This document shows positions 1 to 64,000 of a stretch of 64,000 nucleotides of DNA, in pieces. The number at the start of each line of letters is the position of its first letter. Positions within the stretch are counted from its first letter, which is position 1. The DNA comes from an uncultured Oscillospiraceae bacterium. Lineage in GTDB: Bacteria; Bacillota; Clostridia; Oscillospirales; Oscillospiraceae. Below the pieces are notes generated by a model, which searched no databases, was not told the DNA's origin, and was given only the letters and a program-made list of their open reading frames with translations. The stretch is taken from NCBI GenBank assembly GCA_947585425.1, contig CANPWZ010000001.1:70367-134366 (forward strand). The letters are read 5' to 3'. The position numbers and the translations under genes were made by a program.

Positions 1-1247
1 CCGGCGTGTTCCGCAACTATACCCAGAGCAACTACCTCTCCGCCGCCCGGCAGTTCGTCAACCAGTTCGAGGATAAAAACGTCATCGAGGTCCAGTTCCT
101 CAACTCCGGCAGCCGGGTGCTCATGTCCTCCAACATGGTCATCACCGGCGCCGGCGTGGACAGCGCCGATGTGTCCGCCGCCATCGCCACCCAGCGGGTG
201 CAGGCCTCCATCGGCAAGACGGAGAGCGGGGAGAGCGTGGTGTCCGCCTCCGCCCCGGTGGTGTACGGAGGGACCGTGGTGGGCGTGGTGCGCTTTATCA
301 CCTCCCTGCGGGAGGTGGACCGGCAGATGCTTCGGCTTTTGGCCGTCTGCGTCGCCGTGGGCCTGGTGGTGGTGGCCGTCGTGGCCCTGTTCGCCTCCTA
401 CTTTATCAAGTCGGTGCTGGACCCGGTCATCCGGGTCACCGAGACCGCCAAGCGCATCGCCGCCGGCAGCTACGGCGTGCAGATGGAGAAGCGGGCCGAC
501 GACGAGATGGGCGAGCTGGTGGACACCATCAACGATATGTCCATGAAGATCGACCAGGCCGAGCGGGCCCAGTCGGAATTCATCTCCTCCGTGTCCCACG
601 AGCTGCGCACCCCCCTCACCGCCATCAACGGCTGGGCGGAGACCCTCTACAACGGCGAGGTGCGGGACGCCGACGATGTGAAAAAGGGCATGGGCATCAT
701 CGTGTCCGAGGCCCAGCGCCTCACCCGCATGGTGGAGGAGCTGCTGGAGTTTTCCCGGATGGAGACGGGCCGCTTCAGCCTCTCCGTGGAGCCCATCGAC
801 CTCCAGGCCGAGCTGGAGGACGCGGTGTACACCTATCAGGAGTTCTTCCGCCGGAAGGGCCTGGAGCTGGTCTATACCCCCTGCCCGGAGGAGCTGCCCA
901 TCATCAACGGCGACCCGGAGCGGCTGCGGCAGGTGTTCTGCAATCTGCTGGACAACGCCGACAAGCACGGCGGCTCCGGCGGCCGCATCGACGTGTCGGT
1001 GGAGAAGGAGGAGGAGTACGCCGTCATCCGTATCCGGGATTACGGCCGCGGCGTGCCCGAGGACGAGCTGCCCTACATCAAGTATAAGTTCTACAAGGGC
1101 TCCTCCAACGTCCGGGGCTCGGGCATCGGCCTGGCCGTGGTGGACGAGATCGTGGCCTCCCACAACGGCGTCTTCGAGGTGGGCAACGCCGAGGGCGGCG
1201 GCTTCGTGGCCACCATCCGCCTGCCCCTCCACGAGGACACGGTGTAA
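1..1247 (+). CDS. Sensor histidine kinase, 5'-truncated by the window edge (sensor region, TM, HAMP, HisKA, HATPase_c)
   Basis: ORF 6..1247. H-box FISSVSHELRTPLT and ATPase motifs NLLDNADKHG, DYGRGVP, GSGIGLAVV. Only one TM (LLAVCVAVGLVVVAVVALFASYF) and no credible start, so the gene begins upstream of the window. Confidence 0.85.
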   Translation, partial: GVFRNYTQSNYLSAARQFVNQFEDKNVIEVQFLNSGSRVLMSSNMVITGAGVDSADVSAAIATQRVQASIGKTESGESVVSASAPVVYGGTVVGVVRFITSLREVDRQMLRLLAVCVAVGLVVVAVVALFASYFIKSVLDPVIRVTETAKRIAAGSYGVQMEKRADDEMGELVDTINDMSMKIDQAERAQSEFISSVSHELRTPLTAINGWAETLYNGEVRDADDVKKGMGIIVSEAQRLTRMVEELLEFSRMETGRFSLSVEPIDLQAELEDAVYTYQEFFRRKGLELVYTPCPEELPIINGDPERLRQVFCNLLDNADKHGGSGGRIDVSVEKEEEYAVIRIRDYGRGVPEDELPYIKYKFYKGSSNVRGSGIGLAVVDEIVASHNGVFEVGNAEGGGFVATIRLPLHEDTV

Positions 1248-1252
1248 ACATC

Positions 1253-1270
1253 TTAGAACTTTTGTTCTAA
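1253..1270. promoter_or_regulatory. Perfect palindrome TTAGAAC-TTTT-GTTCTAA containing the GAAC-N4-GTTC core of the Firmicute LexA (Cheo) box
   Basis: Read directly from sequence: 7+7 nt inverted repeat, 6 nt after the kinase stop and 7 nt upstream of the -35 of the next promoter. No U-tract follows it, so it is a poor terminator. Confidence 0.45.
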
Positions 1271-1276
1271 AAAAGC

Positions 1277-1305
1277 TTGCAATCAAACGAATGTTCTGAT
1301 ATAAT
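1277..1305 (+). promoter_or_regulatory. Sigma-70/SigA-type promoter (TTGCAA - 17 nt - TATAAT)
   Basis: -35 at 1277-1282, -10 at 1300-1305, exact 17-nt spacer. About 24 nt upstream of the DUF1385 ATG, which has SD GAAGGAG. Confidence 0.6.
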
Positions 1306-1328
1306 CTCAGCGTACGAAGGAGAACTCT

Positions 1329-2300
1329 ATGCCGAAACAAGACGCGCAGACCTGCACACCCTACAAGACCTCCTGCGGCGGGCAGGCGCTGATGGAGGGC
1401 ATCATGATGCGGGGGCCGGAGAAACAGGCCGTGGTGGTCCGCAAGCCCGACGGGGAGCTGGACGTCGAGGTCACCCCCATCCCGCCCAAAAGCGCCTTCG
1501 CCAAGCTGCCCTTCATCCGGGGGATCTTCATTTTTTGTTCCTCTATGGTCAACGGCGTCAGGGCGCTGATGCGCTCCGCCGAGATCTCCGGCATGGAGGA
1601 CCTGGAGGACGAGGAGCCCGGCGCTCTGGATAAGTGGATCGAGGGCCACTTTTCCAGTGAGAAGGCCAGCGCCATCATCGTCACCATAGCGGCCATTCTG
1701 GGCATCGCTATGTCGGTGGGGCTGTTCATCCTGCTGCCCACCGCCGTCACCGGGCTCATCGGCCTCTTTTGGAAGGGGATGCCCCTGTGGTTCCGCTCGG
1801 TGCTGGAGGGCATTCTGAAGGTGGCCATCTTCATGACCTACCTGTTCCTGGTGTCCCGCATGAAGGAGATCCACCGGGTGTTCGAGTACCACGGCGCGGA
1901 GCACAAATCCATCTACTGCTATGAGAACGGCCTGGAGCTCACCGTGGAGAACGTGCGGAAGATGCCCCGGCACCACCCCCGGTGCGGCACCAGCTTCCTG
2001 TTCGTGGTCATCGCGGTGTCCATCTTCCTGTCCATCGTCATCTTCACCCCGCTGAAGATCGAGAACACCTTTCTGCGGATGCTGCTCCATCTGCTGCTGC
2101 TGCCCGTCATCGTGGGGGTCACCTACGAGTTCAACCGCTATGTAGGAGGTCACGACGGCCCGGTCTGCCGTGCCCTCCGGGCGCCTGGGATGTGGATGCA
2201 GAACTTTACCACTTTCGAGCCGGACGACTCCATGATCGAGGTGGGCATCGAGGCGCTGAAACGGGTGCTGCCCGAGGAAAAGGGCGCCGACGCCTGGTGA
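1329..2300 (+). CDS. DUF1385 (YqhQ-like) membrane protein
   Basis: N-terminal GGQALMEGIMMRGP, central HGAEHK and PRCGTSF motifs typical of DUF1385. Classic position immediately upstream of prmC. Confidence 0.8.
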   Translation: MPKQDAQTCTPYKTSCGGQALMEGIMMRGPEKQAVVVRKPDGELDVEVTPIPPKSAFAKLPFIRGIFIFCSSMVNGVRALMRSAEISGMEDLEDEEPGALDKWIEGHFSSEKASAIIVTIAAILGIAMSVGLFILLPTAVTGLIGLFWKGMPLWFRSVLEGILKVAIFMTYLFLVSRMKEIHRVFEYHGAEHKSIYCYENGLELTVENVRKMPRHHPRCGTSFLFVVIAVSIFLSIVIFTPLKIENTFLRMLLHLLLLPVIVGVTYEFNRYVGGHDGPVCRALRAPGMWMQNFTTFEPDDSMIEVGIEALKRVLPEEKGADAW

Positions 2301-2313
2301 GGGGGAAGCGGAC

Positions 2314-3225
2314 GTGGCCACCACCTACAACGAGTTATACCTCAACGCCCGCCGGGCCCTGAAAGCCGCCGGGGTGGAGCAGGCCCAGCTGGAGGCCCGG
2401 GAGCTGCTGTGCCTGGCCTCGGACAAGAGCAGGGAAAAGATGATGAGCGACCTGCCCCTCTACGCCCCCGACCATGTGGAGGCCCGGTTCCTGGAGCTGC
2501 TGGCCCGCCGCCTGGCGGGGGAGCCGGTGGCCTATATCCTGGGGGAGTGGGACTTCTACGGCATGACCCTGGACATCTGCCGGGACGTGCTCATCCCCAG
2601 GCCGGACACCGAGACCCTGGTGGACCGGGGAGTGCTGTTCGTCCGGGACCTGCCCGAGGGGAGCTGGGCCCTGGACCTGTGCGCCGGCAGCGGCTGCGTG
2701 GGGCTGGCCCTGGCCAACTCCTGCGCCAACGTGCGGGTCATCCTGGCCGAGTGGTCGGAGGACGCCCTGCGGGTCTGCCGGCAGAACATCCGCCGCAGCG
2801 GCCTGAGCCGCCAGGTGAGCCAGGTGCGCGTCAACGCCATGGACCCGCCGCCCCGGTTGTTCCGGGATTTTGACGTCATCCTCTGCAACCCGCCCTACAT
2901 CCCCACCGGGGATCTGGACAAGCTGGACCCCTCCGTCCGGGACTACGAGCCCCGGATGGCCCTGGACGGCGGCCCCGACGGGCTGGCCTTTTATCGGGCC
3001 GTGGCCGACCGATGGAAGGCGGTGCTCCGCCCCGGCGGGAAGCTGATCTTCGAGGTGGGCTTCGACCAGGCAGCGGCGGTGACGGCCATCCTGGAGGAAA
3101 ACGGCTACGAGGACATCCGGGTCACCCAGGACCCCGCCGGGCACCAGCGGGTGGTGGAGGGCTCCAAGCCGCGGCCCGACCTGTTCGCCGGCCTGGTGCC
3201 CGACCTGGACGAGTCGGGGGAATAA
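2314..3225 (+). CDS. prmC: Peptide chain release factor N5-glutamine methyltransferase
   Basis: GTG start with SD GAGGGGGAAG. SAM motif LDLCAGSGCVGLA and catalytic NPPY (CNPPYIP). Confidence 0.9.
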   Translation: MATTYNELYLNARRALKAAGVEQAQLEARELLCLASDKSREKMMSDLPLYAPDHVEARFLELLARRLAGEPVAYILGEWDFYGMTLDICRDVLIPRPDTETLVDRGVLFVRDLPEGSWALDLCAGSGCVGLALANSCANVRVILAEWSEDALRVCRQNIRRSGLSRQVSQVRVNAMDPPPRLFRDFDVILCNPPYIPTGDLDKLDPSVRDYEPRMALDGGPDGLAFYRAVADRWKAVLRPGGKLIFEVGFDQAAAVTAILEENGYEDIRVTQDPAGHQRVVEGSKPRPDLFAGLVPDLDESGE

Positions 3226-3327
3226 GTCCGTTTTAACGGACTTCCAATCTGGCAGGATAGCGCTGGAGGCCGGAGCGCGGCCTTGATGAGCGAGCGTATC
3301 GTATTTTACGTGGAAGGATGATCGAAC

Positions 3328-4428
3328 ATGGCTGACAAAAAGAAACTGGTGGAGAGCGCTGCCCCGGCGTCCGACAAGAAGAAGGCCCTGGACACCGCCA
3401 TCGCCCAGATCGAGCGGGACTACGGCAAGGGCTCCATCATGCGGCTGGGGGAGAACTCCCATATCCAGGTGGAGGCCATCCCCACCGGCTCCCTGTCCCT
3501 GGACATCGCTCTGGGGATCGGCGGCGTGCCCAAGGGCCGCATCATCGAGATCTACGGCCCCGAGTCCTCCGGCAAGACCACCCTGGCCCTGCACATCGTG
3601 GCCGAGGCCCAGAAGCGGGGGGGCGAGGTGGCCTTTATCGACGCGGAACACGCCCTGGATCCCACCTACGCCCGGGCCCTGGGAGTGGACATCGACTCCA
3701 TGCTCATCTCCCAGCCGGACACCGGCGAGCAGGGCCTGGAGATCTGCGAGGCCCTGGTGCGCTCCGGCGCCATCGACGTGGTGGTGGTGGACTCGGTGGC
3801 CGCCCTGACCCCCCGGGCCGAGATCGAGGGCGACATGGGCGACAGCCACGTGGGCCTGCTGGCCCGGCTCATGAGCCAGGCCCTCCGCAAGCTGGCGGGC
3901 TCCATCTCCAAGACCAACTGCATCGTGGTGTTTATCAACCAGCTCCGTGAGAAAGTCGGCGTGGTCTACGGCAACCCCGAGGTCACCACCGGCGGCCGCG
4001 CCCTGAAGTTCTATGCCTCCGTCCGCATGGAGGTCCGCCGGATCGAGGCCATCAAGAACGGCAGCGAGGTCATCGGCAGCCGCACCCGTGTGAAGATCGT
4101 GAAGAACAAGGTGGCCCCTCCCTTCCGGGAGGCCGAGTTCGAGATCCTCTACGGCGAGGGCATCTCCAAGTGGGGCGAGCTGGTGGACCTGGCCGTCAGG
4201 CTGGACATCATCCAGAAGTCGGGCTCCTGGTTCGCCATGGGCGAGACCCGGGTGGGCCAGGGCCGGGACGCGGTGAAGGCCTACCTCCAGGCCAACCCGG
4301 AGGTGGCCGAGAAGATCGAGGAGGAGATCCGGGCCAACTCCTTCAAGCTCATGTCCCGCCAGTCCCAGATCGCCGCCCGGGCCGCCGGCCGCGCCGTGGA
4401 CGTGTCCGCCGACGACTTCGAAGGCTAA
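3328..4428 (+). CDS. recA: Recombinase RecA
   Basis: Walker [10 protein letters not shown], plus IDAEHALDP and VVVDSVAAL motifs. Full length, about 366 aa. Confidence 0.98.
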
Positions 4429-4456
4429 CCTACTTTTTCTCGAGAGAAAAAGTAGG
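4429..4456 (+). promoter_or_regulatory. Intercistronic recA-recX stem-loop (13-nt arms CCTACTTTTTCTC / GAGAAAAAGTAGG)
   Basis: Perfect palindrome starting 1 nt after the recA TAA. Followed by CAAAAAG, with no U-tract. Confidence 0.6.
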
Positions 4457-4491
4457 CAAAAAGAGCTTTAAACCACCTTATCGGAACGAAT

Positions 4492-5190
4492 ATGGTCATT
4501 GAAAAACTGGAGCCTTCCAAGCATAAGGAGGGCCGCTGGCTGGTCTGGTTCGAGGACGGCTCCCTGGTCCGGGTGGGGGAGGGGGACGTGGTGTCCCTGT
4601 CCCTCTACGCAGGCAAGGAGCTGACCGAGGACGAGGCCGCCGCCCTCGCTGCCGCCGCAGAGCGGGGGAAGCTCATGGAGCGGGCGGTGGGGCTGCTGGC
4701 CCTGCGGCCCATGTCCCGGAAGGAGCTGCTGGACAAGCTCACCGAGCCCCCTCGCCGCCGGCGGAAGCCGAACGCCAAAACCGTGGAGCCCCCCGAGCCC
4801 GACCCGGATACCCTCTATCGGCAGTCGGAGGCCCTCAGGGAGAGCGCGGAGGCGGCGGCGGACCGGCTGGAGGAGCTGGGCCTCCTGAACGACGGGGAGT
4901 ACGCCAAAACGGTGGTCCGGCACTACGCCGGCAAGGGCTACGGCGTCCGTAAACTGCGGGACGAGCTGTACCGCCGGGGGGTGCCCCGGGAGTACTGGGA
5001 GGACGCGCTTTCCGAGGCGGAGCCCGACCGGGACGAGGTGTACGGCCTGGCCCGGAAGAAGCTCCGGGACGGGGAGCCCACCCGGGAGAATCTGAAAAAG
5101 GTGTCCGACTACCTGGCCCGGAGGGGGTTCGGGTGGGAGGAGATCACCGCCGCGCTGGACCGGCTGCGGAGCGAGGAGGAAACAGAGTGA
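4492..5190 (+). CDS. recX: Recombination regulator RecX
   Basis: Position directly after recA. Repeated three-helix RecX-type segments (YAKTVVRHYAGKGYGVRKLRDELYRRGV; KKVSDYLARRGFGWEEI). Confidence 0.8.
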   Translation: MVIEKLEPSKHKEGRWLVWFEDGSLVRVGEGDVVSLSLYAGKELTEDEAAALAAAAERGKLMERAVGLLALRPMSRKELLDKLTEPPRRRRKPNAKTVEPPEPDPDTLYRQSEALRESAEAAADRLEELGLLNDGEYAKTVVRHYAGKGYGVRKLRDELYRRGVPREYWEDALSEAEPDRDEVYGLARKKLRDGEPTRENLKKVSDYLARRGFGWEEITAALDRLRSEEETE

Positions 5191-6515
5191 AACCCTATAC
5201 CGTGGCCTTTGTCTCTCTGGGCTGCGCCAAAAACCTCATCAACACCGAGCAGATGATGGCCCTCTGCCGGGACGCGGGCTTTACCGTCACCGGGGACCCG
5301 GAGGGGGCGGACGTGGCGGTGCTGAACACCTGCGGCTTCATCGAGGCCGCCAAGAGCGAGGCCATCGACAACATCCTGGAGCTGGCGGAGCTGAAAGCCC
5401 GGGGAAAGCTGAAAAAGCTGCTGGTGGCGGGCTGCCTGTCCCAGCGCTACCGGGAGGAGATCAAGGCCGAGCTGCCCGAGGTGGACGGCCTGCTGGGCAC
5501 CGGCAGCTATAACGACGTGGTGCCCGCCGTCGAGGCGCTGATGGCGGGGGAGAGGCCGGAGCGGTTCGGCGACATCCACCGCACCTGGGACGGCGGGGAC
5601 CGCTGGGTCACCACGCCCCCCTGGACTGCCTATCTCAAGATCGCCGAGGGCTGCTCCAACGGCTGCGCCTTCTGTGTCATCCCCCGCATCCGGGGGAAGT
5701 ACCGCAGCCGCCCCATGGCCGAGCTGCTCTCCGAGGCGGAGGGCCTTGCCCGCCGGGGGGTGAAGGAGCTCATCGTCATCGCCCAGGACATCACCCGGTA
5801 TGGCGAGGATTTCAGGGACGGCACCACTTTGGCGGGGCTGCTCCGTGAATTATGTAAACTGGACTTCCACTGGATCCGGCTCCACTACCTGTACCCGGAG
5901 GCGGTCACCGACGAGCTGATCGGCGTCATCGCGTCGGAGAAGAAGATCGTCCACTACCTGGACATCCCCATCCAGCACGCCAACGACGGCATTTTGAAGG
6001 CCATGCGCCGGCGCACCTCCAAGGAGGAGCTGCGCTCTCTGTTTGCCAGGCTCCGCTCCGCCATGCCCGACGTGGTCATCCGCACCTCCCTCATCTGCGG
6101 GCTCCCCGGCGAGGGAGAGGCGGAGTTCGAGGAGCTGTGCGATTTTCTCCGGGAGCAGAAGCTCCAGCGGGTGGGGGCTTTCCAGTTCTCCCCGGAGGAG
6201 GGCACCCTGGCCGCCGCCATGGAGGACCAGGTGGACCCGGAGACCGCCGCCCGCCGGGTGGAGCTGGTCACCGACCTCCAGTCCCGGATCATGGACGAGT
6301 ACAACGAGGCCCGGCTGGGGACCTGCATGGAGGTGCTGTGCGAGGGCTTTGACGCCAGCGGCGGCTGCTATGTGGGCCGCACCTACGCCGATTCGGTGGA
6401 GATCGACGGCAGGGTGCTCTTTACCGCCGCGGGGCTGGCGCCCGCCGGGGAGTTCGTGTGGGTGCGGATCACCGGCGTGTCCGACGGCGATCTCATGGGA
6501 GAAATCGAGGAGTGA
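5187..6515 (+). CDS. rimO: Ribosomal protein S12 methylthiotransferase RimO (radical SAM)
   Basis: GTG at 5187 overlaps the recX stop (GTGA). N-terminal VSLGCAKN, radical-SAM CSNGCAFC, C-terminal TRAM-like domain. Confidence 0.9.
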   Translation: MKPYTVAFVSLGCAKNLINTEQMMALCRDAGFTVTGDPEGADVAVLNTCGFIEAAKSEAIDNILELAELKARGKLKKLLVAGCLSQRYREEIKAELPEVDGLLGTGSYNDVVPAVEALMAGERPERFGDIHRTWDGGDRWVTTPPWTAYLKIAEGCSNGCAFCVIPRIRGKYRSRPMAELLSEAEGLARRGVKELIVIAQDITRYGEDFRDGTTLAGLLRELCKLDFHWIRLHYLYPEAVTDELIGVIASEKKIVHYLDIPIQHANDGILKAMRRRTSKEELRSLFARLRSAMPDVVIRTSLICGLPGEGEAEFEELCDFLREQKLQRVGAFQFSPEEGTLAAAMEDQVDPETAARRVELVTDLQSRIMDEYNEARLGTCMEVLCEGFDASGGCYVGRTYADSVEIDGRVLFTAAGLAPAGEFVWVRITGVSDGDLMGEIEE

Positions 6516-6521
6516 ACGCGT

Positions 6522-7046
6522 ATGAATACCGCCAACAAACTGACCATGCTGCGGGTGATCCTGATCCCCGTGTATGTGATCCTGTGGTACTGTGATTTCC
6601 CGGGACATGTCTACGCCGCCCTGGCGGTGTTCGTCATCGCCAGCGTCACCGACTTTGTGGACGGCTACGTGGCCCGGCACTATAACCAGATCACCGACTT
6701 CGGCAAGTTCATGGACCCCCTGGCCGACAAGGTGCTGGTGGTCACCGCCATGATCTGCTTCTGCGCCCGGGGCCGGATGCCCGACTGGGCGGTGGCCATC
6801 GTCATCCTGCGGGAGTTCGCCGTGTCCGGCCTGCGGCTGGTGGCGGTGGACAACGGCCGGGTGGTGGCCGCCGGCTGGTCCGGCAAGGTCAAAACCGCCT
6901 CCACCATGGTGTGCCTGATCCTCATGCACTTTCCCATCCCCGCGGCCCTGAACTGGGTGTGCGTGGCGGTCATCGCCGCCACCACCCTGTACTCCGGGGT
7001 GGAGTATTTCGTCAAAAACCGGGACGTGCTGAACTGGAACAAGTGA
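6522..7046 (+). CDS. pgsA: CDP-diacylglycerol--glycerol-3-phosphate 3-phosphatidyltransferase
   Basis: CDP-alcohol phosphotransferase motif [27 protein letters not shown]. Four or more TM segments. Confidence 0.9.
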
Positions 7047-7047
7047 T

Positions 7048-7770
7048 ATGCTGGACTTTTCCAAGACGCTGAAGGCGGAGAAGCCCCTGATCCACCCCAC
7101 CTGCGTGGTGAAAAACTGCGTGTTCGGGCGGTATGTGGAGCTGGGCGACCACTGCATCGCCGAGGAGACCGCCTTCGGCGACTACACCTATCTCTTTGGC
7201 TCCAACGACGTGATCTACACCGAATTGGGCAAGTTCAACTCCGTCGCCACCGGGGTGCGGATCAACCCGGTGCAGCACCCCATGCGGGAGCGGGCGGCGG
7301 CCCACCACCTGACCTACCGCGCCTCCCACTACGGTCTGGGGGAGGACGACACGGCGCTCATCGACTGGCGGCGGCAGCGCCGGGTGACCACCGGGAACGA
7401 CGTGTGGATCGGCCACAACGCGGTCATCATGGGGGGCGTCGCCCTGGGGGACGGGGCCGTCGTCGGCGCCGGCGCGGTGGTGACCCACGACGTGCGCCCC
7501 TACGAGATCGTGGGGGGCGTCCCCGCCCGGCACATGGGCTGGCGGTACGGCGAGGACACCGTCGCCGCCCTGCTCCGCATCCGCTGGTGGGACTGGTCCC
7601 ACCAGGAGCTGCGGGAGCGGCTCAGGGACTTCAACGACGTGCCCGCCTTTGTGAAAAAGTACGATACGATATGGAAAAGGCCCGCCGTAAGGCGGGCCTT
7701 TTCCTGCGCAAATTCAGCTTACACGAGGCAACGGAGGATATACATCCCGTCGTGCCAGGTGTCGATGTAG
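7048..7770 (+). CDS. Hexapeptide-repeat acyl/acetyltransferase (xenobiotic acetyltransferase-like) with an apparent C-terminal extension
   Basis: Left-handed beta-helix repeats ([25 protein letters not shown]) and WWDW motif. The last 30 or so codons run through a terminator hairpin and the 3' end of the convergent gene. Confidence 0.75.
7675..7704. terminator. Bidirectional intrinsic terminator (AAAAGGCCCGCC-GTAA-GGCGGGCCTTTT)
   Basis: 8-bp GC stem flanked by an A-run and a T-run. Lies downstream of the minus-strand gene ending at 7719 and inside the tail of ORF 7048..7770. Confidence 0.8.
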
Positions 7771-9080
7771 ATGTAGCCGCGGTCGTCCACCACGCAGTCC
7801 TCGGTGGTGGCGATCATGGGGCCGGGGATGGGGATGGGGAACAGCAGCTTCTCGGGGTTCGGGGGGATGAAGTAGGCCAGCTCCTTGATGTAGTAGGGGT
7901 CGGTCACGTCGAACACCCGGAGGCCGGCGTGGAAGTAGCAGTTGTAGATGCGGTTGGGGTTGTCCTCCAGCCAGGGCTTGCCCATGGGCTCGTGGATGTT
8001 GTGGGGGCCGAAGGGGCCGGGGGCGCCGATGCCGCAGTCGTTGAAGTTGGGGTAGGGGAAGTCCTCGGGCACCTCGGGATAGGGGAACTCGGCCACCAGG
8101 GTGGGGTCGGCGGGATCGGATACGTCGATCATGTGCAGGTTGTTCATGGGCTGGGCGCCCTTGTGGACGCCGTTGAGGATCTTGTCCCGGTTGAAGAAGG
8201 GGAACCGCTCGCCCTCGTTGGTCAGCACGGCGAAGTTCCGGCCGGTGAGGCGCATATAGGTGTGGCACTGGGCCCCGTCGAACTTGCCGGCGAAGGGGGG
8301 CTGCACCATCAGCTGGGAGATGAGCTTGGGCCGGGTGGGGTCGGAGATGTCCAGGATGATGGCGCCGCCGCCGAAGTAGCCCAGGTACAGCTCATTGGGC
8401 CGGTCGGCGCAGATGTTGCAGGCGTGGCACATGCCCCAGAACTTCTCGGCGTCGTGCCCCACGGCGTAGGTGCCCTCCACCATGCCGTCCTTGAACTGCT
8501 TGGGGAGCCACCAGCGGCCGGCCTCCACCGGGTTGCTGGGGTCGGCGATGTCCAGGATGCGGACGATGAAGCCGATGAAGCCCGGGCACTCGGCGGGCAT
8601 ATAGACGTACCTGCCGCCGTTGTAGGCGAAGCGGTGGACGCCCATGCCGTTGGGCAGGCCGGTGTGCCAGTGGGACAGCAGCTTGGGGTGGATGGGGTCC
8701 TCTTTCAGACTGTAAATTTGCAGGCCGTCGTCGGCGGGATCGCCGGGCTTGATGCCGTGGAGGAAGGGCACGCCGCCGCCCAGAGCCACGATGAGCAGGT
8801 CGTTGGCCACTTGGACCTTGGGGGTGGACTGGGCGAAGTAGATCTTGGGGTCGCTGACGTAGACGCAGCCCACCACCGTGGGCTTGGCGGGGTCAGTGAC
8901 GTCCACGATGTTGACCTCCGCGCCCTTGAAGGAGCCGCAGTACATCAGATACCGATCGCCGGTCTTGTACAGGGCCATCTGGAAAGCGTTGATGCCGTTC
9001 AGATTGCAGAAGCCCACCACCTCCATGTTCTTGATGTAGCCCTGGTTCGTCTCGCTCTTCGCGTAGAAGGGAATGGACAT
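7719..9080 (-). CDS. LVIVD-repeat / beta-propeller protein, no signal peptide seen
   Basis: Start moved to the ATG at 9080 (SD AAAGGAGG). Repeated hydrophobic-strand plus D motifs ([38 protein letters not shown]) typical of LVIVD propeller blades. Confidence 0.65.
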
Positions 9081-9220
9081 AAGGTTGCCTCCTTTGTAGG
9101 AATTTTCCTGTTTATAGGTTACTCCCCGCAAACCGGTTTGTCAAATTTTTTTGCGCCAAAAAACGGGCCGTTTTTTTGGGGGATTTTCATAATCCGGGGG
9201 CGGGCCGCCGCGAAAATGCC

Positions 9221-10159
9221 TCAGATCATCAGCTTCGTGAACAGCCAGGCCAGGGCCCCGCATACGGGGAAGGTGAGGATCCAGGCCCCCGCCATCTCTC
9301 CCATGATCTTGGGGTCCGCCTTCCGGCCCGCGCCGCACACGGCGGCCACCTTGGCGTGGGTGGTGGACACCGGCAGCCCCAGCAGGGAGCAGGCTAGCAG
9401 CACCGCCCCGGCCCCCAGATCGGCGCACAGCCCGTCGGCGGGGGAGAGAGAGGCCAGCTCCGAGCCCACCTTCTCCACGATGGGCTTTCCCCCGCAGGCG
9501 GTGCCCAGGGCCATCACGGAGGCGATGAGCAGGGCCAGGGGGAGGACGCCGCCTTTGTCCTCCATCGACCCGCCCCCGGCCAGCAGGAGCAGGGCCAGGA
9601 ATTTCTGCCCGTCCTGGGCCCCGTGGAGGAGGGCCGTCAGCGCGGCGGAGAGCCGCTGCCACCGCTCAGGGCGACGGAGCCGGCCTCCCACCAGGCGGCG
9701 GAACAGCCGGGCGCAGGCCGCTCCCGCCGGCAGGGACAGGACCAGCGCAGCCAGCGTTTTCCTCCACGCCCCGCCGTTAAGGACCGTCAAACCTCCCCCC
9801 AGGGCGATCGCCCCGCCGGACAGCCCCGCCAGCAGGGCGTGGCTCTCGCTGGTGGGCAGGCCGAACCGCCAGGCCAGCGCTGCCCACAGCACGATGGCAA
9901 GCATGGCCGCCGCCAGGACGGCGGGCCCGTCCGTTTGGGAGGGGAGGGAGGCCAGCTCCTCCACGGTGGCGGCCACGGCGGGGAACAGCAGGCAGGAGGC
10001 GGCCGCGCCGACAAAATTGCAGACCGCCGCCATCCACACCGCCCGCCGGAAGGGCATGGCCCCCGAGCCCACGGCGGTGGCGATGGCGTTGGGCGCGTCG
10101 GTCCAGCCGTTGACAAAGACCACCGCCAGCGCCAGCAGGCGGGGCAGAGCGCTCTCCAT
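9221..10159 (-). CDS. Inorganic phosphate transporter, PiT (PHO4) family
   Basis: NGWTDAPNAIATAVGSGAM signature and a second repeat, GLPVSTTHAKVAAVCGAG. ATG at 10159 sits 7 nt from SD GAGGGGG. Confidence 0.85.
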   Translation of the reverse strand: MESALPRLLALAVVFVNGWTDAPNAIATAVGSGAMPFRRAVWMAAVCNFVGAAASCLLFPAVAATVEELASLPSQTDGPAVLAAAMLAIVLWAALAWRFGLPTSESHALLAGLSGGAIALGGGLTVLNGGAWRKTLAALVLSLPAGAACARLFRRLVGGRLRRPERWQRLSAALTALLHGAQDGQKFLALLLLAGGGSMEDKGGVLPLALLIASVMALGTACGGKPIVEKVGSELASLSPADGLCADLGAGAVLLACSLLGLPVSTTHAKVAAVCGAGRKADPKIMGEMAGAWILTFPVCGALAWLFTKLMI

Positions 10160-10314
10160 GGGCACACCCCCTCGGCCAAGGGTATGGCCCGCCTGTCCCC
10201 TTTAGAACGGACGGGCGTTTTTTCACGAAAATTTTTGAAAAAATAAAGGGTTTTTGCCCCCGGACGGTGTAATAGTAAACGTGAAACATCTTGCACGTTG
10301 AAGGAGGTCATGTG

Positions 10315-11319
10315 ATGAACATTCGTGAACGCACGGAGGAGCTGGAGCGGCAGACCCTGTCGCCCCGGGCCTGCCTGTCGGAGAACTCAAAGGGCCGGGC
10401 GGCGCCTATCCCCGACGATCCCATGCGCACCTGCTTCCAGCGGGACGTGGACCGGGTGGTCCACAGCAAGGCCTTCCGCCGGTTGAAGCATAAGACCCAG
10501 GTGTTCCTCCAGCCCGAGGGGGACCACTACCGCACCCGCATGACCCACACCCTGGAGGTCTCCCGCATCGCCCGGACCATGGCGAGGGGCCTGCGGCTCA
10601 ACGAGGATCTCGCCGAGGCGGCCGCCCTGGGCCACGACCTGGGCCACACCCCATTCGGCCACGCCGGGGAGCGGGCCCTGTCCCGGATGGTGTCCGGGGG
10701 ATTCAGGCACTATGAGCAGTCCCTGCGGGCGGTGGACCGGCTGGAGAACGACGGGGCCGGCCTGAATCTGTGCCAGGAGGTCCGCAGCGGCATCCTCTGC
10801 CATACGAAAGGTCCCGCGGCCGACACCCTGGAGGGGCAGCTGGTGCGGTTTGCCGACAAGATCGCCTATATCAACCACGACATCGACGACGCCCTCCGGG
10901 GCGGGGTCATCTACCCCACCGACATCCCGGTGGCCATCTCGCAGGTGCTGGGCTACACCCACGGGGAGCGCATCGCCACGCTGGTGCAGGATGTGGTGGA
11001 CGCCAGCGCCGACGGCGATACCATCCGCCAGTCCGACCAGGTGGGCGGGGCCATGGCCGACCTGGAGGACTTCATGTTCAAGGCCGTCTATACCAATCCC
11101 CTGGCCAAGGGAGAGGAGGGCAAGGCGGAGCACATGATCTGCCTGCTGTTCGAGTACTACAACAAGCACACGGACGAGCTCCCCCCGGAATATCAGGAGA
11201 TCCTGATGGCGGAGGGCACCGAGCGGGCGGTGACCGATTACATCGCCGGCATGACCGACACCTACGCGGTGGAGACCTTTGGCCGGCTGTTCGTCCCCAT
11301 GGGCTGGATGGTGAAGTGA
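10315..11319 (+). CDS. dGTP triphosphohydrolase-like HD-domain protein
   Basis: FQRDVDRVVHSKAFRRLKHKTQVF, RMTHTLEV and GHDLGHTPFGH motifs. SD AGGAGG upstream of the ATG at 10315. Confidence 0.85.
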   Translation: MNIRERTEELERQTLSPRACLSENSKGRAAPIPDDPMRTCFQRDVDRVVHSKAFRRLKHKTQVFLQPEGDHYRTRMTHTLEVSRIARTMARGLRLNEDLAEAAALGHDLGHTPFGHAGERALSRMVSGGFRHYEQSLRAVDRLENDGAGLNLCQEVRSGILCHTKGPAADTLEGQLVRFADKIAYINHDIDDALRGGVIYPTDIPVAISQVLGYTHGERIATLVQDVVDASADGDTIRQSDQVGGAMADLEDFMFKAVYTNPLAKGEEGKAEHMICLLFEYYNKHTDELPPEYQEILMAEGTERAVTDYIAGMTDTYAVETFGRLFVPMGWMVK

Positions 11320-11320
11320 C

Positions 11321-11950
11321 GTGACGGAGTATCTCGTCCCCACGAAGGCGGCCTCGGCGGAGTTCACCGAAAAGCGCTCCACCTTCATCGGCCAGGTGTG
11401 GCCGGTGGACAGCGAGGAGGAGGCCCGGGCCCGGATCGAGGAGACCAAAAAGAAATACCACGACGCCCGGCACAACTGCTGGTGCTATCTGGTGAAGGAC
11501 GGCCCGGTGCGCTATTCCGACGACGGCGAGCCCCAGGGCACCGCCGGCCAGCCCATGCTGGCGGTGTTCCAGAAGGAGGGGGTCACGAACGTGTGCTGCG
11601 TGGTGACCCGGTACTTCGGCGGGGTGCTGCTGGGGGCGGGGGGGCTGGTCCGGGCCTACACCCAGGCCGCCAAGGACGCCCTGGACGCCGCCGGCATCTC
11701 CGTGGTGCGCCGGTGGGTGGAATTGTCGGTGGACTGCCCGTACAACCTTCTGGAGCGGGTAAAGAACGAGTGCGCCGCCCACGGGGGCGTTGTGGGGGAC
11801 GTGGAGTACGCCGCCGCCGTCACGGTCCGCGCCCTGCTGCCGGAGGAGCGGGCGGGGGAGTTTGCCGCCGCCCTCACCGAGCTGTCCGCCGGGGCGCTTG
11901 CCGCCGTGGAGCTGGGGGAGACCTTCAAAGCCGTCCCAATTTCCGGGTAA
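11321..11950 (+). CDS. yigZ: YigZ / IMPACT family protein (UPF0029)
   Basis: EKRSTFIG and HNCWCY, DDGEPQGTAGQPML motifs. Confidence 0.8.
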   Translation: MTEYLVPTKAASAEFTEKRSTFIGQVWPVDSEEEARARIEETKKKYHDARHNCWCYLVKDGPVRYSDDGEPQGTAGQPMLAVFQKEGVTNVCCVVTRYFGGVLLGAGGLVRAYTQAAKDALDAAGISVVRRWVELSVDCPYNLLERVKNECAAHGGVVGDVEYAAAVTVRALLPEERAGEFAAALTELSAGALAAVELGETFKAVPISG

Positions 11951-12007
11951 ATGCGGAAAATTGTGATAAAACGGGCCTGTTTTGGCTAATATGCAGGGGG
12001 TGAGACC

Positions 12008-13789
12008 GTGCCCATCTCAGACAGATACCTGGACGAACTGAACGACCGGCTGGACATCGTGGAGGTGGTCTCGGCCTATGTGCCCCTGACGAAGAAGGGA
12101 TCCAACCACTGGGGGCTGTGCCCCTTCCACCATGAAAAGACCCCCTCTTTCTCCGTCAACGAGTCCAGGCAGATCTTCCATTGCTTCGGCTGCGGCAAGG
12201 GGGGCGGCGCCATCCGCTTCGTCATGGAGATGGAGAACCTGTCCTTTCCCGACGCGGTGCGGAAGCTGGCCGAGCAGACGGGGATGCCCCCGCCGGAGGA
12301 GAACGCCGCCGACGGCCGGAGGCAGGAGCGGCGCAGGCGCATCCTGGAGTTGAACAAGGAGGCCGCCCGGTTCTACCGGGATATGCTCTCCAGGCCGGAG
12401 GGGGCGGCGGTGTGCGCCTATATCCGGGACAAGCGGCGGATCAGCCCGAAATTCTCCGCCCGGTTCGGCCTGGGGGCCGCTCCCGACGCCTGGGATTCCC
12501 TCATCAGGGCCATGGCGGAGAAGGGGTACGACAAGGCGGATCTCATCGACGCGGGCCTTGCCGTGGCGGGCAAGAACGGCGGGATCTACGACAAGTTCCG
12601 CAACCGGCTCATGCTCCCCGTCATCGACGTGCGGGGGGACGTGATCGGCTTCACCAGCCGGGTGATGGACGACTCCACGCCCAAGTATCTGAACACCCCG
12701 GAGACCGCCATCTTCAAAAAGCGGTCCATCCTCTACGGGCTGAACTACGCCAAAAGCACCAAGCGGCCCAACCTGATCCTGGTGGAGGGCAACATCGACG
12801 TGATCACCATGCACCAGGCGGGCTTCGACAACACCGTGGCCACCATGGGTACCGCCCTCACCGAGGAACACATCCGCATCCTGGGCAAGTATACCAAGGA
12901 GCTGGTGCTCTGCCTGGACAACGACGCCGCCGGCGAGGACGCCACCCAGCGGGCCATCGCCCTGCTGAAAAACGCGGATATATCTGTAAAGGTTTTGCGC
13001 CTGCCACGCCGCAGGACAGAGAGCGGGGAGCTGGTAAAACAGGACCCGGACGACTACATCAAGAACCACGGCGCCGAGGCCTTCGAGGGCCTGCTGACCC
13101 GGAGCGCCAACTCGGTGGAGTACCGGCTGGCCGCCCTGGAGGGACAGTTCGACCTGAAGCGGGATGACCAGCGGGCCCAGTTCCTCCAGGCGGCGGCGGA
13201 GGTGGTGGCGTCCCTGGCAAGCCCGGTGGAGCGGGAGATCTACGCGGGCCGCGCCGCCGAGACCGCCGGCGTCAGCCGGGAGGCGGTGGCCCAGGAGGTG
13301 GAACGCCTCCGCAGGCGGAAAAACTGGCAGGCCAAAAAGGACGAGGAGCGCCGCAGCATGACCCCCGCCCGCCAGCTCCAGCCCAAGGAGCGGGAGCTGC
13401 GCTACGCCGACGTCCGCTCCGCCCGGGCGGAGGAGGGGGTGCTCCGGGTGGTGCTGCTGGACGGCGACTTCTTCACCCGGCTGGACGACCTGGCCCCGGA
13501 GGACTTCTCCTCGCCCCTGCTGGGGAAGGCCTACGGCATCCTGAAACGGCGGTGGCAGGAGGGACGGCGGCTGTCCCTCTCCGCCCTGGAGGGGGAGTGC
13601 TCCCCGGCGGAGCTGGACCAGCTCTCCGCCATCCTCCAGGAGCCGCAGCCCCGGAACACCGCCCAGGCCGCCCTGGAGGACTTCAAGAGCGCCATTTTGG
13701 AGCGGAAAAGCAGCAAAAACATCACCGGCGCCCAGGGGCTGAACGCCCTGAAGGACGCGCTGAAGCAGAAAAAAGGATTGGGAGGATAA
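12008..13789 (+). CDS. dnaG: DNA primase
   Basis: Zn-ribbon [13 protein letters not shown]...[30 protein letters not shown] and LDNDAAG motifs. Position upstream of rpoD. Confidence 0.95.
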
Positions 13790-13794
13790 CGACC

Positions 13795-15099
13795 ATGAGC
13801 GAAAAGAAAAAGAACGGCAAAAAGCCGGAGACGGTGGCCATCCAGGTGAGCCCCGAGAAGCTGGAGGCGGCCAAACAGGAGCTCTCCAGGATGGTGGAGG
13901 GGGTGGCCGGCGGCGAGAAGCTGCTGGAGCTGGTGGACGCCGGCTACAAGAAGGGCAAGCTGTCCTCCGGCGAGCTGATGGAGGCCATGGACTCCCTGAA
14001 CCTGGAGACCGAGCAGTTCGACAAGATCTACGACGTGCTGGAGAACCTGGGCGTGGACACCGCGGAGGAGGAGGACTTCCCCACCGCTCTGGACGACGAT
14101 CTGGCCCCGCCCGTGGACGAGCTGGAGGAGCTGCCCGAGGAGGAGATCGTGGACCCCAACGCCATGCTGGACGCCTTCGCCATCGACGACCCGGTGCGGA
14201 TGTACCTGAAAGAGATCGGCAAGGTGGACCTGCTCACCCCGGAGCGGGAGGTGGAGCTGGCCCAGGTGATGGACGCGGGCAACGCCGCCAGAGAGCAGCT
14301 GGAGGAGCTGACCGCCGGGGGCGAGGAGGCGCCCGAGGAGGTCAGGGCCGAGCTGGACAAGGCCATCCGGGCCGGCGAGCGGGCCAAGCAGCAGCTGGCC
14401 GAGGCCAACCTCCGGCTGGTGGTGTCCATCGCCAAGCGGTATGTGGGCCGGGGGATGCTGTTCCTGGACCTGATCCAGGAGGGCAATCTGGGGCTCATCA
14501 AGGCGGTGGAGAAATTCGACTACACCAAGGGCTACAAGTTTTCCACCTACGCCACCTGGTGGATCCGGCAGGCCATCACCCGGGCCATCGCCGACCAGGC
14601 CCGGACCATCCGCATCCCGGTGCACATGGTGGAGACCATCAACAAGGTCATCCGGGTGAACCGGCAGCTTTTGCAGGAGCTGGGCCACGATCCCACCCCC
14701 GAGGAGACCGCCGCCGAGATGAATATGCCGGTGGAGAAGGTCCGGGAGATCCTGAAGATCGCCCAGGAGCCGGTGTCCATGGAGACCCCCATCGGCGAGG
14801 AGGAGGACTCCCACCTGGGCGACTTCATCGAGGACGAGAGCGCCTCCGAGCCCTCCGAGGTGGCCTCCTTCACCCTTTTGAAGGAGCAGCTGGTGGAGGT
14901 GCTGTCCACTCTGACCCCCCGGGAGGAGAAGGTATTGAAGCTCCGCTTCGGCATCGAGGACGGCCGCACCAGGACGCTGGAAGAGGTGGGCCGGGAGTTC
15001 AACGTCACCCGGGAGCGCATCCGCCAGATCGAGGCCAAGGCCCTGCGGAAGCTCCGCCACCCCAGCCGCTCCAAAAAGCTGAAGGACTTTTTGAACTGA
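13795..15099 (+). CDS. rpoD: Primary RNA polymerase sigma factor (SigA/RpoD)
   Basis: ATG at 13795 after SD GGAGGA. Region 2 ([51 protein letters not shown]) and region 4 ([20 protein letters not shown]). Confidence 0.97.
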
Positions 15100-15108
15100 G
15101 AGGACAGG

Positions 15109-15140
15109 AAAGAGCCGCCTGCGGAAGCAGGCGGCTCTTT
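15109..15140. terminator. Bidirectional terminator AAAGAGCCGCCTGC-GGAA-GCAGGCGGCTCTTT
   Basis: 14-bp stem between the convergent rpoD (stop at 15099) and the MBL gene (stop at 15143). Confidence 0.85.
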
Positions 15141-15142
15141 CG

Positions 15143-15958
15143 TTATTTCCGCTTTTTCGCGGGCGGCTGGCCGGCGTCGGACTCCTTGACGAAGATACCC
15201 ACCAGTTCCCCGGCGTCGGGATCGGCCAGGTCCAGCACGAACAGCCGCCCTTTCAGGGTGGGGATGGGGTAGAACACATATTCCTGGCTGCGCTTTTTGC
15301 CGATGAGGTCCAGACACTGGGCGAAGCGGTCCAGCTTGGATTTGGGGAACAGGTAGTCGAAGTGGGCCAGCAGGAAGTGGTCGAAGGGCACGTCTTTCAG
15401 CCTCTCCAGGGTCTTTTTGTAGTCCTCCAGGGAGCTCTCCGGGAAGAACAGGCAGGCCTGGGGGGAGACGGCGTCCCCGGCCAGCAGGAGGCCGCGCTCC
15501 CGGACGAGCAGGCCCAGGCTGCCGGGGGTGTGGCCGGGCAGGGCGATGACCTCGGCGGTGAGGCCGCCCAGGTCGATGACCGTGCCGGGAGCGATGGGGC
15601 GGACCCGGCTTTTGTCGGCGAAGTTGGGCACCATGTAGGAGAAGTCCATCCCCTGGGTCTCCTCCAGGATGGGCAGCTCGCTGAGGCCCACGTCCATCAG
15701 GGGGAAGTCGGCCTCCGACAGATAGACTCGGTCGAACTGGCAGTTGCCGCCCACGTGATCGAAGTGGCAGTGGCTGTTGATGACCATGGGCGCATGATCG
15801 GTGAGCCCGGCCACATAGGAGCGCAGGTCCCCGATCCCCATCATGGTGTCGTACAGGATGGCGCCGGTGGCCCCCGCCAGCAGGGTGCAGAAATTGCCCC
15901 GCCCGTCCCCGATGTGGAACACGCCCTCCATGACCTCTCTGTGGCTCAGCCCTTCCAT
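15143..15958 (-). CDS. MBL-fold metallo-hydrolase
   Basis: HCHFDHVGG zinc motif and LPGHTPGS. ATG at 15958 preceded by GGAGGG. Confidence 0.8.
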   Translation of the reverse strand: MEGLSHREVMEGVFHIGDGRGNFCTLLAGATGAILYDTMMGIGDLRSYVAGLTDHAPMVINSHCHFDHVGGNCQFDRVYLSEADFPLMDVGLSELPILEETQGMDFSYMVPNFADKSRVRPIAPGTVIDLGGLTAEVIALPGHTPGSLGLLVRERGLLLAGDAVSPQACLFFPESSLEDYKKTLERLKDVPFDHFLLAHFDYLFPKSKLDRFAQCLDLIGKKRSQEYVFYPIPTLKGRLFVLDLADPDAGELVGIFVKESDAGQPPAKKRK

Positions 15959-16035
15959 GCCGGTCCCTCCCCGCGTTTTGGGAAATGGTAGCACGGAAGA
16001 GGGGCGGCTGTCAAGCGGGAAGAGACGGGAAAGGC

Positions 16036-16064
16036 TTGAAACCGCCGGGGATCCGTGATAAACT
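16036..16064 (+). promoter_or_regulatory. Candidate promoter of the PucR-type regulator (TTGAAA - 17 nt - TAAACT, TGn extended -10)
   Basis: Hexamers and spacing read directly from sequence. 32 nt upstream of the ATG at 16096. Confidence 0.4.
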
Positions 16065-16095
16065 AAACGGAAAGACAGAGAGAGGAGCGAGGCGG

Positions 16096-17337
16096 ATGGA
16101 GCGGATGACCCCCGAGCGGCTGGGGCGGGCCAGGGACGAGATGTTCCGGGCCCTTCAGACCAAGACCCCCCTGCGGCAGTTTTTACAGATCGCCCACGAG
16201 GCCACCGGCCTCCAGTTCAGCCTGTGCAGCGCCAGCTTCGCGGTGCTGGCCGCCTGCCCCGACATGGACGACGAGACCAACCTGGTCACCTCCGGCGGCC
16301 GGCAGTTCGTGCGCTTCGGCGTGACCCTGGAGATGGACGAGAAGCGGCACGTGAAGCGCCTTTTGGAGAGCACCCGGCCCAGCGTGTCCAACGACCCCCG
16401 CTTCCCCTATCCCATCCTGTTCCAGGCCATCCGCATCAACCAGGCCATGGTGGCCTATCTTTTCTCCCCCGGCCGGCCGGAGGGCTTTTTCCCGGAGGAG
16501 CTGGAGCTGGTGGAGTACCTGGCCCAGGTGCTGTCCATCGAGATGCAGAAGCAGGACTTTTTTGCCTCCGAGAGCGGCGTGAAATACGAGTACTTCCTGC
16601 TGGAGCTGCTGGAGAGCCGTCTGAAGAGCGAGACCTCCGCCGTCCAGCGGCTGCACCAGCTGGGCCGCAGGCCCCAGCCCTATTACTACCTGGCGGAGTT
16701 CACCTTTGACGACGTGAGCTCCCGCCCCTCGGGCAGCTATTTCTTCGACCAGCTGCTCTCCCTGTTCCCCGACAGCCTGGTGGGGCTCATCAAGGGCCGG
16801 ATGTGCATGCTGCTGCCCAGGGGCCAGATCGGCGCCCTCACCCCCTGGGAGGAGGAGGCGCTGAAGAGCTTTTTGGAGTTCAACCATATGCGGGTCAGCT
16901 TCAGCGACCGATTCACCTCCCTGCTGGCCGCCCCCTATGCCTGGGAGCAGGCCCGCCGGACCGCGGCGGAGGGCTCCGGCGAGGAGCGGGTGCGGTACTA
17001 TGAGCAGGTCCGCCTCTACCACCTGCTGGACCGGGTGGGGGACAGCGAGCTGCTGCGCTCCATGATCCACCCGGACGTGGAGCTGCTCCGCCGGTACGAC
17101 GGGGAGCATAACACCCACTATCTGGACACCCTCTGGGCCTATCTCGACGCCAACCGCAGCGCCGCCCAGGCGGCCTCCGCCCTGTTCATCCACAAGAGCA
17201 CCTTCTTCTTCCGCATGGGCAAGATCGCCGAGCTGGTGGGGGACGACGTGATGCGGGACGGGGAGCGGCTGTTCGACTATGAGCTGTCCCTGCGGCTGCT
17301 GGAATACCTCCACCGGGGGAGCGACCAGGAACATTAG
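16096..17337 (+). CDS. PucR-family transcriptional regulator (uncharacterised N-terminal sensor region plus C-terminal HTH)
   Basis: C-terminal PucR-type HTH YLDTLWAYLDANRSAAQAASALFIHKSTFFFRMGKIAELVG. Start at MERMTPERL after SD GAGGAG. Confidence 0.75.
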   Translation: MERMTPERLGRARDEMFRALQTKTPLRQFLQIAHEATGLQFSLCSASFAVLAACPDMDDETNLVTSGGRQFVRFGVTLEMDEKRHVKRLLESTRPSVSNDPRFPYPILFQAIRINQAMVAYLFSPGRPEGFFPEELELVEYLAQVLSIEMQKQDFFASESGVKYEYFLLELLESRLKSETSAVQRLHQLGRRPQPYYYLAEFTFDDVSSRPSGSYFFDQLLSLFPDSLVGLIKGRMCMLLPRGQIGALTPWEEEALKSFLEFNHMRVSFSDRFTSLLAAPYAWEQARRTAAEGSGEERVRYYEQVRLYHLLDRVGDSELLRSMIHPDVELLRRYDGEHNTHYLDTLWAYLDANRSAAQAASALFIHKSTFFFRMGKIAELVGDDVMRDGERLFDYELSLRLLEYLHRGSDQEH

Positions 17338-17390
17338 ACAAATGTCTGAAAAGAGGCCGTATTTTATATAAAGCATTTGACTGCTGTCGG

Positions 17391-17426
17391 ATGACGAAAC
17401 GGGCAAAGAGAATTATAATCATAATT
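17391..17426 (+). promoter_or_regulatory. Candidate operon promoter (ATGACG - 17 nt - TATAAT) overlapped by inverted repeat AATTAT-AATC-ATAATT
   Basis: -10 TATAAT at 17414-17419. The 6-4-6 palindrome at 17411-17426 overlaps it. Lies in the only AT-rich stretch upstream of the operon. Confidence 0.4.
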
Positions 17427-17526
17427 GAATAGATTGCACAAAGGAGCGCGGCAAAACTCTGGTGTTTATGGGGACAACTCACGATTTTACCGGCGCTCCC
17501 GTGTGAGCGGGCCGCCGGAGGCCGGA

Positions 17527-17569
17527 GCGGGGGAGACCCGCCCGGAGCCCCCGGCGCTTTGCGTTTTTT
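17527..17569 (+). terminator. Terminator-like element inside the operon leader (GC hairpin then TTTGCGTTTTTT)
   Basis: GCGGGGG (17527-33) pairs with CCCCC(G)GC (17548-55), followed by a T6 run at 17564-69. Two more GC hairpins follow at 17601-17618 and 17628-17642. Confidence 0.35.
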
Positions 17570-17673
17570 CAGACGGCAGTCTCGGTTCGTTCGTAATTTG
17601 GCCGCGCGGGCGGCCGCAAACATAGAGGGTCCGGCGGACCCGGGCCCTCAAGGAGAAAACAGGAGGTAATGTT

Positions 17674-18621
17674 ATGGCATTCAAAGTGATGGGCGTCTGC
17701 GGCGGACGCAGAGACGGAAACAGCGAGATCCTGACGAAAGAGGCTTTGCTGGCCTGCCAGGAGCTGGGCGCGGAGATCACCTACGTCAACCTGAACGACT
17801 ACAAGATCCTGGACTGCACCGGCTGCACCCACTGCACCCAGGGGATGTTCATGAAGGGCGAGAACGTGGGCTGTGTGCTGAAGAACGCGGACGACAAGGA
17901 CAAGCTGATGCAGGCCATGTTCGAGAACGACGCCTTCATCTTCGCCGCCCCCACCTACGATCTGCAGGTGTCGGCCAACTTCACCCGGTTCATGCAGCGC
18001 TCCCTGGCCTATGAGACCGCCTTCCTGGAGAAGATCGGCGCCATCAAGCCCAAGCACCGCATCGCCGGCCTGATCACCACCGGCGGTTCCACCCGGGCGT
18101 GGATGTCCATGTCCCTGGAGAACATGCAGGCCGCCATGTTCACCTGCGACTTCAACGTGATCGACATGATCCTGGCCACCCGGGTCCCCGCCAAGGGCCA
18201 CGTGCTCACCCGGCCCGAGCTCATTGAGCGGGCCCACAAGATGGGCGAGAACATCATGCGCTCCCTGAGCAAGGATCCCAAGGACCGGGGCTGGGAGGGC
18301 GACCCCGACTTCGGCTGGTGCCCCCACTGCCACTCCAACTCCCTGTCCCTGGGCGAGCCCCAGTGGGACGGCACCTACTACAAGGTGGAGTGCCAGGTGT
18401 GCGGCTGCGGCGGCGTGCTGAAGGAAGAGGACGGCAAGTGGAAGTTCGTCATCGACCCGGAGAACGGCCACCTGAAGGACCGCACCACCGTGGCGGGCCG
18501 CGGCCTCCATCTGGACGAGATCGGCACCACCGAGGGCGGCTTCTACCGCGATCCCCACAACTTCGAGATCGTCAAGGAGAAGATGCCCCGCTACAAGGAA
18601 ATGAAGTACAAGACCGTGTAA
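17674..18621 (+). CDS. Iron-sulfur-flavoprotein-like FMN reductase (flavodoxin fold) with a Cys-rich C-terminal zinc-ribbon-like domain; candidate flavonoid ene-reductase
   Basis: SD AGGAGG. N-terminal KVMGVCGGRRDGNSE flavodoxin-like start, compact Cys motif C48-x2-C51-x2-C54-x12-C67, C-terminal WCPHCH...ECQVCGCGG. Confidence 0.6.
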   Translation: MAFKVMGVCGGRRDGNSEILTKEALLACQELGAEITYVNLNDYKILDCTGCTHCTQGMFMKGENVGCVLKNADDKDKLMQAMFENDAFIFAAPTYDLQVSANFTRFMQRSLAYETAFLEKIGAIKPKHRIAGLITTGGSTRAWMSMSLENMQAAMFTCDFNVIDMILATRVPAKGHVLTRPELIERAHKMGENIMRSLSKDPKDRGWEGDPDFGWCPHCHSNSLSLGEPQWDGTYYKVECQVCGCGGVLKEEDGKWKFVIDPENGHLKDRTTVAGRGLHLDEIGTTEGGFYRDPHNFEIVKEKMPRYKEMKYKTV

Positions 18622-18664
18622 GTCATCAGGCACAAGTTTACATAATCTTTTAGGAGGTAACACC

Positions 18665-20143
18665 ATGAAGCAACTGGAAACCGATGTCATCGTCGTGGCC
18701 GCGGGTCTGAGCGGTCTGGCCGCCTGCTGCGCCGCCGCCGAGGGAGGCGCCCGGGTCGTCTGCTTTGAAAAAGCCAGCACCACCGGCGGCGCCGCCAACA
18801 TGGGCATGGGCCCCCTGGGCGTGGGCTCCCGCATCCAGCGCGAGCACATGATCCCCCTGAGCCCCATCGAGGCCTTCCGTAAGCATATGTATTTCACCCA
18901 CTACCATGTGGACCCCCGCCTGGTGCGCGACTACTACTTCAAGTCCGGCGACACCATCGACTGGCTGTGCAACATGGGCGTGGAGTTCGTGGGCGTGCAG
19001 CGGGCCTTCGGCGCAGACGAGGCCACCCGCCCCTATTCCGACGGCGAGTTCACCTGGCACGTCTGCAAGCCCGAGGGCGGCGGCGTTCCCGGCCCCCGCG
19101 CCGCCTCCGGCATGATGAAGAAGATGACCGAGTACGCCCAGAGCCTGGGCGTGGAGTTCTACCTGGAGACCCCCGTGAAGAAGCTCATCCAGGAGGACGG
19201 CGCCGTGGTGGGCGTCATCGCCGTGGACAAGAACGGCGAGGAGATCGAGTGCCGCGCGCCCTCCACCATCGTGGCCACCGGCGGCTTCGGCGACAACCCG
19301 GAGATGATCAAGGAGTACACCGGCTTCGAGTTCGGCAAGACCATCTTCAACTTCGCCGTGCCCGGCATGAAGGGCGACGGCATGAAGATGTGCTGGGAGG
19401 CGGGCGCCGCCAAGACCCCCATCATCATGGAGATCATGTACCAGCTGCCCGACAACATGAACCACTTTATCATCGAGGGCGCCTTCCGTCAGCCCTGCCT
19501 GTGGGTGGACCGCAACGGCAACCGCTTCATGCCCGAGGATCAGATCGGCAACACCACCTTCACCGGCAACGCCATCTCCCACCTCCCCGGCAAAGTGGCC
19601 TTCTCCATTTTCGACAGCAAGGCCCTCAAGCGCTATAAGAAGCACGGGCCCGACATCATCTCCCACGTCCATCCCCACGACCTGTACGACCACTTCGACG
19701 AGCAGTGGGAGCGGGATTTGGCCGCCGGCTACGAGCCCATCGCCCAGGGCGACACCATCGAGGAGCTGGCCAAAAACGCCGGCATCGACGTGGACGGCCT
19801 GGTGGCCCAGGTGGAGGAGTACAACGCCATGTGCGACGCCGGCTACGACGAGCTGTTCGAGAAGAACCGCGCCTATATGCAGAAGATCGAGAAGGGCCCC
19901 TTCTACTGCTGCCGCCAGACCGTGGGCGCTTACGGCTCCCTGGGCGGCGTGAAGATCAACCACAAGATGGAGGCCGTGAACGAGGACGCCCGTCCCATCC
20001 CCGGCCTGTACTGCGTGGGCACCGACGCCTGCTCCATCTACGGCGACTCCTATCCCTTCGTGCTGTCCGGCAACACCATGGGCTTCTGCCTGAACTCCGG
20101 CCGCATCGCCGGTGAGAACGCCGCGGCAAAGGTGGGCTTCTGA
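18665..20143 (+). CDS. FAD-dependent oxidoreductase, fumarate reductase/succinate dehydrogenase flavoprotein-like (FAD_binding_2), soluble
   Basis: SD AGGAGG. Dinucleotide fold DVIVVAAGLSGLAACCAAAEGG...EKASTTGGAA and C-terminal IPGLYCVGTDA...GNTMGFCLNSGRIAGENAA. Confidence 0.8.
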   Translation: MKQLETDVIVVAAGLSGLAACCAAAEGGARVVCFEKASTTGGAANMGMGPLGVGSRIQREHMIPLSPIEAFRKHMYFTHYHVDPRLVRDYYFKSGDTIDWLCNMGVEFVGVQRAFGADEATRPYSDGEFTWHVCKPEGGGVPGPRAASGMMKKMTEYAQSLGVEFYLETPVKKLIQEDGAVVGVIAVDKNGEEIECRAPSTIVATGGFGDNPEMIKEYTGFEFGKTIFNFAVPGMKGDGMKMCWEAGAAKTPIIMEIMYQLPDNMNHFIIEGAFRQPCLWVDRNGNRFMPEDQIGNTTFTGNAISHLPGKVAFSIFDSKALKRYKKHGPDIISHVHPHDLYDHFDEQWERDLAAGYEPIAQGDTIEELAKNAGIDVDGLVAQVEEYNAMCDAGYDELFEKNRAYMQKIEKGPFYCCRQTVGAYGSLGGVKINHKMEAVNEDARPIPGLYCVGTDACSIYGDSYPFVLSGNTMGFCLNSGRIAGENAAAKVGF

Positions 20144-20144
20144 T

Positions 20145-22277
20145 ATGGTGACGCTGACTGTCAACGGCCAGGTCATCCAGGCCGCCGAGGGGCAGTCGGT
20201 CCTCCACGCGGCGCTGGCGGCGGGGGTGTACATCCCCCATCTGTGCGACCACCCTGACCTGGAGGCCAAGGGCGGCTGCCGCCTGTGCAGCGTGACGGTG
20301 GACGGCGGGGACGTGCCTGTCCCCGCCTGCACCACCACCGTGGCTGAAGGCATGGTGGTGGACAGCAGGACCGAGGCCGCGGAGCTGACCCGCCGCACCT
20401 CCATGGAGCTGATGCTGGCCACCCATCCCGCCGACTGCACCGGCTGCCCCAAATACGGCAAGTGCGAGCTGCAGAGCCTCTATCAGTACATGGGGGTCAA
20501 CGGACAGGACTGGCGCATGAAGTCCCGCCCCGTCCCCAACAACGACTCCAACCCCCTGATCTCCCACCTGTTCACCCGCTGCATCCGCTGCGGCCGGTGC
20601 ATCCGCGCCTGCCAGGACCTGCGGGGCGTGAAGGTGCTGGACTACGTCCGGGACGGCGTGGGCGTCCACGCCGGGGTGCCCGGGGGCAAGAGCCTGGTGG
20701 AGGCGGGCTGCCGCTTCTGCGGGGCCTGCATCGAGGTGTGTCCCACCGGCTCCATCGTGGACGCGGTAGGCGTGATGGAGAAACACCCCGCCTACGCCGA
20801 CAACGTGGTGCCCTGCCGGGCCGAGTGCCCCGCCCACACCAATATCCCGGAGTACATCCGGGCGGTCCGGGAGGGGAGACCCGGCGACGCGGTGGCCATC
20901 ATGCGGGAGAAGCTGACCTTCCCGCTGACTTTGGGCTACATCTGCAACCACCTGTGCGAGACGGGCTGCAAGCGCACCGACGTGAACGACCCCCTGTCCA
21001 TCCGCAACCTGAAACGCTTTGCCGTGGAGAACGACAAGGAGCAGGCTTGGAAGGACAAGGGATTTCGGAAACCCCGCACCGGCAAGCGGGTGGCGGTGGT
21101 GGGTTCCGGGCCCTGCGGCCTGACGGCGGCCTACTACCTGAACAAGCTGGGCCACGACGTGACCGTTTTCGAGAAGCGGCCCCAGCTGGGCGGCCCCATG
21201 ACCAGCGGCATCCCGGCCTACCGGCTGCCCATCGAGGGGGTCAACGCCGAGATCCAGTACATCATCGACTCCGGCGTGAAGTACGAGGTCAACCACGAGG
21301 TGTCCGATGCGGCGGCCCTGAAGAAGGACTACGACGCCGTGCTGGTGGCGGTGGGCGTGTCCAAGGGCAAGAAGTTGGGCTTCCTGCCGGGGGCCGATTT
21401 CGACCAGGTGTACACCGCCATCGACGTGCTGGCCGACCTGCGGGCGAACAAGGACATTTCCTATCTGGGCCAGACGGTGTGCGTGATCGGCGGCGGCTCG
21501 GTGGGGTTCGACGCGGCCCGGTCCCTGGTGCGGAAGGGCCTGACGGTGAACCTGGCCTGCATCGAGCCGGCGGACAAGATATTGGCGGACAAGGAGGACC
21601 AGGTGGAGGGCGCCGAGGAGGGCGTGAACATTCTGCCGGGGCGGTCCTTCGAGGAGATCGAGGGCAGCCAGAAGCAGGTCACGGGTCTGCGGGTCCACAC
21701 GGTGAAGTCCTCCACCTATGACCGGGCCACGGGCAAGGTGACGGAGGTGGCCGTGGAGGGGAGCCAGACGGTGATCCCCTGCGACAGCGTGATCTTCGCC
21801 ACGGGGCAGTACACCGGGCTCCAGGACTTTGAGAACTTCGGCATCGAGCTGAACCGGATGGGCTATCCCATCGACCCGGAGACGGGGAAAAGCGGCTTCA
21901 GGACCAGCGTGGAGGGCATCTTCGCGGCGGGCGACGCCATCACGGGGATCAGCTTCGTGATCAAGGCCATCGCGTCGGGCCGGGAGGTGACGTCGGTCAT
22001 CGACAAGTACCTGGGCGGCGACGGGGACATCGAGGAGACCCTGGTGGAGCGTACGGCCGATCCCCACATCGGGGAGTTCCCTGGGTTCGGGACGCTGCCG
22101 CGCATCGAGATGGACGTGGTGGACCCCGCGACCCGTGTCAAGAACGGGGACGAGAACGTCTACAAGACCTATACCTGCGAGCAGGCCCGCTGCGAGGCCC
22201 AGCGCTGCCTCCAGTGCGATCTGCGGCTCCAGCTGGAGACGGTGAAGCTCTGGAACGAATACGGAGGTGGCGAGTGA
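20145..22277 (+). CDS. Fusion oxidoreductase: NuoG/HydA-type N-terminus ([2Fe-2S], His-ligated [4Fe-4S], 2x[4Fe-4S]) plus GltD/NfnB-like NAD(P)H-FAD module
   Basis: ATG 1 nt after the upstream stop. Motifs CDHPDLEAKGGCRLC, HPADCTGCPKYGKCELQ, CIRCGRCIRAC, CRFCGACIEVCP, then CRAECPAHTNIPEY, LCETGCKR, VAVVGSGPCGLTAAYYL and GIPAYRLP. Confidence 0.8.
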   Translation: MVTLTVNGQVIQAAEGQSVLHAALAAGVYIPHLCDHPDLEAKGGCRLCSVTVDGGDVPVPACTTTVAEGMVVDSRTEAAELTRRTSMELMLATHPADCTGCPKYGKCELQSLYQYMGVNGQDWRMKSRPVPNNDSNPLISHLFTRCIRCGRCIRACQDLRGVKVLDYVRDGVGVHAGVPGGKSLVEAGCRFCGACIEVCPTGSIVDAVGVMEKHPAYADNVVPCRAECPAHTNIPEYIRAVREGRPGDAVAIMREKLTFPLTLGYICNHLCETGCKRTDVNDPLSIRNLKRFAVENDKEQAWKDKGFRKPRTGKRVAVVGSGPCGLTAAYYLNKLGHDVTVFEKRPQLGGPMTSGIPAYRLPIEGVNAEIQYIIDSGVKYEVNHEVSDAAALKKDYDAVLVAVGVSKGKKLGFLPGADFDQVYTAIDVLADLRANKDISYLGQTVCVIGGGSVGFDAARSLVRKGLTVNLACIEPADKILADKEDQVEGAEEGVNILPGRSFEEIEGSQKQVTGLRVHTVKSSTYDRATGKVTEVAVEGSQTVIPCDSVIFATGQYTGLQDFENFGIELNRMGYPIDPETGKSGFRTSVEGIFAAGDAITGISFVIKAIASGREVTSVIDKYLGGDGDIEETLVERTADPHIGEFPGFGTLPRIEMDVVDPATRVKNGDENVYKTYTCEQARCEAQRCLQCDLRLQLETVKLWNEYGGGE

Positions 22278-22843
22278 TGGAGGAGAGACTGTTGGACCTG
22301 CCGGAGACCTGCTGCCCTGTGGACGAGCTGCTGAAATACGTCCGGGGCCACAAATGCCTGGACTGCGGCAAGTGCGTCTTTGGCTATGAGGGCGCCGCCC
22401 AGCTGGAGATGACCCTGAACGACATCACCATGAAGAAAAGCCGCGGCTCCGACATGGACCAGCTCCGCAAGCTGTGCGGCCTGATGAAGACCCAGGCGCT
22501 GTGCGAGGACGGCGTGGAGCTGGCCGATACCGCCCTGGCGGTGATGGAGAAATACGCCGACGAGTTCGCCCAGCATGTGGCCAAGCGGAGCTGCAAGGCC
22601 GGCGTGTGCAAGCGGTTCGTCACCTACCACATCCTGGCCGACAAGTGCGTCGGCTGCGGCGACTGCATGGACGCCTGCGAGGACGATGCCATCCAGGGCC
22701 GCGCCAAATTCATCCATGTCATCGACCAGGATGAGTGCACCCAGTGCGGCAAGTGCAAGGAGGCCTGCGAGGAGGACGCCATCGTGGTGGCCGGCGCCAT
22801 CAAGCCCCGGTGCCCGCCCAGGCCCATCCCCTGCCGCCGCTGA
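22277..22843 (+). CDS. Fe-S protein: NuoF-type [4Fe-4S] binding region plus 2x[4Fe-4S] ferredoxin domain, without an NADH/FMN domain
   Basis: ATGA start/stop overlap at 22275-22279. Motifs CLDCGKC...C, then CVGCGDCMDAC and CTQCGKCKEAC. Confidence 0.7.
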   Translation: MEERLLDLPETCCPVDELLKYVRGHKCLDCGKCVFGYEGAAQLEMTLNDITMKKSRGSDMDQLRKLCGLMKTQALCEDGVELADTALAVMEKYADEFAQHVAKRSCKAGVCKRFVTYHILADKCVGCGDCMDACEDDAIQGRAKFIHVIDQDECTQCGKCKEACEEDAIVVAGAIKPRCPPRPIPCRR

Positions 22844-22860
22844 CGGCGGCCCACATTCCT

Positions 22861-22888
22861 TTGGGATCTGATTTAAGATCAATATAAA
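22861..22888 (+). promoter_or_regulatory. Weak candidate internal promoter (TTGGGA - 16 nt - TATAAA) ahead of the carrier-protein module
   Basis: Sits in the only AT-rich gap inside the operon (22844-22919) and follows a GC hairpin that overlaps the upstream stop codon. Confidence 0.3.
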
Positions 22889-22919
22889 ACCAACAAATTT
22901 TTTAAGGAGGTCATTTATC

Positions 22920-23159
22920 ATGGAAGAGCGTACCAATGTTTATGAGAAGATCGTGGAGCGGCTGACCGCCATGCTGGGCGCGAAGGACTACACCGAGGCC
23001 ACCGCCTTTGCCGACCTGGGCATGAAGTCCGTGAACTATTCCTCTATGATCAACGTGCTGGAGGACGAGTTCGACGTGGAGATCCCCTTCATGGATTTCC
23101 GCCGCAAGGCCACCATCGGCGAGGCTGTCGATTTTGTTTGCAATCTGATCGACGGCTGA
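22920..23159 (+). CDS. Acyl/peptidyl carrier protein (79 aa) with a non-canonical attachment motif
   Basis: SD AAGGAGG. ACP/DltC-like helix pattern ADLGMKS(37)VNYSSMINVLEDEFDVEIPFMDF. The Ser is in the canonical position but is preceded by K rather than D. Confidence 0.7.
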   Translation: MEERTNVYEKIVERLTAMLGAKDYTEATAFADLGMKSVNYSSMINVLEDEFDVEIPFMDFRRKATIGEAVDFVCNLIDG

Positions 23160-23174
23160 GAAAGGAGTACCTGA

Positions 23175-24941
23175 ATGGAATCCAAAGGTATGTCCAACGG
23201 CCATGAGATCTTCTCTGAGAAGAGGGTCATGAAGGGGGAGGAGATCGAGGTCTTCTACCGCCAGGCCCGCACTCCCGTGGACCCCGAGGAGGGGCTGGAC
23301 CTCTCCAAACTGGAGGGCATCGCCTCCACCGCCCACGGCTTCTGCGCCAAGTTCAACCAGCGCACCTATATGACCGAGGACGGCCTCATCTGCGAGCAGG
23401 ACGTCCCCGTCATCCTCCGGGACGGCACCAAGATCTACACCGACATCTACCGCCCCAACACCACCGAGAAGGTCCCCGTGCTGATCTCCTGGAGCTACTA
23501 CGGCAAGCGCCCCGGCGACGGCATGAGCGAGTGGCAGGTGATGGGCGTGGCCCCCGGCACCATCTCCACCATGGCCAAGTTCGAGTCCCCCGACCCCGGC
23601 TTCTGGTGCCACAACGGCTATGCCATCGCCAACGTTGACCCCCGCGGCACCGGCCACTCCGAGGGCGACATCGACATGTTCGGCTCCATCGACGCCCAGG
23701 ACGGCTACGACTTCATCGAGTGGGTCGCCCAGCAGCCCTGGTGTTCCGGCAAGGTGGGCATGGGCGGCAACTCCTGCGTGGCCATGACCCAGGTCCGCAT
23801 CGCCGCCACCCAGCCCCCCCATCTGGCCTGCATCGCCCCCTGGGAGGCCACCTGCGACATCTACCGCGAGTCCATCTACGAGGGCGGCATCCCGGCCCTG
23901 AGCTTCAACGAGTTCATCGTGGCCTCCCTCACCGGCCCCAACAAGATCGACGACCAGGTGGAGAACGGCCGCCGCTATCCCCTGATGAACGGCTACTGGG
24001 AGGACAAGATCCCCGACTTCAAGAAGATCCGCATCCCCGTGTACGCCTGCGCGTCCTGGCAGCATTTCCATCTCCACGGCTCCTTCAACTTCTTCCGCAA
24101 GATCCGCTCCACCAAGAAGTGGATGCGGGCCCACCGGGAGCAGGAGTGGCCCGATCTGTACAACACCGCCCACGCCATGGACCTCAAGAACTTCTACGAT
24201 CGGTTCCTGAAGGACGTCCACAACTGCTTCGAGATGACCCCCCGCTATCGGATCGAGGTCATGGACGCCTACGACTACGACTATCAGACCGACCGGCCTG
24301 AAAAGGAGTTCCCCCTGGCCCGGACCCAGTACAAGAAGCTGTACCTCAACGCCGCCGACGGCTCCCTCAACTGGGAGAATCCCGCGGTGGAGAGCAAGGT
24401 CAGCTATGAGTCCAACACCGAGCAGGTCAACTTCGACATCAAGTTCGAGGAGGACACCGAGATCACCGGCTACATGAAGCTCCGCATGTGGGTGGAGGCC
24501 GACGGTCACGACGACATGGACCTGTTCATCACCATCAAGAAGCTGGACGAGGACGGCAACTGGCTGCCCACCAGCATCCTGGGCGAGCCGCACCCCGGCA
24601 CTTGGGGCAAGCTGCGCGTGTCCCACCGGGAGCTGGATCCCAAGCTGTCCACCGACTTTGAGCCCGTCCTGTCCCACAAGCGGGAGCTGAAGCTGAAGAA
24701 GGGCGAGATCGTCCCCGTGGACATCGCCCTGGTGCCCACCAGCTGGATCTGGCACAAGGGCCAGCAGCTCCGGGTGGAGGTGGCCGGCCGCTACATCCGC
24801 GAGGGCTGGTTCGAGCCGCTGACCTGGGAGACCGACAACCACGGCCAGCACATCATCCACACCGGCGGGCAGTATGAGAGCTATCTCCAGATCCCCGTCA
24901 TCCCGCCCAAGTATAAGGCGGGCGACTACACTTATCGCTGA
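23175..24941 (+). CDS. CocE/NonD-family alpha/beta serine hydrolase (Peptidase_S15-like plus C-terminal jelly-roll), cytoplasmic
   Basis: SD AAAGGAG. Motifs YGKRPGD, NVDPRGTGHSEGD and nucleophile elbow VGMGGNSCVAMTQ (compare CocE GVSYLGVTQ). About 588 aa, no signal peptide. Confidence 0.75.
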   Translation: MESKGMSNGHEIFSEKRVMKGEEIEVFYRQARTPVDPEEGLDLSKLEGIASTAHGFCAKFNQRTYMTEDGLICEQDVPVILRDGTKIYTDIYRPNTTEKVPVLISWSYYGKRPGDGMSEWQVMGVAPGTISTMAKFESPDPGFWCHNGYAIANVDPRGTGHSEGDIDMFGSIDAQDGYDFIEWVAQQPWCSGKVGMGGNSCVAMTQVRIAATQPPHLACIAPWEATCDIYRESIYEGGIPALSFNEFIVASLTGPNKIDDQVENGRRYPLMNGYWEDKIPDFKKIRIPVYACASWQHFHLHGSFNFFRKIRSTKKWMRAHREQEWPDLYNTAHAMDLKNFYDRFLKDVHNCFEMTPRYRIEVMDAYDYDYQTDRPEKEFPLARTQYKKLYLNAADGSLNWENPAVESKVSYESNTEQVNFDIKFEEDTEITGYMKLRMWVEADGHDDMDLFITIKKLDEDGNWLPTSILGEPHPGTWGKLRVSHRELDPKLSTDFEPVLSHKRELKLKKGEIVPVDIALVPTSWIWHKGQQLRVEVAGRYIREGWFEPLTWETDNHGQHIIHTGGQYESYLQIPVIPPKYKAGDYTYR

Positions 24942-24956
24942 TAGGAGGAATGTGCC

Positions 24957-25955
24957 ATGGGTATGATGGATGAGATCCTGCGGAAGGCCAAGGCCGATCC
25001 GCAGATCGTGGCGTTCCCCGAGATCGGCGAGGAGAAGATCCTGAAGGCGGCGCAGGAATGCGCCGCCCAGGGGATCTGCAAGCCCATGCTGGTGGGCAAG
25101 GGCGAGGAGATCAAGGCCGCCGTGGCCCAGTTCGGCATCGATATGACCGGCATCTCCGTGTTCGACACCACCGATGAACACGCCTGCGAGGAGGTCTTCA
25201 ACGCCTACGGCGCGGTGAATACCGAGATGAGCGCCAAGGCCATCCGCCGCAAGGCCAAGGACGATATGTATGTTGCCCTGATGATGCTGGCCATCGGCAA
25301 GGTGGACGTGATGTTCGCCGGCATGAGCCACACCACCGGCGAGGTCATCTGGGGCGGCCAGTCCATCGTGGGCCTGAAAGAAGGCGTCACCACCGTGTCC
25401 AGCATCGGCGTGTCCCAGATCCCCGGCTGGAACGGCAGCGAGGGCGACCTGCTCATCATCGGCGACAGCGCCGTGTGCGTCAATCCCGACCCCGCCGATC
25501 TGGCCTCCATCGCCGTGTCCGCCTGCGACACCGCCCGGGACCTGCTGGGCTGGGAGCCCCGCTGCGCCATGGTGTCCTACTCCACCGACGGCAGCGCCGA
25601 GAGCGAGCTGGTGGACAAGGTGCGCAAGGGCGTGGAGATCGCCCGGCAGATGCGGCCCACCTACGCCATCGACGGCGAGTTCCAGCTGGACGCCGCCATC
25701 GTCCCCGCCGTGGCCGCCAAGAAGGTCAAGCGGGAGAGCCCGGTGGCCGGCAAGGCCAACATCATCATCTGGCCCGACCTGAACGTGGGCAACATCGGCG
25801 TGAAGCTGCTGCAGATCTTCGGCCATGCCGACGCCTATGGCCCCGTGCTCCAGGGCTTCAAGAAGATCGTGTGCGACTGCTCCCGCAGCGCCCCCGTGTC
25901 CGAGATCGTGGGCAATGTGGCCATCGCCGGCGTCCGCGCCCAGAACAATAAGTGA
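24957..25955 (+). CDS. Phosphate acyltransferase of the Pta/Ptb family
   Basis: SD AGGAGG. Motifs IVAFPEIGEEKILKAA, DGEFQLDAAIVPAVAAKK, VAGKANIIIWPDLNVGNIGVKLLQ, GPVLQGF. Confidence 0.85.
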   Translation: MGMMDEILRKAKADPQIVAFPEIGEEKILKAAQECAAQGICKPMLVGKGEEIKAAVAQFGIDMTGISVFDTTDEHACEEVFNAYGAVNTEMSAKAIRRKAKDDMYVALMMLAIGKVDVMFAGMSHTTGEVIWGGQSIVGLKEGVTTVSSIGVSQIPGWNGSEGDLLIIGDSAVCVNPDPADLASIAVSACDTARDLLGWEPRCAMVSYSTDGSAESELVDKVRKGVEIARQMRPTYAIDGEFQLDAAIVPAVAAKKVKRESPVAGKANIIIWPDLNVGNIGVKLLQIFGHADAYGPVLQGFKKIVCDCSRSAPVSEIVGNVAIAGVRAQNNK

Positions 25956-25958
25956 CCC

Positions 25959-27059
25959 GTGAAGGTATTTGCCATCAATCCCGGCTCCACCTCCACCAAG
26001 ATCGCCCTGTTCGAGGACGATCAGAAGCTGTTTCAAAAGAACGTGGACCACGACGCCGGGGAACTCAAAAAGTTTAAAGAGATCGCCGACCAGCTCCCCT
26101 TCCGCATGGAGACCATCCTGGCGGAGGTGGAGGCGGCGGGGATCGACCTGTCCCAGGTGGACGCCTGGGCCGCCAGGGGCGGCGGACTGGTGGGCCTGGT
26201 CAGCGGCGTGTACGCCATCAACGACGTGATGCTGCGGGACGCCCGGGCCTGCGTCACCCGGCACCCCAACACCCTGGGGGTGCAGATCGCCCTGGAGCTG
26301 CAAAAGCGGTACGGCGGGGAGATGTTCTGCGTCAATCCCCCCGACGTGGACGAGCTGGACGACGTGGAGCGGATCACCGGCTTCCACGAGGTCTTTCGCC
26401 AGAGCAAGGGCCACCCCCTGAACCAGAAGGAGAACTGCATCCGCTACGCCGCCGCCCAGGGCAGACAGTATGAGGACATGAACCTCATCTGCTGCCACAT
26501 CGGCGGGGGCGTGTCGGTGGCGGCCCATCGGAAGGGGCAGCTCTGCTGCTGCAACGACGCCCTCAACGGCGACGGCCCCATGGCCCCCACCCGGGCCGGC
26601 TGGGTCCCCGCCACCGACGTGATCCGCATGAGCTTTTCCGGCAAATTCACCGAGAAGGAGCTCATCGACCGGGTGATGAAGCACGGCGGCCTGGTGGACC
26701 ACCTGGGCACCGCCGACGCCCGGGAGATCGTGGAGCGCATCCAAAAGGGCGATAAGTACGCCAAGCTGGTGTACGACGCGTTCATCCGCCAGCTGGCCAA
26801 GGCGGTGGGCGGCTGCGCCGCCGTCCTGGAGGGCAAAGTGGACGCCATCATCTTCACCGGCGGCATCGCCCACGACAAATACCTGGTGGACGAGTTGAGC
26901 CGGTACGTGGGCTGGATCGCCCCCATCTCCGTCCAGGCGGGCGAGTTCGAGATGGAGGCCCTGGCCGCCGGCGCCATCCGCGCCCTGAAGGGCGAGGAGC
27001 GCGTCAGGCAGTACACCGGGGTGCCCGTTTTCGAGAACTTCGACCACTTGAAAAGCTGA
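25959..27059 (+). CDS. Butyrate-kinase-family acyl kinase (ASKHA)
   Basis: GTG start 3 nt after the Pta/Ptb stop. Motifs KVFAINPGSTSTKIALFED, CCHIGGGVSVAAH, IIFTGGIAHDKYLV. Confidence 0.85.
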   Translation: MKVFAINPGSTSTKIALFEDDQKLFQKNVDHDAGELKKFKEIADQLPFRMETILAEVEAAGIDLSQVDAWAARGGGLVGLVSGVYAINDVMLRDARACVTRHPNTLGVQIALELQKRYGGEMFCVNPPDVDELDDVERITGFHEVFRQSKGHPLNQKENCIRYAAAQGRQYEDMNLICCHIGGGVSVAAHRKGQLCCCNDALNGDGPMAPTRAGWVPATDVIRMSFSGKFTEKELIDRVMKHGGLVDHLGTADAREIVERIQKGDKYAKLVYDAFIRQLAKAVGGCAAVLEGKVDAIIFTGGIAHDKYLVDELSRYVGWIAPISVQAGEFEMEALAAGAIRALKGEERVRQYTGVPVFENFDHLKS

Positions 27060-27097
27060 AAAAAGCGCGGGAGCCGCGAGGCTCCCGCGCTTTCATT
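27060..27097. terminator. Operon terminator AGCGCGGGAGCC-GCGA-GGCTCCCGCGCT
   Basis: 12-bp GC stem directly after the kinase stop, with an A-run upstream and TTCATT downstream. Confidence 0.8.
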
Positions 27098-27139
27098 GAA
27101 AAAATCGCTAATTCCGCGGGAATTATTAACGATTTTTTG

Positions 27140-27168
27140 TTGCATTTTCCAAACTGATATGTTACAAT
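27140..27168 (+). promoter_or_regulatory. Promoter TTGCAT - 17 nt - TACAAT for the transporter gene
   Basis: Hexamers and spacer counted directly from sequence. Confidence 0.6.
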
Positions 27169-27174
27169 GTACCC

Positions 27175-27349
27175 AGCGTATCCTGATGTCCCGGAGTTGA
27201 GAAAGAGAGCCGCGCCCCTTTGCGGCGGGTTTTCGGGAGTGAGGAGCGAAAAAAGGAGAGGAGAGCGCAAACAGTCCGGGGCGGCTCTGCCGCCGGTCCT
27301 TGGAGAGGGACCTGAAAAACTACTACACTACTTATCAGAGGTGTTATTC
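27175..27349 (+). promoter_or_regulatory. Structured 5' leader of about 175 nt of the MFS transporter (class unknown)
   Basis: Nested helices: TCCCG (27198-27202) / CGGGA (27233-27237) enclosing CCGC/GCGG; CCGG(G)GCGGC/GCCGCCGG hairpin at 27275-27295; GGTCC-N8-GGACC hairpin at 27295-27312. Purine-rich tract at 27235-27266. No ATG-initiated ORF after the predicted TSS. Confidence 0.35.
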
Positions 27350-28696
27350 ATGCAGCAAAAGACCAAACTTGGCATCAACTTTGGCTTCCGCGGCTGGATG
27401 CTGATGATCTTTGAGATCTCGGCGTTCCTGGTGTTCCAGGCGTTCACCAACTTCCCGATGAACATGCTGGCGGGCTATTACACCCACCTGGATGACGCGG
27501 TGGCCGGCCAGCAGCTGGCTCCCATCATGACCATCGGTACCCTGGTGGGCATCGTGATCCAGCTGGTGCTGTCCAACTTCCTGGGCAAGATGAAGAGCGT
27601 GAAGCCCATGGTCCTGGGCTTCGGCGTGCTCACCCTGCTGTCCGCCCTGGGCGTGGCCGCCCTGCCCTACGGCACCCCCTGGAAGATCTGCTACTTCCTG
27701 GTGTCCGTGTTCTCCAACATCTACGGCATGTTCGGCATCGGCATCCTGATCGGCCAGTGGTTCCCCACCCGCAAGGGCGTGTTCATGGGCATCGCCACCT
27801 TCGCGTTCCCCGTGTGCAACGGTCTGATGGGCCCCTTCGCCGCTCTGGTGTTCCCCGCCAACGCCGCCCCCAACCCCTTCATGGGCTTCCTGCCCTTCCT
27901 GATCGTGGGCGTCATCGGCTGGGTCCTGGGCCTCATCTTCATCTCCGACTATCCTGAGCAGGTCGGCTGCTTCCGCGACAACGACAAGTCCTTCACCAAG
28001 GAGAAGGCCGACGCCATGCTGGCCGAGGAGATCGAGAACAAGAAGACCACCGTGTGGAAGCTCCCCAACACCCTGAAGTGCAGCCAGTTCTGGCTGATCA
28101 CCATCCCCATGGGCACCCTGCTGATGTGCTCCGTGGGTATGATGACCCAGACCCAGGCCATCATCGGCGCTTATGAGCTGAACTTCGGCCAGGTCATGGG
28201 CATGGTCATGATCTTCGCCCTCATCGGCTCCTATGTCCTGGGCCTGATCGACGGCAAGTTCGGCACCAAGACCGCCATCCTGATCTCCGAGATCATCATG
28301 CTGCTCTCCGGCATCCTGGGCGGCATCGGCAAGCCCGCCACCGCCATGATCTCCATCATCCTGCTGGCCATCTTCATGGGCGCCGGCTCCAACTTCACCG
28401 TGTCCGGCGCGGCCCAGTACTGGCGCCGTGAGGACTTCTCCACCGTGTTCGGCATCGTGAACCCCATCGCCAACATCCTGCAGTGCGTGGGTCCCACCGT
28501 GGTGGCCATGACCATCGCCATCGGCTCTCAGAACGGCCTGGGCGTGACCCTGCCCTTCTGGGTGACCGCCGTCATCGCCCTGATCTCCGTCATCCTGGTC
28601 GCCGCGTTCCAGCCCAGCAAGGTCAAGGCCGCTGACGACAAGTACCGTCAGGCCGCCGGCAAGCCCCTGGACGACGCTCTGGTGGGCCGCAAGTAA
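27350..28696 (+). CDS. MFS transporter (about 448 aa, about 12 TM; oxalate/formate-antiporter-like organisation)
   Basis: Start at MQQKTKLGINFGFRGW after SD GAGGTG. Uniformly hydrophobic with two 6-TM halves separated by a charged loop (DKSFTKEKADAMLAEEIENKK). Confidence 0.75.
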   Translation: MQQKTKLGINFGFRGWMLMIFEISAFLVFQAFTNFPMNMLAGYYTHLDDAVAGQQLAPIMTIGTLVGIVIQLVLSNFLGKMKSVKPMVLGFGVLTLLSALGVAALPYGTPWKICYFLVSVFSNIYGMFGIGILIGQWFPTRKGVFMGIATFAFPVCNGLMGPFAALVFPANAAPNPFMGFLPFLIVGVIGWVLGLIFISDYPEQVGCFRDNDKSFTKEKADAMLAEEIENKKTTVWKLPNTLKCSQFWLITIPMGTLLMCSVGMMTQTQAIIGAYELNFGQVMGMVMIFALIGSYVLGLIDGKFGTKTAILISEIIMLLSGILGGIGKPATAMISIILLAIFMGAGSNFTVSGAAQYWRREDFSTVFGIVNPIANILQCVGPTVVAMTIAIGSQNGLGVTLPFWVTAVIALISVILVAAFQPSKVKAADDKYRQAAGKPLDDALVGRK

Positions 28697-28730
28697 GACC
28701 TGCCCTACGTTTGCCTGTCATCTCTTTACA

Positions 28731-28765
28731 AGAGGCGCCGCCCGGCCGGGCGGCGCCTCTTTGTG
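28731..28765 (+). terminator. Intrinsic terminator AGAGGCGCCGCCCGG/CCGGGCGGCGCCTCT followed by TTTGTG
   Basis: 15-nt perfect inverted repeat, 35 nt after the transporter stop. Confidence 0.75.
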
Positions 28766-28796
28766 CCCGGAAGGCGCAAAAATATCCAAACGGCAG

Positions 28797-28825
28797 TTGA
28801 CATGAGGGGGACAAATTTGTATAAT
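28797..28825 (+). promoter_or_regulatory. Perfect consensus promoter TTGACA - 17 nt - TATAAT with TG immediately upstream of the -10
   Basis: Read directly from sequence. 36 nt upstream of the chalcone isomerase ATG. Confidence 0.75.
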
Positions 28826-28860
28826 TGTATCAGCACTACCATACGAAAGGAGTTTATATT

Positions 28861-29694
28861 ATGGCTTTTGAGTATCGCCCCATGCGCAGCGTCATCTTCG
28901 TGGACGTGGTCCGCGAGGAGTACCGTCACCGCCTCCAGCACTGGCTGTATTCTGTCCATGTGCCCGACAGCATCAGCAAGTTTGCCCCCTACTGCAACAA
29001 GTACACCTTCTACACCGCTCTGCCCACTCCTCCCGAGGGGGAGCGCTTCGGCACCCGCCGGATGCAGATGACCGAGCACTACTGGATGGTCAACGAGCTG
29101 ACCCCCGAGATGAGCGTCAACTCCTTCACCGAGCGGATGCCGCCCCACGTCCTCCGCTGGCAGGGCATGATCCCCGATGTGGACGGCCTGGACGACACCA
29201 ACATGGACGGCGACGAGCACCGCAGGTCCGGCGGCGGCGACACCGGCATGCCTCCCTTCGTGTTTGCCCATGTGCCCATCAACTGGCAGTATGACTACAA
29301 GGGCAAGGGCCGCACCATCGACGACGGGCCCAACTACCGCTGGCAGTTCGTGGTCCGCTGGCCCGACAAGGAGGCCGGCGAAAAGTGGTTCAACGAGGTG
29401 TTCGTGCCCTACTTCGTGGGCCGTCCCGAGGTCAACCGCTTCGTCTCCAGCGACATCTATCAGGATGTGGCCGGCTGCGCCTTCAACCGCCTGGTGGAGA
29501 TGTGGTTCGACGGGCCCGACGAGTGGTACGCCGCCGCGGTGGAGGGCACCAAGGGCATGGAAAAGCCCGCCTGGGCCCAGCAGGACCAGTTCCCCTTCCT
29601 GAAGCCCAACTTCTACATCGTCAGCATGTTCCTGTCCGACATGGCCACCAGCGACAACCTGACCCAGTACCGGGGCTATCTCCAGATGCGCTGA
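28861..29694 (+). CDS. chi: Bacterial-type chalcone isomerase (Eubacterium ramulus / Flavonifractor CHI family)
   Basis: SD GAAAGGAG. About 277 aa. Recognised from memory of the E. ramulus enzyme: N-terminal PMRSVIFVDVV...Y..RLQHWLY.VH(I/V)PDSIS.F.PY, RMQMTEHYW, and C-terminal KPAWAQQDQFPFLKP...NLTQYRGYLQMR. Needs BLAST confirmation. Confidence 0.75.
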   Translation: MAFEYRPMRSVIFVDVVREEYRHRLQHWLYSVHVPDSISKFAPYCNKYTFYTALPTPPEGERFGTRRMQMTEHYWMVNELTPEMSVNSFTERMPPHVLRWQGMIPDVDGLDDTNMDGDEHRRSGGGDTGMPPFVFAHVPINWQYDYKGKGRTIDDGPNYRWQFVVRWPDKEAGEKWFNEVFVPYFVGRPEVNRFVSSDIYQDVAGCAFNRLVEMWFDGPDEWYAAAVEGTKGMEKPAWAQQDQFPFLKPNFYIVSMFLSDMATSDNLTQYRGYLQMR

Positions 29695-29714
29695 CGCGTT
29701 TCAAAACATCCGTC

Positions 29715-29748
29715 AAAGAGCCGCCTGTCTATCGACAGGCGGCTCTTT
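29715..29748. terminator. Bidirectional terminator AAAGAGCCGCCTGTC-TATC-GACAGGCGGCTCTTT
   Basis: 15-bp stem between the convergent chi (stop at 29694) and the pseudouridine synthase gene (stop at 29754). Confidence 0.85.
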
Positions 29749-29753
29749 CGCGC

Positions 29754-30638
29754 TCATTTGAACACCCGGTTGAAGTCCCGGGGCATTTTGGCGGTGAAGG
29801 TGACGGGCTCCCCGGTGGCGGGGTGGAGGAAGGACAGCTCGTTTGCGTGGAGGCACAGCCGCCCGATGGGGTTGGTCCGGGCGCCATACTGCTTGTCCCC
29901 GGCGATGGGGCAGCCCTTCTCCTTCATGTGGACCCGGATCTGGTTCTTGCGCCCCGTGTCGATGGAGATGTCCAGCAGGGAGTACCCGTTGCCGGACTTT
30001 TTGATCTCGTAGTTGGTGATGGCCTCTTTGGCGTTGGGCCCCGGCCGGCCGGAGAAGGACAGGTGGGTCTCCGTCTCGATGAGCCAGCTATGGATGGTAT
30101 CCCGCTCCGGCTTAGGGACCCCCTCCACCACCGCCAAATAGCCCCGGCGGGTGACGATGTCGTTCCACTTGGACTGGAACAGCTCCTTGGTCTCCGGGTC
30201 CTTGGCGAACATCATCACGCCGGAGGTGTCCCGGTCCAGCCGGTGGACCACGTAGATCCGATTTTTCACGTGCCGGGTCTTGACATAGTCGGTGACGATG
30301 TGGTAGGCGGTGCGCTCCTTCTCCCGCTCATTGGCCACGGACAGCAGCTTGGCGGGCTTGTCCACCACGATCAGATGCTCGTCCTCATACAGCAGGGGGA
30401 AGGGCAGCACGTCCGTCCTGGGGGCGGAGAAGGCCAAAATGGTCACCGTCTGGCCGGGGGAGAGGGGGGCGTCGAACTGGGAGACGGGCCTGCCGTCCAC
30501 CGCCACCAGCCGCCTGGACAGCAGGGACTTGATATTGTTGCGGCTCTTGCCCTTTACGTGCTCCAGCAGGAAGGGGAGCAGGGTGGAGGGCTCCTCCACC
30601 GGGTAGTTCACGGCCTCGTGTCTGGGGTTATATTCCAT
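29754..30638 (-). CDS. RluA-family pseudouridine synthase with N-terminal S4 domain
   Basis: Catalytic HRLDRDTSGVMMFAK and an S4-like IKSLLSRRLVAVDGRPV. SD GGAGG sits 8 nt from the ATG. Confidence 0.9.
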   Translation of the reverse strand: MEYNPRHEAVNYPVEEPSTLLPFLLEHVKGKSRNNIKSLLSRRLVAVDGRPVSQFDAPLSPGQTVTILAFSAPRTDVLPFPLLYEDEHLIVVDKPAKLLSVANEREKERTAYHIVTDYVKTRHVKNRIYVVHRLDRDTSGVMMFAKDPETKELFQSKWNDIVTRRGYLAVVEGVPKPERDTIHSWLIETETHLSFSGRPGPNAKEAITNYEIKKSGNGYSLLDISIDTGRKNQIRVHMKEKGCPIAGDKQYGARTNPIGRLCLHANELSFLHPATGEPVTFTAKMPRDFNRVFK

Positions 30639-30757
30639 GCGGGGGGCCTCCTGTTCATGGTTTCGCCCCCATTATACACGAAACGGTCCGGCTTGTCATC
30701 CTTTTTTCGTGGGACAGGCAAGGGCGCGTCCCCCGCCGCATATCCTTGCCAGAGGTG

Positions 30758-31039
30758 ATGTGTGTGTCGGACAAGGAGAGCCTGCTGGAACGGGCGGCGC
30801 GGGCGTTCGACCTGCCCGCCGACGCGGTGGCGGGGGTGCCCCGCATCGAGCTTGTGGGGGACGGCGAGCTGCGCATGAGCCCCCACCGGGGCATCCTGGC
30901 CTATGGCGCGGAGGAGATCCACATCTCCGGCGGCAGGCTGGTGGTGCGGGTGGTGGGGGAGAAGCTGGAGCTGCGGGCCATGACGCCGGCGGAACTGCTG
31001 ATCACGGGGCGCATCCGGGCGGTGGAATTCGTGGGGTGA
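30758..31039 (+). CDS. yqfC: Sporulation protein YqfC
   Basis: LPADAVAGVPRIELVGDGELRMSPHRGILAYGAEEIHIS pattern and position before yqfD. Exact start uncertain (TTG 30746, ATG 30758 or GTG 30764). Confidence 0.75.
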   Translation: MCVSDKESLLERAARAFDLPADAVAGVPRIELVGDGELRMSPHRGILAYGAEEIHISGGRLVVRVVGEKLELRAMTPAELLITGRIRAVEFVG

Positions 31040-31043
31040 GGGC

Positions 31044-32291
31044 ATGGGAAAGCTGGTCAATCTGCTGCGGGGCTATGTGGAGCTGGAGGTAAACGGCGCC
31101 TTCCCGGAGCGGCTGCTGAACCTGTTTGCTCAGACGCAGACAAGGTTTTGGCGTTTACAGTGGCTGGACGATACCTCCTTTGTGTTCCGCGTTTATTATC
31201 AGGATCTGGACAAGGCGCGGGGGCTGGCGGAGCGGGCCATGTGCAGCCTCACCGAGCGGAGCCGGGGCGGCGGCGGGGTGACGGCGGTCAACCTGCTGAA
31301 GCGGTGGGGCTTCGTGGCGGGACTGTGCCTGTGCCTGCTGGCGGCCACGGTGCTGTCCCAGTTCATCTGGGTCATCGAGGTCACCGGCAACGAGACGGTG
31401 TCCACCGCCGCCATCCTGTCCCAGCTGCGGCGGGTGGGGGTATGCCCGGGGGCCTTCGGCCCCGGCATCCGCCAGCGGGAGGCCGCCAACGACGCCTTGA
31501 TGGGGCTGCCGGGGCTGTCGTACCTGGCCATCAACGTGTACGGCGCCCGGGCCGAGATCATCGTTCGGGAGGTGAACGAGCCCCCGGAGGTGACGGACGA
31601 GTCGGTCCCGGCCAATGTGGTGGCGGCGGCGGACGGCATCCTTGAGGAGATCCAGCCGGAGAGCGGCCGGGCCCTGTTTGCCGACGGGGACGTGGTGTCC
31701 CGGGGGGAGGTGCTGATCACTGGGGATATGGAGCTGTTCGAGACCGGCAGCCCCGAGTCCAAGGGCCGGCTGCTGGTGCGGGCGGCGGGGCTGGCGCGGG
31801 CCCGGACCTGGCGCACCCTGGAGGAGACCATCCCCCTCACCGCCCAGGTGAAGGAGTACACCGGGGAGGAGGTCCATCGGTACGCCCTGGAGTGTCTGGG
31901 CGGCAGATGGGAAATTTTCAAAAACAGTAGCATTTCTGACACCAGATATGATAAAATAACGGAGACGGCCCCGGTGACCCTGTTCGGGGCGGAGCTGCCG
32001 GCCCGGACGGTCATCACCACCCTGCGGGGCTACACCCTGAAAGAGGAGCCCATCGACCGGGCGGCGGCGGAGGCGGCGCTGCGGGAGCTGCTGGCATGGC
32101 GGCTGGACCGGCTCATGGCCGCCGGACAGGGCGAGGTGCTCCACACCGATTTCCTCACGCGGGTGGAGGACGGACGGCTCACCGTCACCCTGCTGGCGGA
32201 GTGCCGGGAGGACATCGGCCGCACGGTGGAGCTGCCGGGGCAGACCGGCCACCTGGAGAACGCCGCGCCATCCCCGGAGGGGACGGAATAG
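31044..32291 (+). CDS. yqfD: Sporulation protein YqfD (stage IV)
   Basis: N-terminal LLRGYVELEVNG.FPERLLN, a single TM, IEVTGNE motif, and synteny with yqfC/phoH. Confidence 0.85.
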   Translation: MGKLVNLLRGYVELEVNGAFPERLLNLFAQTQTRFWRLQWLDDTSFVFRVYYQDLDKARGLAERAMCSLTERSRGGGGVTAVNLLKRWGFVAGLCLCLLAATVLSQFIWVIEVTGNETVSTAAILSQLRRVGVCPGAFGPGIRQREAANDALMGLPGLSYLAINVYGARAEIIVREVNEPPEVTDESVPANVVAAADGILEEIQPESGRALFADGDVVSRGEVLITGDMELFETGSPESKGRLLVRAAGLARARTWRTLEETIPLTAQVKEYTGEEVHRYALECLGGRWEIFKNSSISDTRYDKITETAPVTLFGAELPARTVITTLRGYTLKEEPIDRAAAEAALRELLAWRLDRLMAAGQGEVLHTDFLTRVEDGRLTVTLLAECREDIGRTVELPGQTGHLENAAPSPEGTE

Positions 32292-32310
32292 AGAAACGAG
32301 GGATCTACCA

Positions 32311-33288
32311 ATGATAGAGCAGAGCATCAGCATCGAGCGGATGGAGCAGGCGGTGAACCTGTTCGGCGCCTTTGACGAGAACATCCGCATCATCGAGCAG
32401 GAGCTGGACGTGACGGTGGTCAACCGGGAGTCCAGCCTGAAGATCTCCGGCGAGGGCGAAAACGTCATGCTGGCGGTGAAGGCCATCCAGGGCCTGCTGT
32501 CCCTGTCCGCCAAGGGGGAGGCCATCGGCCAGCAGAACGTACGGTATATCATCGAGCTGGTCCGCACCGGCAACGAGGAGAAGATCGCCCGGCTGGCGGG
32601 GGACGTAATCTGCGTCACCGCCAAGGGCAGGCCTGTGAAGGCCAAGACCATCGGCCAGCAGAAATACGTGGACTCCATTTTGAAGAACACGGTGACCATC
32701 GGCGTGGGCCCCGCCGGCACGGGCAAGACCTATCTGGCGGTGGCCGCCGCCGTGGCCGCCTTCCGGGACAAGCAGGTGAACCGCATCATCCTCACCCGGC
32801 CCGCCGTGGAGGCGGGGGAGCGGCTGGGCTTCCTTCCCGGCGATTTGCAGAGCAAAGTGGACCCCTACCTGCGGCCTCTGTACGATGCGCTGTTCGATAT
32901 GCTGGGGGCAGAGACCTACCAGAAATACGTGGAGCGGGGGAACATCGAGGTGGCCCCTCTGGCCTATATGCGCGGGCGCACGCTGGACGACTCCTTCATC
33001 ATCCTGGACGAGGCCCAGAACACGTCAAGGGAGCAGATGAAGATGTTTTTGACCCGCATGGGGTTCAACTCCAAGGCGGTCATCACCGGCGACGTGACCC
33101 AGATCGACCTGCCCGCCGACAAGGCCAGCGGCCTGAAGGAGGCCATGCGGGTGCTGCGGGACGTGGAGGACATCGAGATCTGCCGGCTGGGGGAGGCCGA
33201 CGTGGTGCGCCACGTCATCGTCCAGCGGATCATTAAGGCCTACGAGGACTACGAGAACGCCAAGACAGGCGGGAAGGGGAAAAAATAA
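32311..33288 (+). CDS. phoH: PhoH-family ATPase
   Basis: Walker A GPAGTGKTYLAVA, plus ILTRPAVEAGERLGFLPGD and ILDEAQN. Confidence 0.92.
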   Translation: MIEQSISIERMEQAVNLFGAFDENIRIIEQELDVTVVNRESSLKISGEGENVMLAVKAIQGLLSLSAKGEAIGQQNVRYIIELVRTGNEEKIARLAGDVICVTAKGRPVKAKTIGQQKYVDSILKNTVTIGVGPAGTGKTYLAVAAAVAAFRDKQVNRIILTRPAVEAGERLGFLPGDLQSKVDPYLRPLYDALFDMLGAETYQKYVERGNIEVAPLAYMRGRTLDDSFIILDEAQNTSREQMKMFLTRMGFNSKAVITGDVTQIDLPADKASGLKEAMRVLRDVEDIEICRLGEADVVRHVIVQRIIKAYEDYENAKTGGKGKK

Positions 33289-33782
33289 TGGCAAAGCGGC
33301 ATTACATCCCCGTCACTGCCGACGTGCCGGGGGCCAGCGACAGTTTGCGCGCCCTTCTCCGCAGGGCCATCCGCGCGGTCCTGGCCGCCGAGGGGGTGGA
33401 CTTCCCCTGCGAGGTGGACGTGTCTCTCACCGATGACGCGGGCATCCACGAGATCAACCGGGAGATGCGGAATGTGGACGCCCCCACCGACGTACTGTCT
33501 TTCCCCGCCTTCGACCTGGCCCCCGGCGTCCTGCCCGACCCGGCGGAGGACGCCGACCCGGGCTCCGGCTTGGTGCCCCTGGGGGACATGGTCATCTCCC
33601 TGGAGCGGGCGAGGGCCCAGGCGGCGGAGTACGGCCACTCCCAGCGCCGGGAGCTGGCCTATCTGGCGGTCCACTCCACCCTCCATCTGCTGGGGTACGA
33701 CCACCTGGACGAGGGGCCCCAAAAGGCCCAAATGCGGGCCAGGGAAGAGGCGATCATGGCCGAATTGGGCCTGGCCCGGTAA
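33288..33782 (+). CDS. ybeY: rRNA maturation endoribonuclease YbeY
   Basis: HSTLHLLGYDH zinc motif. TAATG overlap with phoH. Confidence 0.92.
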   Translation: MAKRHYIPVTADVPGASDSLRALLRRAIRAVLAAEGVDFPCEVDVSLTDDAGIHEINREMRNVDAPTDVLSFPAFDLAPGVLPDPAEDADPGSGLVPLGDMVISLERARAQAAEYGHSQRRELAYLAVHSTLHLLGYDHLDEGPQKAQMRAREEAIMAELGLAR

Positions 33783-33794
33783 GGGGGATTCACG

Positions 33795-34835
33795 ATGCGA
33801 GAGCGGGACTTTGGACTGGACGCGGTCCGGGCGGCCGCGGCGGTGCTGGTGCTTTCCGTCCACTTTTTTATGAACAGCGGTTTTTATGATCTGCCCATCG
33901 ACGGCCCCGCCATGGCGCTGGCCGCCGTGCTGCGGATGGTCTGCATGGCCTGTGTGCCCTTGTTTCTCCTGCTGAGCGGCTGCCTGTGCGTTGACCACCG
34001 CTGGAGCCTGGGGTATTACCGGAAGCTGCTGCCGGTGCTGTTCACCTATCTGCTGTCGGGGCTTGCGTGTATGGCGTATCAGAGGGCCTGCCTGGGGACG
34101 GAGATCACCCCGCTGGGGTATATCCGCCGCCTGCTGGACTTCAGCGCCGCGCCCTACGCCTGGTATGTGGAGATGTACATCGGCCTGTTCCTGCTGATCC
34201 CCTTTGTGAACGCGGCGTGGCGCGCCCTGGACGAGCGGGGGCGGCTGGCGCTGGTGATGACCCTGCTGGCGGTCACCGCCCTGCCCACCGTGTCTAACGT
34301 CCTGTGGCATCTGCTGCCCGGCTGGTGGACAGGCTTCTACCCGCTGACCTACTACGTGCTGGGGGCCTGGCTGCGGGATCACCCCATCCGGCTGGCGGGG
34401 TGGAAGCTGGCCCTGGGCTGGCTGGGGCTGGCGGCGGCGGCCGCCCTGCTGACGGCGAAGCTCCAGCGGGGGGCGCCCTTTTCCTACGCCGAGTTCAACT
34501 ACTGGGGCAGCCTGTTCGTGACCGGGGAGGCGGTGTGCGCCTTCTCCCTGCTGCGCCGGGCCGATGGAGCGCGTGCCCCCGCGCCGGCGCGCTGGTGCGT
34601 GAGGCAGATCGCCCGGCTGTCGCTGCCCATCTATCTGGTATCTTACATCGCCGACACGCTGGCCTACCCTCTGCTGACCGCCCGTGTCTCCACGATGGCG
34701 GGGCGGCTGCCCTGGATGCCGGTCATGGTGCTGATCGTGCTGATATGCTCCTCGCTGCTGGCGGTGCCGGTGGAGCTGGCGGCGGGCGCCCTGACCCGCC
34801 TGGTCCCGGGGGCGAAAAAGGATACGGGGCGCTGA
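33795..34835 (+). CDS. Acyltransferase family 3 (membrane O-acyltransferase)
   Basis: N-terminal FGLDAVRAAAAVLVLSVHFF and about 10 TM segments. Confidence 0.7.
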   Translation: MRERDFGLDAVRAAAAVLVLSVHFFMNSGFYDLPIDGPAMALAAVLRMVCMACVPLFLLLSGCLCVDHRWSLGYYRKLLPVLFTYLLSGLACMAYQRACLGTEITPLGYIRRLLDFSAAPYAWYVEMYIGLFLLIPFVNAAWRALDERGRLALVMTLLAVTALPTVSNVLWHLLPGWWTGFYPLTYYVLGAWLRDHPIRLAGWKLALGWLGLAAAAALLTAKLQRGAPFSYAEFNYWGSLFVTGEAVCAFSLLRRADGARAPAPARWCVRQIARLSLPIYLVSYIADTLAYPLLTARVSTMAGRLPWMPVMVLIVLICSSLLAVPVELAAGALTRLVPGAKKDTGR

Positions 34836-34893
34836 AACGCGCGGCAATGCTCAACGCCGCATAAAATCACAGAAAGTTGAGGATCATCTTCAT

Positions 34894-35802
34894 ATGAGCG
34901 ACATCAAAAGATCGGGATTCATCACCCTCTGCGGCCGGCCCAACGTGGGCAAATCCACCCTGGCCAACGCCCTGGCGGGGGAGAAGGTGGCCATCGTCTC
35001 CCCCAAGCCCCAGACCACCCGGAACCGCATCTGCGCGGTGGCGGTCCGTGGGGACTGCCAGTTCGTGTTCGTGGACACGCCGGGCCTCCACAAAGCCCGC
35101 ACCCGGCTGGGGGATTACATGGTCAGAGAGGTGGGCCAGTCGGTGGCCGATGTGGACGGCATCCTGCTGGTGGTGGAGCCCGTCCCCCACATCGGCAGCC
35201 CCGAGGAGGAGCTGATCGGGCGCATCCGGCAGCAGAAAAAGCTGGGCGTCAAGGCGGGCCTCGTCATCAACAAGGTGGACACGGTGGGGGAGAAGGAGAA
35301 GCTGCTCTCGGTCATCGCCGCCTACTCCGCCGAGCTGGACTGGGACCTGGTCATACCCATCTCCGCCCGGACCGGCGACGGGGTGGAGGAGCTGCTCTCC
35401 GAGCTGTCCGGCTGGCTGCCCGAGGGCCCCAGGCTCTTCCCCGACGGCATGACCTCCGACCAGAGCGAGCGGCAGATGATGTCCGAGATCGTCCGGGAGC
35501 ATCTGCTGACCGCCCTGGACAAGGAGGTGCCCCACGGCGTGGCCGTGGAGGTGACCAGGTTCTCCCAGCGGGACGACGGCATCATCGACTGCTCGGTGAC
35601 CATCTACTGCGAAAAGGAATCCCACAAGGGGATCATCATCGGGAAAAAGGGCGCGATGCTGAAAAAAATTTCCACCGGCGCCCGGGAGGACATGGAGCGC
35701 TTCATGGGCGAAAAGGTGTACCTCCAGACCTGGGTGAAGGTAAAGGAGAACTGGCGGGACAACCCGGCGGCCATCCAGAATTTCGGCTATACCGGGGACT
35801 GA
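34894..35802 (+). CDS. era: GTPase Era
   Basis: G1 GRPNVGKST, G3 DTPG, G4 NKVD, and a C-terminal KH domain (GIIIGKKGAMLKKI). Confidence 0.95.
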   Translation: MSDIKRSGFITLCGRPNVGKSTLANALAGEKVAIVSPKPQTTRNRICAVAVRGDCQFVFVDTPGLHKARTRLGDYMVREVGQSVADVDGILLVVEPVPHIGSPEEELIGRIRQQKKLGVKAGLVINKVDTVGEKEKLLSVIAAYSAELDWDLVIPISARTGDGVEELLSELSGWLPEGPRLFPDGMTSDQSERQMMSEIVREHLLTALDKEVPHGVAVEVTRFSQRDDGIIDCSVTIYCEKESHKGIIIGKKGAMLKKISTGAREDMERFMGEKVYLQTWVKVKENWRDNPAAIQNFGYTGD

Positions 35803-35868
35803 ACCCCACAACTTACCGCACATACCCGCCCATCCCTCCGCCAAACTAAGGGCAGGAGGGATGCGGAG

Positions 35869-36069
35869 ATGAATGAATATTGGAACCTGTTTCTGGCCAC
35901 CGGCATGCCGGAGGCCTGGGTGATGAGCCGGAAGATGGCAGACAGGCCCGGCGGCGGCGAGCAGCTCTGGCCGATGGCCAAGGCCGGCGACCCGGTGCGC
36001 CCCTGCGCGGTGGCGGCGGCGGGGGAGGCCTCTCTGGCGGCCCACCGGGAGGCGCTGAGCGCCCATTGA
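35869..36069 (+). CDS. yqzL: YqzL-family small protein with an extended C-terminus
   Basis: N-terminal YWNLFLATGMPEAWVMSRK resembles the YqzL motif, and it occupies the conserved era-yqzL-recO position. Confidence 0.55.
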   Translation: MNEYWNLFLATGMPEAWVMSRKMADRPGGGEQLWPMAKAGDPVRPCAVAAAGEASLAAHREALSAH

Positions 36070-36109
36070 CTTTGGGGCGGCCCGCGCCGCCCCTACATAG
36101 GAGACCATC

Positions 36110-36877
36110 ATGCACATGACCACAAAGGCCCTCGTTCTGCGGGAGGTCAACTACAAGGAATCGGATAAGATCCTGACCGTCCTCACCGAGCGGGAGGGCA
36201 GGATGACCCTGTCCGCCCGGGGGTGCCGGAGGAAAAACAGCCCCATCGCCGCGGGCTGCCAGCTTCTGTGCTGGGGGGAGTTCACCCTCTACGAGTACCA
36301 GGGCCGCTGGTCGGTGAAGGAGACCGCCGCCGAGCGGCTGTTCGAAGGGGTCCGGGCGGACCTGGACAAGCTGGCCCTGGCAAGCTATATGGCCGAGGCG
36401 GCGGAGACCCTCTCCGAGGAGGGCCAGCCGGAGCCGGAGCTGCTGGCCCTGACCCTGAACTGCATCCACGCCCTGGATAAGCTGGACCTGCCCCTGGCCC
36501 AGGTGAAGGCCGCCTTCGAGTGGCGGTGTATGTCCCTGGCGGGGTATGAGCCCCAGCTGGAAGGCTGTGCCGTCTGCGGCAGGGAGGAGCCGGAGGAGCC
36601 CCGCATCCACCTGGGGGAGGGGCTGCTCTGCTGCGCCGCCTGCCGGGAGAAGCTGGGCGAGGGGGTTTCCATGCCCCTGACCCCGGCGGCCCTGGCCGCC
36701 CTGCGGCACATCGTGTGGAGCGACCGGAAGCGCATCCTCTCCTTCCGGCTGGAGACCGAGGGTCTCCGCCTGCTGGGGGACGCCTCCGAAGCCTATCTGC
36801 TGACCCGGCTGGAGCGGGGGTTCCGCACCCTGGACTTTTACAAGAGCCTGTCCTCGCCGGCGGGGAAGGGGAACTGA
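36110..36877 (+). CDS. recO: DNA repair protein RecO
   Basis: OB-fold N-terminus ALVLREVNYKESDKILTVLT and zinc motif CAVCG...CCAAC. Confidence 0.9.
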   Translation: MHMTTKALVLREVNYKESDKILTVLTEREGRMTLSARGCRRKNSPIAAGCQLLCWGEFTLYEYQGRWSVKETAAERLFEGVRADLDKLALASYMAEAAETLSEEGQPEPELLALTLNCIHALDKLDLPLAQVKAAFEWRCMSLAGYEPQLEGCAVCGREEPEEPRIHLGEGLLCCAACREKLGEGVSMPLTPAALAALRHIVWSDRKRILSFRLETEGLRLLGDASEAYLLTRLERGFRTLDFYKSLSSPAGKGN

Positions 36878-36878
36878 G

Positions 36879-38417
36879 ATGGAACAGTTGAAACGCAAAG
36901 GCGCCTGGGGCGGCGCGGGCGGGGCTTTGTCTGCCGCCGCGCTGATCTGCGGCGGTATCATGTGCCTTGTCATCGTGATGGCCAGCGCGTGGAATCTGTT
37001 TGAGCAGACCACGCCGGTCGCCTTTGCGCTGCTCTATCTGGCCGCGGGGCTGGCGCTGACGCTGGGGACAGCCGCCCTGTGCCGGCTCGTTCCCGCGAAA
37101 AGCGAGGCGCGGTTCTGCGTCTGCCTTGCCGCCGCGGTTTTCGCGCTGCGGTGGCTGATGGTGCTCCTTGCCCCCACCCGGCCGGAGAGCGATTTCGCCG
37201 TCCTGTTTTCCGCGGCGCGGGAGCTTGCCGGGGGAAACAACGTGATGAACGGCACGCCCTATTTCCAGTGGTGGGCGTATCAGAGCGGCTTTGTGGCGTG
37301 GATGGCCGTTTGGATCAGGCTGTTCCATGCGGATGTGTTCTTCTTCCAGATGATGAACTGCCTGTGCGGCGCGGTGAGCGCGGTGCTGGTCTATGGACTG
37401 GCCCGGCGGTTCGCCTCGTCCCGGGGGGCCCGGGCGGCCGGGATGCTGTATCTGCTCTATCCGGGCAGCCTCCTGCTGACGCCGGTGCTCACCAACCAGC
37501 ACCTGTCCGAGGTCCTGCTGCTGGCGGGGCTATACATCGCCTCCGGCGGGGAGGGCCGGCTGAAGGACCGTCTGCTCCGGGGCCTGGGCGCGGGGGCGCT
37601 GCTGGCGCTGAGCGATGTGATCCGCCCCGCGGCCGTCGTGGCCGTGCTGGGGGCGCTGGCCGTGCTGCTTTTGAGTATGCTTCGCTGGAGGGAGCTGGGC
37701 CGGGACGGGGTGGCCGCCGCGGCGGCGGGGACGCTGTGTCTGCTGGCGGCGTATTTCGCGGTGACCCGGGGGCTGTCGTGGCTGACGGCTGTCAGCGGGC
37801 TCAATCAGTACGGCCTGACCAATCAGGTGCCTTCCTGGAAGTTCGCGCTGGGGCTCAACATGGACACCGGCGGGGCATATAGCCAGGCGGACGCCGATCT
37901 GGTGTTTGCCTCTCCAGACCCCGCGGCCGCGGAACAGGCCGCCTGGGCTCTGCTGTCGGAGCGGCTGGCCGGATCGACGCTCTTAAGCCTGCCAGACCTG
38001 TTTTCCCGGAAGATCGACAATATGTGGGGCGGCTTTGAGCCCACGCTGTGGACGTTTACGTCCGGCGTCACCGGGGCATACGCGGCCCGGGGACTGGGGG
38101 AGGCGCTCCAATGGTGGCTGGACAAGGCCGTGCGGCTGGCCTCCGGAATCTATATCGGGGAAAACCTGCTCATCGCCGCCGGGTGCGTCCGGGCGGCGTG
38201 GAGACAGGAGCGGGGCCGGGGGACCGCCCTGCTGCTGACCCTGACGGCGCTGGCCTATTTCTGCGCCCATCTGCTCATCGAGATCCAGTCCCGTTACCGC
38301 ACCCTGCTGTTCGCCGTGTGCCTGCCGCTGGCGGCCCTCGGCGCGGACTGGCTGGCGGAGCTGTTTTCCGCCGCCGGAAAGAGGAGAAAGGAACCTTCCG
38401 ATGACCGAACTGTTTGA
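36879..38417 (+). CDS. Polytopic membrane protein, GT-C / glycosyltransferase family 39 (ArnT/PMT)-like
   Basis: About 512 aa and more than 10 TM segments. The first periplasmic-loop region and overall layout resemble PMT_2/ArnT proteins. Weak call made by eye. Confidence 0.5.
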   Translation: MEQLKRKGAWGGAGGALSAAALICGGIMCLVIVMASAWNLFEQTTPVAFALLYLAAGLALTLGTAALCRLVPAKSEARFCVCLAAAVFALRWLMVLLAPTRPESDFAVLFSAARELAGGNNVMNGTPYFQWWAYQSGFVAWMAVWIRLFHADVFFFQMMNCLCGAVSAVLVYGLARRFASSRGARAAGMLYLLYPGSLLLTPVLTNQHLSEVLLLAGLYIASGGEGRLKDRLLRGLGAGALLALSDVIRPAAVVAVLGALAVLLLSMLRWRELGRDGVAAAAAGTLCLLAAYFAVTRGLSWLTAVSGLNQYGLTNQVPSWKFALGLNMDTGGAYSQADADLVFASPDPAAAEQAAWALLSERLAGSTLLSLPDLFSRKIDNMWGGFEPTLWTFTSGVTGAYAARGLGEALQWWLDKAVRLASGIYIGENLLIAAGCVRAAWRQERGRGTALLLTLTALAYFCAHLLIEIQSRYRTLLFAVCLPLAALGADWLAELFSAAGKRRKEPSDDRTV

Positions 38418-40776
38418 AAAATCCGTCGAGACGCTGGAGCTGCCCAAGGTGCTGGCCATGCTGGCCGACGAGGCCGCCACCGAGGAGGGGAGGGAGGCCT
38501 GCCTTGCCCTCCGCCCCGCCGTGGTGAGAAGCGACGTCCAGCGCCTCCAGAAGCAGACCTCCGCCGCCTTCGATCTGCTGGTGAAGCACGGCACGCCGGG
38601 GCTGGCCGGCATCAGGCCGGTGGAGCTGCCCCTGAGCCGGGCGGACCGGGGGGGCTCCCTGAACACCAGGGAGCTGCTGGACGTGGCCCTGGTGCTCCGC
38701 TGCGCCCGGAATGTGAGGGAGTACGGGGCGGGGAGCGGCACCGTGCTGGACGGTTACTTCGACTCCCTCACCGCCAACCGCTTTCTGGAGGACAAGATCA
38801 CGAACTCCATCCTCAGCGAGGAGGAGATCGCCGACGCCGCCTCCCCGGAGCTGGCCGACATCCGCCGCCACATCCGGGCCGCCGCCGGCAAGGTGCGGGA
38901 CGTGCTGAACCGCCTCATCTCCTCCAGCCAGGCAAAATACCTGCGGGAGGCCATCATCACCATGCGGGGGGGCCGGTTCGTGGTCCCCGTGAAGAGCGAG
39001 CATAAGAACGACATCCCAGGGCTCGTCCACGACGTGTCCGGCTCCGGCTCCACCTTCTTCATCGAGCCCATGGGGGTGGTCAACGCCAACAACGAGCTGA
39101 GGGAGCTCCAGGCCAAGGAGCAGAAGGAGATCGAGCGCATTTTGGCGGAGCTGTCCGCCGACTGCGCCTCCTTCCGGGCGGACATCGAGGACGACTACCG
39201 TACCCTCATCGCCCTGGACTGCGTCTTTGCCCGTGCCAAGCTGTCCTCGGTGATGGGCTGCATGGAGCCGGCCCTGGGGGATCACATCGAGCTCATTAAG
39301 GCCCGGCACCCCCTGCTGGACCCCAAGACGGCGGTGCGCAACGACCTGACCCTGGGCAAGACCTTCGACACCCTGGTGATCACCGGCCCCAACACCGGCG
39401 GCAAGACGGTGACGCTCAAGACCCTGGGCCTGCTGACCCTCATGGCCCAGTGTGGATTACACATCCCCGCCGCCGACGGCTCCACCGTGAAGGTGTGCAG
39501 CAAGGTGCTGGCCGACATCGGCGACGAGCAGTCCATCGACCAGTCCCTGTCCACCTTCTCCTCCCACATGACCAACATCGTGGCCATCCTGGAGCAGGCG
39601 GACGACGGCGCCCTCATCCTGTTCGACGAGCTGGGGGCGGGCACCGACCCGGTGGAGGGGGCCGCCCTGGCCGCCGCCATCATCGAGTCCGCCCGGGGCC
39701 TGGGGGCCGCCGTGGCCGCCACCACCCACTACGCCGAGCTGAAGGTCTACGCCATGACCACCCCCGGCGTCCAGAACGCCTCCTGCGAGTTCGACGTGGA
39801 GACCCTGGCCCCCACCTACCGGGTACTGACCGGCGTCCCCGGCAAGTCCAACGCCTTTGCCATCTCCAAACGGCTGGGGCTGCCAGACTATATCATCCAG
39901 AAGGCCGCCGACCGGGTGGACGCGGAGAACATCCGCTTCGAGGACGTGCTGAGCCAGCTGGAGCGCCAGCGCCAGCAGATGGAGAAGGAGAAGGAGGCCG
40001 CCGCCCGCCTCCGCCGGGAGATGGAGGAGGCCCGGGCCCAGGCGGAGGAGTACCGGGCAAAGATCGAGGAGGAGCGGCGGAAGGCCACCGAGCGGGCCCA
40101 GGCGGAGGCCAGGGCCATCCTCAACGAGGCCAGGGACACCGCCGACCGCGTGTTCAAAGAGCTGAATGAGATGCGCCGCCGCCAGGAGCAGGCCCGGACC
40201 TGGGTGGACGATAACGACCAGCGGGCGGAGCTCCGCCACCGGCTCAACCAGGCGGAGGACAGCCTGGGCATCAGGCCGGAGGAACTGCCCGCCCCGCCCC
40301 CCACCCGGGACGCCGTTGTGGGCGACACGGTGGAGCTGGTGAAGATGGGCACCCAGGCGGAGGTGACAGCCGTCAACAAGGACGGCACCCTCCAGCTCCA
40401 GGCGGGCATATTGAAGATGAAGGCGAAGCAGGACGAGGTGCGGGTGCTGGAGGACGTCACCGCACGGAAGAAGCAGAGCCAGCGGGACAAAGCCAGAGCG
40501 GCCTCGGTGCGGCACGAGTTCCGGGCGGCCGCCGCCAAGGCGGAGCTGGACATCCGGGGGATGACCGCCGGGGAGGCCCTGGCGGAGGTGGACAATTTCC
40601 TGGACGCCGCCCTCATGGGCAAGCTGGAGACCGCCCGGATCATCCACGGCAAGGGCACCGGCGCCCTGCGCAAGGCGGTGCGGGAGCACCTGAAAAAGAG
40701 CCGCTATGTAAAGGAGTTCCGCCCCGGCGTCTACGGCGAGGGGGAGGACGGCGTGACCATCGTAACGCTGAAATAG
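38401..40776 (+). CDS. mutS2: Endonuclease MutS2 (MutS domain V ATPase plus C-terminal Smr)
   Basis: Walker A ITGPNTGGKT, plus LFDELGAGTDP, a coiled-coil linker and the Smr domain LDIRGMTAGEAL...IIHGKGTGALR. Confidence 0.95.
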   Translation: MTELFEKSVETLELPKVLAMLADEAATEEGREACLALRPAVVRSDVQRLQKQTSAAFDLLVKHGTPGLAGIRPVELPLSRADRGGSLNTRELLDVALVLRCARNVREYGAGSGTVLDGYFDSLTANRFLEDKITNSILSEEEIADAASPELADIRRHIRAAAGKVRDVLNRLISSSQAKYLREAIITMRGGRFVVPVKSEHKNDIPGLVHDVSGSGSTFFIEPMGVVNANNELRELQAKEQKEIERILAELSADCASFRADIEDDYRTLIALDCVFARAKLSSVMGCMEPALGDHIELIKARHPLLDPKTAVRNDLTLGKTFDTLVITGPNTGGKTVTLKTLGLLTLMAQCGLHIPAADGSTVKVCSKVLADIGDEQSIDQSLSTFSSHMTNIVAILEQADDGALILFDELGAGTDPVEGAALAAAIIESARGLGAAVAATTHYAELKVYAMTTPGVQNASCEFDVETLAPTYRVLTGVPGKSNAFAISKRLGLPDYIIQKAADRVDAENIRFEDVLSQLERQRQQMEKEKEAAARLRREMEEARAQAEEYRAKIEEERRKATERAQAEARAILNEARDTADRVFKELNEMRRRQEQARTWVDDNDQRAELRHRLNQAEDSLGIRPEELPAPPPTRDAVVGDTVELVKMGTQAEVTAVNKDGTLQLQAGILKMKAKQDEVRVLEDVTARKKQSQRDKARAASVRHEFRAAAAKAELDIRGMTAGEALAEVDNFLDAALMGKLETARIIHGKGTGALRKAVREHLKKSRYVKEFRPGVYGEGEDGVTIVTLK

Positions 40777-40946
40777 GGGAAAAAGGTGTCCTGGTGTCCC
40801 AATTCTTAGCGGAATAATCAACAAACTTGTCCTTTATATTTGTGCAAACTGCCGTTGACGGTGCGCCCTGAAATCTGTTATGCTTACGTTGCGAAGTTCA
40901 GTGTGGGGCCCCGCATCGCCCCAATGAGAGTATGGAGGGTAGCGCC

Positions 40947-41210
40947 ATGTTTATGAAAGAGACTACGGTCAGCAACCAGGTCGGTCTCCACGCCCGCCCC
41001 GCCACCTTCTTTATCCAGAAGGCCAACGAGTACAAAAGCTCCATCTGGGTGGAGAAAGACGAGCGCCGGGTGAACGCCAAGAGCCTCCTGGGCGTCCTTT
41101 CCCTGGGGATCGTGAAGGGGACCGTCATCAACCTCATCGCCGACGGGCCTGACGAGGAGGCCGCCATCAACGCGCTGGTGGAGCTCATCAATTCCGATTT
41201 TTCCGAGTGA
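40947..41210 (+). CDS. ptsH: Phosphocarrier protein HPr
   Basis: His15 motif GLHARPA and Ser46 motif NAKSLLGVLSLG. ATG at 40947 sits 7 nt from GGAGGG. Confidence 0.9.
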   Translation: MFMKETTVSNQVGLHARPATFFIQKANEYKSSIWVEKDERRVNAKSLLGVLSLGIVKGTVINLIADGPDEEAAINALVELINSDFSE

Positions 41211-41224
41211 TCGACCGACAACCG

Positions 41225-41259
41225 AGCGGGACTTGGGTATTCCAGGTCCCGCTTTTTTT
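41225..41259 (+). terminator. Intrinsic terminator after ptsH
   Basis: AGCGGGACTTGG / CCAGGTCCCGCT stem followed by T7. Confidence 0.85.
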
Positions 41260-41340
41260 CGTTCCCATTGATTTACATAAAAATGTTGACGGGACCGGGC
41301 CCCATCTGGTATCCTGTAAAAGAGAAAAGGGGGGAGGACG

Positions 41341-43170
41341 GTGACCTTTGAGGAGCTGCGGGACAAGGCCCACGCCCTGCCCCTGAAACCGGGCGTCTAC
41401 ATCATGCAGAACGCCAGGAGCGAAGTCATCTACGTGGGCAAGGCCAAGGCCCTGAAAAACCGGGTGAGCCAGTATTTCCAGGACCAGGACCGGCACAACG
41501 CCAAGACCCGGATGATGGTCAGCCAGATCGACCATTTCGACGTGATCGTGGTGAGCTCGGAGTTCGAGGCGCTGGTGCTGGAGTGCTCCCTCATCAAGCG
41601 GCATATGCCCCGGTACAATATCCTCCTGAAGGACAGCAAGGGTTTCCCCTTCATCCGCCTGTCCGTCCAGGAGGAGTACCCCAGGTTCTCCCTGGCCGCC
41701 AAAGAGGCCCGGGACGGGGCCCGCTACTTCGGCCCCTACGGCAGCCGCAGCGCCAGCCACGACGTGATCGACGCCCTCCGCACCGCCTTGAAGCTGCCCT
41801 CCTGCGCCCGGAAGTTCCCCAGGGACATCGGAAAGGAGCGGCCCTGCCTCAACTACCACATGGGAGTGTGCGACGGCTACTGCCGCCCCCAGATGGACCA
41901 GAGCCAGTACCAGGCGGCCATCGGCCAGGCCATCCGGCTGCTGGAGGGCCGGCTGGACGAGGTGGTGGGGGAGCTCACCGCCCAGATGGAGGCGGCCGCC
42001 GAGGAATTGCAATTTGAGAAGGCCGCCCAGCTCCGGGACCGCATCCGGGACTTGCAGGTGCTGTCCACCAAACAGAAGGCGGTGGCCGGGGCCTTTGCCG
42101 ACACCGACGTGGTGGGGTATCACCGGGGAGAGGCCAAGAGCTGCTTCGTGGTGCTCCACTACCTCCGGGGGGAGCTGGCCGCCAAGGACTGGGAGCTGCT
42201 GTCCGTCCCGCTGGAGGAGGACGAGGGGGAGACGGCGGCCGCCCTCACCGCCCAGTACTACACCGCCCGGGGCCATCTGCCCCGGCAGATCTTATTGCCC
42301 CTGGAGTTTGAGGGCAGGGAGGACCTGGCCCGGCTCCTCGCCGAAAACGCGGGCCATAAAGTGGAGCTCCTTGTCCCCCAGCGGGGGGAGAAGGCGGAGC
42401 TCACCCGCATGGCCTGCGAGAACGCCCGGGAGGAGGTCCTCCGGGCCACCACCGCCGAGGAGCGCCGCTCCAAGCTCACCGAGGCGCTGGGGAATCTCCT
42501 GGGGCTGGAGGATCCGCCCCACAGGATCGAGGCCTTCGACATCTCCAACACCGGCAGCGCCGACATCGTGGCCTCCATGACCGTCCACATCGACGGAAAG
42601 CCCCTGAAGCGGGACTACCGGCTGTTCATCCTGAAGGACATGGCCCACGCCGACGACTACGCCTCCATGAAGCAGGTGGTGGAGCGCCGGTTCCGCCGGT
42701 ATCTGGACGGGGACGAGAAGTTTTTCGCCCTGCCCGACCTGCTGCTGATGGACGGCGGCGCGGGCCAGGTGGCCGTGGCGGAGGAGGCCCTGGCGGAGCT
42801 GGGCGTCCGCGTGCCGGTGTTCGGCATGGTGAAGGACGACCGCCACCGCACGAGAGCCCTGGTGGCCGGGGACGGCCGGGAGATCGGCATCCAGCAGAAC
42901 CAGGCCATCTTCGCCATGGTGGGCCGCATCCAGGAGGAGACCCACCGGGCGGCCATCGAGTTCCACCGCAAGCGGCAGCAGGGCCATATGAAGGGCTCCG
43001 CCCTGGACGGCATCCCCGGCGTGGGGCCGAAAAAGAAGGCCGCGCTGCTGAAGGCTTTTAAGAGCGTCAAGGCCATCCGGGCCGCCTCGGCGGAGGAGCT
43101 GGCCGCCGTGGTGGGCCAAAAGACCGCGGAGGCGGTCATCGCCCATTTGAATCCAAAGGCAGAGGAGTGA
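41341..43170 (+). CDS. uvrC: Excinuclease ABC subunit C
   Basis: GIY-YIG (PGVYIMQNARSEVIYVGKAKALKNR), UVR domain (QFEKAAQLRDRI), RNase-H-like domain and C-terminal HhH. GTG start. Confidence 0.95.
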   Translation: MTFEELRDKAHALPLKPGVYIMQNARSEVIYVGKAKALKNRVSQYFQDQDRHNAKTRMMVSQIDHFDVIVVSSEFEALVLECSLIKRHMPRYNILLKDSKGFPFIRLSVQEEYPRFSLAAKEARDGARYFGPYGSRSASHDVIDALRTALKLPSCARKFPRDIGKERPCLNYHMGVCDGYCRPQMDQSQYQAAIGQAIRLLEGRLDEVVGELTAQMEAAAEELQFEKAAQLRDRIRDLQVLSTKQKAVAGAFADTDVVGYHRGEAKSCFVVLHYLRGELAAKDWELLSVPLEEDEGETAAALTAQYYTARGHLPRQILLPLEFEGREDLARLLAENAGHKVELLVPQRGEKAELTRMACENAREEVLRATTAEERRSKLTEALGNLLGLEDPPHRIEAFDISNTGSADIVASMTVHIDGKPLKRDYRLFILKDMAHADDYASMKQVVERRFRRYLDGDEKFFALPDLLLMDGGAGQVAVAEEALAELGVRVPVFGMVKDDRHRTRALVAGDGREIGIQQNQAIFAMVGRIQEETHRAAIEFHRKRQQGHMKGSALDGIPGVGPKKKAALLKAFKSVKAIRAASAEELAAVVGQKTAEAVIAHLNPKAEE

Positions 43171-43176
43171 ACCGCC

Positions 43177-43722
43177 ATGCGCGTCATCACAGGGACCGCC
43201 CGGGGCCGGAGGCTGGAGGAGCTGCCCGGTCTGGACACCCGCCCCACCACCTCCAAGGTGAAGGAGGGGCTGTTCAGCGCCATCCAGTTCGACATCGAGG
43301 GCCGGCGGGTGCTGGACCTGTTCGCCGGCACCGGCCAGCTGGGCATCGAGGCCCTGTCCCGGGGGGCGGCCTGGTGCGACTTTGTGGACAGCAGTCCCGC
43401 CGCCATGAAGATCGTCCGGCGGAACGTGGAAAACTGCGGTCTCTCCGACCGGGCCGGGTTTTATCAGAGGGACTTTTCCGCCTTTCTGGACCGGGCGGGG
43501 AAGGGGTACGGCCTCGTCTTCCTGGACCCGCCCTACGCCTCCGGGGCGCTGGAAAAGGCGCTGGAGCGCATCGCGGCGATTGACATTGTGGCGGGGAATG
43601 GTATAATAGTGTGTGAAAGTCCGGCGGAGAGCACCCTCCCCGAGCTTCCCGATCCCTACGAGAGAGGCCGGGAGTACCGCTACGGAAAGACCAGGGTGAC
43701 ATTGTACCGCAGGAGGGCGTGA
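43177..43722 (+). CDS. rsmD: 16S rRNA (guanine966-N2)-methyltransferase RsmD
   Basis: MRVITGTARGRRL, LDLFAGTGQLGIEALSRGA and FLDPPY motifs. Confidence 0.9.
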   Translation: MRVITGTARGRRLEELPGLDTRPTTSKVKEGLFSAIQFDIEGRRVLDLFAGTGQLGIEALSRGAAWCDFVDSSPAAMKIVRRNVENCGLSDRAGFYQRDFSAFLDRAGKGYGLVFLDPPYASGALEKALERIAAIDIVAGNGIIVCESPAESTLPELPDPYERGREYRYGKTRVTLYRRRA

Positions 43723-43725
43723 GCC

Positions 43726-44220
43726 ATGAAGAGAGCCATTTATCCCGGCAGCTTCGACCCGGTGACTTTGGGGCACCTGAACGTCATCAAGCGGGCCGCC
43801 GCCATGTTCGACGAGCTCATCGTCTGCGTGTGCGTCAACTCCGCCAAGGACCGGGGCCTGTTTTCCGCGGAGGAGCGGGTAGACCTCATCCGCCGGGTCA
43901 CCGAGGAGCTGCCCAACGTGAAGGTGGACTACACCTTCGGCCTGGTGGCCGACTACGCCAAAAAGCACCGGGCCAAAGTGCTGGTGAAGGGGCTGCGGGC
44001 GGTGTCCGACTACGAGTCCGAGATCCAGATGGCCATGATCAACGCCAAGCTCTATAATAAACTGGACACCGTTTTCCTGTACACCAGCCCCAAATACGCC
44101 TACCTGTCCTCCACCGTGGTGAAGGAGATGGCCCGGTACGGCGCCGACCTGTCCGACTTCGTGCCCCGGCAGATCATCGGCGATGTGGAGCGCAAGGTGC
44201 GCAGCAGCCAGGACCCCTGA
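43726..44220 (+). CDS. coaD: Phosphopantetheine adenylyltransferase
   Basis: YPGSFDPVTLGHLNVIKRA, GLRAVSDYE and ISSTVVKE-like (LSSTVVKEM) motifs. Confidence 0.93.
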   Translation: MKRAIYPGSFDPVTLGHLNVIKRAAAMFDELIVCVCVNSAKDRGLFSAEERVDLIRRVTEELPNVKVDYTFGLVADYAKKHRAKVLVKGLRAVSDYESEIQMAMINAKLYNKLDTVFLYTSPKYAYLSSTVVKEMARYGADLSDFVPRQIIGDVERKVRSSQDP

Positions 44221-44262
44221 GCAAACGATTATACATACATTCTATTTAAGGAGAGATGACAA

Positions 44263-44796
44263 ATGGCGACCGGCGTGGATGAATTGATGGATATGCTGTT
44301 CGATATGATCGACGAGGCGAAGAACGCCCCCCTGAGCAGCGGCAAGTGCGTCATCGAGCGGGACAAGGCCCTGGACATCATCGAGGATGTGAAGGCCCAG
44401 TTCCCGGTGGAGCTGGCCGAGGCCAGGAAGATCCTCAACGCCAGGGCCGAGTTCGTGGCCGCCGCCAAGCGGGAGGCCGAGGACATCAAGAAGCGAGCCG
44501 AGCAGGAGGCCACCCAGATGGTCAGCGAGACCGAGGTGGTCAAGCAGGCCCGGCAGAAGGCAAACGAGATCCTCAAGCAGGCGGAGGCCCAGGCCTGGGA
44601 GGTCAAGGACCGGGCCAACAACTACTGCGACAACCTGCTCCTCCGCACCGAGGAGGCCCTGGCCGATGCCCACGCCGAGATGCGCAAGGTCCACAGCGAC
44701 TTCCGCACCGCCATGGACAGCCTGACCCCGCCCGCCCATGTGCAGCAGCAGAGCCAGTCCGGCAGGAAGATCTACGACGCCGAGGCCGACCAGTGA
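44263..44796 (+). CDS. Coiled-coil protein of unknown function (often annotated as ATPase subunit H/b-like in Clostridia)
   Basis: SD AAGGAGAG. Long heptad-rich A/E/K-rich central region. No enzymatic motif. Confidence 0.5.
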   Translation: MATGVDELMDMLFDMIDEAKNAPLSSGKCVIERDKALDIIEDVKAQFPVELAEARKILNARAEFVAAAKREAEDIKKRAEQEATQMVSETEVVKQARQKANEILKQAEAQAWEVKDRANNYCDNLLLRTEEALADAHAEMRKVHSDFRTAMDSLTPPAHVQQQSQSGRKIYDAEADQ

Positions 44797-44826
44797 GCGT
44801 TTCCGCCCCTGTTTGAACGCAGACTG

Positions 44827-44864
44827 GCGCCGCCGCGAAAAATTTTTTCGCGGCGGCGTTTTTT
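44827..44864. terminator. Bidirectional terminator GCGCCGCCGCGAAAAA/TTTTTCGCGGCGGCG followed by a T-run
   Basis: Long perfect inverted repeat, 31 nt after the stop at 44796. Confidence 0.85.
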
Positions 44865-44960
44865 GCGCTTTTACTACATCTTGTGGTGTCCTTGATATGG
44901 GACACAAGACCGTGTATACCAGCCGGGAAAAACGATGAAACATCCGTTTGAATTTATGAA

Positions 44961-44996
44961 ATGCCGGGGTTTTTGAGCAAAACCCCGGCATTTTTG
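44961..44996 (+). terminator. Second intrinsic terminator ATGCCGGGGTTTT-TGAGC-AAAACCCCGGCAT followed by TTTT
   Basis: 13-bp stem and U-tract, about 100 nt after the first terminator and just upstream of the mra promoter. Confidence 0.8.
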
Positions 44997-45009
44997 CGAA
45001 AAAAAGTTC

Positions 45010-45038
45010 TTGCAATTCCCGGCGGGGCAGTGTATACT
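45010..45038 (+). promoter_or_regulatory. Pmra-type promoter TTGCAA - 17 nt - TATACT
   Basis: Hexamers and spacer counted directly. 65 nt upstream of the mraZ ATG. Confidence 0.6.
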
Positions 45039-45048
45039 GAGAGCAGAT

Positions 45049-45094
45049 TGGAGTGAAATGGAGTAATCTCACTGTATTTTGGAGTAGATTGGAG
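45049..45094 (+). promoter_or_regulatory. Four phased direct repeats of TGGAG (spacings 10, 21 and 10 bp): candidate MraZ operator
   Basis: TGGAG at 45049, 45059, 45080 and 45090, each in a (A/T)TTGGAGT-like context, between the -10 and the mraZ SD. Confidence 0.5.
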
Positions 45095-45102
45095 GGAGCG
45101 GT

Positions 45103-45519
45103 ATGACAGGGACATATGAACACAGCCTGGATACCGCCGGCCGTCTGATCGTGCCCTCCAAGCTCCGGGACAAGCTGGGCAAGGTGTTTTACCTGTCCGT
45201 GGGCGTGAAAAAAAACCTGACTCTCTACCCCATGGAGGCGTGGGACAGGCTCCGGGCCCGGGTGTCCGAGCTGTCCACCACCGACGCCGCCAAGATGGAC
45301 GTGTTCTTTGCCTCCGCCCAGCTGTGCGAGGTGGACAAGCAGTGGCGGTTCCAGGTGCCCTCCTATCTGAAGGACTACGCCGGCATCGACCGGGACGTGG
45401 TCATCACCGGCAACAACGACCGGGCCCAGATCTGGAACGCGGAGAGCTGGAGGGAAAAGACCCGCGAGCAGCTCAACCCGGAGAACATCGCCAGCCTGCT
45501 GGAGACCCTGGGGATCTGA
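45103..45519 (+). CDS. mraZ: Transcriptional regulator MraZ
   Basis: Two SpoVT/AbrB-like halves with DTAGRLIVPSKLR and DKQWRFQVPSYL motifs. Confidence 0.93.
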   Translation: MTGTYEHSLDTAGRLIVPSKLRDKLGKVFYLSVGVKKNLTLYPMEAWDRLRARVSELSTTDAAKMDVFFASAQLCEVDKQWRFQVPSYLKDYAGIDRDVVITGNNDRAQIWNAESWREKTREQLNPENIASLLETLGI

Positions 45520-45520
45520 G

Positions 45521-46453
45521 ATGGAATACACCCACAAGCCCGTTTTGCTGGACGAGTGCCTGGAGGGGCTGGACATCCGGCCCGGCGGCGTCTATGTGGA
45601 CGGCACCCTGGGCAGGGCGGGCCATTCCCGGGAGATCGTGAAGCGGCTCACCACCGGGCGGCTCATCGCCGTGGACCGGGACCAGGCCGCCATCGACGCC
45701 GCCCCCGCCCTCTTCGGCCCCCTGATGGACCGGGTCACCCTGGTCCGGGGCAATTTCGGGGGCATCGCCGCCATCCTGGAGCGGCTGGGCGTCCCCCCCG
45801 TGGACGGGATGCTGTTCGACCTGGGGGTTTCCTCCCCCCAGCTGGACGAGGCGGCCCGGGGCTTCTCCTATTTGCAGGACGCCCCGCTGGATATGCGGAT
45901 GGATCGGTCCGCCCCCCTCACGGCTTGGGACGTGGTGAACGGCTGGAGCCGGGAGGAGCTGAGACGCATCCTCTGGGACTACGGGGAGGAGCGGTATGCG
46001 GGACCTGTCGCCGCCGCCATCGTTAAGGCCCGTGAAGGGAAGCCCATTGACACCACTTTGGAGCTGGCGGAGCTCATCAGGAGCGCCATGCCCTCCAAGG
46101 CCAGGAGGGAAAAGCAGCACCCCGCCAAGCGGTCCTTCCAGGCCATCCGCATCGCCGTCAACGACGAGCTGGGCGAGGTGGAGCGGCTGCTGGCCTCCGC
46201 CCTGGATCTGCTGGCCCCCGGCGGGCGGATCGCCGTCATCTCCTTCCATTCCCTGGAGGACCGGCTGGTCAAGACCGCCTTCACCTCCTGGACCCAGGGC
46301 TGCACCTGTCCGCCGGACTTCCCGGTGTGCGTGTGCGGCAAAAAGCCCAGGGCGAAGCTCATCGGCAGAAAGCCCGTCACCGCGGGCGAGGCCGAACTGA
46401 TTGATAATCCCCGCGCCAGAAGCGCGAAGCTGCGCATCGCGGAAAAGCTGTAA
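45521..46453 (+). CDS. rsmH: 16S rRNA (cytosine1402-N4)-methyltransferase RsmH
   Basis: HKPVLLDE, VDGTLGRAGHS, FDLGVSSPQLD and SFHSLEDR motifs. Confidence 0.95.
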   Translation: MEYTHKPVLLDECLEGLDIRPGGVYVDGTLGRAGHSREIVKRLTTGRLIAVDRDQAAIDAAPALFGPLMDRVTLVRGNFGGIAAILERLGVPPVDGMLFDLGVSSPQLDEAARGFSYLQDAPLDMRMDRSAPLTAWDVVNGWSREELRRILWDYGEERYAGPVAAAIVKAREGKPIDTTLELAELIRSAMPSKARREKQHPAKRSFQAIRIAVNDELGEVERLLASALDLLAPGGRIAVISFHSLEDRLVKTAFTSWTQGCTCPPDFPVCVCGKKPRAKLIGRKPVTAGEAELIDNPRARSAKLRIAEKL

Positions 46454-46474
46454 CGAAAAGGAGCGCGCATTCCC

Positions 46475-47062
46475 ATGGCTGACGAGAGAAGGACCCGGAC
46501 CGATCGGGCGGACAGAAGATACCGCACCTATGGCAACGTGGCCTATCAGGCGGAATATGAGCGGGACAATACCGTCCGCCGCGGCGCCGCGCGGCCCGCG
46601 GAGGCCCCTCAGCGCAGGCCGGAGATCGAGCGCCGGCCCCGCATCCAGCCCCGCGAGCGGGTGGCGGCCCGCCCCCTTGTCCGGGTACGGGCGCAGGACG
46701 CCATCGCCCCCTTCTCCGTGGTTGGCTTCGCGGTGGTGCTGGTGTGCGCGCTGCTGCTGGTGGCGGCCACCGCCCAGCTGGCCGTGGTCAACAACGACAT
46801 CGTGGACCTGCGCGCCCAGATGTCCGACCTGCAGGAGGAGGAGCGGCAGCTCCAGGCCCAGTATGAGACGGCCTTCGACCTGGAGGCCATCGAGGAGATG
46901 TTCACCGCCGACGGTTCCATGGTGCGGCCCGGGGCGGGACAGATCGTCTATCTGGATATGTCCGCCGGGGACTCCGTGGTCTACTATGACGGAGCGGGGA
47001 CGGGCCTGTCCGCTCTGATACAGCAGGCGGAGGATCTGCTGGACGGGCTGCTGCCCTGGTGA
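46475..47062 (+). CDS. ftsL: FtsL-like cell division protein (long Arg-rich N-terminus, one TM, coiled coil)
   Basis: TM FSVVGFAVVLVCALLLVAATAQL followed by a leucine-zipper-like segment LRAQMSDLQEEERQLQAQYE. Position after rsmH. Confidence 0.7.
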   Translation: MADERRTRTDRADRRYRTYGNVAYQAEYERDNTVRRGAARPAEAPQRRPEIERRPRIQPRERVAARPLVRVRAQDAIAPFSVVGFAVVLVCALLLVAATAQLAVVNNDIVDLRAQMSDLQEEERQLQAQYETAFDLEAIEEMFTADGSMVRPGAGQIVYLDMSAGDSVVYYDGAGTGLSALIQQAEDLLDGLLPW

Positions 47063-47205
47063 CGCGTTTCAGGCGCATAAACGCCGGGACGGGACCATAG
47101 ACTTAAGACACAACATGAAACGGACAGGAGGGGCGTAAGGAGACTGCGAGGGTTTCTTGCGCCCTTCCGTGCTGGTTTACGGACTTTTTTGCAGGGGGGA
47201 GAGAC

Positions 47206-49665
47206 ATGGAACAGCGGGAGCGGAAGCCCCGGGGCGACCACGGCAGGAGCAACCGAAGCCTGCTGCGGCGCACCATCGTGCTCATGGCCGTGATGGGTGT
47301 GGCGGTGTTCGTCCCCCTGGTGGTGCAGCTTGTGCGGCTGCAGATCGTGCAGTACGACACCTGGAAGCAGCGGGCGGCCAACCAGCAGACCCAGAGCGTG
47401 GCCATCTCCGCCAACCGGGGCACCATTTACGACAGCGAGGGCCGCGCTATGGCCATGTCCGCCACGGTGTACCAGCTCATCCTGTCCCCCCGGGACGTGA
47501 CCGCCCTGGTCAACAAGGACAGCAAGGATTTCAAGGACGCCGAGGGCAATTTCAACGAGGCCGCCTATAACGCCGCCGTCCAGGCAAAGCGGACCACCAT
47601 CGTCAACTGGCTGGTCAGCAATCTCGGCATGGACGAGGAGCGGCTGTGGAAGCGCGTGGAGAAGACCAGCTCCGCCTATGAGGTGCTGGCCACCGAGCTG
47701 GAGGAGGAACAGGCCGAGCTGGTGCGGCAGTTCGTCAGCGACGAAAAACTGGCCAACTCCCTGTACCTGGTCAATTCCAGCAAGCGGTACTACCCCTTTG
47801 CATCCGTGGCCTCCCACGTGCTGGGCTTTATGAACCAGAACGAGACCAGCGGCGACCGAAAGGTGGGCGCCATGGGCATCGAGGCCATCTATGAGGACGC
47901 CCTGTCCGGCGAGCTGGGCCGCCAGGTGTATTCCAAGAACGGCGCCGGCCATGAGATGATGTCCGGCTACGAGATGTATTTCGACGCCGAGAACGGCTAC
48001 GACCTGACCCTCACCATAGACGAGCGGGTGCAGTCCCTGCTGGAGCAGGCGCTGACCGAGGGCATCCAGACCTATGACGTGCAGGCCGGGGCCTTTGCCA
48101 TTGCCATCGACCCCCAGACCGGGGCGGTGTTGGGGATGGCCTCCTCCCCGGAGTTCGACCCCAACGATTATGACGCGATCATCGACCAGGATCTGCTGGA
48201 TCAGATGGCGGCGGCAGCCGAGCAGTACGGCACCGACAGCGAGGAATACAGCGCGGCGTACAAGGCCGCCTATGACGCCCAGATGCGCAACAAGGCCCTG
48301 TCCGACACCTATGAGCCCGGCTCCACCTTCAAGCCCCTGACCGTGGCCATGGCGCTGGAGCAGGGGATCATCTCCCTGGATGACCACTACTACTGCGGCG
48401 GCTCCTACACCGTGGCGGGCCGGTCCATTGCCTGCAGCAAGCGCACCGGCCACGGTGAGCAGACCCTCACCGAGGCGGTGGGAAACTCCTGCAACGTGGC
48501 TATGATGCAGATCGCGGAGAAGATCGGCGCCTCCACCTTCTACGACTATCTGGAGGGCTACGGGCTGAAGGACACCACCGGCATCGACCTGGCGGGGGAG
48601 GGCAAGAGCCTGTTCTGGAGCAGGAGCGATTTTACCGGGCCCTACGGCGCCCAGTCCCTGGCGGTGGCCTCCTTCGGCCAGACCTTCAAGGTCACCCCTG
48701 TCCAAATGATCAGCGCCTTTGCCTCCGTCATCAACGGCGGCCATCTGCTGGAGCCCTATGTGGTGCAGTCCATCCGGGACGACGAGGGCAGGACCGTCTA
48801 CTACCATGAGACCACCGAGGTGCGCCAGACCATCAGCGAGTCGGTGTCGGAGAAGATCCGGGGCATCCTGGAGTACGTGGTGGAGGGCGGCGGCGGCAAA
48901 AACGCCTACCAGGCGGGCTACCGCATCGCCGGAAAGACGGGCACCTCCGAAAAGATCGAGCTGAAGGCCACCGACCCGGACAACGACGACGTGATCTGCT
49001 CCTTCATGGGCTACGCCCCGGCGGACGATCCCAAGGTGCTGGTGCTGCTGGCCTATGACACCCCAAAGCGGTCCTCCCCCCACTCCAACTACACCAAGAA
49101 CGGCACCTACATCAGCGGCGGCAACCTGGCCGCTCCCATGGCGGGCAAGCTGATCGCCAGCATCCTGGACTACATGGGCGTGGAGAAGGAGTACACCGCC
49201 GAGGAGCTGCCCGGCGCGGACGTATCGGTCCGCAATGTCACCGGGATCGAGCTGACCTCAGCCATGAGCCGCCTGAGCGGGCAGGGCCTCACATGGCGCA
49301 CCGTAGGCAGCGGCGCCACCGTGGTGCGGCAGGTGCCCGCGGCCGGCGTGTCCATTCCCGGGGGCTCCGCCGTGGTGCTCTACCTGGGGGACGAGGCCCC
49401 GCCGGAGCAGGTGGAGGTGCCCAGTCTCGCCGGACTGACCCTCGCCGCCGCCAAGACCAGGCTGGAGGAGCTGGGGCTATTTCTGCGGCCCTCGGGCGCG
49501 TCCGGCCTCACCGACCCCGCCGTCAGGGCCATCACCCAGTCCATCGAGGCGGGGACGCCGGTGGCTCCCGGCACGGTGATCGACGTACAGTTTGCCGACA
49601 ATGTGGACGACTACGATGTGGAGAACAACAATGGTACAGCAGGGATCCAGGCCCCAAGTGAATGA
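47206..49665 (+). CDS. Class B penicillin-binding protein (FtsI/SpoVD/PBP2B-like) with two C-terminal PASTA domains
   Basis: N-terminal TM, then transpeptidase motifs STFK (PGSTFKPLT), SxN (SCN) and KTGT (AGKTGTSE). Two PASTA-like repeats after about residue 650. Confidence 0.92.
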   Translation: MEQRERKPRGDHGRSNRSLLRRTIVLMAVMGVAVFVPLVVQLVRLQIVQYDTWKQRAANQQTQSVAISANRGTIYDSEGRAMAMSATVYQLILSPRDVTALVNKDSKDFKDAEGNFNEAAYNAAVQAKRTTIVNWLVSNLGMDEERLWKRVEKTSSAYEVLATELEEEQAELVRQFVSDEKLANSLYLVNSSKRYYPFASVASHVLGFMNQNETSGDRKVGAMGIEAIYEDALSGELGRQVYSKNGAGHEMMSGYEMYFDAENGYDLTLTIDERVQSLLEQALTEGIQTYDVQAGAFAIAIDPQTGAVLGMASSPEFDPNDYDAIIDQDLLDQMAAAAEQYGTDSEEYSAAYKAAYDAQMRNKALSDTYEPGSTFKPLTVAMALEQGIISLDDHYYCGGSYTVAGRSIACSKRTGHGEQTLTEAVGNSCNVAMMQIAEKIGASTFYDYLEGYGLKDTTGIDLAGEGKSLFWSRSDFTGPYGAQSLAVASFGQTFKVTPVQMISAFASVINGGHLLEPYVVQSIRDDEGRTVYYHETTEVRQTISESVSEKIRGILEYVVEGGGGKNAYQAGYRIAGKTGTSEKIELKATDPDNDDVICSFMGYAPADDPKVLVLLAYDTPKRSSPHSNYTKNGTYISGGNLAAPMAGKLIASILDYMGVEKEYTAEELPGADVSVRNVTGIELTSAMSRLSGQGLTWRTVGSGATVVRQVPAAGVSIPGGSAVVLYLGDEAPPEQVEVPSLAGLTLAAAKTRLEELGLFLRPSGASGLTDPAVRAITQSIEAGTPVAPGTVIDVQFADNVDDYDVENNNGTAGIQAPSE

Positions 49666-50203
49666 CGATACGCCCCTGGCGGTGGTGGGACGCGGGGACA
49701 CGCTCACCGCGGAGCTGCTCCGCCGGCTCACCGGGCTGCCGGTGGTGAAGATGACCCCCTGCCAGGCCGCCCGCTCCCAGCGGGAGTGGCGGGCGGTGGT
49801 GGTGGAGAACTACGACCCGCCCGCCTCCCGGGGGCTGTCCGCCTGCGCCGCCGCCCGGTGGCAGCTTGCCCTCCACACGGGGGTCATCGTGGTGGGGCTG
49901 GACGATGCGGAGGGGAGGCGGCTGGCCGCCGCCAGGCGGGGAATGGTATTCACCTATTCCGATGGGCGGCCTCAGGCCGGCCTCACCGCAAAGAACGTCC
50001 GTGTCCGGGACGGGTGGATGGAGTTCGAGGCCCTCACCGACGGGGAGCTGACCCGGGTGCGGGTGCCCTGGACAGGAGAGCCCCGGCTGTACGATCATCT
50101 GGCCGCCCTGGCCGGGGCGCTGGCCCTGGACGTGCCGCTGGAGGAGGCCGCGGCCGTCCTGTCCGAAGCGGGGACGCTCCGGCCCGCGGGCTCCATCGCG
50201 TGA
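49658..50203 (+). CDS. Degenerate Mur-ligase-like protein (about 181 aa) at the murE/murF position; possible pseudogene or pseudoenzyme
   Basis: GTG at 49658 overlaps the PBP stop. LAVVGRGDTLTAELL aligns with the Mur P-loop (xxVTGTNGKTTT) but lacks the Lys. FTYS...AGLTAKNVRV...MEFEA...RVRVPWTGEPRLYDHLAALAGALALDVPLEEAA matches the end of the Mur central domain. No C-terminal domain. Confidence 0.5.
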   Translation: MNDDTPLAVVGRGDTLTAELLRRLTGLPVVKMTPCQAARSQREWRAVVVENYDPPASRGLSACAAARWQLALHTGVIVVGLDDAEGRRLAAARRGMVFTYSDGRPQAGLTAKNVRVRDGWMEFEALTDGELTRVRVPWTGEPRLYDHLAALAGALALDVPLEEAAAVLSEAGTLRPAGSIA

Positions 50204-50260
50204 CCGCGCAGAAGTTTTGAGAGAGAAGAGAAACACAAAGGAAGGCTGTGAAGGTTTGAC

Positions 50261-51247
50261 ATGAGGATACTGTTTGCGGCCCTGACCGCGTTCATCATCT
50301 CGCTGGCCCTGGGACGGGTCCTGATCCCCGCCCTGCGGGCCCTCCACGCGGGCCAGTCCATCAAGGAGATCGGCCCCAACTGGCACAAGGCCAAGGAGGG
50401 TACCCCCACCATGGGCGGGCTGATGTTCATCACGGCGGCGGCGGGGGCTGTCGTCGCCTTCGGCTGGCGGGACTTTGCCGCCGGCGACTGGACCGCCCTG
50501 ATGGTGCTGGGCTTTGCCCTGATTTTCGCCTGCATCGGCTTTGCCGACGACTACGCCAAGGTGAAGGGCCACCACAACGACGGCATCTCCGCCGGGCTGC
50601 GCCTGCTGCTGGAGCTGGCCGCCGCCATCGCGTTCCTGGCCCTGCTGCGGCTGGCGGGCGGGCTGTCCCCCAACCTGTACGTCCCCTTCGTGAACCTGTA
50701 TCTGCCCCTGCCCTGGCCGGTGTACCTGGCCTTCGCCGCCTTTGTGATCGTGGGGTGCGTCAACGCGGTGAACATCACCGACGGGCTGGACGGTCTGGCG
50801 GGCTCGGTGACCCTGGCGGTGATGGTGTTCTTCACCGTGCTGTCCCTGTGGTGGGACAAGGGTCCCGCGGGCATCTTCGCCGGGGCGCTGGCGGGGGGCA
50901 TTCTGGGCTTCCTGGTCTATAATTTCCACCCGGCCAAGGTGTTCATGGGGGACACCGGCTCCCTGTTCCTGGGGGGCGCGGTGTGCGGGCTGGCCTTTGC
51001 CCTGGACGCGCCTCTGGTGCTGGTCCCGGTGGGCATCGTCTACATCGCCGAGACCCTCAGCGACATCATCCAGGTAGTGTACTTCAAGGCCACCCACGGC
51101 AAGCGGATCTTCCGCATGGCCCCCCTCCACCACCATCTGGAGCTGGGCGGCTGGAGCGAGGTGCGCATCGTGCTCACCTTCACCGGCATCACGGTGGCTT
51201 TCTGCCTGCTGGCCTTTGTAGGCGTGATGTATCGGTATTCTATTTGA
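50261..51247 (+). CDS. mraY: Phospho-N-acetylmuramoyl-pentapeptide transferase
   Basis: GTPTMGG, NAVNITDGLDGLA, FMGDTGSLFLGG and APLHHH motifs. Confidence 0.96.
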   Translation: MRILFAALTAFIISLALGRVLIPALRALHAGQSIKEIGPNWHKAKEGTPTMGGLMFITAAAGAVVAFGWRDFAAGDWTALMVLGFALIFACIGFADDYAKVKGHHNDGISAGLRLLLELAAAIAFLALLRLAGGLSPNLYVPFVNLYLPLPWPVYLAFAAFVIVGCVNAVNITDGLDGLAGSVTLAVMVFFTVLSLWWDKGPAGIFAGALAGGILGFLVYNFHPAKVFMGDTGSLFLGGAVCGLAFALDAPLVLVPVGIVYIAETLSDIIQVVYFKATHGKRIFRMAPLHHHLELGGWSEVRIVLTFTGITVAFCLLAFVGVMYRYSI

Positions 51248-51285
51248 CCTGAATTCGAGAGTTCAAAAGGGAGGAGGGAACAGCC

Positions 51286-52518
51286 ATGGCCTTTCGCGGA
51301 CGTGCCCGCCGGGATCTGACCACGGAACAGCAGCTGGCAAGGGGACCCATGGATCTGCCTTTCCTGGCGCTGGTGCTGATGCTGACGGCGGTGGGCCTCA
51401 TCGTACTGCTGTCCGCCTCCTTCGCCATCGCCATGTACAACTCCTACCCCGGCGTGGACACCGGCGGCGACCCCTACTACTACTTCATCCGCCAGCTCCG
51501 TTTCGCCGTGGTGGGGATCGTGCTCATGTACGTGATCACAAAAATCGACTACCAGCGGCTCCGGCTGCTGTCCGTGCCCGCCATCATCGGCGCCGTCATC
51601 CTGCTGCTGCTGATCTTCACCCCTTTGGGGCGGTCCAGCAACGGCGCCCGGCGCTGGCTGTGGCTGGGGGTCCGATTCCAGCCCTCGGAGATCGCCAAGG
51701 TGGCGGTGATCATGTTCTTCGCCACCCGGCTGTCCAAGCGGAACGACGAGCTGCGGGCCCCCCCGAAAAGGTGGAGCAAACGCACCATCACCGGCCGGAT
51801 CGGCGCTTTTCTGGACAGGATCGGTTTTCTGGAGCTGGTGCCCTACGGGGCCATCGTCCTGGTCATCCTGTTCCTGCTGTATAAAGAGCCCCATATGTCG
51901 GGCATGATCCTGGTGCTGGTGGGGGCGGCGTCGGTGCTGTTCGCCTCCGGCATCCGGCTGTACTGGTTCGTGGGCGCGGGGGCCCTGGTGGGCGGCGCGC
52001 TGTGGTTCATCATCACCCAGACCGGGTACATGACCGCCCGCATCAACGCGTGGCTGAACCCCATGAGCGACCTGAAGGGGGACGGCTTCCAGCTCTGGCA
52101 GTCCCAGATCGCCATCGGCTCCGGCGGCCTGCTGGGCAAGGGGCTGGGCAACAGCATCCAAAAGTACCGCTTCCTGCCGGAGATGCAGAACGACTTTGTC
52201 TTTGCCATCGCCTGTGAGGAGCTGGGCCTCATCGGGGCCTGTATCATCATCGCCCTGTTCATGCTGCTCATCATCCGGGGATACTGGCTGGCCATCCACG
52301 CCAGGGACCGATTTGGCACCCTGCTGATCGTGGGCATCAACACTCTGCTGGCGGCCCAGACCTTCCTGAACATCGGCGTGGTCACCGGCGCCATCCCCAC
52401 CACCGGCATCTCGCTGCCCTTCTTCAGCTATGGGGGCACGGCGCTGGTGATCCAGCTGGCGGAGATGGGCATTGTGCTGAGCGTGTCGCGGCAGATCGCC
52501 GCGCCCAAAGTTGAGTAA
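51286..52518 (+). CDS. ftsW: SEDS protein FtsW / SpoVE
   Basis: RWLWLGVRFQPSEIAKV, LPEMQNDFVFAI and LPFFSYGGTAL motifs. Confidence 0.93.
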   Translation: MAFRGRARRDLTTEQQLARGPMDLPFLALVLMLTAVGLIVLLSASFAIAMYNSYPGVDTGGDPYYYFIRQLRFAVVGIVLMYVITKIDYQRLRLLSVPAIIGAVILLLLIFTPLGRSSNGARRWLWLGVRFQPSEIAKVAVIMFFATRLSKRNDELRAPPKRWSKRTITGRIGAFLDRIGFLELVPYGAIVLVILFLLYKEPHMSGMILVLVGAASVLFASGIRLYWFVGAGALVGGALWFIITQTGYMTARINAWLNPMSDLKGDGFQLWQSQIAIGSGGLLGKGLGNSIQKYRFLPEMQNDFVFAIACEELGLIGACIIIALFMLLIIRGYWLAIHARDRFGTLLIVGINTLLAAQTFLNIGVVTGAIPTTGISLPFFSYGGTALVIQLAEMGIVLSVSRQIAAPKVE

Positions 52519-52534
52519 AGGGCGGTGAAAGCCT

Positions 52535-53650
52535 GTGAGGATCATATTCACCTGCGGCGGCTCGGCGGGCCATATCAATCCGGCGCTGTCCGTGGCAAAG
52601 CAGTTTGAGCGCCATCACCCCGGCTGCGAGATCCTGTTCGTGGGCGCGGAGGGCGGGATGGAGCGGCGCCTGGTGGAGCAGGCGGGCTATCCCATAAAAA
52701 CGGTGAAGGTGTCCACCTTCGAGCGGCAGATGAGCTGGAAGGTCATCAAGCACAACATCGCCAGCGCCTTCAAAGTGCCCATCGGCCAGCGCCAGGCCGC
52801 CGGGATCGTCAAAGAGTTCAAGCCCGACCTGGTGGTTGGCACCGGCGGTTATGCCTCCTTCCCCGCCGTGCGGGAGGCCGCCCGGCGGCACATCCCCACC
52901 GCCATCCATGAGTCCAACGCCTATCCCGGCCTCACCACCCGCACCCTGGCGGGCAAGGTGGATCTGGTGATGGTGGGCTTCCCCGAGGCCGCCGCCTATT
53001 ACGAGGGGCTGGCAAAGCGGGTAGCCGTCACCGGCACGCCGGTGCGGGAGGAGTTCTTCACCCTCACCAAAGAGCAGGCCCGGCTGGAGCTGGGTATGAC
53101 CGACAGCCAGCCCCTGGTGGTGTCCTTCTGGGGCTCCCTGGGGGCCCGGTATATGAACCGGCACACCGTGGACCTGGTGGAGCGATGGGCGGGCGAGGGC
53201 CGCAGGTTCCACTACATCCATTCCGCCGGCCGGGACTATGACGGGATGGCCGGGGAGCTGGCGAAGCGGGGCGTGGCCGTCACCGGCGGCGAGGTGCGCC
53301 CCTATATCGACGATATGCCCCGCGTGATGGTTGCCGCCGACCTGGTGCTGTGCCGGGCGGGGGCGTCCACCATCGGGGAGCTGACGGTGCTGGGCAAGCC
53401 GGCCATCCTGGTGCCCTCTCCGTTCGTGGCAGAAAACCACCAGTATAAAAACGCCAAGGTGCTGGCCGACCGTGGAGGCGTGGCCCTCATCGAGGAGGAG
53501 GGATGTACCGGCGCCAGGCTGTACGACGCCATTTCGGAGCTGCTGGCCGACGGCGCCCGCCGCGCCGCCATGGGGAAGGCCATGAAGGAGCTGGCCGCCC
53601 CCCACGCGGCGGAGGACATCTACCGGGAGCTGATGACCCTTCTGAAATGA
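52535..53650 (+). CDS. murG: UDP-GlcNAc:lipid I N-acetylglucosaminyltransferase MurG
   Basis: GTG start. Motifs CGGSAGHINPA, GTGGYASFP and CRAGASTIGELTVLGKPAILVPSP. Confidence 0.95.
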   Translation: MRIIFTCGGSAGHINPALSVAKQFERHHPGCEILFVGAEGGMERRLVEQAGYPIKTVKVSTFERQMSWKVIKHNIASAFKVPIGQRQAAGIVKEFKPDLVVGTGGYASFPAVREAARRHIPTAIHESNAYPGLTTRTLAGKVDLVMVGFPEAAAYYEGLAKRVAVTGTPVREEFFTLTKEQARLELGMTDSQPLVVSFWGSLGARYMNRHTVDLVERWAGEGRRFHYIHSAGRDYDGMAGELAKRGVAVTGGEVRPYIDDMPRVMVAADLVLCRAGASTIGELTVLGKPAILVPSPFVAENHQYKNAKVLADRGGVALIEEEGCTGARLYDAISELLADGARRAAMGKAMKELAAPHAAEDIYRELMTLLK

Positions 53651-53658
53651 CGGAGGAC

Positions 53659-53687
53659 TTGCAAAGTCCGTCAACATACTGTATAAT
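53659..53687 (+). promoter_or_regulatory. Promoter TTGCAA - 17 nt - TATAAT upstream of murA
   Basis: Hexamers and spacer counted directly from sequence. Confidence 0.6.
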
Positions 53688-53707
53688 ATCCTCCCAACGC
53701 GCTTCCG

Positions 53708-53735
53708 CATAGGATGGATGGAAATCCATCCTATG
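53708..53735 (+). promoter_or_regulatory. Perfect 12-bp hairpin CATAGGATGGAT-GGAA-ATCCATCCTATG in the murA 5' UTR, abutting the SD
   Basis: Read directly from sequence. The last base of the 3' arm is the first G of the SD GGGGAGG (53735-53741). Confidence 0.6.
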
Positions 53736-53748
53736 GGGAGGCTTTGCC

Positions 53749-55005
53749 ATGAGCGTCATATATATCCGGGGCGGCGCGCCCCTGGAGGGGGAGCTCACCG
53801 TCCACGGGGCCAAGAACAGCGTACTGCCCCTGCTGGCGGCCTGCCTGCTGGCGGGCGGCCCGGTGACCCTCCACAACTGTCCCCGCCTCACCGACGTGGA
53901 CGCCGCCCTGGCCATCCTGCGCCACCTGGGCTGTGAGACAAAGCGGGAGGGCCGTGACCTGACCGTGGATCCCACCGGGGCGGCGGGCAGCGCCGTGTCG
54001 GAGGAACAGATGCGCTCCATGCGCTCCTCCATCATTTTTTTGGGGCCGCTGCTGGCCCGGACGGGGGAGGCCCACCTGACCTATCCCGGCGGGTGCGAGC
54101 TGGGCCCCCGGCCCATCGATCTGCACCTGGCGGCCATTCGGGCCCTGGGGTGCGAGGTGACGGAGGACTGCGGCATCCACTGCCAGGGGAGGCCCCGGGG
54201 CGGCGAGGTGTACCTGTCCATCCCCAGCGTGGGGGCCACCGAGAACGCCATGCTGTGCGCCGTGGGCGGCGCGGGGGCCACCACCATCCACAACGCCGCC
54301 CGGGAGCCCGAGATCTATGATCTGCAATGCTTTTTGAACGCCCTGGGGGCCGACGTCCGGGGGGCGGGGGGCTCCTCCGTCACGGTCCGGGGAGGGCTGC
54401 CGCTTCACGGCGGGGAGTTCACCGTGATGGGGGACCGTATCGTGGCGGCCACCCTGCTGTCTGCTGCTGCCGCCGCCGGCGGCCGGGTGAGGCTCCGGGG
54501 GGTGGACTGGCGGCACCTGTCCACGGTGCTGTCGGTACTGTCCCAGGCGGGCTGTCATGTGATCAGCCGGACGGACTGCGTGGAGCTCCGCCGGGATGCG
54601 TCGAAGCCCCTCCGGGCGGTGCCCACGGTGCGCACCGCCCCCTATCCCGGTTTTCCCACCGACGCCCAGGCCCCCGTCATGGCGGCGCTGTGCGCGTCGG
54701 AGGGCTGCACCCTCTTTGTGGAGACCATGTTCGACAGCCGCTACCGCCACGTGGCGGAGCTTCAGCGGATGGGCGCGGACATCACCACCGAGGGCCGGGT
54801 GGCCCTGGTCCGGGGGGTGGAGCGGCTCCACGGCGCCAACGTGGAGGCCCCCGATCTTCGGGGCGGCGGGGCGCTGGCCGCCGCGGCCCTGGGAGCGGAG
54901 GGGGTCACCGCCCTGAGGGGGCTGAAACACATCGACCGGGGATATGAAGACCTGGAGGGTATGCTCGCCTCCCTGGGGGGCGGCGCCGTCCGCCGGGAGG
55001 AATAG
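53749..55005 (+). CDS. murA: UDP-N-acetylglucosamine 1-carboxyvinyltransferase
   Basis: [25 protein letters not shown] (catalytic Cys loop) and [13 protein letters not shown] motifs. Confidence 0.95.
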
Positions 55006-55044
55006 GCCCCGGCCAAGTACGACAGAGAGAGGAGGGAGGATGCC

Positions 55045-55812
55045 ATGGCAGCCCCGCGTCAGCGCAGGCACAAGCCCTATCGGAGCCGGCGGAGCCGTTT
55101 TGGGCCGCTGTCCAAGCTGCTGTCCGCGGCCGCGGTGATCGCGGCGGTGGCGGTGGCCTGCGTGGTATTCTTTCGGGTGAACCATATCGAGGTGGAGGGC
55201 AACCAGCGCTACTCCGCCCAGGAGATCATCGACGCCTCCGGCATCCAGATGGGCGACAATCTGGTGGCCCTGCCCAGGGGGCGCATCGCCAGCAATATCC
55301 TCTCCAAGCTGCCCTACGTGGAGGGCGTGGTGCCCCGGCGGGCGCTGCCGGACGGGGTGGTGCTGGTGGTCACCGAGCGGACGGCGGCGGCCAGCGTGGA
55401 CACCGGGGAGGGCCGCTGGCTCATCTCCGCCCAGGGCAGGCTGCTGGAGCCGGACCCCGGGGAGCCGGTGACCGCCATCACCGGGCTCACGGCCCTGGCC
55501 CCCATGCCGGGGACCTCCATCCAGGTGAGCGAGGAGGAGCAGGCCGCCCTCCGCTATGTGCTGGAGCTGATGGCCGCCGCCCAGGAGAGCGGGACCCTGA
55601 AGGACTACTCCTCCATCGACTGCACCCCCACCGCCTACATCGGGGCGGAGCGGGGCGTCTACCACGTCCGCTTTCCCAGGGGCGGCGATTATGGTTACTA
55701 TCTGCGCCTGCTGAACTCGGCCCTGTCCAGCGCCCAGCTGCCCCAGGATGTGCCGGGCACGCTGGATCTGACCATCGAGGAGGGCAGGGTGCATTTCATC
55801 CGGGACAAGTAG
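55045..55812 (+). CDS. ftsQ: Cell division protein FtsQ/DivIB (TM plus POTRA)
   Basis: Arg-rich N-terminus, a single TM, and POTRA-like [19 protein letters not shown]. Confidence 0.8.
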
Positions 55813-55813
55813 G

Positions 55814-55856
55814 TCTGCCGATACCCATAAGCGGGGATCGGCAGATTCTTTTTTTA
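55814..55856 (+). terminator. Intrinsic terminator TCTGCCGAT...ATCGGCAGA followed by TTCTTTTTTT
   Basis: 9-bp stem and a long U-tract directly after the ftsQ stop. Confidence 0.8.
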
Positions 55857-55880
55857 TTTGTAAAAAAACTGAAATATCTA

Positions 55881-55909
55881 TTGACCGCGGCTGGAAAAAA
55901 GGCTACAAT
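55881..55909 (+). promoter_or_regulatory. Promoter TTGACC - 17 nt - TACAAT upstream of ftsZ
   Basis: Hexamers and spacer counted directly from sequence. Confidence 0.6.
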
Positions 55910-55988
55910 GATACAAGATATAGCAGAGCATTGTCGGACAGACGACTATCGCTTGTTTTCACATACGATTTTACAGGAGGGTATGGGC

Positions 55989-57122
55989 ATGGCATTTATG
56001 ATGGACGCCAGCACGGAGCATGTGGACGTTTTAAAGGTCATCGGCGTGGGCGGCGGCGGCACCAACGTGGTCAACCGCATGGTCCGCTCCGGGATGAGCG
56101 GTGTGGAATTTATCGCGGTGAACACCGATAAACAGTGTCTCAACGCCTCTGAGGCCACCCAGAAGCTGGCCATCGGCGAGAAGCTCACCGGCGGCAAGGG
56201 CGCCGGGGCCAATCCCGAGGTGGGCCGGGAGTCCGCCAAGGAGAGCAAGGACCAGATCAGCGCCCTGCTGGACGGCACCGACATGGTGTTCGTCACCGCC
56301 GGCATGGGCGGCGGCACCGGCACCGGCGCGGCCCCCGTGGTGGCCGAGATCGCCAAGGAGCGGGGCATCCTCACCGTGGGCGTGGTCACCAAGCCCTTCA
56401 AGTTCGAGGGCCGCCGCCGTATGGAGCAGGCCATGAAGGGCATCGAGGAGCTCCGCCAGAAGGTGGACTCCCTGGTCATCATCCCCAACGACCGGCTCCA
56501 GTACGCCACCGACGAGAAGATCACCTTCGCCAACGCCTTCGCCATCGCGGACGACGTGCTGCGCCAGGCGGTGCAGTCCATCTCCGATCTGATCACCACC
56601 ACCGGGCTCATCAACCTGGACTTCGCCGACGTGACCGCCGTCATGAAGGACGCGGGCCTCGCCCACATGGGCGTGGGCCGGGCCGCCGGCAAGAACAAGG
56701 CCGAGGAGGCCACCCGCATCGCCATCAACAGCCCCCTGCTGGAGACCTCTATCCAGGGCGCCAAGGGCATCATCGTCAACATCACCGGCCCCATGGACAT
56801 GGGCCTGGACGAGGTGGAGCTGGCCGCAGACATGGTCAAGGAGGTGGCCGACCCCGACGCCCTGTTCATGATGGGCACCGCTTTCGACGAGACCATGGAG
56901 GACGAGCTGCGGGTCACCGTCATCGCCACCGGCTTCGGCGAGGTGGCCAACCCCGTGCCCGCTGGCAGGGAGGAGCCCGCCGCGGCCGCGTCCGCTCCCG
57001 CCCCCACCCCCGCGGACAGCGCGGTGAAGCCCCCCATGCCCGCCGCGTCGGAGCCCGCCTCCCCGGAGTCCCCGGAGGGCGACCCCTTCGATGACATCTT
57101 CCGCATTTTCAACAAGAAATAA
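55989..57122 (+). CDS. ftsZ: Cell division GTPase FtsZ
   Basis: [26 protein letters not shown] and NLDFADV motifs. ATG at 55989 sits 8 nt from GGAGG; the ATG at 55983 is also possible. Confidence 0.96.
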
Positions 57123-57206
57123 TCGGTCATTTCGTACGTACAGAGACCCCCGGCTCGAACACAAGGCCGGGGGCCTTTCAATCACTGGAGGAAGGGGGAC
57201 AGGCCC

Positions 57207-58133
57207 ATGGAGGCGGTGGGCCGATTCGCGCCCAGCCCCAGCGGACGGATGCACCTGGGCAATCTGCTGTCCGCCCTGCTGGCCTGGCTGGACGCCCGGA
57301 GCGCCGGGGGCAGGCTCATCCTCCGCGTCGAGGATCTGGACCCGGACCGATGCGATTTGAAAAAGGCCGCCCAGCTGATCGACGACCTCCGCTGGCTGGG
57401 CCTGGACTGGGACGAGGGCGGCCTGGAGCCGGCGTACTGCCAGTCCCGTCGCTCCCGATACTACGAGGCCGCCTTTCAAAAGCTGAGGGAGATGGGGCTG
57501 GTCTACCCCTGCTACTGCACCAGGGCGGAGCGGCTGGCCGCCTCCGCCCCCCACAGCGGGGAGGGAGAGCCGGTCTACTCCGGGAAGTGCGCCCATCTCA
57601 CCGAAACAGAGCGGCTGGCCTGTGAGCGGGCGGGCCGCCGGCCCGCCTGGCGGGTGCGCGTGCCGGACGCAACTCTGTCCGTGGACGACGGACACTTTGG
57701 CCCCTATGCGCAAGATCTGCGCCGGGACTGCGGGGACTTCATCGTCCGGCGGTCCGACGGGGTGTGGGCCTATCAGCTGGCGGTGGTGGTGGACGACGCC
57801 CTCATGGGGGTGACCCGGGTGGTCCGGGGGAGGGATCTGCTGCCCTCCGCGCCCCGGCAGGCGTGGCTCTGCCGCACCCTGGGCTTTGAGCCGCCGGAAT
57901 ACTTCCATCTGCCGCTTTTGACGGATGAAGCGGGCCGCCGGCTTTCCAAGCGGGACAGGGATCTGGACATGGGGGCCCTCCGGGAGAGATACACGCCGGG
58001 GGAGCTCACCGGCCTGCTGGGGTGGTACGCCGGGCTGCTTTCGGAGCCGAAAAGTGTCGAACCAAAAGACCTCATCCCCGCCTTCGCATGGGCAAAAGTG
58101 CCGAAAAACGACATCCCTGTGGGTTGTCCTTGA
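57207..58133 (+). CDS. gluQ: Glutamyl-Q tRNA(Asp) synthetase (GluQRS, truncated GluRS paralogue)
   Basis: [15 protein letters not shown] (HIGH), RVEDLD and KLSKR-like (RLSKRD) motifs. About 308 aa with no anticodon-binding domain. Confidence 0.8.
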
Positions 58134-58155
58134 CAGCCGGACACTTATATCATAA

Positions 58156-59667
<1,512 letters not shown>

Positions 59668-59720
59668 TTTTTGCAGACAAAAACCGAAAAACTTTCACTC
59701 CGACAGAGGAGCGGCACGAA

Positions 59721-59759
59721 ACGGCCCCGGACTGGGATCACCAGCCCGGGGCCGTTTTT
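59721..59759 (+). terminator. Intrinsic terminator after guaB
   Basis: ACGGCCCCGG(A)CTGG-GATCA-CCAG(C)CCGGGGCCGT followed by TTTT. Confidence 0.85.
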
Positions 59760-59771
59760 ACAGATACTGGG

Positions 59772-59800
59772 TTGACAAGCTGATTTGCAGAGGGTATAAT
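59772..59800 (+). promoter_or_regulatory. Perfect consensus promoter TTGACA - 17 nt - TATAAT
   Basis: Read directly from sequence. 32 nt upstream of a 94-codon ORF with SD AAAGGAGGG. Confidence 0.7.
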
Positions 59801-59832
59801 ATACATATCTCACAAAAAAGGAGGGTTGAACT

Positions 59833-60117
59833 ATGAAGAAAGTTGTCAAAAAAGAGGAAATCAGCGCGCTGATGTGCATGAGCGCCTATGAGCGCGGCAG
59901 ATGCAGGATGGATTTCTACTCCCGGCAGGGGCAGGGGGGACAATGGCAGGACTGGAAATTCATGGGTCATTCCCTGCCTCCCGCTTCTGACTACGAGGTG
60001 GAAATGACCGACAAAGGCGTCTTTCTTGTGAGAGAAGCACAGAACGGCGAGGAGGGGGAGCGGATGGAACGCTACCGCCTGACTCTGCCCTGCAACGAGG
60101 TCCTGCATGTGATCTGA
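59833..60117 (+). CDS. Hypothetical small protein (94 aa), no recognisable domain
   Basis: Strong promoter, strong SD and a terminator-like hairpin at 60141-60172. Coding assignment rests on these signals only. Confidence 0.5.
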   Translation: MKKVVKKEEISALMCMSAYERGRCRMDFYSRQGQGGQWQDWKFMGHSLPPASDYEVEMTDKGVFLVREAQNGEEGERMERYRLTLPCNEVLHVI

Positions 60118-60194
60118 CGTTGCCCGCATACATATTCGGAGGCCGCCCGGTGCGAAGATGCGCCGGACGGCCATTTTGTATGCGCAGTGATCGG

Positions 60195-60734
60195 TCACAG
60201 CTCCAGCCGGACGGCCTCCTTCTCCGGGTGGGCGGGGTCCAGCAGCCAGATCTCCTTCTCCTTGCCCACGGCGTAGGTGAGGGTGTAGTGGGTGCCGCCG
60301 GTGGTGCCGTCGAATACGGCCAAAATGGCGGCGGAACGGTCCACCAGATAGCGATCCCTTCGGAGCATACAGAACTTGCCGTACTCCCGCTGGACCACCG
60401 TCTCCAGGTCGCAGGCGTCCAGGATGGCCCGCCAGCGGCGGCGGTCCTCCTCGGGCCAGCGGTCCGCCTGGGTGGGGCAGGGGACCGCACCCTCCACCGT
60501 CACGCCGGGATATTTGTCCCGCAGGGCAAGGGCGGCCTCGGCGAAGTACAGATCGCACCCCTGGGCCATGCCGGAGATGAAGTGCCGGTAGCCTTTCTCG
60601 TACAGCTTTTCCAGCTCCCGGGCGATGCTGGCCTTCAGCGCCGCGCACCGGGGGTCGCTCTCGTCAAAGCCCCAGGGGAGCTTGTCCGGGCGGTGGCCGG
60701 TGAAGCAGCAGCTGGTCTCCCGCCGGATGTCCAC
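60195..60734 (-). CDS. SLOG-fold DUF1273 (YpsA-like) protein
   Basis: CCFTGHRP, ISGMAQGCD and GGTHYT-type motifs. GTG start sits 8 nt from GGAGG. Confidence 0.75.
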   Translation of the reverse strand: MDIRRETSCCFTGHRPDKLPWGFDESDPRCAALKASIARELEKLYEKGYRHFISGMAQGCDLYFAEAALALRDKYPGVTVEGAVPCPTQADRWPEEDRRRWRAILDACDLETVVQREYGKFCMLRRDRYLVDRSAAILAVFDGTTGGTHYTLTYAVGKEKEIWLLDPAHPEKEAVRLEL

Positions 60735-60860
60735 AGCCGTCGCCTCCTTTTCTCACCCGCATTTTACCTGACTTTCGCCCCTAAGTCAAGAGAGGGATGA
60801 AACATTTGTTTGAAAAACCGCCGCCGGGGGTCCCAAATATGACCCGGATGAAATTGGGGG

Positions 60861-60888
60861 TTGCATTTCCGCTTCAGCGTGCTATAAT
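60861..60888 (+). promoter_or_regulatory. Promoter TTGCAT - 16 nt - TATAAT with TGn extended -10
   Basis: Hexamers and spacer counted directly. Immediately upstream of the FMN riboswitch. Confidence 0.6.
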
Positions 60889-60894
60889 GTGGGC

Positions 60895-61030
60895 AAGACA
60901 ACTGGATAACTGTCTTCAGGGCGGGGTGAGATTCCCCACTGGCGGTACAGTCCGCGAACCATGTTGCACATGGCCGACCCGGTGAAACTCCGGGACCAAC
61001 GGTATAGTCCGGATGGAAGAAGATGTGTTG
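60895..61030 (+). ncRNA. FMN riboswitch (RFN element)
   Basis: Conserved cores CTTCAGGGCGGGGTGAGATTCCCCACTGGCGGTA...GTCCGCGA and CCGGTGAAACTCCGGGACCAACGGTATAGTCCGGATGGAAGAAG. Followed by ribU. Confidence 0.92.
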
Positions 61031-61100
61031 CGCAGCTCCTTTTGATCGACACCTGAGAAGGCAATTTTTCAGGCGTCTGCATCGGAAAGGAGTGTTTTTT

Positions 61101-61796
61101 ATGTCCAATGTTCCTGAGAACGCCGCCGCCCCCCGTGTTGACAGCGCCCAGCGCGTCCGCACCGTGGTCACCCTGGGTATGCTGGTGGCCATTGCCTACG
61201 CAGTGATGTGGGTCTGCAAGCCCATCCCCAAGGTGATGGGCATCCTCCAGTTCGATTTGAAGGACTGCGTCATCGTCATCGGCGGGCTGCTGTTCGGCCC
61301 GGTGGCCGCCGCCGTGTCCTCCCTGGTGGTGGCCCTCATCGAGATGGTCACCGCCAGCGGCACCGGCCCCATCGGGATGTTGATGAACTTCCTGTCCACC
61401 GCCAGCTTCTGCGTCACCGCGTCCATCATCTACAAGCGCCGCCGCACCCAGATGGGGGCGGTCATCGGCCTGGCCTCCGGCGTGGTGGTGATGGTGGCGG
61501 TCATGCTGCTGTGGAACTGGCTCATCACTCCCATCTATCAGGAGGTGCCCCGGGAGGTGGTGGTCTCCATGCTGCCCACCGTGTTTCTGCCCTTCAACCT
61601 GGTCAAGGGCGGGCTGAACATGGCCGCCGCCCTGCTGCTGTACAAGCCGGTGGTGAGCGCCCTCCGGGCCGCTCATCTGGCCCCTCCCTCCGCCAGCGGC
61701 AAGACGGGGAAGATCAACGCGGGATTCGTCCTGTTCGCTCTGCTCCTGTTGGCCACCTTTGTGGTGCTCATGCTGGTGCTGACCGGCCTCATCTGA
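61101..61796 (+). CDS. ribU: ECF-transporter S component for riboflavin (RibU)
   Basis: Downstream of the FMN riboswitch. About 231 aa with 5-6 TM segments, typical of ECF S components (DLKDCVIVIGGLLFGP...). Confidence 0.85.
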   Translation: MSNVPENAAAPRVDSAQRVRTVVTLGMLVAIAYAVMWVCKPIPKVMGILQFDLKDCVIVIGGLLFGPVAAAVSSLVVALIEMVTASGTGPIGMLMNFLSTASFCVTASIIYKRRRTQMGAVIGLASGVVVMVAVMLLWNWLITPIYQEVPREVVVSMLPTVFLPFNLVKGGLNMAAALLLYKPVVSALRAAHLAPPSASGKTGKINAGFVLFALLLLATFVVLMLVLTGLI

Positions 61797-61803
61797 CAAC
61801 ATG

Positions 61804-61840
61804 AAAACCGCCCCGCCGGTCCTCCCGGCGGGGCGGTTTT
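61804..61840. terminator. Bidirectional terminator AAAACCGCCCCGCCGG-N5-CCGGCGGGGCGGTTTT
   Basis: 16-nt arms between the convergent ribU and the GNAT gene. Confidence 0.88.
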
Positions 61841-61863
61841 GCGTCCGTGGGGCGGGGGAGGGC

Positions 61864-62418
61864 TCACAGGGCCCGCACATACCGCAGATCGACGCACACG
61901 GTGTCGTGGGGGAATGTGATCTCGGCGAAGGTACCGTCCCAGGCGAAGCCGTGGCGGGCGTAGAACCGCCGGGCCCCCTCGTTCTCCCGGAGGACGAACA
62001 CGAAGCAGTTGGAAAACCCGTCCGCTTTCAGCCGTCCCAGCGCCTCCTCCATGAGGATGGAGCCGTAACCCTTGCCCTGCTCCCCCGGCAGGGTGTAGAA
62101 GGTGGCAAGCTCCCCCCAGTCCTCGTACCCCTCGTTGGGGAATTGACACTCGGCGGAGTTGAAGTTGTCCTTCCGGGCCCGGCAGTAGTTGAGGCAGGCC
62201 ACCGGCGCGTCCCCCCGGTATAGCAGGAGCCCCTTGATGCCGTTCCTGCTCTCGTAGTTGGAGCGGAAGGCCTCCAGCCAGTGGCCGTCATCGATGGCGT
62301 CCAGAAAGTCGTCCGGCACCGCGCCCCGGTAGCTGATTTTCCACGCCCGGGCGTGGATCATGGACATGGCCCGGAAGTGTTCCTCCGCGCGGGCGTCCAC
62401 GATGTGCAGTTCCTCCAC
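61864..62418 (-). CDS. GNAT-family N-acetyltransferase
   Basis: Acetyl-CoA motif GEQGKGYGSILMEEAL and RFYARHGF. Start reassigned to the GTG at 62418, 8 nt from SD AGGAG; the ORF-track TTG at 62436 lies inside the terminator U-tract. Confidence 0.8.
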   Translation of the reverse strand: MEELHIVDARAEEHFRAMSMIHARAWKISYRGAVPDDFLDAIDDGHWLEAFRSNYESRNGIKGLLLYRGDAPVACLNYCRARKDNFNSAECQFPNEGYEDWGELATFYTLPGEQGKGYGSILMEEALGRLKADGFSNCFVFVLRENEGARRFYARHGFAWDGTFAEITFPHDTVCVDLRYVRAL

Positions 62419-62434
62419 AGGATCATCTCCTAAC

Positions 62435-62460
62435 AAAAGACCCGCCCGGTCGGGCGGGTC
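62435..62460 (-). terminator. Intrinsic terminator GACCCGCCCG-AC-CGGGCGGGTC followed by TTTTGTT, 3 nt upstream of the GNAT SD
   Basis: Read on the minus strand: stem of 9-10 bp, then a U-tract running straight into AGGAG. Confidence 0.8.
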
Positions 62461-62462
62461 AA

Positions 62463-62685
62463 ACCGGCAGGCGTCCCCGTTCCCGCCCTCGCCTCAGGTC
62501 AATGCGTGGTAGTACAGAATAAAGGCCGAAGCCCGATAACGATGCGCTCGTACCCGATCGGGGCTACATGATACAGAGGACTCGAACCCCGCGCGGCCCT
62601 GCGCGTTCCACCTATTCCGGCGGTTTATCCTCTTGCCGGAGCCGAGGCCGCATTACGCCCCCGAGGTTACCAACGATCTGCCGGT
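62463..62685 (-). ncRNA. Structured RNA of about 225 nt of unrecognised class (riboswitch-like attenuator or leader)
   Basis: 8-bp closing helix ACCGGCAG (62685-62678) / CTGCCGGT (62470-62463). Nested helices CCUCGG/CUGAGG and AAUGCG/CGCAUU. Inner junction AGAGGA/UCCUCU encloses hairpins CCGCC-GGAAUA-GGUGG and CGCGC-AGGGCC-GCGCG. Also a UUCG-capped hairpin and a T-loop-like GGUUCGAGUCC. Confidence 0.55.
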
Positions 62686-62687
62686 CC

Positions 62688-63137
62688 TTATAAATCGACG
62701 GTCCAGTTGGTCTGCTGGATGGTGTTGTCCAGCAGGCGGAGCTCCTTGGAGATCTGGTCGGCTTTCTTCTGGAGGGCTTGGACGTCCACGGCGCTCATGA
62801 TCTTGATCTCGCTGCGGGTGGCCCGCTGATAGGTGCGGCTGGCGGTCTGGGCCAGGTCCCGGAGGGTGCCCGCCTGCTGGGTCAGGGCGTCCCGCCTGGC
62901 GATGAGCTCGGTGAGGGTCCTGCCCTCCACCACCGTCCTGCAGTTGGTCAGGTTGATCCTGGCGGCGATGGCCTCCAGGGCGGCCAGGGCGCCCTCGTAG
63001 TCCTTCAGCAGGGCGGCGGGGTCCTCGGCGGTCTTTTCGCCCTCCTGCACCAGGGCGTTGTCCATCAGACGGCTCCTGAGCTGCTGGACCTTCCGATTCA
63101 GGTCGGCCCGCTCCTGCAATGCCTCTGCCAGTTTCAT
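62688..63137 (-). CDS. DIP1984-family (septicolysin-like) coiled-coil protein
   Basis: MKLAEALQERADLNRKVQQLRSRL N-terminus and about 149 aa of all-helical protein, typical of this family. Confidence 0.7.
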   Translation of the reverse strand: MKLAEALQERADLNRKVQQLRSRLMDNALVQEGEKTAEDPAALLKDYEGALAALEAIAARINLTNCRTVVEGRTLTELIARRDALTQQAGTLRDLAQTASRTYQRATRSEIKIMSAVDVQALQKKADQISKELRLLDNTIQQTNWTVDL

Positions 63138-63164
63138 GGTGATCTCTCCCTTATATGATGGTTT

Positions 63165-64000
63165 TTACGCGTGGATCAGCTCTTTTTCCTCCTCCGCGGC
63201 GGCCTGCTTGGCCAGCTGCCGGGCGTTGGCCAGCATCAGCTTGATGCGGTTCTCCTGGTTGATCTTCGTCGCGCCGGGGTCGTAGTCGATGGCCACGATG
63301 TTGGAGTTGGGGTAGTCGTCCTTCAGCCGGCGGATCATCCCCTTGCCCACGATGTGGTTGGGCAGGCAGCCGAAGGGCTGGGTACAGACGATGTTGGGCA
63401 CCCCGGAGTGGATGAGCTCCAGCATCTCGCCGGTGAGCAGCCACCCCTCGCCCATCTTGTTGCCGTCCCCCAGGTAGCCGTGGACCAGCTTGTGCATCTC
63501 CTCGAAGGTGCCGGGGGCCCGGAAGCGGCTCTTTTTCAGGGCGGCGATCATGTCCTTCTGGCAGTTCTCGATGAAGCCTTTGAGGATCTGGCACGCCTTC
63601 TTCTTCACCCACAGCCCGCCGTAGATGTCCACGTCCACGATGCGGTTATAGACCTTGAAGATGATGAAGTCGGTGAGGCCGGGCACCACCGGCTCCGCCC
63701 CCTCGGACAGGAGGAAGTCCTCCAGGTTGTTGTTGCCCAGGGGGGAGAACTTCACATAGATCTCGCCGACCACGCCGACGCGGACCTTCTCCTCGTCCTT
63801 CACGGGGATGGAGGCAAACTCCGCGATGATTTGGTCAAAGAGGGCCAGCATCTCCTTGCGGACCATGCCCCTGCCCTTCTGGAAGCCCTGGGTGATCTTC
63901 TCCTCCCAGTGTTCCACCATGGCGTCGGCGTCCCCGCGGTTGAGCTCATAGGGCCGCACCTGGTTGGCCACGTTGACGATCAGATCCCCGTACATCATGG
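63165..64000 (-). CDS. C-terminal part of a large acyl-CoA dehydratase activase-related protein, 5' end beyond the window
   Basis: VGEIYVKFSP, GWLLTGEM and TQPFGCLPNH motifs, characteristic of the C-terminal domain of BcrAD/BadFG-fusion 'CoA enzyme activase' proteins. The ORF is open at 64000. Confidence 0.7.
   Translation of the reverse strand, partial: MMYGDLIVNVANQVRPYELNRGDADAMVEHWEEKITQGFQKGRGMVRKEMLALFDQIIAEFASIPVKDEEKVRVGVVGEIYVKFSPLGNNNLEDFLLSEGAEPVVPGLTDFIIFKVYNRIVDVDIYGGLWVKKKACQILKGFIENCQKDMIAALKKSRFRAPGTFEEMHKLVHGYLGDGNKMGEGWLLTGEMLELIHSGVPNIVCTQPFGCLPNHIVGKGMIRRLKDDYPNSNIVAIDYDPGATKINQENRIKLMLANARQLAKQAAAEEEKELIHA

Follow-up and report, generated by a model that had tools for sequence, protein, structure and literature searches.

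A conserved pseudoknotted RNA that trails DIP1984/DUF6847 family genes in at least six bacterial phyla

The locus on the minus strand

The minus strand of the window, the whole 64,000-nucleotide stretch of Oscillospiraceae DNA analysed here, carries a DIP1984/DUF6847 family gene, a structured RNA, and a GNAT acetyltransferase gene, in that order. The DIP1984 gene (62688-63137, stop codon UAA at 62690-62688) encodes 149 aa and is part of an ordinary operon. The RNA spans 62460-62688 by the limits of covariance model R1, with a core of 62463-62685 between the outer ends of its closing helix, P1. It scores 140.4 bits against model R1 (E 5e-45), covers all 216 model positions, and is the sole real match of the model in the window. 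Directly beyond the conserved RNA lies an intrinsic terminator, GACCCGCCCG-AC-CGGGCGGGUC plus UUUUGUU (62432-62460), which the original prediction had recognized as a hairpin with a U-tract and which was found at 62460-62439. Its 9 bp stem (8 GC pairs), 4 nt loop, and UUUUGUU tail are the makeup expected of a terminator of this kind. The GNAT gene (61864-62418; Pfam Acetyltransf_1, 1.2e-13) has a likely start at the GTG at 62418, and its SD, AGGAG (62431-62427), abuts the terminator U-tract. No promoter-like site was found across 61700-63300, including the interval between the DIP1984 gene and the RNA. Given the abutting SD and the lack of a promoter-like site of its own, transcription of the GNAT gene must cross the terminator, and the gene is probably expressed only through read-through of the terminator that ends the RNA. 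The only Rfam 15 match in the window is an FMN riboswitch at 60908-61028.

The protein encoded upstream of the RNA is a member of a family of more than 5,000 sequence clusters, matching NCBIfam NF038048 with 178.9 bits (cut-off 70) over residues 2-149 and Pfam PF20935 with 166.8 bits. It also matches PDB 3KDQ (E 2e-23), with a TM of 0.95 between its AF2 model and that structure, a fold of four long helices. The 3KDQ crystal structure has stood without an assigned function since 2009. A Foldseek search of the PDB with the AF2 model returned only 3KDQ, and no known RNA-binding protein resembled it. DIP1984 proteins have a near-neutral to mildly acidic pI (median 5.8; 5.2 for 3KDQ), which sets them apart from most dedicated RNA-binding proteins. 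On Acinetobacter plasmids they are labelled "septicolysin" and listed as a virulence factor, a label without support in anything found in this analysis.

Fold and covariation of the RNA

The RNA family, about 215 nt in size, is built from the closing helix P1, the nested helices P2 and P3, an H-type pseudoknot, a hairpin with GGGC in its loop, an optional T-arm-like hairpin, and a G-rich 3' core. Support for each helix was judged by comparison with 79 to 155 homologues. P1 begins 2 nt past the stop codon, where ACCGGCAG (62678-62685) pairs with CUGCCGGU (62463-62470), and it shows double compensatory changes in all 8 of its pairs among 80 sequences. A joiner, GGUAA (62667-62671; family consensus GGUAG), is near-invariant in alignments A1 and A3 and leads into P2, formed by CCUCGGG (62660-62666) and CCUGAGG (62492-62498). 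P2 yields the top MI-APC pair, with pair types such as CG35/UA27/GC7/AU5. P3 joins AAUGCG (62649-62654), just preceded by a conserved GGGCG, to CGCAUU (62501-62506), just followed by a conserved UUGAC; 99% of its cells are paired, with swaps of AU and GC, UA and CG, and CG and UA. The UUGAC segment resembles a -35 box in letters only, and inspection of the sequence found no -10 at the proper spacing.

The 5' strand of the pseudoknot stem, CCUC (62644-62647; family consensus UCUC), covaries with the loop of hairpin P4, in which GAGG (62629-62632) is contained in AAGAGGAUAAACC (family consensus CUGAGAAUGAG). The stem occurs as UCUC/GAGA, GCUC/GAGC, CCUC/GAGG, ACUC/GAGU, UCUU/AAGA, ACGC/GCGU, and CCUU/AAGG, and its pairing is kept in 25 of 34 variants, against 16 +/- 2.3 expected from a permutation test. 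P4 itself (62617-62639; CCGGC at 62639-62635 with GCCGG at 62621-62617, the register in the window copy being set by hand) covaries as GCGG/CCGC, GUGG/CCAC, CCGG/CCGG, and UUGG/CCAA, and together with the CCUC/GAGG stem makes up the H-type pseudoknot. The next hairpin, P5 (62590-62605), is CGCGC-AGGGCC-GCGCG, with GGGC conserved in the loop and pair types such as UA29/CG28/AU5/GC4. It is followed by a hairpin resembling the tRNA T-arm, GGG-UUCGAGU-CCU (62577-62589), of which GGGGUUCGAaUCCCC is conserved in most homologues. This domain is optional in the family, being missing from L034, L038, L043, L045, L046, L056, the Bacteroidales loci, Paracoccus, and Picosynechococcus.

GCCCCGA (62558-62564) is single-stranded, with C128 and A133 invariant in A1; CUACC (62508-62512) has an invariant ACC in the homologue alignments; and between them lies a variable hairpin, GGC-UUCG-GCC (62524-62533), an insertion found in a subset of homologues with differing sequences. 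The near-invariant G-rich core, GAGGGCGGGAACGGGG (62475-62490; family consensus GAGGGYGGGnAnGGGG), contains invariant A202-G205, G209, G215, and G216. Its distance from the stop codon is 165-330 nt in most loci and reaches 523 nt in L066; a regex alone finds it in 68/80 loci. A helix between GGUAG and CUACC was rejected, as such a pairing would run across P2 and P3 and has no compensatory change to support it; both segments are left unpaired. In a search for a partner of the G-rich core, GCCC was compatible with GGG(Y); both sides are near-invariant, so that the pairing is uninformative. The family is defined by P1-P5, the pseudoknot, the conserved segments, and a place directly after the DIP1984 stop codon. 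The window copy belongs to it, carrying the GGUAG-type joiner, GGGCGAAUG, GCCCnGA, ACC, UUGAC, and the G-rich core.

Much of this architecture had been seen in the original prediction. All of its quoted strings, including P1, the CGCGC hairpin, GGUUCGAGUCC, and GGC-UUCG-GCC, occur on the minus strand where it had put them. P1, CCUCGG/CUGAGG (with one G-U pair), AAUGCG/CGCAUU, and the CGCGC-AGGGCC-GCGCG hairpin are supported by the homologues. Its T-loop-like element and GGC-UUCG-GCC hairpin also gain support from the comparison, the first as an optional part of the family and the second as a variable insertion. Three helices are not supported. Of the proposed AGAGGA/UCCUCU, GAGG is instead the pseudoknot partner of the upstream CCUC, and UCCU belongs to the T-arm as its 3' strand; in place of CCGCC/GGUGG, GCCGG pairs with CCGGC; and AGCCCCGAU/AUCGGGCU falls because GCCCCGA is conserved as a single strand and its proposed partner is not conserved.

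Taken by itself, the fold of the single sequence is not beyond chance. Its minimum free energy is -112.8 kcal/mol, against -109.5 +/- 5.1 kcal/mol for shuffled sequences (z = -0.66); of 200 shuffles, 47 reach a fold as stable. This result, together with the three helices that are not conserved, is what can be said for chance pairing in G+C-rich intergenic DNA with no functional RNA, an explanation left with almost no probability by covariation and conservation over more than 160 loci from six phyla, which already refute it. The homologue search and the covariation analysis, both named as checks in the original prediction, bear out a structured RNA. An nhmmer search places the element after the DIP1984 gene in 63/80 loci, and model R1 finds it directly after that gene in all 79 usable genome loci, at 45-201 bits. 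From a MAFFT alignment made without guidance, RNAalifold predicts 21 pairs, and 18 of them have double changes. In the model-fitted alignment, 89.7% of cells are paired, compared with 67.2% when shuffled and 32-46% when slid. Compensatory changes occur in 34 of the 36 modelled pairs, with observed values reached by none of 500 shuffles, and the top 21 MI-APC column pairs are all model pairs. G-U pairs are far commoner than A-C pairs in the homologues, which fixes the transcribed strand. By these comparisons the flagged sequence is a genuine, strongly conserved, pseudoknotted RNA.

The prediction of an unrecognized class also holds. Rfam 15 gives nothing at gathering score over 62300-62800, and at E <= 10 returns only chance matches driven by the terminator; anti-hemB, ncS037, and RNAI, obtained from permissive searches, are terminator look-alikes. 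The RNA in 20 homologous loci likewise has no Rfam 15 match. Families that fall short of Rfam 15 gathering thresholds include raiA, which had been singled out for checking, as well as tRNA, tmRNA, YrlA/Y RNA, 6S, RNase P, and the self-cleaving ribozymes. ARAGORN detects 0 tRNA or tmRNA genes in the window, and the T-arm-like hairpin sits internally, some 110 nt away from the 3' strand of P1, which sets the element apart from tRNA-like and tmRNA molecules. In L006, L007, L011, and L018, GAAAGUCCGG after the RNA was considered as the start of RNase P RNA and is a terminator stem. The partner protein matches DUF6847/DIP1984 only, rather than the RuvC or RuvC+HNH proteins that accompany omega RNA and reRNA. 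Within the literature library searched, no paper gives a description of the RNA or links DUF6847, PF20935, or NF038048 to an RNA. The family is large and new, absent from Rfam 15 and so far uncatalogued.

Linkage to the DIP1984 gene and the variable downstream side

The RNA lies on the same strand as the DIP1984/DUF6847 gene and usually starts 0-12 nt past its stop codon. A pattern built from the RNA only retrieved 76 strong copies from metagenomes, 74 with a DIP1984 open reading frame immediately upstream and 2 at contig ends. The gap between gene and RNA in these copies is -4 to ~150 nt for almost all, with a median of ~5 nt and two outliers. An exception among the genome loci is L076, in which the RNA is 1.3 kb away from the gene. 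Read from gene order, the link between RNA and DIP1984 is two-way. The pair is found, on chromosomes and on plasmids, across Bacillota, Bacteroidota, Spirochaetota, Pseudomonadota, Actinomycetota, and Cyanobacteriota. Plasmid matches to model R1 come from Mycobacterium (92.9 bits), Streptomyces (75.2 bits), Picosynechococcus (46.6 bits), Paracoccus (45.5 bits), and A. baumannii pAB0057 (21.6 bits); Enterococcus has a weak match of 15.4 bits. One MAG holds two copies (L006 and L007). On this evidence of genomic position, the RNA belongs with the upstream DIP1984 gene in at least six bacterial phyla.

Such a distribution invites comparison with a mobile addiction or defence-like module, in which the RNA would neutralize the protein in analogy to type III toxin-antitoxin systems. 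Gene and RNA form a self-contained two-part unit without conserved neighbors, spread patchily over phyla, present twice in that MAG, and frequent on small Acinetobacter plasmids, which make up 342 of the 371 plasmid records with a match. Against this, PADLOC and PHROGs searches of DIP1984 gave no match, 2.9 million viral contigs contained none, TRF detected no tandem repeats over 62300-63300, the RNA is downstream of its gene rather than upstream, and the window gene sits within an operon of the ordinary kind. The addiction module is improbable.

Little is constant on the other side of the RNA. The downstream genes of 71 loci represent 59 Pfam families on both strands, and apart from the DIP1984 gene and the RNA the neighborhood is not conserved. 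Terminator-like hairpins follow the RNA in at least 62 of 145 loci, with unrelated stems. In L009, L028, L033, L046, L063, L069, and L072, the next gene is co-directional and no terminator intervenes, which makes the RNA intercistronic there.

The original prediction cast the RNA as a riboswitch-like class controlling the GNAT gene. In this account, GGGCGGG of the unliganded RNA would pair with CCCGCCC, the 5' arm of the terminator, and the folded state would allow the terminator to form. The heptamer does occur twice, at 62488-62482 and at 62447-62441, and the promoterless GNAT gene with its SD against the U-tract suits such control. So does CCCGYCC, which occurs in the 70 nt that follow the RNA in 17 of 27 GNAT-clade loci, compared with 2 of 121 elsewhere; the clade members being related, these are not 17 independent observations. 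The family as a whole speaks against it. Just 25 of 120 loci have a GNAT homologue beyond the RNA, and all of these belong to a single syntenic clade, so that homologues by no means always precede GNAT genes; these counts come from phmmer on translated downstream DNA, a recount made because longest-ORF calls in high-GC loci gave antisense artefacts (clusters c1-c3). In other loci the RNA keeps its sequence and structure before ApbE, a dockerin protein, xth, others, or a gene on the opposite strand. It comes after the DIP1984 gene wherever the latter was examined, across phyla. The first GGGCGGG is within the near-invariant core of all homologues, with or without a terminator, which undercuts its proposed role as an antiterminator. 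Even within the GNAT clade, CCCGYCC in the terminator 5' arm is missing or replaced in 10/27 loci: the terminators of L048, L066, and L149 lack the complement, and none is present in L044 or L093. P1 and the window terminator do not overlap, a departure from standard expression platforms, and no exclusive pairing of the aptamer against a terminator or SD is conserved family-wide. Placement also differs from that of a riboswitch, which occupies a 5' leader before coherent downstream genes; this element is 3' of DIP1984, and the genes beyond it are diverse. A GNAT riboswitch or attenuator is therefore highly improbable as the purpose of the RNA, and within the GNAT clade the RNA may control read-through into the GNAT gene as a local addition.

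Proposed function and relation to known systems

The preferred reading is that the RNA is a 3' extension of the DIP1984 transcript that acts on, or together with, the protein its own gene encodes, either as a partner in a ribonucleoprotein or as an autoregulatory operator, a proposal held at slightly less than an even chance. The RNA would be made as an extension of the DIP1984 mRNA, given that no promoter-like site separates the two and that a terminator often comes next. It would then fold to a compact tertiary structure and serve as the RNA subunit of a DIP1984 ribonucleoprotein or as the operator for protein feedback on its own mRNA. Such feedback is plausible: a ribosome that terminates at the stop codon would cover the start of P1, and translation and RNA folding would then interfere with each other. 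In the clade of the window, the terminator after the RNA may also gate transcription into the GNAT gene, a local consequence and not the purpose of the family. Weighing against the ribonucleoprotein or operator reading are the pI of DIP1984, its fold unlike those of RNA-binding proteins, the distance in L076, and the intercistronic loci. The size of the RNA and its near-invariant unpaired nucleotides are also closer to those of metabolite aptamers or ribozymes than to simple protein operators.

An alternative is a protein-independent cis sensor, one that would respond from the 3' UTR to a small molecule, an ion, or a universal component and set the fate of the DIP1984 transcript. The fates envisaged are 3' decay, termination efficiency, and release of the terminating ribosome. 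With its size, its multiple pseudoknots, and unpaired nucleotides that hardly vary over six phyla, the RNA resembles riboswitch aptamers; the DIP1984 protein is not basic, and P1 starts a few nucleotides past the stop codon. No established bacterial riboswitch class is known to regulate a gene from its 3' side; the homologues show neither a conserved alternative pairing nor a conserved expression platform; and, as the associated gene has no assigned function, there is no basis for naming a ligand. Such a sensor is unlikely. A self-processing ribozyme, a nuclease-resistant 3' stabilizer, or a trans-acting non-coding RNA using the DIP1984 promoter is fairly improbable. The complex conserved fold, the place directly between the stop codon and, often, a terminator, and the intercistronic position of some copies are in keeping with this group, whereas no Rfam self-cleaving ribozyme family was matched and promoter sharing alone would leave the strict two-way linkage across phyla and plasmids unexplained.

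A more specific form of the preferred reading makes DIP1984 the protein half and the 215-nt, partly tRNA-like RNA the RNA half of an unrecognized multi-phylum ribonucleoprotein. This form is possible but doubtful; if true, bacteria would have a further, new protein-RNA machine, comparable in kind to SmpB-tmRNA or Ro-Y RNA. RNAs that are large and highly conserved yet have no known function are rare in bacteria and have repeatedly opened up new biochemistry. One tied strictly one-to-one to a single small protein family of solved structure offers a sharp experimental handle, and the orphan RNA and orphan DUF can be tested together. Culturable or genetically tractable hosts include A. baumannii with pAB0057-type plasmids, Enterococcus (with its weak RNA match), Paracoccus, Mycobacterium, Streptomyces, Picosynechococcus, and Ruminococcus flavefaciens. 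Two annotations are also corrected: the "empty" 200-300 nt after DIP1984 genes are an RNA gene, and the "septicolysin" virulence label finds no support here.

Among known systems, the orphan riboswitch-like raiA motif (RF03072) is alike in its ~200 nt, its pseudoknot, its many invariant unpaired nucleotides, and its recognition through covariation, and both RNAs lack an assigned biochemical function. Unlike raiA, the DIP1984-trailing RNA is 3' of its gene rather than 5', is tied to a single protein family, and gives no raiA score. Terminating riboswitches and attenuators share with the window a structured RNA, a terminator, a promoterless open reading frame, and a possible GGGCGGG/CCCGCCC competition; here the arrangement is confined to one clade, the antiterminator candidate is in the universal core, and the terminator lies clear of the closing helix. 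The type III systems ToxI and CptI are likewise compact, mobile two-part modules of a protein and a non-coding RNA, with antitoxins of ~36-nt tandem repeats upstream of an endoribonuclease gene in place of one repeat-free 215-nt RNA downstream. Similar in gene order are smpB-ssrA/tmRNA, rsr-yrlA, and TnpB/IscB-omega RNA, in which a structured RNA also lies directly 3' of one protein gene and is inherited with it. tmRNA and YrlA carry a hairpin resembling the tRNA T-arm, as does the DIP1984-trailing RNA, although in the latter the T-arm is dispensable in many members. The partner proteins differ: SmpB, Ro, and RuvC domains are all absent from DIP1984, whose 149 aa form a four-helix protein.

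The element in the window

The element occupies positions 62460-62688 of the minus strand, between two genes. Upstream lies a full-length DIP1984/DUF6847 gene ending in a UAA stop codon at 62690-62688 (minus strand), whose product matches Pfam PF20935, NCBIfam NF038048 (178.9 bits, cut-off 70), and PDB entry 3KDQ (E 2e-23). Downstream is a gene assigned by homology to the GNAT acetyltransferases, with a likely GTG start at 62418 (minus strand). The 270 nt from the DIP1984 stop to this start contain no ORF on the minus strand. The original prediction described the interval as a riboswitch-like RNA of unrecognised class. Every string it quoted is present on the minus strand where it had been placed, and its intrinsic terminator was found again at 62460-62432 (minus strand) by a consensus scan. 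The minimum free energy of the region as a single sequence is -112.8 kcal/mol, against -109.5 +/- 5.1 kcal/mol in dinucleotide shuffles (z = -0.66). The region thus folds no better than chance, and the case for a structured RNA could not stand on the window alone.

The RNA family is new, and the claim of an unrecognised class has held: Rfam 15 gives no match over the element in the window or in 20 homologous loci of different lineages. At gathering thresholds, the only match in the whole window is an FMN riboswitch elsewhere; at E ≤ 10, the segment 62300-62800 returns terminator look-alikes only, and ARAGORN detects neither tRNA nor tmRNA. A literature search found no description of the RNA, though some bulk list of structured-RNA candidates may include it without a name. 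The FMN riboswitch (RF00050, 113.7 bits; 60908-61028, plus strand) lies directly 5′ of the gene for an ECF-type riboflavin transporter S component (61023-61796, plus strand; Pfam ECF_trnsprt and ECF-ribofla_trS), an ordinary, already known arrangement. In locus L073, from a Lachnospiraceae MAG, Rfam matches the Streptococcus sRNA SpF66 (50.7 bits, gathering score 42; 1944-2158, minus strand) upstream of the DIP1984 gene; this match is unrelated to the element.

Covariation and structure

The element belongs to a real structured RNA family with variable downstream context, absent from Rfam and from the literature searched. From species-representative genomes, 80 loci with a gene for a close relative of the DIP1984 protein were taken, and in 63 the proposed homology search with nhmmer found the window element conserved directly 3′ of the DIP1984 gene. 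When 51 copies were aligned with MAFFT (alignment A1), long near-invariant stretches appeared between helices with compensatory sequence change. A covariance model (R1; 216 positions, 36 pairs) was made from A1 and a structure curated by hand. One contig of the 80 ends at the DIP1984 gene; each of the other 79 loci reaches beyond it, and in each the model detects the RNA, with scores of 45-201 bits and on the same strand as the gene every time. The window copy, the sole real one within the window, scores 140.4 bits.

The covariation suggested as a check proved strong. RNAalifold predicted 21 pairs on the unguided A1, 18 with double changes, which is the independent check on an 80-sequence alignment that was itself fitted to the structure. 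In the latter, 89.7% of cells are standard pairs versus 67.2% when shuffled and 32-46% with partners slid, and 34 of the 36 model pairs show compensatory changes; the observed values were reached by 0 of 500 shuffles. All of the top 21 MI-APC column pairs are model pairs. Chance pairing without a functional RNA is a negligible explanation. The abundance of G-U pairs and the scarcity of A-C pairs identify the strand of the DIP1984 gene as the transcribed one.

Comparison upholds part of the fold first drawn: the closing helix P1 (5′ strand 62685-62678), the nested P2 (CCUCGG/CUGAGG) and P3 (AAUGCG/CGCAUU), the CGCGC hairpin (P5), and the T-arm-like hairpin. It does not support AGAGGA/UCCUCU, CCGCC/GGUGG, or AGCCCCGAU/AUCGGGCU. 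In place of these, the segment 3′ of P3 forms an H-type pseudoknot on the minus strand. A GAGA in the loop of hairpin P4 (GAGG in the window, 62632-62629) is the partner of an upstream UCUC (window CCUC, 62647-62644); the P4 helix itself is CCGGC/GCCGG (62639-62635 with 62621-62617). Both the P4 and pseudoknot stems covary, the latter through UCUC/GAGA, GCUC/GAGC, CCUC/GAGG, ACUC/GAGU, UCUU/AAGA, ACGC/GCGU, CCUU/AAGG, and others. Where the joining segment lacks UCUC (n = 34), it forms at least 4 bp with its own loop in 25 cases, compared with 16 +/- 2.3, and never more than 23, over 1000 permutations of the loops.

The predicted UUCG hairpin is present in the window but is a variable insertion across homologues, and the T-arm hairpin GGGGUUCGAaUCCCC is absent from many family members. 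A conserved UGG just 5′ of P5 tends to vanish together with the T-arm hairpin (L019, L034, L038, L043, and L067 versus others); this co-loss, seen by eye only and confounded by phylogeny, would fit a D-loop/T-loop-like contact. Conservation is strongest in single-stranded parts or parts of unassigned pairing, namely GGUAG, GGGCGAAUG, GCCCnGA, ACC, UUGAC, and the G-rich core GAGGGYGGGnAnGGGG. In a further RNA alignment (A3), columns 47 and 370 (about G62659 and A62499) covary as a non-canonical pair, G-A in 62 sequences and A-G in 9, which points to a sheared or trans purine pair conserved beside P2/P3.

Linkage to DIP1984 genes and downstream context

The RNA lies on the strand of the DIP1984 ORF, typically abutting its stop codon, and the linkage is reciprocal and cross-phylum. 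In the window P1 starts 2 nt 3′ of the stop codon; elsewhere the median is about 6 nt. The RNA is present with every DIP1984 gene examined, including distant plasmid homologues (35-47% protein identity) from Mycobacterium branderi (92.9 bits), Streptomyces (75.2 bits), Picosynechococcus (46.6 bits), Paracoccus versutus (45.5 bits), Acinetobacter baumannii pAB0057 (21.6 bits, E 6e-7), and, weakly, Enterococcus faecium (15.4 bits). In annotated records, it occupies an unannotated gap 3′ of the gene. In the reverse direction, a pattern from the RNA's 3′ part only was searched in metagenome contigs. The pattern drew at least 120 stretches, of which the 80 listed were scored with R1 and 76 were strong; of these 76, 74 have a DIP1984 ORF immediately upstream and two are cut by contig ends, so that no strong copy lacks the gene, contig-end cases aside. 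The ORF-to-RNA gap in these listed matches is -4 to about 150 nt in almost all, with a median of about 5 and two outliers. The same pattern has 0 matches in 2.9 million viral contigs.

Several loci depart from the usual spacing. In five related loci, L016 (3515-3550), L040, L059, L066, and L075, the gene and the RNA are about 100-330 nt apart; the spacer has at its end a conserved AT-rich hairpin, GGUUCCUUUUUC-UUUCAA-GAAAAAGGAAC, abutting P1, and may be a small repeat that was inserted or a signal for processing. L076 (4734-4950; 64.7 bits) is the only genome locus with the RNA so distant: it lies about 1.3 kb downstream of the DIP1984 gene, beyond another ORF, perhaps as a result of rearrangement or as a copy with its own transcription. 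Two DIP1984-plus-RNA modules, L006 and L007, sit on separate contigs of one MAG (Angelakisella sp. CM_BacAng2251.97), and both have the same type of terminator after them.

The gene and the RNA have no conserved neighbours besides each other. Control of a GNAT gene, the function originally predicted, fails class-wide: homologues do not always precede GNAT genes, a same-strand downstream GNAT homologue occurring in only 25 of 120 loci, all of one syntenic Oscillospiraceae clade. Across 71 genome loci, the closest ORFs downstream belong to 59 Pfam families, most often dockerin (6), ApbE (5), and GNAT (4). Under a strict terminator search, at least 62 of 145 loci have a hairpin and T-tract no more than about 110 nt beyond the RNA, and the stems of these hairpins are unrelated; some loci lack a terminator and have a co-directional gene next. 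The upstream GGGCGGG (62488-62482), proposed as an antiterminator, falls within the invariant core of all homologues, also those without a terminator, so its conservation is explained without such a role. A GNAT riboswitch as the RNA's purpose is very improbable.

Within the GNAT clade, CCCGYCC follows the RNA by at most 70 nt in 17 of 27 loci versus 2 of 121 elsewhere, an enrichment that weighs little because clade members are related; L048, L066, and L149 carry other terminator stems, and L044 and L093 have none. In the window, the stretch from the DIP1984 gene to the start of GNAT has no promoter-like site, so GNAT is probably transcribed there by read-through. Clade-specific gating of GNAT is possible. 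The 3′ arms of clade terminators (for example L016, L088, L108, L152; window 62448-62439), GGGGCGGGGAC and similar, resemble the core GGGCGGGnAnGGGGAC, through either shared ancestry or functional mimicry.

The DIP1984 protein and the possible role of the RNA

More than 5,000 clusters (90% identity) match DIP1984 at E ≤ 1e-5, all PF20935 and all unnamed. In the AlphaFold model (pLDDT 91), four long helices form a bundle, and residues about 100-118 make up a flexible loop that is conserved; 3KDQ is the only PDB match of the model (TM 0.95). The 'septicolysin' listed as a virulence factor in Acinetobacter plasmid papers is a DIP1984-family gene, and the name 'septicolysin' finds no support in this analysis; in pAB0057 (L081, NC_011585.2, 1501-2176), it is followed by a divergent RNA copy in an unannotated gap. 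Of 371 matching plasmid records, 342 are from Acinetobacter.

We tentatively favour a scheme in which the RNA would be co-transcribed as a 3′ extension of the DIP1984 mRNA and would act with or on the DIP1984 product, as an RNP subunit or an autoregulatory operator; with P1 starting near the stop codon, translation termination may be coupled to P1 folding. A toxin-antitoxin-like or defence-like module, a special case, is highly unlikely, and neither PADLOC nor PHROGs matches the protein. DIP1984 proteins have a median pI of 5.8, near neutral to mildly acidic, and this acidity, together with the aptamer-like look of the RNA, keeps alive a protein-independent sensor, which is unlikely, and a ribozyme, stabiliser, or trans-acting RNA, which is distinctly unlikely. 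The obligate place of this RNA 3′ of one protein family in at least six phyla is not known from any established riboswitch class. The nearest likeness of the DIP1984-RNA locus is to protein-RNA partner loci such as smpB-ssrA and rsr-yrlA, though it is not one of them.
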